64,000 nucleotides of DNA from Ascidiella aspersa (Eukaryota), in contig OZ004608.1 in assembly GCA_963924565.1 (NCBI GenBank), positions 7,688,001 through 7,752,000 of the forward strand, given 5' to 3'. The position numbers and the translations under genes were made by a program. How positions within the stretch are numbered: the stretch's first letter is position 1; every line of letters begins with the position of its first letter. The notes under the pieces were generated by a model. That model worked only from the letters and a program-made list of their open reading frames with translations. It did not search any database and was not told the origin of the DNA. Shown here one piece after another: positions 1 through 64,000 of this stretch.

Positions 1-367
1 CGCCTAGGTCCTGTGTGTCGAATATCGATTTTCGAAACTGGCCTTAAGACTTGGCGCTTATGCATAAAAAAGGCGTCAGTGCGTGCTTGTGTCCCGGCTC
101 AAGGGCTGCCGAAAGCGCCATCGATTTTGCAATCTCTCGCGCGTCGAAAAAGGCTGCTAGAACCCTGTTATTCCCGAGGGTGATCAACGTATAGGCCCGC
201 GACTTTAACGCCCCAAAGACTTGGCGCCTAATTCACCAGAGAGGTCGTTTTGCAGATGGACGACTCGATTCGTGTTTACTTGTCGTTGCCATCGACTTGT
301 GGCATGTGGCGTGTAGGTTGCCAGACTGCCAGCCTCCGTTACAAGTTGCCACCGCGTTATTATATGG

Positions 368-675
368 CAGTGGTTCTCAACCCGGCTGCCGCGGCACCCT
401 GGGGTGATATTTCTAATGCCCAAGGGTCCGAGAGATATTTGAGAATTTTTAACAATCCGAGATTTGTTCAACTCCTACAACTTTTTATATAGGATTAAAG
501 TGGAACAAATCCAATCATAACTTCCCACGTTGTGCAGAGTTGATCTGTGATGTTCCAGTTTCGTTTATTATGACTTTCTATAGTGAATTACTCACGTAAA
601 AGTGTTGTAGGGGTGCCGCAATCTATTTATTATTTCTAAGGGGTGCCGCAAGCCATGAAAGGTTGAGAACCACTG
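368..675. mobile_element. hAT-type MITE
   Basis: 15-bp TIRs CAGTGGTTCTCAACC / GGTTGAGAACCACTG; near-perfect 8-bp TSD ttatatgg / ttatatag; subterminal GGGGTGCCGC repeats. Confidence 0.9.
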
Positions 676-3600
676 TTATATAGCAAACGTTAGACGCTTT
701 GTGTTTTACATTATAAATGCGTCGCAAGAATCGGAAGCAATTTCACTAATCTCCATTTACATTATATATTTCACGCACAGAAATATCAAAACCCACACTA
801 CGGGTAACAAGCAGGATACTTTGTGTAAATGTTTTTAAACGTTCATTAGGGTTGTGTGGACTTTAAATTATTATCTTTCATGTTCAACTACAACCGAAGT
901 CTGTTATAGTTTAAAATGATCACCGAACTCAAATCAAACTTTCCTTTAATTAAGGAAAACAGAAGGAGTCCGATAAACATAAATTGAACTAGAGTTGCAT
1001 TTTCGCAAATCACAACGATGACAAGGCAGTGGGAAAGAATAAGAAATTGCCCAAGCTGTGTTAATCGCGTGAAAAAAATGGAACCTCTTCTAAGAAACGC
1101 CAATCGACCGCAACCCTAAGCGCCGGAAAATACCTAGTTCGGCTTCCAAGCGATAAAGTGCACCTACATTAAATTTCGGGCTGCCGTTTTGACTGACAAC
1201 GCGGTGCTATTTCGCGGTAGCTCTAAGTTTAAATCCGGCGTCTTTACAGCGACGATTACGACCGTCGGTTGCCCGAGGGCTGCATTAATCCAGTGCCGGC
1301 AATTAAAACGAGAAGGATGATCGGCTCGCGTGCTCTAAGGTTGCCGCAACGCGTTGAAAGAACGGCAAACCGACCACGCCGTTTTTGTACGTTTAATCAC
1401 TTAATCCCCAAAAGCAAAAACAAAGGCCTGCCTGGGACGTTTATACGGATCATATATGTACAGGGCGGGAATCTGTACGCGTGTCAAGCACTTAAAATTG
1501 TAAGAGTAGACGCAAATCGGACGAAAATAGTTTTACAAGGGAGGGACCATTTTTCGGTTGCGGACTTTTCCGTAAAACTCGCCTCCAATTCCGAAACCCG
1601 ATCTGATAAATCACAAATCCGGTCCGGCATGATATTGGTAAGATAAGAAGTAGCATAAACAACAAACCAGAAAAGATTTTCAACCTTTTACAAACTCCTA
1701 TTAGTGGGGGGGTAGTAAATTGGGAAGTAAATTGGGATGGACGATAATAAACTACTAGTAAGGGAAATTATCAGTCACCTTATTTTAACTGTTTAAACGA
1801 CAAAGACAAACCTGATGTTGGCTTAATCGGGATGCATTGGTTTTAAAATCGCTTTTCAGGTATAATTTTGAGAAACTGAATTTTGGCAGCAGATGCTAGC
1901 TGATTGTTCAAAACGGGGACGCGGTAAAATAAATACTTAAACTGTAGCACTGTGCGTTGTCGTATTGCCAGTATACAGCCCTGTTTGCAAACGAAGACCA
2001 ATATTATCGATAGACAAGTGATGTGAATCTAGGCAGAGAAAAGTAGCCGTCAACAACAAGCATTCATTAAATCAACAAACATTACTTCTCGTAACAGCAG
2101 CAACAACAACACGCACATATACACAAGAACACGCACGCCTCAAAAACGCGCCGCGAATTCCTTTCGTATTGACGTAGCAGCCGTAAAGCCTTAACGCACT
2201 GCTGCTCGGTTGTCAACACAGCAGATAGGCAAGCGCTTTGACCAAAGGAACACCGGCCTTACAGCAGCCTCCCTTTGGCAACTTGTAAGGACACGCAAAA
2301 GCCGTGTCGAGTGTGTAGTGATCCAATCCAGCCCAGGAATGCCTTAACATGGTCGACTGGTAAACGTTCCATAGCATGGCAATGCATACAGCTTGATGGT
2401 CCATATGAAATGGATGTGATACCAACTAAAATCGCATTAACAACCATATGTGATAGTCCATACAGCCAACTGGTGAACGTATAAACCTTTGAAATCACTC
2501 TTATGAAGCACACGTTTGACTCGGTATGCTTAAAATAGGAATAGTTCTTTTCCGAGTAAAACAACTTCTGATTCTGATCAACCTAAACAACTGAAAGTAT
2601 TTGAAGCCGAAAACCCATTTTTATAGACACAAGTCTACGAAAATACCTGTGTATAACATGCGAATTGCACACTGATGCAGAACTGTACACAGTCTTACTG
2701 TGAGGGCAATTCTTTCCCAAGTTATCGTCTAAACACCGTTATTAACCTTAGATAATAACCGGTATTATCCCGAAGTAACTGAAGCGTAGGCCTACAGCCC
2801 GTCTATTTATAAAAACAACAAATACGACACATCTGTAGTTGTTGTAGTCGTAATCGTAACGTTAAAAACATCATAGGGTAACATTTTATTAAGAAAGAAT
2901 AACGTAACTAAAGCCCGTGATAGTATATAGACGTTTAGAGTTCAAATAAATTTTAAGCCCCAATACCGGACCCACTATAGCCGTTAGCATTGTTGTTTGG
3001 GTTACGTTTGATCTATTGTATTTCGGATTCCTTAACGCCTTTTATTGAAATTCTTCAAATTTCGGATCAAACAAGTCTTTAAAACGTGGGAAGCCGGCAC
3101 ATGTGCCTTATAACTCGGGTACGTTCGGATCCTACTCCAACCAAGTCTTTTAAGGACCGCTTGTTTGTACTTTGGCTGAACAAACAGCGCGATTAACTGG
3201 CGGCCCTCTAGTTTTCCGCACGACTTGTGTATTTTACACCTGAAAATCGCATAACGCTGAAACGCTTACCAACTTACCGAAACCTAAGGGAACTGTTACA
3301 ACGGAATTACTGGGAGACATGGCTAGAAATACATTAAACCTGGATGGTATTGTTTCGTCAATTCATGCAATACGTCACAATTAAATGTATGTTAAATATA
3401 CACTGTTGCCTGCCAGGCATAATATTATAAATCAATCATCTGTTTGATTGCTATTTCACGAATGTTACCAACTTATTTTATTTAGGTGATGGGCAACTCT
3501 TTATTTACAGTTAACCTATTGCTGGAAAAGAGGTAAAATTAAAAGCACATGAATGTAAGTTTTGCACGGTACAGTGCTTAACAGGCCAGGTTACATAGTA

Positions 3601-3688
3601 ACAAAGAAACACAAAGGCGTGGTCCAGTCTTAACACACCCTTGTGTTTTTTTCGCAGCTTGATAATGAAAACTGTACCAATGTTTCAC

Positions 3689-3831
3689 AACATAATCGAC
3701 ATTGTAAGAATATCAGAGCCCATACAGAAGTAGGTATCATTTTGAAGATTTCGAAACGTTCAAAATGCTACCTACATCTGTATGGGGTTAATATTCTTAC
3801 TACTTCTTACTAAAACCTCCACCATTATGCT
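3689..3831. mobile_element. Palindromic (fold-back) MITE, CATACAGAAGTAGGTATCATTTT family
   Basis: Long inverted arms gtaagaatat..catacagaagtaggtatcattttgaa / ttcaaaatgctacctacatctgtatg..atattcttac. At least 8 copies or half-copies in the window. Confidence 0.85.
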
Positions 3832-6288
3832 TTAAAATAATCGTCATTCCTACTGGAAATTATTACGCGTACAAACCCTTTTGAGGCGAGGTCTTTGGTT
3901 CCAGGCCGAAAAACTTCTTAATATTCCAGCTTCGAGGCATTGCCTGCTACAGTTGGTCGATAAGTCACGTACTTTTCGCGCTTAATACACGCCAGGTGGT
4001 CAATCGTTAACGTTCACAATTACATCATGACTTGGCTCGGCGTTTCTTGACTGAACAGAGGGACTTTTGTATTTGGTTTAACAGGCAAGTCAACAAAATG
4101 TTCACTATTTTCTTTAGCCCTTAATCTTAGCCTGTGGAATAGTTTCTGTATTCAGACAAAACGCCTTGAAATGAATGTCTATACAAAGCAATAGGAATCA
4201 TTGGGTAAACAAATACATAAGCTTTCGTTGTAAAACACACGCGTAAATCACACGATATTACCTACTTCCAAATGAAAAGCGGAAAATTTGGATAGCGTGG
4301 GGTAAATAACATCCCACATTAAAAAACTTCGGAATTCCTCACTCGAAAAGGTATAACGGCTGTGTTGAAATTCAGTTGTAAATTGCATAGCTACATTCCA
4401 GGTGATTAAGCTACCTTAATACTGTCTCAAACTAGTTTTGACAATCAAACTAGTGTGATAAATTTATATCCATTAATTTCGCGAAATATGCATGTTTAGA
4501 AATACCGCATGAGAAAACAGTACAGTGGTGTTGTTTTCTATTCAAAGCTATCTTATACTGACCAAGGCATTAAACCAGCGCTGTAGGCGAAAAGTTAAAC
4601 CGCGCATTTAAAACGCGGCTGAGTGTAGCATTACACCTTCGTCGTGGTTGTCCGGCCGTACACAGGGTTTCGCAACGCTCCACTAAGCCTCTAATTTCCT
4701 GCCTCACGGAATTCGCCAAACAACTGCTAAGAGCTGAGAGATTTAAAAACTGCTGAACTTCCTACTAACTGCTGCTGTTTCTGTAGCTAAAAAAGTGGGA
4801 TTTTTCGCTAACTGGGTGTCGTAAGGCTGCGAACACACAAACTACCGGCGGGAAGTTAGCAGTTTGCCTGTTTTGAACGCACTTCGATCGTTTTGTGAAG
4901 CGTCAGCCTTGCCAGCAGCGTACAAGAGCCTCCGAACAGCGCGCTATGTCAACAAACTGGACCGAAAAACGAAGAACGGCGCTCTCGATTAGGGCCGCCA
5001 TTGGACTGGGCAGAGTGTTTAACAGGGCCACTTTGAAATCCGACGGGAACCTTTTTTAGCCACTACTTTTGTTTCAAATTTCAACGAAAAAGTTAAAATA
5101 GGTGATTTTATTTTTTGTACATCATTTACATGCATTTTTAGTGACAAATGTAAATAAAGCCTTTAAAGCAGGTAAAAGCGTCCAGTTTAAAAAGCAGATG
5201 GGAACCGAGTTTGTCAGCGTTTTTCTTCCAAATTACAACCGATTAGTAATTTTTTCGACCATTTTTTGGCATTTCTAGCGACAAATGGCCTAAAGCCCCA
5301 AACGGACGTCAAAAAAGCCCATGAAGTAGCCCTGAATGCGGGCCGATCACTTTCGCCTAAGACCTAAGTAAAGGCATTTTCCCTTTTCGGAGTAAGCCCT
5401 TGGTGAGTCGGTTTTGTTATGAAGGGTTGCCTAGTTGAAGAGCGCAGCTTGTTGACTTTCGAAGGCAGCAAGGGCCATTTCATTTTGAAAGCCGCCACCG
5501 CCGCAATAACTTCGCCTTGATTGAAAATCCAAACCAAAGGACTTCTCTTTTTCGGGTACTCAGGCCTTTATTAATCGCCCGAAAAACCGCGATCTGTCAT
5601 AATAGGGCTGCGTTCGACAGGGCACTACACTGTGTCGACTAGGGTTTAACATAATAAAAAATACAAATAACGCGAATAAAAGTTTAAAACAAAATACAAA
5701 TATGGTTTGAAGCACAATGTCTAATTCATTTTTTTTTTTAATTTACGCCATTTAAAGTTTTTAATTTACGCCATTCAACATATATATTTTCCGTATGTAA
5801 TGTAACGTAGCCGAACTAATTTCAGACCTCTCTAAAGTGTTACATAAAACAAAACAAAACTTGATCTATCGGGCAGTCGAGTATCTGTATCCAAGCCCCT
5901 CGGATTTTGTTAAAAATTTGTTTTAAGCGTGCATCATCGTCCAAATTTCTAAACTATGTGAACGTGGGGAGTGTAAAGAGAAACTACCCGAGCTACACAT
6001 TAGTCACGAAACAGTTTAGTAAACAACCCTTCAAAGAACGACTTGCCCACTTGATTGAACTAACGCCAATGTTTACTTACAACTGGTGACCTATGATTTC
6101 TAGAAGTTTCTTATAATTTATTCTTTTAAAAGTCGACTTTACGTTTTGTTTATAAACACGATAATATCAAACCAATGTCTTCTTGTGCGAATAAATGTCC
6201 GACTCTACCAAAGTAATTAGTTTTCGCTACACTAACATCTTGTAAACAAAATAGGTCTAAATCTGTTAAGAAATCTCTACGTTTTTAA

Positions 6289-6310
6289 ATATATATATAT
6301 ATATATATAT
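6289..6310. repeat. (AT)n microsatellite
   Basis: About 11 AT units. Confidence 0.9.
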
Positions 6311-9300
6311 CTGTTTCATAAGTATTTGATTACTTGCTTGTAAATATTTAAGACATTCACATATTTCAGGCATTGTTAACTAATTGCTTGCAAAGCTAAA
6401 ATCTCAGCATCACAGTTTCAACACACTGGCATAATAGCAATCCTACGCTAAAATTTGAACTGCAAATTTAGAAATTCGAGCTGCAAATTTAAAAGGCTGA
6501 CAGTGTTAAGCAAAGTTGTTCATTTCTACCTCCAAAATCTCAAAAAACTTTATCCGGCTGCTACTTTCTCAGCAAGAAGTCCGACCAAACTGACCAGCGC
6601 TGTTAGTCCACCTTCCGGCACAAAACACTGCCGCGATCTCATTCAAGAAAATCAAATAATTCTCGCGCGGTCGCAAATAGCCCAGGACCGAATTGCTGCC
6701 TTTCAAACGCGAGAATAAAAGTACGGATTGCAGGCAAAAGCCCTGGGGCTACTACTGCTATGTGCGCAGCGTGTGTCGACGCTAATAGGAGCCGCTAGCT
6801 TTTCCAAAACGACGCTCTTTTTCTGGCCACTGACACTCTGACCAAATTTTTCAGGCGTTCGACAGCAAACCTGTTAATATTTACATCTGCTGTTTCAGTG
6901 TTACGTCATAATGTTTCAGTCCACGGCCTATTTGTAAGGTTAACTGATTTAATAACATCATTTCAGTCTTGTCTGACTGAAAATAAGGTAAAAGTAACAG
7001 GAAAACCGGTTTTCTGACCTAAATCAAGGTAAAAATGACAAGATAGCAGCTTAAAAAGGGGCCTGGCTTCAAAAACGGCCTCGTAACCTAAAAGCGAAAC
7101 CCTCCTTTACATTGTGTTTCCCAGCAGGCAGCAACTTTAGATCTTGTGCGAAAGGCAATAAAAGGGACAAAAACACAGCTTTCCTAGCGCGTCGCTAATG
7201 GAAGGATGGTCGGGCTGTTTGCCAGTAATCCACCATTACGCCAAATCTCTGGGTCGGAATTGTACGGTAGCAGTTGGCAGAGCTTGGTAAAATTGCAGTG
7301 TCGCGGTGGTTAGGCTGGTAAATGGGGCCTGGCCATGGAACTTCTATTATACTGTCTCCCTTTCTGTCTACATTCTAACTCCGAAAGTTAGACAATTAAA
7401 AAGTCTAACAACACCGAATGTCGTACTGCACTACTAAAAACGGTATTTACTTACACATTCGCCTAGTCATTCATGTGTTTTTCTTCTGTATTCCCTAATA
7501 ATACTTGGATTGTCTGTAGCAGTGTTAAGGCTAAATTGCATCAAATGACAAGTTCATACAGGCCTGACAAACTAAAATTGGATAGGCATTCTCGAGTAGC
7601 CATAAAAAAAATTCACCATGTAATTGTGCTATGTAAAGACATTTTCTGTAGTAATAAAACGAATCACAACTGTAATTTTTTTAAGCAAAACGACTTTTGT
7701 GCAGACCTCTTTTAGTCTATCAATTGAAATATTTACTCCTGCAAATTTACAACGTTCTTCTTATTATTTTTACTCCCTTAAACTTACAATCTAAGATCTA
7801 CCCATAAAAGCAAAGTGTTGCCTGTCAATATTAAGCCTCACATCAAAACAAATCTGTCTAATTTAGATCGACTGCCTTCAATTAGTTCTAATCTAAAGTT
7901 GTTAGCGCCAGTTCAATTTCAATTGACGATAATCATGATTGGCATATGCAGTCAAACCAAAACCTAAAACAGAAATTTTTACTGGAAAATCGCCCCTAAT
8001 GCTTTTACCCATTGCTAGTTTGACTTAAAAGGTGCGTATCACAATTGCTCAACTACGCTACTACTACTGCACTTGTAACTAGCCTGACAACCAAGCAAAG
8101 CGCCATTGACGGACGAATTCCAAAGCAGGTCCTGATAGCGCCTTTCGGCCTTTTGTCTGAGGCGAGAACCAGTTGTAAGTTGCGCGCTCGAATGACCAGA
8201 AACAATTCGCTCGCTGGCCCGAATACTAACGCATCGTAACTGCTCGATAATCTGGTATGCCGCCTTTTGTGTTTTAAATCTTAATCCCGATCGAAGCCTG
8301 TGGGAACTGAGTGGGCAAGCAATGGCGAATACCTACTTCTGAAAAGCCAATACATCTGGTAGTGAACTTAGTCTGCCAATCAGTTTTAAATAGGACGCGT
8401 GTAATAGAGTGTGCTTTTCAATGTGAATGTGACAATGAACTTCAACGTGACTTTCAGTTTTTATATAAAGGTTTGGAACATTCAGGCCATAAACATAAAC
8501 AGTGGTAAATTATGTAAAATAGAAAACAATTTTAACATTTACCGACAAAATCAATAAATGCCTATGTGTTGCCTATGTATGTAAGTTAGGATTTAATGTC
8601 TAAAATTTGAAAAAAGGGAAACTATATCTTGTAAATTAAGGTTTTTGCTGATTTTACTAACCTTTATCAAACATTTCCAAGAGGTAGGCTACCTTACTGT
8701 ATTTTATTTTTAACAACAAAAGTGGGTTAAGCCTGTGCCTGACGACATTCAATCCTGTGTCTGACAAATCAATAAAACTTATCACTGCAACAAATTTGCT
8801 AAACAATTTTTTAAAACCATTAACCACGAGTTTCTAACTAGCATTTTTCCATTCACATCACTTCTGTCACAATTCAGCCGTTCGCAGCTCAAAGCACACT
8901 GGAGAAATAATCTTAATTCCACACTCTTGGGATTTGCTTCGATATTTTGTCGACGGACAAAGGGCGAGTCGCCGGCCTTGGCGTTGGCTCCGCCTGGAAA
9001 TACATTGGCCCGTCGGGACAGATTTAGCGACGAATCGATAAGCGTGTCAAAACTAAACTCAAAATCTCTTTGATGTCTGGAAGGGGACACACACGACCTA
9101 GACATTGGCTTGCAGACGTTTTAGTCGCCAAATCCACATAATAATACGGTTTTGAAAAAGACGAGGTCTTAAACTGTGGCTAATAACCCCTTTGGGGTAA
9201 TTTGACACTTCAAGGGGATAATTTTGTCGAATATTTAAGTGATGCTATTTTGCTTAGCCTTCCCATTGTTTAAATATTTAATGCAGATTTCAATGGAAAT

Positions 9301-12300
9301 CATTTCGTCTTTTTTGTGTTATTTTGTCATGAACTAAGGAAAACTTTGAAACACTATTTGCAGAAAACGGTTAGAGGTTTAAATTCAGAAGTTTGTTACA
9401 AGGGAAAACGATACTAAAAAGTTTTGGAAACTTTGATTTGGACGTTTTACAGTATTTCCCTGACTCTGGCTGCTATGTCTAGTATTGGAAACGCCGTTTC
9501 CATATGTTGAAGCTGCCCACCAGCTCGTTTCTGTCTTTGAACACCCTTTGTAACGTAGTTTCATGCAAACAATAAGCGTCAACATCACGCCTTAATTTGA
9601 CGCGTTCGCGGCTCTTTATCAGCTAAAAAGGCCATGTCTGCCTAAGACACGATCAAAGCAAACCAATTTGTTACGGTGGTGCTTTAGATTTCCATCAATA
9701 GATATCACTGAATACTTAAAAATAAATTAATCAACCTGACAACTATTATAAACTGCTATTGGGACTACACTAACTTAAACAGAATATAAAGACGTAAAAA
9801 AAAGAAAGACGTAAATTAATAACACCTTCATACTTTTATTATCTTTTCCTTCGGTAAGTTCTTTAACCATATTTACGGTAAAATAGAAGTGTAATCTTAC
9901 TTGAAAAAGTTTACTTTTTGCAACACACGCTAATAAGAGTAACTTAATAATTTTATCTTGATTTTCCTTTTAAGAACAAAAACAGATCCTTAGTTCAGCG
10001 TTCCTAGATATATCAGCTCCCTTTTTCAAGTTCGCAGACCTAAACACGCCGACCAAACAAGCAGTCTGAGCAACCATATAATCCATCTTATCTGACCTCG
10101 ACAGTTCGCCAACGAGGCAGAAGTGATTGCGATATAGGGAGGCCAAAGACCAGACACTCAGAGTGAGATTCTATTCCTATGGAACTAGCAGTAGCAGCCA
10201 ACAGCACAAGACGACATAGACCTGTATTCCGCCAACTCCTTTTGAGAGGATAGCGAAGTTCACCACACAGCTGTACAATAGGCCGCTCTTAAACCCAACT
10301 AATCTTCCAAAGTGCTTGTTTCCGTCTTTTAAACCCTCCCTAGCTCATCCATTCCACCTCTGGGAAAGTTTAAATGCCCGCTTTCAAAAGCGACCGACTG
10401 TATTTCAATTAAGGATGGGAAACTGGGAATCAGGCCACTTTTAAAAAATGCCAAGCATGCTGGCCGAAGTTAGACTCAGGCACAGCTCAGGCAAAGAAGC
10501 AGTAGCTCTATGTGCTTGCGGCTTCGGGCCCTTTTAGCTTTTCGAGGGGCTCAATTGCGCCATTCAAAGCGAAGGCGAATGCTGGCGGGCCGACGCGCCT
10601 CGCCGCCCCACAATGGGATCTTCGGCTCTTGCGTCCCTTTGTGACGACATAGATTAGTCTCCGCCCGCCACTCCACGACGAGTTCGCGTCATAAAAGCGC
10701 CAGAAGTACGAGTGCTTGGGGAAGTGGAAGGATTATTATTATTATGCCATATACGAGGCTGCTGCTGTATGCTGTAGCGGTAGCCTGCAGTAGTATATTG
10801 CACAGCAGCGGCTTAAAACCGTTTTAGAGTCGTTACTTCAGAAAATAAACTAACGTACTTTAATTGCACCTTTATTACAAAGTATAAAGGTATAGCCTTC
10901 ATTATTTTGACGGGTAAAAAACTTTCGAATAACCGTGTAATTTGCATTCAAATAAAGGTTTAAAATAACACCATTTAAAGGCTAGACAATACTTTCTTTA
11001 AGAGGTCAAATATAACATACCATATAATTGTCAAAATTACGGTTAAAATGTTAAATTAACCTTTTGGGAGTTACTACCCACAGGTTAAGGACACTGTTAA
11101 TATATAGTGTACACTCTGGCTTTGCTACATCGCTTTGATTAGACCTTATTCACACGATTCGGCATACAAGGCGTTTGATCAAACACCTTTAGTCCGCGAT
11201 TGTTTTTGTTTGAATTCGCTGCTTGTGACGTTTCCCCCATTGTTAAAAAACAATTGTTGCTTTGACGATGACGTTGACGCCGGTACGCGTTTAAAAGTGT
11301 CGCGCGTAAATAAAGAAGTCGGTTTTCGCAGTGATTTGGAGCTTTTCTGTGTGACGTAACACATCTTTGTCTTCCATGTTTAAAGTAAATAGAACAGCAT
11401 CGTGACATTGTGTCAGAAACACCGTCGTTCTTTTTACATTTAAAGCTTATAACAAGTATACAGGAAAAAACTGTTGAACCGTGACTTTGGGGTTATGTTT
11501 GAAATGACCTTAAGTTTATAATTAAACCTATACCATTGTGCATGAAAGTATATAGCTTCTACTGACAAAAGACATTTTTTTCTCCTTGAAAATTTTAATG
11601 TTCCATTAGAAATGCCTTTTATCAGATGTCAAGACCAGCTCTTGCACCTTTTTCTTAAATAATTTCCGCTTGTAATATACATTTTATAAAAGGTAAATCG
11701 GCAGATGCCATATTGCAATACCTACTCAAAAATTCCAACTTTCTTTACTATAAAAAAAACACCCAAAACCACCAGTATTTTCATAAGCTAAAAATAAACC
11801 GTAGCCGTCTTACCTTGTGCGTAGTCTTCGTTTCTTGTGATGACTTCCATTTTGTTTGAGTCCTTGTTAAATCCCTTGTAGATACTCCATTGAGCGAATG
11901 TTTGGCAAAAATAGTAAAATCAATTTCCCTATACAATATTTGGCTTGCACAGATTGCACTATAACCTGGGAGAAACAAAGCAACGCAAGATTGATTTACA
12001 TATATGTAGCTCTAGGGTGCTTATATAAATTGGATAAGCTATTAAAGTTTAATACACAGGATAAAGCCATTTGAACGGCCTACAAGCAACTTTCTTTATT
12101 TTGCCTTAATTTTTAGGCTAGGGTACTTTATACGGCGGTGTGGTCCAATACGAACAGAGAGCGTTTTTTTACGTGAGTTCTTACAACAATCTAATTACAG
12201 TGAAAAACACACTAAATAAGCTAAAGTTTAGACTAGTAGAGTGTGCCAAACGCAAAATCTTTTAACGACAATTAATCGTTTGTGACATAACCATCAAAAT

Positions 12301-15300
12301 TGACAAATATGTATTTATAAAAACAGGCCAACTGTCTGAACAACTAGCAACCTATATCTCTACAAACTCTCTTTTAAAACTGGTCAAACTCTCGCACAAA
12401 GCTACAACTAGCAAAACAACAAAATAATTCAGCAACGCAAGTTCATCTAAAAAATCCTTCGAGTCTGCCTGCTTTGTTTTAATGCGATTTAGCGCGCGGC
12501 AAAGAAAAATAAACACGTTTTCGTCGCGCCGCGGATCCGATGTTATTCTAGCGGGCGACCTTCCCTCAAAACAGCGAGTCTTTTCCAAAAACAAACGACT
12601 GCTTGGTTTAAAAAAAACGAACCTTTTGCGCGCCTACGAGCCTATTTGAGCCAAAACGAAGCGTATAGTTTTGCATTCTCGGAATGCAGAATAGAAGAAG
12701 CAGGCCGGCCGAGCGTGTAAAAACACCTTTCCTCGCGCCAAGAGAGGGGCTCGTCTTCAAAGAGGCGCGACGGGCCTTTAACTTAGAACAGTAGAATGTC
12801 GAGCGGTGACGCCCCATTGCGTCGCGTCGCTTTTTTTTTTGAGCGAGGAAAATGCGGTTGCGCCAGACTTGGACGACTTAAAAACTGTGCTTGACAAAAT
12901 CGGCGATTTCTGGCTTAAACTTCCGCAACTGAAATACTGCTATTTTAAGTAAAATGGCTTTTGTGCTCCTATTTTCATTCCTGTCCTAATTTCAAACTTA
13001 GCGAAAAAGACAATCTTTTTTCAATGGAGTTTTTACTTTCTGGGAGCTTTAAGCCAAAATTGCCGAAACGCAGAAAATCGTTTTCAAAGCCAGGATTTCC
13101 GCATTCACGTAATTCTATAAACAACCTGCAATGTAATCTGAAATTGGAAGGCAGTCTTCAAATCAAAAAAATAATTTTACCTTTTTAGTTTAATTCTTTA
13201 TTTTCGCGAATCCTCCAATTCAAATTCCAATCTAGTTCGAACAAAAACTAGCCTAAATCTTTTACTCTTATCTGTAAAAAACGGTCTAAAAACTCCTAAT
13301 TGATATAGTCTGCACGCTTTCGCCTCAAAAATAACCGGCAACAAAGAGCAAAAAAAACGTAGTCGGCGACGCGACGGGCCGGGCCTTAGTTCCGCACTGC
13401 TGAAGAAGAGACGCTTTTAGGTTGAGAACAAGACTTCAGGCGAGAAAGCTGCGGCTTCGGCGAAAGGCGTAAACGCGAGGGCGCAAATGACTGTACTTTT
13501 CGCGCCAGGGCGACAAATTGCCAGGCTCGCTTATTGCTTTGGCCGAACGGTAAACGCTGTAAGATAAAAGGAAAGAGCAGTCGCTTGACGTCTCATTTTC
13601 ACCTGAACATGAGCTTTCTATATTGGGGATACATCGGTTGTAAACAACTGTTACGTCTACTCTATATGAATTGTATTTCCATTTCTTTAGATATGCAAAC
13701 CTCAAAACTAAAGCTAGACAGCAAAGGGGCAGAATGATTTTTAACAACAAACTTGAAATTCATCTTACGTACGCTATACACGAATCTGTAATGTAGCTTG
13801 ATAATAATGGATCTTAAAGCCAAAACGGTCGAGTAAATCGACATCATCTTGATAAAGACATTTCGATACGTACTAGTATCATATTCAGTTAATGTGGCTG
13901 AAATATATCCCAACATCACTTGTAAAAGTTGGAACGCAATTCCGATCAATTTCTCACTGGGATTTAGGTTTCTTAAGGTTTGTGTTCAAAGTGTTCGGGC
14001 CAATGCAGCTTTTATTGTCGTTAGAAAGGCAGCCACACATACCACTCCTGTATCAAATACAATGGTGAAACCGTTGGGCTAATTGAGTAATACCGCAAAT
14101 ATAACGCTATAAAAGCCATACAAAAACCTTTAGGCGACACGTCTGGACTTTACCTCAAGCCTCAACAGTAAAGTTCAATTTTTGTACATTAAGCCACAGT
14201 CTCAAGTTTCATATATGTCTTGGACAAGGCATCTCAATTCTCAAATTTGTTTTATGATGTATCTGACATCTGTCGCTTTTCATGCACCCATACACATACG
14301 CACTCATTTCGAAGTTATGCGTTTATCTCAGACAAATCAATACCTGTAGATTCAAACAAATACCTATAGTTTCAAATGGTCTTTGGCTGCTTAAACAAAT
14401 TAACACAATTTATAGTATAACATCATCATATTAGGCAGTGTAGTGAATACATTTTAAAAAGTAGTTTGCAAATCGCAAAAAGACCTTCAAAGCTGAAATT
14501 TTGGAAGTAGTATACATAACTTTCATACAACTTGTAACAGAAGAAACCTTATTTAACTTTCTTCTACACCAGCTATATTTTGCGCTAAACGCTTGTCCTA
14601 AACAGCAACTCTCACAAAAAAAGACTGGCACACAAAAAAAAACTGTACCTGCGAGCACGAGTTAGCCCATTGACGGTCTAACCTTCCCAGAAGAGCTGCG
14701 CACTCGTCCAAACCTATACTGACGTAAAGGACAAAAAACATTTAGCTGCGACACTGGATACCGTCCAATGGCCTCCATTCTATTGTCCGCTGTTTCTACT
14801 CCAAACCACGTGAGGTCCTTACCTGAGCAGGATATCCACAGCTATAAACCGCAATCAAAACAAGTTTCAAGCGCTCCAAGGGAACTTCTCTTTTTATAGT
14901 CCGGGGCCCGAGAGAGTCTATTTTATACGGATAAAGCGGAATTATTCGTATAAAGCCGAAAGTATTTTTAACACATAACAAAGCACAACCTGTAGGAATA
15001 TACGGTTTCATTAGGTTTGGAACAGTTGTCGCACCTTGAAACAGTTGTTGCACCCCTTGGGCGTGCGAGCACCCCTGATTAAGAAACCTGGCCTAGAATA
15101 ACTGGTCTGACGTTTTTTAAAAAAAAACATATTTGTGGGTTAGTTTTATTCTTTTATCTGTACACATTTGTCTATTATTGTTATAAAATAACCTTAACAA
15201 ATAATAAAACCATCACTCTGCCAACAGCACACGCCGCCAATGTCAACTTGTTGTACCACAAAAGCAGCAAACGATCTGAGCTGCTTGCCCTTTTTCGTCC

Positions 15301-16504
15301 AAGTCGGAGTTTAACCTTAATCGCGAAACCCGATTGCTTTGCAAATAATATGTGACTAAGTTGGTTGCCGTCCGAAGTTCGGATGTAATGATTAATATCC
15401 AAGTCCCGCTGGTGTGCTGGTTGCGGGCTTAAAAGGCCGCGGCAAACAAGTAAGGAAAGGCGCTTTGAAGGGATTCAAAAATTTTTAAGCAACTACGACG
15501 GTATTTGGTTGTGCTGCGTAAATAGTTTAAACCTCAGTAACTTTTTATTTTCCAGCGCTTTAGTAAAGTTCATAACGTGAGGGTAAATCTTCTTTCAGAT
15601 AAATCAGAAATTGACACGTTAATTGTAAGAGCTGAATGGGAACAACACCTTTTGAAATTGTAAGTGCTAAATGGGAACAGCACGGGGGGAAATTACGACT
15701 GACAATACCCTAATAAAGCCCCAAAAGATACATGGAGCCCAGCAGATGTAAAATAAGCGTCTTTCTAAGTTGTCTATTCCTTAAAGAGAACATTCCACAC
15801 AAGATCGTAAGGCCGACCGTCAATTGCAGCATATCGAACAAAAGTCACTGGCTCACAAAATAGCTTGAATCTCAACTATCTGACTAGGTCTGATTTGTCA
15901 GTAAGTGAACAAAACCCCTATTCACTATTTTCAATGCACAATAACTTAAAACGTGCATCTGACTTTATCGGTCTAGCCAGAAAGCGAGTAAAAACACAGT
16001 ACCGGTAATAACCCTCAACTCCGAAGACATTTCAACCTGAACGCAAAAATCCAAACGCAACCATAGCGGAAAATCAGCGGGCACTGTTGACACGTCTCCA
16101 ACTTAGCGAAGGCCAATAAAAGCCTTTAACTACAGTAGCATATAGCGCCAACAAAAGACCCGGTATTGCTCGAAAGCCATAGCTCGCTAATAACTAAAGT
16201 TGCCTCGCTAATTCGGTAACCGAGCCACAGGGACTTGACACGGCGGCCCTTCAGCATTTCGCATTAGAAACGCGCAGTTGAAAGAGATAAACGCGGCAGC
16301 GACGAAAATCGATATATTAAAAGCGACCACCCTCCTATCACGCCAGACAAGGGCGTGAAAAGCCTGGTACGAGCGGCAGAATTAAACCCGCCATAAACGA
16401 TGCACCTGCGGCGAAGGCAAGCTGGCAAAATTACGCCTCGTCTTTGATTCTAATGTCTTTGATTTCTAATGTCCTTTTTTGACCTATTTTGTATGTTTTA
16501 GCAA

Positions 16505-16750
16505 AGCAAAGACGAGTATCATATTTATCCCCGATATATAAAATGGTGCTATTTCATGACGTAACAATTAAGTAACTAAGAGATAGAAAGTACTAACAAG
16601 CGAAGCATAACGTTACCGGCACTAGAATACCTACAGCTGGCACAACCGTCAACTGATGTGGATATTTTGCTTGATAGCTCTGTACCCCTTAAAACGAGGA
16701 AATTTACCCCCTGGGGTAAATTGACCCCAGGTTAAGAAAGGCTGCTCTAA
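16505..16750. mobile_element. hAT-like MITE (GGGGTAAA/TTACCCC family); inverted relative at 57290-57680; fragments near 9170, 15060, 24940, 26385, 51438
   Basis: Shares ctgatgtggatatttt, taactaagaga and atataaaatggt blocks with the reverse complement of 57290-57680; end ccaggttaagaaaggctg. Confidence 0.7.
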
Positions 16751-19700
16751 TGGGTTGATATAACGGCGGTCGCTACTATGGCATGTCGCGGAAGTAATAT
16801 GAAACACTATCGCCTGGTGTGTTTCGAAACTACGGCGTTTCGACATATTAAGCGACTGAAATCTCCGTTGTAAGAATGTGGTAGCTGTTTAGGCAGCACA
16901 ATTTACATTTTTTTGAGCTTTGTTCTAATTTTATGTTAACCATTAATTACATTTCATAAATTTCATTCGCTATACAATACCATAATAATAAGTAACGGTT
17001 TGAAACTAAAAGAGCATAACGCATTCCACTTAAAAAAAACTGCTGTTCCAACATTTAAACACGTTTTTTTTTTTACTTTTTAAATTTCAAAGGTACCACT
17101 TTGTAATACTGTATGTGGCCTTTTAAATTGCCAGTGTAATTTGAATACCAACTTCTAATACAGGAAATATATGAAATTGGTAGCCTATAGCGTAAGGTGG
17201 AAAACTTACATATAATACTCATTTTCTGCCTAAATAAATCCATTACTTATTATTAAAATCGTACATAATTTCGAAAAAGTAGCGTAACACCTGTTTTTAA
17301 GGCACAACGAGCTAAAACAAGCGAATCTCCTACGACGTTCCAAAACTAAACTGCAGCTCTCTCTATTTCGTGTGACCAGGTACCGTCAAAAACAATTAGA
17401 GGTAAAGGCCCGGTCGGTGACCGATTTCTGGGCGCAAACAGTGGTCCACTTAAACACAGGAAACCTGTTTAAACAGCATACACAATTATACACACACACG
17501 GGCGCGGTTAGAACTAACGAGCTACACCTGAACTACAGTTGGGGGAAACTTGAGTAGCGAAACTCCAGTAATATTCGCGACTGCGCTCTAACGTTCTTTT
17601 TGAGCCTTGATTTTGCTAGATTCATTCTAAACTGAAATTTAGTCGGTTTTCTGTGTAGGCTGATATCTGCCCGCACACATTATTTGTACACCCGAGTGAA
17701 AACCATAGAGTAGCAATATCCAAGCCCATAGAGAAGAGACACCGTTAAAAACGTATAACAGATTCCAAACGATCCAAATGTTACCTTCTTCTATATGGAC
17801 TTGGATGTTCCTGCTATGTCTTCCATAAACCTCCAACGCTACCGGATGAAAATGGATTCGCTTACTTAGTTGTTATTTACTGGGTAATAGCGTGTGAAAT
17901 CTCTAAAAATCAAAGCTCCCAAATTTAGGTTAAAATACTGAAAAACTAAAACCTAAAAAGACTAGCTCGAAACTCCGCAGTCTAGGTACTTATTTGCTTT
18001 TGTAAAAAGGCACGATGTACGCTTGATGCTATCTCGTAATCTAAACTCCAGCGAACCAGAAGATAGCGTTTAACTTAGTCATCAAGTTCTCAAGGCCAGT
18101 CGACTGCCAGCTCTAAAACAATACAAGCACCGTGGGACAACGACTAAAGTTAAAACTGCATGTCGGTCCGAAAACATTCTCTCTGGCATAAGGCTAACAC
18201 AATTACCAGTGCCCTGATGGCCTGTTGTAACTGTAAACGGCCCAAACCGAGCTATGCAGACAGTGGGTCACGTTTGGATAGGAGAAGGGCGTTCAGGTTA
18301 GCCTCTGTTTGTGCCAACTTCGACTATCTTTACCTTGGAACATCGGTTTCGCTTAACCACAGCGATAACGGAGCTTTACGGTTTTGTGCTCCATCTAATC
18401 TGCCTTTCAAAGTCTGTTCCACAGCGCCGAGCTACATCTGGAGCGGACCGCAGACCGACAGCCCGGCTGAAATGTGCTGCCAGCTGGTTGCGACACAATT
18501 TCTTAAGAGACCGCCATTCTAGAACACAAGTTCAACAACGATATGGCCATTGTTTATCAAGAAAGCGTGCACTGTTAATCTGATTGTACGGCGTGGGTAC
18601 ACATTATGCTGCAGTGTGTTTCAAACAAAAGAAATCAAAACGTTTGACACACCAGGCTTCATACAAAAGGTCTGCCAACGCCGCTGTTTAATTAGTCGGT
18701 TTAAAGCCGAAGCTATAGTATTGATGGCATATTCTCAAGGGTGCTGCAATTACGCACGTACAGTCAGCATTGTCACAGCCTGCGGTATAGTACATGTAAG
18801 GCTAGAATCGTAACAATACTTTAGGCTGCTTCAAAATGGTGTTCCAAACATCGTTTTGCTTTCGCGATAGCCCTACATATTGCCAGAGATAACGACTAGA
18901 AACAGAGACAGCAGTTGTACTCCCACAAATAACCAGACTGCGACCATGGTTGCCTACAACAGGGCACGGCGTCAGTATATCGGAGAAAGAGCCAATATTG
19001 ACTTTCGGGCATTGCGTACCAAACCGCCGAAAAGCAAACAAACTGTTGGATGCCGAATGCGCCCAACCCTTTCAAACAAAACCGAACTATGCCGGTTTTT
19101 GAAGGCTCGACAACGCTTTAAAATCGCATTTCAAACACAGCAAGCTTTAAAAGAACTTGCCTGTTACGTAATACAGGATTTGTTTTAGAGGTAAGTATTC
19201 GAATTGCTAACAAACACAGTACACTAGACCTGGGTAACTCAAACTGAGGGTTACCAGGGTACATAAAACAATTTCACACAAAGCCCTACATTTCTATCTA
19301 ATGTACCTTTTTCGACTTGCGATATGTAGATGTTAACACTGATAAAACACGGTCCTAAACTGAGCTGCAATTTACTTCAACAAATGTGTAAAGAACACAA
19401 TAGGTACCTTCTGTTTAACCAACCATTTGACCCTCAAGGTGGTAAGAAGGTAATAATTAGGGTCGCACATTAAGCACTGACCTAGACAAAAACTTGCCTC
19501 GTAAAGAAAACTTTCAAATTACCGTAGTCGTTTTACCTGCCCCAGCCGAGCAAAAAACCTTCAGGAAGTTACGAGCGGTACTCAAACGTCAGGCATTGAT
19601 TTTCTCTCTAGGTTTTCATTTCCCAAAACCGCCCGCGAGACAATTTAGCTGTCTCTTGCCCGCACAGCACAGGGTTAGTCTAATTTAAAGCAGAGAAGAT

Positions 19701-22700
19701 CTCAGACCGACGACTACTGAACTCATCAGTCAACGCCAAGGCTGGGCCCTCCGGAATGTTGATGGTTGCTAGGTGGCCGTTATTGAAACAACAACATACC
19801 TAGCTTTTAAACTTACAACGAAAGCATGACTTGGCGGTGTGTTGCCGAAAGCAAGTACGTTCGTAGTGTCCAGCCTCAATCTCGTAATACGAAAACTGTA
19901 GGAAAACATATTAGTGAAAAATATTTATTTAACGCATTAGTGAAAAACTTTTTGTCGTTCCAACAAATTTAATAAAGCAATTCACAATTAAGAATACCCA
20001 ATATTATAAACTGGATCACCAATACTGTAATCACGCTTTGTGTGCTGTATTTTATCGACATATTAAGTAATTACGTTTTGGTGTAAAGTACTGCGATTTT
20101 ACCCATAAATTTATTCATCTGAATCAATGATACTCAAACTGTGTGCCGCGCAGCGGTTTGTAGTTTTGGAAAATACTACAAAATGCATATTGATAAGTAT
20201 TCTAGAACTAGACTATAATTCACACTAGCAAAAGAAAAAAATAAGATTATAAAATTCACAATTATCTTGCAGGTGTATAATATTGTGGTATAATAATATA
20301 GTTTGGTAAGGAGGTCTGACGCAAATTGTGCTTCAAGTTTTCTAAGTGTGCTGCAAGCTAAAGAAGTTTGAGAAGCACTGAGTACAAAGTAGGCTACTCT
20401 TCTTACCAATACACATCTAAATGTAAGAAGATAGTTTGATCAAATGGAAAATGTTAGCTAAATTCGATATTACTTAGCATGAATGTAATTTCCTGTTTTT
20501 AAACTATAGTTGGCGTACAAAACATAGGCCTACAACACATTCTCTTGGGAGCTTTAAACAGTTAAACTTAATATTTGTTGTTAACTTTACCGAAAATCCA
20601 TTCTTCTGCCAGAAATTAACACTAAAAGTTAGTGCTTAAACTGGTGGATTCTACTTCACATTTAATACATTTGGCAAAAAAACGAGAAAATTCCAACATG
20701 TTTAAGCAAAAACGGAAGAAATTGCTTGCATCTGCAGCGACCTCTTGCGGTAATATATTACTAGTTATTAAATGTTTTTTTACTTTCCAATATCGATGTT
20801 GACAGTCCAGTGCGAGAAAAACAATCTCATATCTCATTTCAAAGTTACTGTGCAACACCTTTGATTGATATATTTTTTGTAGAATTACATTTGCCAGAAG
20901 AGCTCTACAAACTTGATATTTTTTGTAGGTTAACGTGTTACACACCTAAACAAATAATGTGCTATGCAAAAATCGTTTTAGTCAAAGCTGACATCTAATG
21001 ACTAGATTTTACGAAAAGTGATAGGATATTTTTCTCTGCAAATCGGACACTTACATAAAAACAACTTTAGTGATGCATGCTGTCCTTTGCGTATGTTAAA
21101 AAAACACTGATTACGAATTAACGTAAGAAGCAACAAAAAGTTAAAGAGCCTTGATTGGTTGTTTCTTGTTATTGCGAAAGTTGCTTTCAACATTACGCAA
21201 AATACATACGCCTGAAACCTGCATCTGTGGTAAATTGTCACATTTCGTGCTAGATGACTAGGTTGTTATTACGCCTGGGGGCAAACGGCAATTTAAATTT
21301 CTCCTGGAACGTAAATGGCCGGTGCAGAAATGTATGTAGTTTCCTGCAGATCGAACGAAATACAACGCGTTTTTAGTATTTTCAAGCTCGATTTGAAAAC
21401 TCGTCTATTGAATGGTCTGCGAAAGAGGAGGCTGTGCTAACTTTTGATGTGATATAAATGAATTATTTTTACTTTCTTTCGCTACCAATAGTAATGTCTT
21501 GTAAGTTTCCCATCCAAACTTAAACTTCCACATAAAAAACTGCTGAAAATTTGATAAAGATACGTTAGCAAATTAACAAACATCTTCAACCGTTGACAGA
21601 TTTAATAAAAAAAGTCAATCAAAAACTTACAATGTTAAACAATTATTACAAATGTTGTAATAGCCTCTGTATGCTAAAGTGCTTTTCAGCGAAACTTTCA
21701 ACTAATCAATTTTATTTTCTTCCATACATTGCTTCCGCCTCTCGAAATCAATACGTTTCTCGACTAAAAAAAACACTTACCATTGAGTCGCAGGTTTCCG
21801 TTCAGGCAAGGCCGTTTTGGCGGGCCCCGAGGCTATCGCACCGTAACTGGAAAAGTAGCGACAATAAAGCGATTACGCGGCGCTGCGATACATTCCCGTC
21901 GGCTGTAACGCTTGGAAAACACAGTCCAACTTGCGTTGGCCAAGCTCGTGCCATGTAATGCACTGTTTTGACTGCATAAGTTACCTTTGTTTTAGGTTTG
22001 ACGTAAGCTCCGGATATTTTTGGCCATACATTCTCTTATATGATTTGAAGGATGATAATGACTCCATTTGAAGGGTTAGATCACAGTCGTTGTACGAGTA
22101 TATGTTTGTCTGTTTCATTCATGCTTCAAAAGTTTCCTAATTTTATTAACTGAATTTGCTTTGAACGATAGAATTGGTATAAATTAAAAACCTTCTAAGA
22201 AAATGTATATAGTAAACATTTTTTTATGCAGTTTGATCGCCAACTGAAGAAGTTCAGTTTGTCATAAGTTGTTCGCGCTACACATTTAATGTGTCTGGCC
22301 GTTCAATATGTATCGCATCATTTTCTTTAAATGTTTATTCCACGTTTGAATATACAAAAACCGCACACCCTGTCTAGTTTGATATTATTTTCATTCTTTC
22401 ATATCTGAAGAATATTATTATTTCATTATTTAGTTTTTTTTTTAATTCACATCTGTGCAATAATATTAGCAAATAAATAATTTACTACACCAGCTTATTG
22501 GATTTTGTATAAATATATTTTAAATATATAATGATATATTTTGTTATGTAAACTTTATTAGATTATTGTTGAAAAACATTATTGTCGTAGTTATATGTCA
22601 CAACAAATTTACCCTATCTACCCCAACACGTAAACACAAATACAAGCAATGTCATAGTTTTCTGTTTCTGGTTATTTTTATTGATGATCACATGAATAAA

Positions 22701-23100
22701 CAACGGATCCACGAAGATACTTTGTTTTCACTTCTCGGTGCATCTGAAATTAAATAAGCAAGTATTGAGTGAGACTAATACACTTAATAATTTTGTTATA
22801 AAATGATAAAGTTGATATTTATAAACGTAAGGTTGTAATAGGAAAAGTTTTATTTTCTACCCACCTTTGTTTATCACTACTCCTCTTGTTCGAAACAATT
22901 TTTTTATCTGAGAAACAAGTTAATTGTGTTAAAGTAGAATATGTTTCTTTACCTCTAAGGCAAGCATGTTTGGTTTACCCAGGAGTCTGGGATTTATATT
23001 TAAAGAGATATAAAAATAGCAGTCCACAAGTCGGGCGACCCAAAGTATTTTGCAGCATGTTTTAAACTTAAACGTTTAATGTAATTTAAATTAGCAAAAG

Positions 23101-23373
23101 TTATAGGGCTAAAAGGAAAAACAACGAGGACAGATATGTCAACAACGCTATTGAAGAATAGATATTACCTGCTTTGGAGTTGTTACCCAATTTCTTTTTA
23201 CAGGAAGCAATGCATCTGTTGCTGCACCCTCGGCCACTACCAAAACCACCGGACGTTTCTATACAGGATATATAGCATTTGTCAACGCATTCATTTAAGG
23301 TCTCGGCTTTTACGCTATGATCAACTAGAAGTAGGAGGCCAAGTAAAAGGGTGGTCATAACAAACTTGTTCAT
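23101..23373 (-). CDS. Small secreted, probably GPI-anchored cysteine-rich protein (90 aa), family not recognised
   Basis: MNKFVMTTLLLGLLLLVDHSVKA signal peptide; CVDKCYISC and CSNRCIASC; hydrophobic C-terminal tail ending at the stop. The ATG directly follows acceptor ttttcag|. A 76-nt intron (23374-23449) with donor AAG|gtaagt links to a non-coding exon starting near an Inr-like TCAGTT (23481-23486). AATAAA at 22849-22854 (minus). Confidence 0.8.
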   Translation of the reverse strand: MNKFVMTTLLLGLLLLVDHSVKAETLNECVDKCYISCIETSGGFGSGRGCSNRCIASCKKKLGNNSKAGNIYSSIALLTYLSSLFFLLAL

Positions 23374-23589
23374 CTGAAAAACATGCAAGATTTTACATAG
23401 TTGATTAAAGCGGTTCAACCACTAACACATGTCAATTACTGACACTTACCTTGTTGTTTCAACTTGTCAGTTGTGGCGCCAACTGAGGCATTTCAGCACA
23501 ATTTAAAGGTTTTAAACAATGAGCTGACCTTTGGTTCGTAGAAGTATGTGGAGAATGGTAGTAACTGATTGACACCCAAGCAGAAAATT

Positions 23590-24255
23590 AAGTAGAAATA
23601 CTGCGGATTTGTTTATAGCGGCATTTGAAATCGTTTGTACATTGTACTATTTATTTTTTTTTAAATCTGAATAATATATTCAGCAGATAATTTACTAAAA
23701 CACATTGATGATTTGTTTTTATTTGTTTTTATTCAAAGGCAAGTTTGAACTGTTAAATTATTTTATACTATTTTCTTTCTTTGAACTCTGAACATTTCTG
23801 TCAGCAGATATTTTACTAGAAACTTTGCGGATTTGCTTTCATTGAAAGAGGCAACTTTGGATAGTTGCATTATTTTATGTTGTTCTCTTTCTTTGAAATT
23901 TGAACATTACCATCAGCAGATAATTTACTGGAAACATTGGGGAATTGTTTTTCATATAGGCTAAAGTCAACTTTGACTAGTTGGATTATTTTGTATTATT
24001 TTCTTTCTTTAAAATCTGGATATTAATATCATCAGCAGATTATGTTGAGGACAATTGCGGATTTGCTTTTACTCAAAGTCAACTTTTAATAATTGCATTA
24101 TTTTATACTGGGCTACGTTTTTTCTTTGAAATCTATACATTAGTATCAGTAGACAATTTACTAGAAACATTGAGGATTTGTTTTTATTTAAAATCAACTT
24201 TGAACAGTTCAACTTTTAAACAGTTGATTTCTGATTAAAATTGGGGATTGTTTTT
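23590..24255. repeat. Degenerate tandem array, about 115-120 bp unit, 5-6 copies
   Basis: Anchor cag(c/t)aga at 23681, 23802, 23914, 24033 and 24147, each followed by ..gaaacattg.ggatttg..caacttt. Confidence 0.85.
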
Positions 24256-27240
24256 TTGACGTTGTTTGTAACTTGCAAAGAAAGCCCCGGCTATTTTTAA
24301 CTACAAAATGTTCGAGTTGTGATGTGCTAGATCACAGTCGTTGTAAAAGGTTGTGTTTTTTTGTGTCTTTCATATTTTAAAAGTTTATTTTTTCCAATTA
24401 TATGAAATGTATTTGCTTTAAACGATAGAACTACTGTGGTTTATTAGCTAGTTTTATCGCGTTACAACGGTTGAATTGCAGCAACATCAATATACATCAC
24501 ACATTTTTTCTTCACTACGAGAAACGTCTACGCAAAAAGCCTATTGGACGCCAAGTAGTTTCCTTAAAGTAAAACGCCTGGCTGTTCATTGATCATTTTT
24601 CGTCTTGACATTAAAGATGGCATGCGGAAATGGCATTTCGTGTTTTCAGTGCTTCTCAGGTTAACATCTCTTTATTTGTGAAAGATATCTTGATTTCACA
24701 CCATGTATATATAAATAAGCTACACCAGCGCTATTTAAAATTTTTAGTTTTGTTCACCCCTAGCATCCATCTCCAGATTTCATTCACCCTTGTCTTTTGA
24801 TATGATAAAATTATCTCGTTTATATATAACAGCACACCCGGAATATCCGCCCTGCTTGCAAGCTATCATACATTTTTGACGGTTCATCCTTATTCACCTC
24901 TTTTGGTGGGTTCACCACTGCAAACATTTAATTCACCCTGGGGTAAACTATTCACCTGATTAAGAAACAAAGGGCTACACTATACAGCCCAGAGGTCCAC
25001 TCTTATATTTTTAATAGTACGGCAAACCTAAAACATAAATAGCTGTTCAGCTTTCTTTCAAAACGTTTCTTTATTTAGATAAAACATCTCGTTGCTAAAT
25101 CTCTTTTATTGGTGAATCGACGCGACAACAATAAAATAACAGTATGTTGTTCAAAGAAAAAAGGCGGGTAGGGTATAATAGGCGACATTAACGCATTTTG
25201 AGTAAACTTCTGCTGTTCAGGTTTGGAAAGACAGCTTTGGGTGACGAAACGAAACTAAGTTTATTTATAGGTGAAACGAAAAAATCGGCCAAAGGGCGCG
25301 GGCGAAAAAACAAACGCCAACTAAAATCCTGGGTACAGCGACAAAAATTAGAGTCGAACGCTAGAAAAAAGGCACAGGAATTGCTCTTGGAATCAAAAGG
25401 AAAAATCACGCGAAAATAAAGACGAGGAAGTCTGTAAGGCGTCGCAATTGTCGGCAAACTGCTCTGTTGGAAATTTTCTTTTGGCGGTTTTAGTGCAAAC
25501 TTTTTCTTTGCGCGTGACGTTACAAATCGGTGAACGTTACGTCATTAAAGGCATGGGGTAAAAAACGAAGCGCCGCTTAAAGCTCCCACGAAACCTTACT
25601 TATGAAGATTGGGGATGGCTGATACTTCCAGTCTTATTTTGATACAGGGTTGTTTAGGCATAAAGTTGGACTGTCCAATCCGATAACGGTCTTTAACATT
25701 TAAAACGAAAATAAATTAATTACATTTTAATAAAGATTAGTTGTTACTTCGAAAATGAACCTATTATTCCTGACCAACACATCCCCAGGAGTCTAAAAGT
25801 CGCGTATGGACACTTACTGTACAATGGAAGAAATAAATGACCTAAATGTTATCGCGTTAGTTGCAATACCAGTGTATCGAGTACGAAAACCTTAATAGCT
25901 TAGGGATTAGATTCAAAATTATTGAACATTCCTATCCTAATAGGCCGTATTTTCCATCTCAACAGGAAATATTTCCTATCTTAATAGTTCATCGTACAGA
26001 TGCTGCTTTTTAGCTTTGAATTTTTGCGACACGTTGCTAAAAAAATAAACTCACAACAACAACACGCCCAATCGTCACAGTCTAGGCGACCTTTTACCTA
26101 CAAATGTGCTACTGTACACAAGTCCTAAGAAAAGGCAATCAAAACATCGACAACAAGCACCTCCTACTAGCGTTCGAAGGCGCAATATTTTCGAGCCGCG
26201 AGATGGCAGTGTCGAGCTGGGCGAACGCAAGAAGAGGCGGCGACTGCAGAGGTGGAAACAATAAGTGGAGTGAGTAGAGTAAGAGAGGTTGCGCACGTTT
26301 ATTGCATTAGTCCGGTTCGTACACACAGCTGCTAGAAAGGCCCCTATTTTAAAAGTTGTTGAACCAATGGCGTTATTACTATTATCAGTGGTTCTTAAAA
26401 GTTATTGAGTATCATTACCCTGGGGAAAACTTGATAGACTTCAAATAATTAACTACTTATTTGCGTTTATTGTCCATATTTTTTTCAATTTACCAATTGT
26501 ATGCTGCAACTGCTTGCTGCTAAACAGCAAGTAAGAAAAATCCAAAGTTAAAATTAACGCCAGAAAAATAATGAATTAGCTTTAGGGGTTATTATCAACA
26601 GTTCAAAAACCACGCGTTTTCGTATCTTCAGCCAAAATAATTAAAAATTGGGCCAAAAAGCTATAAAAAAATTATAATCGTTATCTTGAGAGCGCGTATC
26701 ACTCCACCTATTTCGAATTTTCGCATTTGTAAACAGAAAATGAAAAATTCGATACGATTTTGAGCTGAAGAGCGGTCATTCCTAGCAACAAGAACATACA
26801 GAACGGAGGCGGAAAATCAAGATGATTAGCAGCGAGCGGAGAAGTGGTTACAAAACTTACAGCTGATTCACAGTTCGTCGAAAGTTGTCATTTCGGATGA
26901 AAAACGAAAATTTCACCGACTTTTTGAGTCGCGTTTTCTATCGCTGTTTTAACGATCGGATCATCGTCGAAGCGCATCACGAATGACGTCACATAAATGG
27001 ATCGCGTGACGTCACAAAAATAGATCGCGTGACGTCACAGAGTTTGAAAGGGCGACCGGAGGGCTTCGGCAGCGGTTAGGCGTGAAACCGCTCGGTCGCC
27101 GAAATTTAGGTGAAAAATATTCCACGTTTTATCCAGTGAGGCTTTAAAACGTGACTTTTCACAGCAGTAAAAACTCTCTTTTAGAGAAAAAGTCCAAAAG
27201 TCGATAACTTCTGACGTTTTTGAACTTCGTTTCCTGCTTG

Positions 27241-27371
27241 TTACTGCTGTTGTAGTTTCCCGCCAGACATCACCTCGTTCAACAGCGCCACCTTGCCATT
27301 AATCTGTCCAGCGTCTCCCGGGGAATTCCCGTCGCCGAGAGCCGCCTCCGCGCTGCGTTTCAGACCTTTTT
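27241..27371 (-). CDS. RFX1/2/3: RFX terminal coding exon ([12 protein letters not shown]...GKLQQQ*)
   Basis: Strong acceptor ctttcttttgcag|, GC-rich, in-phase TAA at 27241-27243. Confidence 0.85.
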
Positions 27372-30300
27372 CTGCAAAAGAAAGAAGATTTAATGAATAT
27401 ACTGTTTCTTCCAGCCTATGCCAGGGATTGTATCAATTATAAAATTGTTAATTTGATAATCTGTCGTTGCCCTGATGAAGATTTCCAGTAAAGGTTGTGG
27501 AAATGTCGGTACATTTATTAATAAAAAATGTTTGCCAGAAGGAAATTTTTTAATTAAAAGTAGATTTATTAAAATTGCAATTTAGGCTGATGCACAATGT
27601 CAAAAGGCTGAAGATATATAACGGTCTGCTGAAGATATATAACGGTGTAAAGTAGATTGACAAAAAACATCGGGTTTGACTGTAATCAATTTAGATCTAA
27701 AAATAACCTTTTTATTATATGGAGAAAAGATCAGTAACTTACAGTGATCCAACAGTCAAAGTTTCGAAAACAAACAATGAAGTAATGTTATACCAGCTTA
27801 AACCTACGTACACATAATTTGCCAGTGGAAACCTGTTATATGATTGTTATAGCTTGTAGTAATTAGTATATTAAGAATCTATACAAGTATTAGCTGCTAT
27901 TGGAATTAGTTATGTTTTTTGAAGAGGGACCATATTTTGCCGAATTCTAAAGAAACGAAAAAATTTATTTAACATTTAGTTATGTTTCTAGATGAACTAC
28001 AAGTCCAGAATATGAATTGTTGAAGGGGCTGAAACATTTATAATTTAGAGAGATGCCTAATTATAATTTATTCGAAACAAACATATTTTACTTGAATCAT
28101 TCACATTTTTGTCATGAAAACAGCAATAAACAACAATTCAAAATTAAATTGTACGCTGATTCTAGTAGAGGTTACTAACCACAATTTAATTTTTTTTCCT
28201 TACAGAAGTAGGTATTATACTTTTGAATGACTCTTTATTCCTTTTCAACAATAACTCTTTATTCATTTTTAGAGTTATTTTAAACGTTTAAAATGATACC
28301 TACTTCTGTATGGACTTTGATATTCTTAATACGTATTACTCCAACCTCCAACCATTAGGCTTCATACTTTACCTTGCTTGGGCTTGATAACGCTTCCAAT
28401 AGAGATAGGGGCAGATGCAATGAAGGTTGGTGAAGGGTGAGCCACCGACATCTCTGAACTAGTGGTCGAGGACGGCGACACAACTGCACGATGCAAAAAC
28501 AAACATGTATGGGTGTGTCATACATGACTACATACACACCCACGGGAAGGACACGTGGTTGGCAAATTAGATGCGGTTCAGTTTACACAGTGTCTAGACT
28601 CTAGATGGTTTTCAACATGCGATGTAAAAAACGTTTAAAAGACTAATTATGCAAATACAATTGTGATGATATCAATTTCGATGTTGTGATGCTCTAGTCT
28701 AAACAATCATTTTAAGACAAAATTGTATATATATTGGAAAGTATATACATTACTTGGTAGTGTTAAATCTAAAACATACGATCTTATTTGCGATAAGTTC
28801 ATAGCTCTTGCAATAAGCACTGAATATTTTAGAAACAAAGCAATGCCCGAAGCCTTTGACTCATTTCGTTTTTAATGACTCACATAAATATTTATCGTTC
28901 AAGTTAACGCACAAAAGCCGAGTTTACGAAAAATGATTGGGAGAAAACCATTAACATTGCAGTTACCATTAAAAACAAGTGCAAAAACAAATCTGTTGGC
29001 TACAGAACAAGGAGATGTTTTGTTGATAAACTGAAAATGTGAAATAATTGCATTTTTATTTAAATTTGAACATTTGCAAATTTTTGAGCAGCTAACCACG
29101 AATTTCAAATTAATCACAAGCTATTGACAAATGCGCGTGATCATGACCCGAGATGACAAAATAAGTCCATAGACAAAACTATAGCAGCTACAACCCACCG
29201 TCCATCCCGATATGCCCGGCCGCCATTCCGGCGAAGTCTCCCATTACGGCAATGGTGGTCTCGCCAGTTGCTTGAGCCACTCTGTGTTCGACCAGGTAGA
29301 ACATGTACTCGTCGTAGAGGAGCCGGATAAGGTGGAAGCTACCGAAACTCTGGGCCGAGCGAAGCGTCAAGTCTCGGATAACCATTGAGCTGCGCGGCAG
29401 GTGAATAAGGGGTTAATACATGTCTGTAAACGCGGACTTATAAGCAGTCCTGTTTAGTTTAGGCGTTATAAAGGACTCCTTATATATTAGCTGCGCGGCA
29501 GGTGAATAAGGGTTAATAGATGACGGAAAATGCGAACTTATAGGCAGGATTGTGGACTTTAGGTGTTATGAAGGACTCCGTGAAATGGCCTAAGGGTTTA
29601 TGGTTGGCGGTAAAGTGCTTACTTATATACAGGGCCGCGGAGTTGCTGGAGTCGGACTCGGGACTCGAGTAAGACCACGTAAGACTACCCGAGTTCCGAG
29701 CCCGAATTTGAGAATCTACTTTCACAAGCAAAGCTATTAAGACTGCTATATGTTCAGGACAAGTAACGAAAACTATAAATCAACCAAAAGTCGCTCATTC
29801 GTATAATACACGGCAAATAATTTCCACAGCTTTTCAAGACAAAAATACAGATTTAGGACAAATAATAAACCTTCAAGTTATTTTATACAATGACTTCAAA
29901 ACATATCTCAGACAAATAACCTAACAATAGGTTACTCAAATGGCTTATTTATTTAGAAAAAAAATAATTTCCATCAGCCTCGTTAGAGACAAAACAGATT
30001 TAGGACAAATAACCCTCGTATAAATCAGGCAAAAGTCACTAATTCGTATATTACCAGACAAATAATTTTCACGTCAAGACAAAAACTACAGATTCAGGAC
30101 AAATAACCTAACTATGTTTCAAGCAAAAGTCACTAATTCGTATATTACCGAATAGCGGACAAATAATTTTCTCGGCCCCTTAAAAACCAAAAAAAAATAC
30201 AGATTCAAGACAAATAAGCTAATTTTAATAAAGCAAAAGCCACTCATTCGTATATATTCAGAGAAAAACAATCCCCATCGGCCCTTCAAGACAAAAAATA

Positions 30301-33300
30301 CAGATTTAGGACAAACAATCCAGCCACAAAAACCACAACCCACCTGTAGAAACACCACTTCAACAAGAACTGACGCGCAGCCTTGGCGAAGTTGCTGGCG
30401 CCCTCGTGCGGTTGAAGCACCTTGGTGACGACGCTCTCCAACCAGTCGGCCCACTGCTCCAGCGTTCGCTGCTCGGACAGCGCGACCTTGAAGTCGCCCT
30501 CAAGGTCACGAACCAGCGCGTCGTCGCACTGGCAAACCCACGATGCTTGCTCCTGTGAAACGATAAGGACAGATTGAGAGTTTTTGTGGAGTGTCATTTG
30601 TAAAGAATGAGAGATTCGTCTTGTTCAAGCAGAGCCCATGAGACTTGTTCGGGTGAAAAGTAAGAGAGTGGTTAAAATAGAGAGTTTTGTTTGTTGAAAT
30701 GTCATTTGTAAAAAACTGGGATCCAAAAAAGTTAAGTAGGACTCATGAGGCTTTGTTCTGGTGAAAAGTTAAGGAGACGGGTTAAAAAAAAGTTTTGTTT
30801 GTTGTAAAAACTGGAATAAAACACAAGAAAGATATATATATTTATTTCGCCAACAAAGGAATGATTCAGTCGAATTAAGATATACTAACGATGTCTTTGT
30901 TGTCGAAATATATAATATATCTTTTAAGATCTGTTAATTGTGTCTGACCTGAATTGCCAGCTCTGTTAGTATTTTGAACATACAGAAGAAGTTATCACCT
31001 TGAGCGTTTCGAATATCTAAGAGTTGAAAAATAGATTTTCGAAACGTTTAAAATGATATCCACTTCTGTATAACCTTTGGTATTCTTACTACGTCTTACT
31101 ACAAGCTCCAACCATTATGCTCCACAACAATAAACAAAGTCAAGTTTCTTTTACCTGTACGTTTGAGAAGTCGACCCGGTTTAGATCTGCCAACATCTGG
31201 TTGATTTGCGACACGTTGTTCAGCACGGCTCTTGCGGCCTGCGCCAGGTGGTTGAGTGACGTGTATCTACGAAGGGTTTGCGAGAAAGCCGACACCGCAG
31301 CCACCTGTCAATCAAAAGTAGTTGTTATATTACCGAGTCGATTTTTTTTTTCTTTACCAGTGCTCTTCAACTTCTTTTTGTTATACACTTTTAACCAGTG
31401 TTGTAAACAAGTCATTTTGAAATGACTCAAGTCAAAGTTAAGTTTTTTGAGTAAATAACAAGTCAAGTCCAGTGATTTGTCGGAAATACTTTAGCCAAGT
31501 TAAGTCATTTTGCCCAAGAAATAGGGGCTTAAGTCAAGATGCAGTGCCTTCTTAAAGTATACAATTAAAATCATGGGACAGGATGATTACAAATAGTTTT
31601 CTGTCAAGGTTGCAACATGCACAAATCTTGGCCCAATCTGTATATCCTGGTATCTTTTGTCAGTTTTATACCATAGCTTTGATCAGGTATATACTTCTTT
31701 AGTTTACTTCCTAAATTATTTGTCCACCAGTCATTTTGTTTCCAGGTGATTTCTTTCATCAACTGGTTTTGTTCGATTAACATACACGAAATCAAAATTG
31801 AAATAGGTAAATTTTAAAGAAAAATAAATAACAAAGCATAATCTTGAGACAGCTTTACCTTGATCCGCGACAAATCGGTTGGGATTTCCCCCTTTTCGAG
31901 AGCGGCGGTGAGGTTTGCTTCGAGGCCTTTGGCGAAATTTCGAATCGCTTGGGTCAAAGCGCCTTTAATGTAAAACAATTGTTATTATATCAAGCAAAAT
32001 TGCTGGCCAGAGCCTGGATGGATGTCACATAACGAAGAAGGCGTGAAAGAAATGCCATAACAAAAAAAAATCATTTATAGGATGTGCTTCTATTTTCCTT
32101 TTTGCAAACCTAAACTGGAAACATCACTCAAACCGTTGACGATGCCCAATGCAAACCTAATAGCACTTATATTGTACTACCTACTTTCTCTTTTATGCAA
32201 AATTTGAAGTGAAAAAAAAAGATTTATACCGTGTCTCTACTTTTCATTTTGGCAACTCCACTTGTCTTCCTAACTTCCGATTTTTTATCCATACTCACTT
32301 GGAATTGGTCGCAGAACGTCTGGAATGAGCACTTCGACGAGGCTCTGAAAGATCATGTGATCACTGTCCTTGACCCAGCGCTGCACAGGAGGCCACGAGC
32401 ACAGGACGAGTAGTTTGTGACGAGGAAGACGCATCTCGAACCCGTCCTTGCTGCATATGAAAAAAAAAGATTCAATTGGAACAAGAAGATTTAATTTTGC
32501 TGGAGTATGGCGATTTAAATTTGCTGGAGGAATATTAATAAGATTTTAAGTTTTCTGAAGGAAGAATAAAAAAATTAAATTTGCAAGAGAAAAAACAAGA
32601 TTTAACGTTTCTTAGAGGAAAAGAAAAATATTTAAATTTGCTGCAGGAAGAAATAACAAGGTTTAAATTACCTGGAAGAAGAATAAGATTTAAAGTTTAT
32701 GGAGGAAGAAATAATAAGATATAAGTTTGTTGGAGGATAAAAAAGAATCAAATTTTCTAGAGGAAAAAGAGGATTTAAATTTGCCTGAGAAGAAAAAGAT
32801 TTAAAATTGCTGGAGGAAGAAAAATATAGTCTAACTTTACTGATGAACAAAGAAGATTTTACCAAACAAGATGATATACTCTAAGAGGGTACTGACTACT
32901 GAGTCTTGCTGTTTTTTTGCAATTTTTAATTTACAAAAACGTTTCTTGTATCATCTTCAGTTAAACATGATGTCGATCTACTCGACCTATTTGGCTTTCA
33001 AAGGCATTATCAAGCTACATTACATATCTGGACATAGTGCACTGAAGTATGGGTGTCTATTGCTTTGTCTCTTACAAAAAGTTCGATGAAAATAATTGGG
33101 TCGCCGAAAAAGGTAGAGAATTACTAAGTAATTTTAACTAACCAACTAAGTTGGCCATAAGTCTAACTCTATGCTTGGTAGGCAACTTACGTAATGTTGG
33201 GCTCGTCTGAGTCGAAGTCAGCTCGCCAGAACGATAACCAGAGCGTCTCGACCATGTTGAACTGGAGGTTGACAATCACGTCCAGGACGTTGGAACAGTG

Positions 33301-36300
33301 CTCCCTGTAGAGATCCTCCAGCACCATCAGGTCATCCTGGAGGAAAGAGAGGACTGTTTAGCTGGAGGAACGACTCAACAAATTTTTGAAAATTTTAAAC
33401 TGGGATTCTGAGTAATTAACGCAATTCGAAATTCACGAACAAAATGGTGGCGAAAGATCGGTTGGAGCGGAGAGACTAAGATAATAAAGGGTTGGTTGAG
33501 AAGTTTTCGCGGTGTTTCTCTGTACACTATCAAGCCTTTCGTTTGCCACGGCCCAGCGTTGTAAACAAGTTGTTTTGAAATGACTTAAGTCCCAGTCAAG
33601 TCATTTCCTGGACAAAGAAGCGGGGCTGTTTAGCTGTCCGAGTGACTCGACAAGAATGACTTCACATTTCTTAAAAATTTCTCTGTTGCTTTACACATTT
33701 TCAAAATACACAGTGCACTCATTGTTGTTTTGCAAACACTTGACGTTCCTTCTTTCCAGAACTATGTTGTATAAAACACCCTCACACTTTTCGCAAAAAA
33801 ACACTTACACTCTATAAAAAACGCCCATATTTCACTGCCCACCATCATTTCAATATTTCTAATCAAGAAGCAACTTAAAACATCACTTATATTTACTTTC
33901 ATAGCAAAAATAAAAATTCGAGTAAAAACCTATTTAATTTAACAACAGTAAAACAAAAACCCTGTTGCTTACTGCTAAAAATATGTTACAGAATTCATTA
34001 TTTAAAGTTAATTAGGTAGAAAACAAAATTCCGGCTCAAAACCTTACATTACGATTTGTCCAGGTCACAGACCGAAAGCGGAAAAAAGGTTTGGCAATCA
34101 AACAACTTGTTTAGTAAAATTGTAAAAAACTACACTTGCACTAACACTCATATTTCGAACCGTTTCCACATAAGCCTACTCCCAACAAAACAGGAATAAA
34201 ACAAAGGCGCTATCTTACCGCTGTAATATCGCGAGGCATCGGTGGGTCGTCTGCCGTGTACTGAATGGGGTCGAGGTCGGGTAGGGCCTGGGTGGCGTCC
34301 CCAAGGTACCTTTGGTGTTCCTGGGCTTGCTGCTGGGCCTGGTCGCCCGGGGCGCCGGCCGTAGGACCCCCCTGGGCCGCGGCCTGGCCTCCCATCTCAC
34401 TTTTGTTGGACTCGTGTGATGCCTGGATCTGTTTCCTATGAAGAAACGGTAGAAATGTTGAGTTTTGACTTTTTGCTTTTGAAGGCGATATGTTTTAATG
34501 CGGTGACAGTTCATACTCAATTTTTGGAACACTTTTAATGGATCAATACAGAAGTGGTTAGCCTTGTGTGAATGTTTCCAAGAGAACAGCTGGAGGTTAC
34601 AGTTAGACGTAGTAAGAATATCAAGCCTACAGAGAAGTAGGTATCACTGGATCCGTTTCCTAGAACGTCGCAAGGATCTTTCCTTTTTCAAACTTCTATA
34701 TCTTTTTAGACTCATTACAATGTTTTAAACACACTTTAAGCATATCATGATAGTATTAAGCGGTAGAAATGTTGAGTTTTGACGTTTTGCTTTTGAGGGC
34801 GAGATGTTTTAGCGCGGTGATAGTTGATCCTCATTTTTTAAAACACTTTTTTTCGATAGTAAGAATATCAAGTCGATACAGAAGTAGGTAGCCTTTTGTG
34901 AATGTTTTGAGTAAATCTTAAGATAATGGCTGGATGTTGTAGTTAGACGTATAATGAATATCAAGCGCATACAGAAGTTGGATCACTGGATCTGTTTCGT
35001 TAAACGTCGAAAGGAAAAAATCAAAGGTTGTTTGGAAGATTTCGCTTTTAGTTTGTTTTTGAGCGAGAGATGTTTCAAGTAGGTGTTTGTTCTTCCTTTT
35101 TAAACCCCTTACAATGTTTTGGGGACACTTGAAGTGTATTGTGCGAATTTTAAACCAGATATTTTTCAACGTTTACAAACACCTAGATTTTTCAAACGTT
35201 TTTTGACTTAGTGGTAGGTAGTATTAAAAGCAGTTTGTTACTTTTTAGACCTTTTAATAATATAAATGATTTTTAGGCAGTTAGGCTATATCCTTGCAGC
35301 TGTGTTGCTCATTTTTAGAGTTATCCAATTTAAAAATTTCCAATTTTAGAAGTTGTATTAGAAACTGACGATACCAAAAACGTGCGAAATTATCTTTCCA
35401 GAGTTACATAAATCTGATTGACCTCTATAAACGTTAAACACTTATATACCGGTTACGTTGCCCGAAAATTCAAAAGGATGAACAGTATTTTAAAAATACG
35501 TCATTTTTACCATTCAAGGTAAATTTATTAAAGCCCATACAGAAATAGGTAGCATTTTGAACGTTTCGAATATCTCTTTATTCATCAATAAAAATTTGTT
35601 CGCATCGTTCAAAAAGATACCTACTTCTGTATGAGCTTTGATATTCTTACTACGTCTTACTACAACCTCCTGCCATTATGCTCCAAAGGTAAATTTGAAT
35701 ACTGAAAAAGATGAAAAACACAGAGGAATCATACCTTCTTCCGTATGTGCTCGACTGTTGCCGCATCGCAATCACGTTAATTTCATCCTGCAGTCGATTC
35801 AGTGGGGAGTTCCCCTTGATGCGGATGCCGTAGTAGTGATACTTGGAGTTTCCCCTGTTCCATATAAAAGAAAATATTTAAAACAACGGAAATTGAGGGT
35901 GGTCTTGGACGTTGAAGTAGCATAAACCGCAAATTAAGGGACAGTTTAGTTTAGAAGCATTTTACTGAAATTGAAGTGTATAACGGCGTCATTTTGGTAA
36001 AAAAAACTTGACTATAAAAAGCAAACAACATTTATTTTAACCATATATAAATATTGTAAAAACTACTTTTTTATGAAAAATAAACGAAGTGAAATTTGCA
36101 AAAACCGTCGTGAATTTGCAAAAATCGTCAGACAATTGCGCTATTAAAAATATAGGAAAAGTGCATTTTGAGTAGAAAAATACGATCTGACAAGAGCAAT
36201 ACATCCCATAAAAATAAAATGTGCAAACTCGCTACTCGACTAAGTAGTCTACCCAGAAATAATAATCCATAGCAAAACATAGATAGTTGATGCTCATCCC

Positions 36301-39300
36301 GAGTTTGCCTAGTTCGGTAAATTTAAAAAAAATAACAAGTATAAAATATATACTGTTTGAAACCAGTGCAATTTTCAGTTAAAAGTATATAAGTAAATTT
36401 TTCGGTTTTATCAAAAAGGCAGGATTGCGTATAACACAGAATCGCAAAACGTAATACAAAGCGACTTTTCTTAAAATCATCTCAAAAACACCCATAAAAT
36501 ACCTGGTTCCGAGTCTTCTTGTGCGCAGACCAAGAAACACGGAGCGCACGAGCTTGCCAAACGAAGCGGCGTTTACGGGATCCAGTTGTTGTTCAGTGCA
36601 GTGCAGAATGTAGTGGTTGTACATAAGCGCACGTGGCAGCGAGACGCCGTCTGAGTTTCCAAAGTGCTCCACAAGCCACTGAACCTAAGGAGATTAAAAA
36701 CGTCTGTTAAGTTCGAGTCTTTTATGATGGTTGTAAACAGGGCTGCGGACTCGGGACTCGAGCAAGACCAGGTAAAACTACCCCCGACGTACGCATGTAC
36801 CAAATTTTGAAACTGTTAAGGCGGCAAATTTGTAAAAAAAAATTGTAAAAGTATAATAGCTATAATAGTGAAATATTTTTTAACCACGTATTGCGGGTGG
36901 ATTAATCATGATACCCATATGGGTGGATTGCAGAATTTTCGCCTTAATTTAGTTGCGTAAATCGGTAAAATACAAGCTGTAGAGCCGGAGCCGGGCTCGG
37001 GTCTCGACGAAATCCTACACTTGGCGGGTGTCGGACTCGGGAGTCGGACTCGCGTTATTTTTACCCGACTCCACAACCCTGGTGGTAAATAGGGATATAA
37101 GTACGTCCAAAACTTGATGTTTTATTTCAATGCCGATATCGATAATATGGACAAAAATATCGCGAATCAATCCCATACCAAATGACGTATCACCGTGCTC
37201 AAACAAGCAAAATAGATGAAATTGTAAGATATAAAGGTATTTTTTTCGTTTAGTAACTTGAAGATGTAAACCTACCATTTTTGATTAAATTTACGTTTCA
37301 AGATAAAATTGATGTGTTGGCTGAAATTCCTGTGATAATTTGGTATTGGATCGGCACCGATGCCACCCGAGTATTGTACAAGTACCGATATAATAACTTG
37401 GTATCGAGTATCGGTTACTATTCGATATTATCGGACATCGTTAGTTGTAAACGCATATGGAAATGTCATTCGTCTTGAAAAATAGCTATGACTTATTTGC
37501 CACACGAGTTTTGTTTTTCTGAAAAAGTTTTTCTAAAAGTTTCTACTAAATGCACATGTCATGGTACAAATAAATTAACAAAATGTTGACGAGGCTGTTC
37601 GTTGTTACTGTTTCAAGTTCCCGCCTATACGTACAATATACCGCAACAAAGACTAACTGATAGTTATCTGTTGTTTACTAGAGTGGGCTATATTTTTAGA
37701 GTCCGATATTCAAGAGTTAAACACTGGATATCCGTCATGGCACAAATAAATTAGAAACGTACACGAGGCTGATTGTGCTTACTGTTTTAGGTACCCACCT
37801 ATACGTACATTAGACCGCAATGGCAACTTACAAAGACTAGTATAGGACGTCGAAACGTCGGAATAAAAAATTACATTTGCCAGAAGAGCTCTACAAACTT
37901 GTTACAAAAGACTAGGTGATGTGTAGTTACATAGGTAGGTTATATTATATTGCTAGACAGACCGTGGTATATATTTAAGAGAACATTTTGGTGCTTGATC
38001 TTACTATTTTAGGTTCCCGCCTATACGTAGTTACGGAAGTGGGCTATATATTGCTAGACAGACCGTTGTAGATATTTAGGAGAACCTTTTCGTAGCCCTA
38101 AATACGCACATTACTGCGGCCAACTTGCTAAGGTTATAACTGCTAATTCCCTGCTGCACCCCAAAACTGACCATTCTCAGCAGAGACCGTTCTAAATATA
38201 TAAGAGAACGTTTCAGTACCCGCAAAACACTTGATATACGTGGCATGACACAAATAAACGAACAAAACATTGACGGGGCTGCATTTGCTTACTGTCTTAG
38301 TTACGTAAAATAGACCGCATCCGAAACTAAGTGACAATTCTCTGTTGCAGTTACAGAAGTGGTCTAAATTTTTCGAATCCGATATTTAAAAGAACGTTTC
38401 GGTACCCCAAAGACTAAGTGATAATACTCTGCAGAAACCGTTCTAGATATTTAAGAGAACGTCTCGGTACGCAAATGTTATGTTACAAATAAACGAACAA
38501 AACGTTGACGAGGGGTGAATGTGCTTACTGTTTTAGGTTCCCGCCGGAAGTGACTTACAGTGGCGGGGGAGGCGCGGGTAGAATGGGACAGGGGGAGGGC
38601 CACGATGCCCCCGCCGTCGTTGCTGGAGTTCTGGATCAAGTAGGTGCTTCCCCCTGGCGAGGTGATGATCTGTCCGACGCCCCCTCCGGCCCCGCCCCCT
38701 GACACACCCCCACCATGGTGGCCGCCGCCGCTGGAGGCGCTCATGCCGAGGCTGGTCTAGAAAACATAGAAATTTCTTTTAAAGAATGAAATGCTTTTGT
38801 TCGTATGTATTGGTTACTAAAATGGTTTTCCACAGAAAAAAAAAATTTAAAGAAACAAAAATGTTTAACATAGATTTACACACACAAAAAATGTGTTTTC
38901 TTTTATAAAGGTTGGTATAGAAAAAAGTAAAAAAAAAAATTTTGATAAAAGTTGGCGCTAAAGATTAATTGTTTTTTACCAAAAAAATACCATAACAGCT
39001 ATTGCGACTGAGTGCGAATTTTCAGCATTGCTATTTTGAGGCACAAAGTGAACTCTCGTCAATAGATACCTAAGCTATATGGGTGAAATTGTAACGCTCA
39101 GGGACTTTTTCTAGGTGATTGCACGCAAAAGTTCTTTACCGTATAAAAGTTGATTTACCGCTAGTTGTTAAACTCCTAAACATTAGTCTTTCAAGACTGG
39201 ACCGCTGCACTGGATAAAAAATCACAGCTGAAATTCCTATATAAATTTCGGTATCAGATCGGCACCGACACCAGCGACGTATCGGACGAGTACCGATACT

Positions 39301-42300
39301 TCCACTTGGTATCGGATATCGGCTTTCATCCTAATTTATCAACCATCCGTAACCTATACGATTATAATACTTTAATCTGTAATGTAGCCGTTCGCAAATT
39401 AGGTGTTTATCGAATCAATTATAGCAGGCGTCAGTTAACTGACCAGCTGGTGTTGTGATGGTCCTGTGTTTTGCGAGGAGGAATCAAAGTAGATGCCGCC
39501 TCCATTCCCTCCCTGCTGTTGCTGCTGTTGTTGCTCCTGGCCGCCAGCGAACAACTGGTTGTTGGTGTCTGAGTACTGGAATGTGTTGGCTCTGCACAAA
39601 ACGACGGAATGCTTAGTTGAGTTAGTACTGCTGGTGAATTAGACGGTTTAGTTGTTTAAATTGGAGTTGGAAATATTAAGGTTGAATAAGACCAGGAAAT
39701 TGGAATTCTTGATAGATACTGGGATGACAAACTAGTATACTTGGAAAACGTTGTCATGTAATCAATGAACAAATAAAGTTGCGTTTGCTATTCAGTTAAG
39801 TATCGGATTGGGAAAATAGTTTTGGAAGCCTGGTAAATTGGAACACTTCTTTTCAAAGTTTTGGTAATCAGAATGCTTATTTTAGTACTGGTATATATGT
39901 ATATTGTATATATATATACTTGTGATTTAAAATGTCTAGTTGTGTGAGTGCAATACAAAGTTAAGGTGTAAAAGTTCAAAAAAAAAATAAATAAAAAGCT
40001 TATTTAAATAAGTATTGGGGCCGGAAAGGTTGTACAAAACGACGGAACTCTTAACCCAGTGGTTCTCGAACTTTTTTGAAATTAATATTTGCACGGCAAA
40101 CCGCTTTGTACGGGTTTAATAATTCACAGTCCGCTTTTTAAAAAAAGATACAGAACTTGAAAGAATACTGTACCAAGCGAACTGTGTAAACTGATAAAAA
40201 TCACAATAGCAACCAATATTAATTAAGTTTAATAATGTGGGTAATGCATTGATTTGCTTTACTTTGCTGAATTAATCCTTTTGTTTCAACAAACGGTTCT
40301 GTGAGACTACTTACCCAAGTGTTTCTTAACTCATAGGTCACGACCCTGGATTTGGCTGCTGTTTGAATTAATTGGGTCACCGACTGCAGTAGTATTATGT
40401 GGTTAGATTTTTTGAGATTGATTCTCTCTTCTCAGAAAGTGTTCACCAACATTCGAGAAAGCAAGTAGCTCATAGTAATTAAATTTGGCCGAGTATTGCA
40501 GTCTGCTAAGTTGGATAAGTTAAAAAATTGGTATGCTAAGCTCATAGGAAGGTAATAAGAAAATATAGGTAACTTCTAGGGCAGACCTGGGCAAACAACG
40601 GCCCGCGGGATGGGTCCGGCCAGCGAAGAAATTTAATCCAACCTACGTCTTACTTTTCATAAACTATTTTTTAGTAAAATAACCCTCTACGTTTTGTGTT
40701 GCCTTCAATTTAAAATATTTTATTGAATAAATTACACTTGTAAGTCGATCCACATCTTCATACTCTTTTTAAGAAAACTAATCACTATTTCTTTCAAAAT
40801 CTCCCGTCAGAACATAATCTGTTTCTCATGCAGCGCTTGGTAAGTACAAAGAAAAATTAACTGGAAATCTGGTCTACTAAATGCTTGAGCCGAGGCGATA
40901 TAACCCAAGTATACACTCCTGTGTAAAGTAGACTCTTAAACAAACAACGTGAAACAGGGCTAAATGCAGACGAAGCAACGAGAGAAGCGACGAAGTGTGG
41001 AGGGTGCCGGTTTCGATTCTCTACTCTTCGCGGCCGCGCTACAATCACAATCGGAAAAACACAAAAGTCCTCGACTCACGTGGAACCATTCGGGTATCCG
41101 TGGTCGGCGCTGGAGTCGACAAACTGCAGCTGGTTGGACTGGTAGATGGGCTGCAAGACAAAAAAACGGCGGTTGGTATAAGTGATAAGTTTAAGTTTTG
41201 TTTGACCAATTTGATACTTAATTGACGGGGTTTCTTCCACCGTTGGGTATGTCATGCCATTTTTTCCCAAGGCAACACTGGGTTTTGGGGGGCAGTAAAT
41301 ACTAAAATAACATTGACATATGCGCAGTTTAACCCTGGCCCTACCACCAGCTCCTCAAACGGAGATTAAATGGGTCTAAACATTACTGACATTTTAGCTA
41401 TTACTGGCCTACTTTTTGGCCAATGGAAAGAAAACTGCCACTTCACATTCACCCCTTACTTTACTTTTTACTTTACTTCAGTTAGTAAAAAAGTAATTAA
41501 AAAACTTTCAAATTGGCATATGAAACGACTGTTTTTTTTAATATTTTTTATTTTTCTTGAGCATTTTCGTATTTTTCGGTGCAAGGGTGCGTACATACAG
41601 GGGTATTATTAAAAATATACAGATGTTTTTTTAAAAGCTTACTCACAGAAAAAGCATTCATATTTGTAATCTCTGTTCATCTGTAATCACTTGCTTTATG
41701 GCAGATTTAAGATTTTTTAAATGGAGAATAGCACTTAAAATAGGAATGCACAATAATTTAAAAATACACATGCTGTTTTTTCATATGGGTGAAAAAAAGT
41801 TTAACAACGAGGGCATAGTCGTTAAAAAGTATCTGTATACAGATTATTTACAAAAAAAGTTTTGTTTTAATCAAAAGGCGTACATCTCTGGAACATTCAG
41901 TTAAAACCTCAGGAATTTTAGAGTAGTTCTGGTGTTAGGTCGTTGTAAAGAAGTGCTACATACATGTTTTTTGTGTTATACCGTTTTGGGGATCTAGCAA
42001 AGCAGGTAAGGTACAGGTTCTCGCTTAACGTATCGTGACTGCAAATAAACATAGCAAAAATGGCAAACCCAGTCAAGTTTAAACATTATGGGTAGAACCG
42101 ATTTTACTTGCAACTGGCCATTTAGGCGCATTAGGTTTCGTGTCGGCCGCATGTAAATAAAGAAAACACCAACTCAAGGTGCCGCTTACAGCACAATTGC
42201 CATAGAAAGCTTTATGGGTATTGAAAAACGGGGTTGTTCATATTTGCATAAGAATTGTGTTGTCGTTACTAATCGAGGTCAAACAAAGGCTATAGGACAA

Positions 42301-45300
42301 AAAAGTCCGAAATATTTCGCTCAATTTAACCAATTTTTCGCCGGGTATGACAACGTTTAACCCCTTGAGGCATTTATTTATTATTATTTAATAAGTTACG
42401 GAAAATGGGCAAAAAACTCCTTGAATGCCAATATTTTAACAATATTTGCACAGATTTAAACCAATGTAGAAATTGTTTCCAAAATGTTAACTTTTCCAGC
42501 AAGAAGGTGTGAGAATTTGAACATTAGCACACCTTCAGTTAGAAAAACGAATAATGAAAAATTATCATCTTGTTATTTAAGAACGGGCATCTTTGACTTA
42601 GTTTCATACGCAACAAACAGACAAATCACAACTTATGTGAAAAAAAATCATTTTTATGTCACTTTTAAAATTCAGAACAGTAGTGGTGCCGATTTTGTTA
42701 GACAAAGTGTCAAAAGACCAGTAAGTGCAAAACGTCTTTAATAATCACACAAGATGTCGCTGCTAAAAATAAAATGAAAATCCATATATCGTGGTGTGGA
42801 ATCCTTGCTATCATTTTAAGTTCTGTGCTTACCTGTTGAGAAGATGCCACGTGGATTTGTGGTCTCTGTTGTGGATTGGTGACCTACGAGCAAAAGGAAA
42901 TAGTTATTTGATGTAAGCTACTGTGTTTTGTTGGCCTTGGGGCTCTAATAAATCAACTTTTAGGTTTTTTGCTACTTTTCGGATTTCTATCTTAAAGTTG
43001 TATTCAGAGTCGGCGCTAAACCAGGTTAATCACAATATTGTCTTGTTTAATGTAAGACGATTTACATTTAAAAATATTTCAGAGGCGTTTATTATTTTTT
43101 ATAACAAACAGGCGTTTCTAGCTTACTTTTATACAGAACCTTTGAAAACAATACAGTCGTATTTCTAGTCTAACTGCATCGCGTTTAAACTGAATCGCAT
43201 AAAAACTACTGGGTGCAACAAAAAATCAAACAAAAACGTGCACAAAAAAAAACAAAAACATATTAAACAAGTCGCAAAACAACTATTTCACAACAAAACC
43301 GACAGCTAAAACAAAACGAACAAAAAACTACAAAAACAAACCAAAAAATCGTGCAAAAACAAAAGCAAATCGATAAAGAATGTCGACCCGAATGACCTTG
43401 ACGGGAGGAAAGACTGGCGACTCGCACAATTCCTGCTTGACCTCTGACCCCTCGAACGCTGACCCCTCGTCCTCGCTTGACCTTTTCACTACGCACCTGA
43501 TTATTACTGACCTTGTCCTCGGCGTCTTTGCGTAAACAACATCGTTCTGTTTTTGATTTATTGAGTCGTATTAATATTTCTCGTATCTCATTAGTAACAG
43601 GGTTGCAATTAAAATTTACTTTCTAAAGTTTGAAAAACCTCAGACTTGAATTGTCTTTTTCTTTTCTGTTACATTTTTAGTGTTAACCATCTGACTAAGA
43701 AAACTGAAAATTCCGGACTCCCTTTTGCTTTCTGCTACGACTCTGGACTATTGTCAACCGTAAAGTAAGCGTTTTAGTTATGGAAAAATCAGAAAGATAA
43801 CATAAACTTGCTGGTTATTTGCTAATCAAGTGTACTATAATTTCTAATACAGTGTAGCCTACTGCTTTTTTCTGCAATATTCATTAGTTTGGCGTTGTTT
43901 TGCAACAGACTCGGATTATTTCCAACATCTAAAAGCCATGTGTTCAACCATAAACAAATAACTTAATTTGATATACCGCCGAACATTGAAGGTCGCCTGA
44001 AAAACCAACTGATTAGTCTGACACAAAAACTGTCAAAATAACTGGTGTATTTTCCTCTGGCAGTGCGAAAAAAAATCTTTATTTTCTTTGCGTTACGGCT
44101 TTGTGCTAGTATTCGGCAACTCTCAGTCCAAATAATGCTGTCGTCCTATCGGATCTTTGTAACTTTTGACAATCAGATCGTCTACAAATACACTTAGACA
44201 TTAATTTTCACATGTAAAATAAAAAAAATCGTCAGTTGTAGATTGTATACACCAGGGATGTCCAACATTTTATTATAGTGGGCCGCATTGACACTTGAAA
44301 TAATTAAATGGGCCGCAGAACCTATTAAGTTTCAAGATTAAGTATTGGCCTTTAGAGTTATAACGGGTATTGGCCTTTAGAGTTATTACTACTTGGGAGT
44401 GGAAATGACTAGGGGGCCGCACAAAAATTTCCCGCGGGCCGCAGGTTAGACATCCCTGCTGGTATACACTCTCGGGCACATGCTTTGCGTGACACAACTA
44501 AACCGCTAAACATGAACAAGCAAGCAAGTAATCGGTCAAAACGCTACAATCTGTTGAGCCACAACCACACCAGGCCGAAATCATAAAACAAAGACCATAC
44601 AACGAGAACCACAGCTAAAGCTAAATGCAGCCAAGTTATGATGGCAATGGCTGGTTTAGTTGTATTAGTCGTATAAATGCTTGTTAGGCTTATTACATGC
44701 CGCTATAAAACCGCATAAGACAAAAGGGTTAAGGAATGCGTCATAACAAAAAATGTCTTGTTTCAAATTTAAATTTAGACATGCAACCGGCTAGTATAAC
44801 AACAAAATCAGATGTAGTCAAGATATTAGTATTACTTCAACCGCGTAGCATTTTTCAACAGTGAGCATATTTCTAAAATATGAAATTAATCGAACTCGGG
44901 TAAGTGCAAGAGACGCTTACTCGTTAACGGCGATTTTTTTTTTCAAACTTTTCTACACTTAAAAATAATTTAGGTAAGTGAGGGTAAGCATTTTTTAGTA
45001 AACCTACCCGGAACCATACTTGGCACTTTCGGCTGATTATTATAGCCACCAAGGCTATTCGTAAAATAAAAACTCGGGCGAACTTTGGTACTAGTATTGT
45101 CAGCAAGCCTGTTTCTGAAGCAAACTCGGCATGTGTGCGTACGGGTCGGGTGAGTACGCCCAATATGCTTACCCTAAAATTCGAATGTAGTTGCAAGCGA
45201 GTAATTTCAGCATGTTTACTCACAAGTCGTACATTCAAGAATGCCTACTCGAAACTCAAACTCGGTGGGCGCGAGTGATGTATTTAAGCATGCCTACTAA

Positions 45301-48300
45301 AAAATTAAACTCAACGAGTACGGGTGAGTAATTTGCTAAAAAAATCACACTCGGTGAGTAACATTCAGGGCAAAAAACAAGCAAGCAAAACAGCCACTAC
45401 AGGGACGAGTAGCGAGTAGCTAGTGGGCGGTGCTTACTCGTTTCAGGTTGAGATTGATGAGGTTGGATCCGGTGAGTACTCGCGACGGGGTCTGAACGCT
45501 GATGCGAGTCTGTGAAGAAGGAAGGCGCCCGAATAACAAGTGCTCGGCAGTATGGGGAGGCGAGCCCGCCTTAGGCGGCTTACTGCCAATGGTAAGGTCC
45601 ATGGCTTGCTGTAGAGCGTTGCTGCCGGTGCTGTTACTGCTGGTTGCGTAACCGGCAGTTCGGCAAGGCATCGGGCCACGGCTCTGACTCCGTTTCGTGC
45701 GTGTGTGTGTGCTTTGTGGCTGGGCGTTGTTTTTTTCAGGTAAAGTCTCGTGCAGCCTTGGGCAGTTTCAAACAAACGGCTTTGCAGATGTTTTTCTGTT
45801 TTTTAAATTACCTATAGGACTGCGGTAGCTGAAATGGCTATGCGGACAACACACGATTGTTTTAGAGCGGTTATTCTTGGGTTAAATTGCACAATTTTAT
45901 AGGGGGATAATTTCGACAATGACATGAGTTTCTATTGTTCACTGCTAAAAACAAAAGCCTATATACAAAACAAAAGCTAATAACAGTGCTTGAGTTTTGT
46001 TCAGACTTGTACGGTAATAGGACATTTTAGGGGGTTATATTCACATTTCCAGTCATTTGTTTGGAAAAAATGCAAAAAAGCGGGATATTTAAGAGCGAAA
46101 GTCATTTTCAGGGTGAATGACTTTCAAAAGGCGAAGAACTCCACTTTTAGAGATTTGGGGCAGCATTTAAGCACACGGCGTCGCGTTCTTTATTTTTCGC
46201 ACGATTTCGATTTTAAAGTGGGAAAGCCCCTTAAACGGTTTCAAACTCGGCAGTTTTTTGTTTTACAAATCACAGACAAAGAGCAACCGTCAACAACCAT
46301 TTACTTCGAGCCTTTGCGGCAACTTTAAACAAATGGCGTCTTATCCTTTGTTTTTACTCGGTTTTAATTCATGGGGCAATAAAGCGACTGTAAAAATCTT
46401 TGATAAATCGCCTGGCAGTTTTGTCACAGCTATCACAACGCCTGGTAGCTTAAAGAGCTATACGGTCAATAAAACGTTTGTTTTACAGCTTCGAAGCAAC
46501 GTTTAAACACAAAGCGACTGGTGTCTGCTGCCTAAACAAACACCTACATTTGCTGAACTCTGTACAACGGGCGCGGATAACCAATTGTTTTTTTAAAGGT
46601 TTGGCTTTGCTGAACGCTTGAGAAATTAACTGAGTTAAAACTGAAATCTGACTGGGGATGGTCTAAATAGCTATTTTGTTTTATTTATTTTTAATAATAA
46701 AGAGCAACTGCTACAATACTGCTGTAGTTGCATAAGTGTATATTTAGATACCACCAGAGATATGATACAACATTTTGCCTTACCAAACATTATAAATACC
46801 CACTGGATTTCTCAACGAATGTCGTAAATCAATGTTCTGCAGCCCGCTGGTTTGATTCAATAGATTGTCTAGCGTGCCATGAACAATTTGGAAAATAATA
46901 TATTTGTATTGAAAATAGGTGTACACGCAAGACGCAGGTATTTCAGACTTGAATAGGCACATTCCATTACAAACTTGATATAAATACATCTACATACAGT
47001 TTGTCGTGCTTTAAGGGCGATTGTAAATTTACTATATTGTTTTTGGGTAAATGTGTGCTAAAAATGTTTGAGAACCACTGACGTATAGCTCGCGGCTTTG
47101 CTTAATCGAAGAAATCCCTGCCAAACAACTGGTTCCCAAAGCGGACATCGCAATTAATCTCGGAAACATTGTACGAGCGACCAAAATCTGTTAGAATTAA
47201 ATTAAGGTTCTACATTCTGGCTTCAAAAAGCTGACGTCATCAAACACACTATCTAAACTCTAGCAAATGGTTGATAACGTTCAACACTACAACAAATAAA
47301 CTTGCCATGCAGCACTTTGCCTGTCGCCTACCAAGATCAGAGTACCAACTAAACCCGAACACCTGTGGGCTAGAGCCGCGCTGCCAGGTTGAATTTCGCT
47401 GAGGGCAAGGACCTGGTGTTCTCTACTGAACTAGTAAGAAGGGCCGGAAAAAAACAGTGGGAATTTGAGCCCTGGTGTTGTAGGGAGGGGTGGAAACACG
47501 TTAACAAGTTTAAATATTTTGGAGCAAAATGGTTGGAGTTTGTAGTAGGACGAAATAAAAATATCGAAGCTCATACAGAAGTAGGTATCACTTTGAACGT
47601 TTCGAATAACTTTTTTTCTCTTCAACAAGTTTAAGAAGCTTATTTAGCCTTTCAATGGTCGTTCGAAAGCAATGGAAATGATCATTTTACAATTTAAAAA
47701 AAGTGTTGAGTAGTTTTTTTTTAATAGAGAGACTCTTATAAGCGTATTTTGCTGCCTAATTATGCCCGTGTCATATCAAACACCAGTTTGTACGAACACA
47801 GGCAAAGCACCACCAGTCGACTTCCAACGAGAGGGCAGAGTGCTGGCGTAAAGGCCAAAGCAAACTTACAACGCAAACACACTCGAAATGGACCTAAAGA
47901 GCGCGTCTGATTAAACAAATCGCGTGGGCCTGTGGATCTATGCGAGCGGCTTGCTGCGGTGGTTTTGGTCTGCCTTTGAGTTTAAGGCTTCCTATTGCGG
48001 GTGAATTTGAATCGAAACGGCCCGGCGTTGTCTCTTTTGTATGTCGCGGATATTCGTCGCGCTATTAAGGTTTTATCAGTAGCACACCGCTACTTCGGCG
48101 TTAGAAATTCGGGCCTTTAAAAGTAAACCAGCGGATCATAAACACTTTAATATCGTTTTCCTGAGAAGAACGTTACGGGTTTTAATTGTCCCGTTTCTAA
48201 AAATCTTCCTCACTATGATCTGATATGATAACATTTTAAATTCAAAATTTGACATTGGGATAATATAATAAGATTAGTATCATTTGAATTGAATTGGAAT

Positions 48301-51300
48301 ACTACTTATACTATGACGCGGTCAAAAGAAAACACATTTAAATTTTGTCCAAATTGCCCCTTAAAATAAGCAAATTAGCCCTATTAAGGTAAGGCATATA
48401 TTTAAAAAAGTCGCTGTACTAAACGTTTGGTAAGTTTTGTAGTTAATACACCACAAAACTATAAACGCGTTGGCTGTTTTTCTGTTACTGCAATGAAGTC
48501 TAATAATTACACACACAACTTTACTCGATTTTTCGCACTTGCAAGAAAATCTTATCCTGTTCTGAGCATCTAGCTGTGTGCCTAAACGAGCAAAAAACGA
48601 CGTTTCTTTAAACCTGAGTTCTCGACAGAGGCAACTCGTCACTAGAAAAATTCAAACCGACGACCGAAACCCAACACGCGCGGCGTATTGTCTTATACAG
48701 TCGGGCGCACTACGACAGGACAAAACACGCACACAGGCTCCACAAACGACGGCCGTGACACAAAGTGCCATTCATCAAAGAGAGAATAAGCGAGAGAGTG
48801 GGAGAAAAAGGGGAAAAACGAGAACCCTCGCCGGTCACAATAGACAAAAAAGCTAGCTAGGCAAATACCGTTGCCGGGACCCTTGTGGCCAATAAAAGCA
48901 GCGCACGCCGTCGCCTGACAACCGCTTATCAATTGACATGGCAGCGCGAATCGAGTTGCCTGGCAACGGCGTTTCCCTGCCCACAACAGTTGGGCCGGCG
49001 GGGGGGCCTGTAAATACAAAAGAACCGACAGCGAGAGGGCGACGGCCTTTAGAGGGAATTTTGCTGCGCGCAAATAGAAAAGGGCCTCGTTTATTAAACA
49101 AGAAACAATCAAAGAAAAACCGCCGATTGCAAAATCTGAAAGCTGGAATTTGAAAGTCTCGTCAAACGCGAAAAGGGATATTTTGTTAGGATTCCTTGCA
49201 TTGCAGAAATCGGAACACCCAGAATTAAAATGGCCGACTTTGATTAATTTTCATAAAAAGGGCAAAAACACTTTTTAGGAAAATAATCAAAAATTGTCCA
49301 ATTACCAAACAAGAAAAGTTTGTGTTAACAAGTCCAAATATTTGCAAAAAGTCCAAACTATTCCAAACAAATATGCGTCTAAATTATTTAATATCAGAAA
49401 CAAGCGAAAAACTCGCAGAAGGAATTAGATATTAGGTCAAAAATGCGTTTGAAAAACAAACTTTAAGTGGTAGCAACTGAGCGACACAAAAATGAAATAT
49501 GACAGCTAGGGCCATAAAAGTGTCGCGTTGCCAGGCAACGGACGACACAAGCGCACCGCGCGCCCGGTTGCCATGGGCGACAAGGAACGCGTTTGGCCGT
49601 CGCTAAGGACGGAGTCTTTTTGTGCAAACACTTCAAATACTTGCGAAGGAACGGTAATGTATCTTTTCATCCTTTAGTTCCGTTTGTGGTTTTCGTGCTG
49701 AACAAAATGTACGTTTTTTTCGGAAAAGCGGTGACAGTTTCGAACCTTGCTGTCTCAGGGAGGGGGACAAGCAAACTAACCGGGTAAAAAAAGTAACAAA
49801 ATTCGTTTTTTAAATGGCCAAGAGCAACAAAAAAAATGTTTTTCATTATTTTCGCATTTTTTTTACCCGAAGACTCCTAAAGGTGTGTTTTGCTGCAAAA
49901 TATTTCGCGTGGCTTACGATTTGTATAAATTAAAAAGAAAATAACTCAATCCATGTGGTTTATAAAAACACCCTAAGACTTTTGTAGCCTTGCAATGGTC
50001 GAGATTTACATTTTTAATTTTTTTTTGTAAGGTCATTTTTTGATACGGAGACTCAAGTGTTTATTTTGCTGCACAATTTCACCCGTTTCATATCGAAAAC
50101 CAATTTGTATAAATTAGAAAACAAAAGTTTATTCATGTGGTGTATTTGCTGGGGTTTGTAAGTTAAGGGGTTTCGAAACTTAAATTATTAAAGATAAATT
50201 AGATCTTACTAGGGAATAGATACAAACATTAAAAGTGGAACAACAGCAGTAAAACGAAATTGATAACTATTTATCTTAAAATTTGAATTGTTCGGACTGT
50301 TATCTGCATTTTAAACCTAAACCAATTTAAAAAAAATATTTAAAAAAACATTGATTTTTTATTTGAAATTAAAAACCAAACATAACTTTGAGTGTTTAAA
50401 AGCCGCACGTTTTTATACCAAAATTGTTAGTAGAAATGTATTCCGGCCCGCCGAGAACTTGCTTAGTTAGGTTTGGCCCGCAATTAGAAAAAGGTTGCCG
50501 ACCCCTCTGATCTATGTCAACAGGATATGAAGGACAAAAAACCAACAAAAAACAATCATAGCGAAATTTTTAGCTGACTGCTAAAAAGTTTTCGGCACAC
50601 TTCTTTATGAAAAAGTGAGATTTTCGCAACAAGAAAATTGCTGGAATTTTCGGAGGATGTGCTTTTTTGATACGAGTTGCGTTCCGATAAGCACAATAGT
50701 TGCGTGTTACATGGCAAGTAAAACAAGAAGACGGGATGTATCAAATTTTCTATCGAATAAAAAAAATTGCCCAAATGCAATGGCGAAAATTCTGGTTGCA
50801 AATTAAGCGATAAGTCAAACTAAGAAACCGAAATTCAGTTTTGTTTTGATTGTTTTTTATTAGATACTGATATTGCTCTTATGAGAGATATTGGTATTGC
50901 TCTCTATTTAGCTATACATACATCAAAACAAGATGAATTACGGCTATCAATTTTTGTACATCGTTTGAGCACAAAGACGAGATGTAATTAAAATTTACAC
51001 ACCGTTGTATTCTTCCACGATTGCGTTTAATTTACAGCTTAAAAAACAGGTAATTTAAATTTTGTGCGTGATGGCCTTGGTATATACGACCTGTTTTACC
51101 GATCATCGTTCAGAGATTATTTTCGCAATATTTGACTATTTCATCCTAAAAAAAGTATACTATTTTTAATAAAACCGGAATGTTTTTTAAGTTTAATCTG
51201 GAATTCGATGTTAAGTAAAACAATTTGCACAGCATAGCTAAATTTAAATTAAAACGGTCGTAGAATCCTGCAAAAATAATTGCTCTCGCATACCGTCTAG

Positions 51301-60870: not shown

Positions 60871-61731
60871 ATGGCTTTAGCGATGGCGGTTCCAAGCCTG
60901 CCCAAGCCTCGCCTTTGCGTATGGGCCGACCTTAGCGTTCACGACACCGAACGACTGTCAAAGTGCGGATCATCGCCGGCGCAAACCCGTGTGATTCTGA
61001 GTCAGATCTTCGCAATCGAGGAGTCGCCGCGTGGACGCATCCTGCTCGACCTATACCTTCACGCTGTACGCTTCGCTTCCTTACGCCGCTTCACCGCCGA
61101 GCAAACGTCAACTTTCTTCTCGATCGTCAAACGCACGCACGACGCTTGCGTGTCGACGCCTTTCGGCAACGTGGACGACTGTTTCGCCTACTTCCGCGAG
61201 CTGGTGCTAACCCACGCCGTTCACCGGCCGCCCTGGAGCCTGGAGATTTTTGACGCCGAGCAAGTAGCGGCGCTCTCCGCCTACGTTTTGGAGCACTACT
61301 TTCGCCACTACAAACTCTACAAGTACGCCTTCACGCCAAAGGTGCGTCTAGACCTGACGCTCACCTACGATGGCCTGCCGCCAACGCCGCCTCCGGAGTT
61401 GGAGGATACAGAGGCCGCCGAGACCGCTGTTGACGAGGCGACGCCGCCAGCCGCCGAAGAAGCGGCTTCCGAGCTTGACGACCGAGGGCGGGATTCCAAC
61501 CCACAAGCCGCGGAACCGGTCGTAAGCGAGAACTTCGACGAGCTCGAGTCGTTAGTGCGCAAGGCTGTGAGCTCGCAGTTAAAGCAGATGCACGCGAATG
61601 TTGAGCAGCAACTTGCGGATACGGACAAGGCGATCAGCGAGAAGATACTCAATCTGGAACAAGGCGGCTCTGCTAGTCCGAAAGGCAAGGGCAGGTCGCC
61701 GAAGACCAGCGCCAAGGGCAAGCGCAAATAA
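60871..61731 (+). CDS. CFAP119: Cilia- and flagella-associated protein 119 (CCDC189), 286 aa, CDS in a single exon
   Basis: Motifs PRLCVW.DL, ILLDLY.HA..F...F..EQTS, HDACVSTPFGNVDDCF.YF, HAVHRPP.S.EIF and YFRHYKLYKYAFTPKVRLDLTLTY match CFAP119/CCDC189. The first in-frame ATG follows an in-frame stop; acceptor ttcttctccacgcag| at 60835. Confidence 0.93.
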   Translation: MALAMAVPSLPKPRLCVWADLSVHDTERLSKCGSSPAQTRVILSQIFAIEESPRGRILLDLYLHAVRFASLRRFTAEQTSTFFSIVKRTHDACVSTPFGNVDDCFAYFRELVLTHAVHRPPWSLEIFDAEQVAALSAYVLEHYFRHYKLYKYAFTPKVRLDLTLTYDGLPPTPPPELEDTEAAETAVDEATPPAAEEAASELDDRGRDSNPQAAEPVVSENFDELESLVRKAVSSQLKQMHANVEQQLADTDKAISEKILNLEQGGSASPKGKGRSPKTSAKGKRK

Positions 61732-62708
61732 TACCGGTTGATACTTCTTATAAATTTGGGTTGTTTATTGCGTTTAAACGAAAGTTGCAATTGTTGTTTT
61801 AACGAACTTGTTCGTTTCTGTTGTTTTTCGTTCTTTGTTTATTTGTTGTGGAGTAAACCAAAGTCGCAGCGTGTGGTGTTAAACTTTAGCCTCGGCGTTA
61901 AACAGTCGAGATATTTAAACACACTTGCATAAAAATGTTGAGGATGCTATAGAATTTAAATCACGAAAGTGGAGCAGAAAATGTATTGCCATAACACTTG
62001 GTAAAACAACCGTTTTTAAGAATCGCGGCAAAAGAAGTATCACAGGTGACACATAAAACATTCAAGGAAAAGGTTTTATGAGCAATAGAGTTTAAAACGA
62101 GTTCATTAAGTAGAAATTCTAGGATACTGCTAATTTACGCCTGGGAAGTTGTTATTGAAACAACAAAATGGAATGTGATTTTTTACATAATGCAGCTAAT
62201 TAAGAAACACCACATCAATTAACAGAAAACCTTGACTTGCAACAACAAAAAAGAGCCAACAGACTTAACTTGAAGAAAAATCAGCAAAAATGACAACCAG
62301 ATAATTTCATTTTCAAGTTTGTGGACTTGTCAACGACAAAAAGTTCAGTGATAATATTATGCTATTTACCTTATACGTTCCCTTTAGGGGTGCATTTGTT
62401 TATTAGGGGCAACTGTCAAGTTATCTTGGTTAGGAAGTGTGCCGCGAATATATTTTTTTATTCATGTGTGTGTAGCAAGCTAAAAAAGTTTCTTTGAACC
62501 ACTGAGCGAGACACTTTACAGTTTAAGCATTGTTTTCGTGTTTACATCTTTACACCCATGCCTAGGAAATGCTGTCACGTTTATTCCAAGTCCATAATAA
62601 CGAATGAAAGGTCTCGGACCAGGACAACGACCAAGACGAAGCTCCTTGTCCAAGTTTGACCATAAAGATGCGCTCCTGCCAACTTCAGTTTCCCGCCGCC
62701 TAAAAGCT

Positions 62709-62899
62709 TCACTCTCCAGCTGGCTCAAACTGTTTAATGAAGTCCACTTCAAGCGGGTGAAGGTTCCCGGCAACCACAAGAGAATGGAGCGGGCGACCCA
62801 AGTCACAGTCAACAAGTCGGCCCAAAGGAGCGGCTACGATCCGCTGGTCGTCCCAGCCAACCCTCGAAAGTGCTACGCACGTTGTTTGGCAGGTTAAAG
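62709..62899 (-). CDS. DPH5: Diphthine methyl ester synthase, last exon
   Basis: TCVALSRVGWDDQRIVAAPL...DLGRPLHSLVVAGNLHPLEVDFI...E*; acceptor ctcttttacag|; TGA at 62709-62711; AATAAA (minus) at 62580-62585. Confidence 0.95.
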
Positions 62900-63386
62900 C
62901 TGTAAAAGAGACGAGGGTAAAGTCGATGAATTTGAATTGCGACGGGACAATATAGTGAGTAAAGGGAACCGAGTAAAAAAATAAACTTGTTTTAAATTAT
63001 ACTTTGTTTTTCAAATTTAAACTTGTTTTTACCGGGCATGGACGAACTTAGGCCCGCTGAGTCTTTACAAGTAAACTGGCAGATGGTTCATGACTTAAAC
63101 CACTGTGATCTTGATTATGGTTATTCTTTTCTTAAATTGTTAGTACAAACGTTGGTTAGGGTAGGCCATCGAAGGGTTGCCACACAATTTTACGAAAAAT
63201 ATAGACATTTAAATATCTTTCAAGAAATTTGTAGGTTTTTAAAGACTCAAAATTGGATCGCTTTAGGTACTTTAAAAATACTTACCGAAAAATTTGAATT
63301 TAACAAGTAACATTACTGAAAGCTATTTAACACCAGGTGAGTTACATTGATCTTAGCTCGTTTATTAAGGTTTTCGAAATATTTAC

Positions 63387-63490
63387 CTGGTTTTTCCCCA
63401 TTTTCAGTTTTCCTTTCAATAATTTTGAGCAATTGAGAGCAAGCTGTATTGGCAGTCATGTACCTGGGAGGTTCATATACTTTTCTTCCT
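63387..63490 (-). CDS. DPH5: Diphthine methyl ester synthase, penultimate exon (gene continues beyond the window)
   Basis: GRKVYEPPRYMTANTACSQLLKII; tttttttaag| and CCAG|gtaaat, in phase with the last exon. Confidence 0.95.
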
Positions 63491-64000
63491 CTTAAAAAAA
63501 GAATAAACTCTATTAAAGCACAATACACTGTTTACAAAGCAATAAGTAGTAAATAAATTATAAAACATGATGAAATCAACTCATGTATTCAAGAATTAAA
63601 AATCTTACAAATGATGTAAAAAGACTAAAAAATGTTCATACATATGTTAATAATTTCCTATATACAACTTAGAGGTTAAACCAGTAATTTAAGATGTAGG
63701 ATGTATATGATAGATAACATTTTTATCAAATATTTTTTTTAAGGGTATTTATAATTGGATTCCTTTTTACGAAGAAACCTAGAATAAGCTTAATGCTGTG
63801 CATTAGGGTTGTTAAAAAAAACACTTTTTTGTCAAATTTCAGTGGGGAATTGTTAGGTTGCATCTGAAAAGCCCACAAACCAAATCTGAGCACGTTTGGT
63901 TCAGTATTGACCGTGCTACGTCAATTTGAAAATTCAGATTTGGGCTAAAATTTAAAAAAAAAAAAATTGTCCTCCCCTAAAAGTTTTTTTTTCTTCTTTT

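Follow-up and report, generated by a model that had tools for sequence, protein, structure and literature searches.

Turgencins A and B, described from the ascidian Synoicum turgens, are antibacterial peptides with six cysteines and a helix-loop-helix form, connected C1-C6/C2-C5/C3-C4 and ending in a C-terminal amide, with a pI of 8.33 for turgencin B; the available part of that report gives no genes for them (PMC7024374). According to the accessible text of another paper, the antimicrobial precursors of Ciona (Ci-MAM, Ci-PAP and the LCAMP family with its MNK signal) consist of signal, cationic and anionic regions, with signals that are specific for each family and an anionic region that can be short or absent (PMC7387483). 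Vanabins (Pfam PF11437) are also ascidian, with Cys-laddered helices and, in some members, acidic C-termini, as stated in the sections at hand of PMC9486056, and CiEMa, a blood-cell peptide of Ciona, is given a signalling and not an antimicrobial role in the accessible part of its report (PMC10888236). General background came from the available portions of PMC13208793, PMC9966394, PMC10608444 and 10.1101/2025.05.20.655184.

The locus studied here lies in the window, by which we mean the whole stretch of 64 kb that was analysed and in whose numbering all gene positions are given. Its minus strand holds an open frame of 90 codons at 23373-23101 with a signal-like start, six Cys, a Gly-rich loop and a hydrophobic end, exactly as the original prediction had described. 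Our best explanation is that the gene belongs to a dispersed ascidian family of 15 copies and probably encodes a secreted, disulphide-stapled two-helix peptide for host defence, the hydrophobic tail most likely being spliced out.

The predicted peptide is like the turgencins in being ascidian, of similar size and mildly cationic, with six non-adjacent Cys, a helix-loop-helix and a Gly-containing loop; unlike them, it has the Cys spacing 3-3-12-3-3, whereas the turgencin sequences, as printed, give 3-4-(7 or 8)-2-3, and it carries neither the CXMAC nor the KKXGG motif. As far as the available reports go, the turgencins are the nearest known ascidian peptides, though not a sequence match. With the Ciona precursors, in the form set out in the accessible text, the family shares a conserved signal that starts MNK, a variable mature part and an anionic C-terminus in most members; unlike those precursors, which are Cys-free by selection, it includes Cys-rich, His-rich, Pro-rich and Lys-rich peptides, and the window copy departs from the Ciona plan in having no acidic tail, its exon 3 being out of frame. 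The signal matches the Ciona MNK-type consensus at 8-9 of 15, which is no better than region-wise shuffles (p 0.06-0.29).

Vanabins carry 16-18 Cys, according to the part of PMC9486056 available, against six in the window peptide, and the signal peptides differ. Three vanabin-family loci with signal-peptide-like first exons are clustered in the same genome (L040-L042, G000:C3:25.47-25.49 Mb). A vanabin link was rejected, as the window peptide is not among the PF11437 candidates and shows no DNA or protein similarity to the three loci beyond Cys spacing (p 0.12-0.68). The peptide is also like the Ole e 6/thionin-like and alpha-hairpinin peptides of plants (PDB 1SS3, Luffin P1, VBP-8), with their hairpin of the CxxxCxxxC-loop-CxxxCxxxC type; these matches are all non-significant (E 0.32, structure atlas 0.76-0.85, Z at most 5.2), and the likeness is most likely a convergent fold.

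Gene structure and the paralogue family

The coordinates of the gene, its surroundings and the loci used for comparison are displayed in Table 1; the genome searched comprised 308.6 Mb in 75 contigs.

Table 1. Features of the gene and of related loci (window numbering unless a contig or locus is named).
Feature	Position	Strand	Evidence or remark
Exon 1, non-coding 5' leader, 5' end unmapped	23450..23516	-	Matches paralogue exon 1; paralogue reads join 23450 to 23373
Intron 1, 76 nt, GT..AG, ends directly before ATG	23374..23449	-	Sequence; joint in 11 paralogue-derived reads
Exon 2, predicted signal peptide, residues 1-23	23305..23373	-	First 22 codons: 50-56 of 66 bases identical to window copy in 14 other copies
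Exon 2, 45-residue peptide, six Cys (3-3-12-3-3), net +3, predicted helix-loop-helix	23170..23304	-	Cys count and AlphaFold2
Likely intron, 60 nt, in-frame, stop-free, GT..TAG	23109..23168	-	Donor conserved in paralogues; pyrimidine-rich acceptor; CCT5 control
Two last codons and TAA stop, completed by splicing or read-through	23101..23108	-	Common to 70-aa and 90-aa models
Exon 3 homologue, 43 nt, acidic frame F-E-Q-E-E-stop, out of frame with exon 2	22865..22907	-	23 of the 30 last bases as in the C4:365 kb paralogue
Exon 4 homologue (3' UTR in paralogues), AATAAA at 22682	22660..22743	-	14 other matches, 79-88% identity
112-bp minisatellite upstream of gene	23579..24240	.	Of at least 70 matches in the genome, all but one lie no more than 3.5 kb from a family locus
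Direct repeat, left copy, ~105 bp	22069..22173	+	78-83% identity to 24320-24430; three weaker matches elsewhere
Direct repeat, right copy	24320..24430	+	78-83% identity to left copy
Family copies on contig C4	363-365 kb, 409-425 kb, 555 kb, 1238-1243 kb		Signal-exon matches
CCT5 63-nt intron, false transmembrane or GPI-like reading	L046:4683-4745 (G000:C3)	-	

The 76-nt GT..AG intron directly before the ATG (23449-23374) is present as predicted, and its counterpart in the C4:365 kb paralogue is 85 nt long and spliced (3 reads). In RNA run X5, of which about 6% was read, 11 reads with 8 start places skip exactly 23374-23449, but all 12 reads at 23346-23354 differ from the window copy by five letters and therefore derive from paralogues. 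At the exon 2-3 joint of the paralogues, 4 loose-end X5 reads run from exon 3 into paralogue exon 2, and at the exon 3-4 joint, 3 reads lead from exon 3 to exon 4 and 4 from exon 4 to exon 3, again with loose ends. These reads show that the paralogues follow a four-exon plan and that the donor at which the GPI-like tail starts is used in their transcripts. Skipping of exon 3, which would give an 86-aa product, was considered and rejected; the paralogue reads include exon 3. The two-exon structure, formerly considered complete, is not confirmed, since two further exons have their homologues downstream with intact splice sites, exon 3 at 22907-22865 and exon 4 starting at 22743. Family-wide, the AATAAA is the one at 22682, while that at 22854-22849, with which the range of the original prediction closes, falls in intron 3 of the four-exon model. 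Intron 2 of the window copy has no other copy in the genome search.

The description of the gene as an orphan fails because the signal exon is carried by 14 other copies, which came out of the paralogue search that had been proposed, run at both protein and DNA level: 11 lie on C4, two on C3 and one, truncated, on C5. Most of them also have the 3' UTR exon and the 112-bp minisatellite in common with the window copy. The hydrophobic N-terminus is conserved across the 15 copies, in keeping with the predicted signal peptide; cleavage is expected after Ala23 from the family alignment. Behind the common signal exon, the mature parts are wholly different (Cys-rich cationic, His-rich, Pro-rich, Lys-rich and a second six-Cys hairpin). 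Gene models were built by script for 12 of the 14 paralogues. A phase-1 donor ends exon 2 in 11 of these 12, at the same position as in the window copy. In nine models the reading continues through exon 3 as an acidic tail (net -5 to -9) up to the stop; a further one has a neutral tail, and two were left unresolved by the script. The ascidian family of 15 copies is apparently undescribed, and its single signal exon precedes at least five mature scaffolds that are unrelated to one another; in the literature available, mostly titles and abstracts and exclusive of subscription papers and supplements, no account was found of this peptide family or of a GPI-anchored peptide of such a kind.

The second six-Cys hairpin, at C4:365 kb (L015:5140-5562 = G000:C4:365140-365562), is Lys/Glu-rich, with a turgencin-like 3-4 spacing in the first helix and a very acidic tail, and it is expressed in run X5. 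With a full spacing of 3-4-10-3-3, it also models as a helix-loop-helix (pLDDT 83.1), though against shuffles that keep the Cys in place its residues show no excess similarity to those of the window peptide (p 0.31). A further match to this hairpin at C2:14.51 Mb (E 0.42) was set aside, there being no recognisable gene at that place. Three other members with the same signal exon (L025:8300-8491 minus, L020:3563-3694 and L033:4273-4473) encode, in this order, a peptide rich in His with four Cys, a Cys-free one rich in Pro and a Lys-rich one of net +16. Broken family copies were also seen, namely L030:6188-7434 without exon 2, L032:4802-4963 with exon 2 alone, and L019:6378-6409, a signal-exon fragment that lacks the ATG.

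The predicted peptide and its possible role

The 45 residues after the predicted signal include 7 K+R and 4 D+E, which gives a net charge of +2 to +3 and a pI of 8.3-8.7, with a computed mass of about 4.2-4.7 kDa, a second helix of net +5 and low hydrophobic moments (0.22-0.26). AlphaFold2, run without an alignment on residues 23-68, returned two helices (4-19 and 25-41) with a mean pLDDT of 82.5, in agreement with the helical hairpin formerly proposed; the six Cys would form a ladder of three disulphides joining the antiparallel helices. Results of the fold searches were all non-significant: Foldseek gave no row at E<=0.001 among 14, VIA-align reached a best Z of 5.9 (an absence there says nothing on novelty), the structure atlas matches were all under 0.9, and the nearest folds were the alpha-hairpinins (Luffin P1, VBP-8), Ole e 6 and Vanabin2 (E 7.6). 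A homology search with the 90-aa frame gave 10 candidates, none at E<=1, and a profile search with an alignment of 11 exon-2 sequences gave 91 candidates and no homologue; the two matches in a library of 1.84 billion sequences were discarded as unrelated repeat proteins, and in Pfam there were sub-threshold rows alone (Tim10, C_tripleX, Ole e 6). The protein, Pfam and fold searches hence produced no match to a described family, as the original prediction had held.

The donor at 23168 would be used in the window copy, with either the near acceptor at 23109 or the ancestral acceptor at 22908. The former would give a 70-aa precursor that ends two residues after exon 2, the latter an 87-aa precursor with a basic 19-residue tail, and both would release the same peptide of 40-47 residues. 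On a matrix built from the family, the ancestral acceptor scores 12.5 against 9.1 for the near one, and therefore the 87-aa form is also possible; the 70-aa form is slightly preferred because it also explains the decay of exon 3. By analogy with the family plan and the turgencin precedent, blood or tunic cells may store or release the peptide, whose cationic second helix may serve to bind it to the surfaces of microbes. A defence role, raised from the start as one possibility, gains support by analogy from the family plan with its acidic tails in 9 of 12 paralogues, and the family members are candidates for salt-tolerant antimicrobials; they also offer a genetic handle on turgencin-type hairpins.

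The weak charge and the low moments of the window peptide are atypical for a lytic peptide, and this speaks for a secreted peptide with some other job on the same generic hairpin, such as a protease inhibitor, a metal or redox binder (mini-vanabin-like) or a signalling peptide. The nearest folds named above, alpha-hairpinins, Ole e 6 and Vanabin2, point the same way, as does CiEMa in the accessible account of it. However, the lack of similarity to the three vanabin loci beyond Cys spacing and the non-significance of every fold match argue against it, and the sister genes, with strongly cationic, His-rich or Pro-rich peptides and acidic tails, have the pattern of defence peptides; we consider another job unlikely.

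The hydrophobic tail and the decay of exon 3

The GPI-like tail begins exactly at the family splice donor (23168), and its DNA reads as GT, a polypyrimidine tract and TAG over 60 nt, the removal of which keeps the frame and leaves the 70-aa precursor. Before the TAG of the near acceptor, 15 of 17 bases are pyrimidines, a level that is reached by 9 of the 6846 AG sites in the window, and on the family-built matrix this acceptor is within the top 0.6% of the same sites. As the accessible parts of PMC1386723 and PMC13746493 gave no ascidian figure for short introns, a control from the same genome was chosen, the CCT5 gene, in which an in-frame, stop-free intron of 63 nt reads as a hydrophobic stretch of 22 residues (KD15 1.96) and likewise has 15 of 17 pyrimidines; that this stretch is an intron is shown by the flanking exons, which match residues 111-177 and 178-241 with no gap. 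Since the tail DNA is built like a short intron and the CCT5 intron reads alike, the peptide is most likely secreted, and the tail is most likely an intron translated as protein. A short polypyrimidine-rich intron that mimics a GPI signal is a trap for sequence-only annotation in ascidians.

The original prediction took the tail for a GPI anchor, in which case the start of intron 2 would be retained and would supply a small-residue omega region, a spacer and a 16-residue hydrophobic end as a cell-surface tether, and exon 3 would have decayed once non-coding. At face value the tail is more than chance: a GPI-like read-through ending is found at 1 of 198 AGGTAA sites, which is the window copy's own, at 0.1-0.4% of 80,196 sampled positions and in 0.2-1% of whole-intron shuffles. 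It is also unique among the 12 copies scored, with a read-through hydrophobicity (KD15) of 2.19 against at most 1.13 in 11 paralogues. Moreover, where most paralogues end exon 2 in acidic residues the window copy has small polar ones, its exon 3 is out of frame, and two motifs that could terminate a transcript of this form are present, ATTAAA at 23080 and AATAAA at 22854. Such a tail being rare by chance, a GPI form made by intron retention keeps a small share of probability. However, the GPI-like look has a simpler cause: a polypyrimidine tract runs up to a TAG 60 nt behind the donor, and what reads as hydrophobic codons is this tract in front of a good acceptor. The CCT5 intron behaves alike, and when the first 70 bases alone are shuffled, such a tail arises in 6-15% of cases. 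The donor is intact; it occupies a phase-1 position shared with 11 of the 12 paralogues for which models were built, and it resembles the donors that paralogue transcripts use. Additionally, the 68-base tail has no substitutions, but a 2-base insertion in one X2 contig removes the TAA stop at 23101..23108, and the contig depth over the tail is under half of that over the peptide exon (28 vs 70 in X1, 44 vs 102 in X2, filters apply), which hints at a second, differing haplotype. The anchor is thus probably wrong, and we regard the anchored form as quite improbable; if it is real, a membrane anchor would here have come directly out of intron sequence.

A bolder reading holds that the gene of a secreted defence peptide gained a GPI anchor from its own intron and lost the acidic propiece, so that a hairpin of 45 residues became tethered to the surface. 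The family would then be a set of cassettes, with a single signal exon and a minisatellite-flanked frame combined with unrelated scaffolds, including the first turgencin-like hairpin genes; we find this reading quite doubtful.

To return to the secreted peptide with its tail spliced out, exon 3 measures 43 nt in the window copy against 44 nt in the C4:365 kb paralogue, and the acidic reading is kept in another frame. The contigs of runs X1 and X2 that cover exon 3 have no gap there, which rules out an assembly slip as the source of the frameshift. The decay would be explained by a stop ahead of exon 3, reached through the 60-nt intron or through retention. None of the listed variants falls within the 185 exon bases, against 11 within the 382 bases of introns 2 and 3 (Fisher p 0.02); this count is from three contig sets and omits sites derived from paralogues, six of them in exon 4 and five in the signal exon, with four further rows outside the count. 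These numbers lend weak support to exon 2 being a working exon under constraint. The 22 X5 reads on the window are all partial fits, and in the roughly 6% of X5 that was read none covers 22778-23263 or the peptide exon of the window copy. That the gene is a decaying, unexpressed duplicate, a young pseudogene, as the frameshifted exon 3, the isolation from the C4 clusters, the missing X5 reads on the window copy and several broken family copies might suggest, is improbable, given that exon 2 keeps an open frame and its six Cys, the splice sites are all intact despite a divergence of ~30% in the flanking DNA, variants are rarer in the exon than in the introns, and only 6% of X5 was read.

Flanking repeats and neighbouring genes

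The upstream minisatellite, which also accompanies family loci on C3 and C4 and is nearly confined to the family, is a possible driver of duplication or a possible regulatory array. The one outlying match (G000:C3:1698808) has no family exon in the 10 kb of sequence covered there. The ~105-bp direct repeat brackets the gene as a cassette of 2.25 kb, and as the introns are kept, the window copy would have originated by duplication at the DNA level.

The peptide cassette sits downstream of an RFX transcription-factor gene on the minus strand (30289-36684), whose DNA-binding and BCD domains are at 36.4-36.7 kb and 30.3-30.6 kb. Further along the window, an intronless CFAP119 frame (CLAMP domain) of 294 codons occupies 60847-61731 on the plus strand, its best named matches being Phallusia (64%) and Ciona (58%), then Clavelina and Styela. 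Intron-split GH6 matches were seen in the genome; with the CFAP119 matches and the three vanabin-family loci, they mark the host as an ascidian, which we read as a phlebobranch. Finally, at 21780-21790 on the minus strand, at the edge of a GC-rich patch, an ATG is directly followed by a GTAAG donor, which is possibly the first exon of the next downstream gene.
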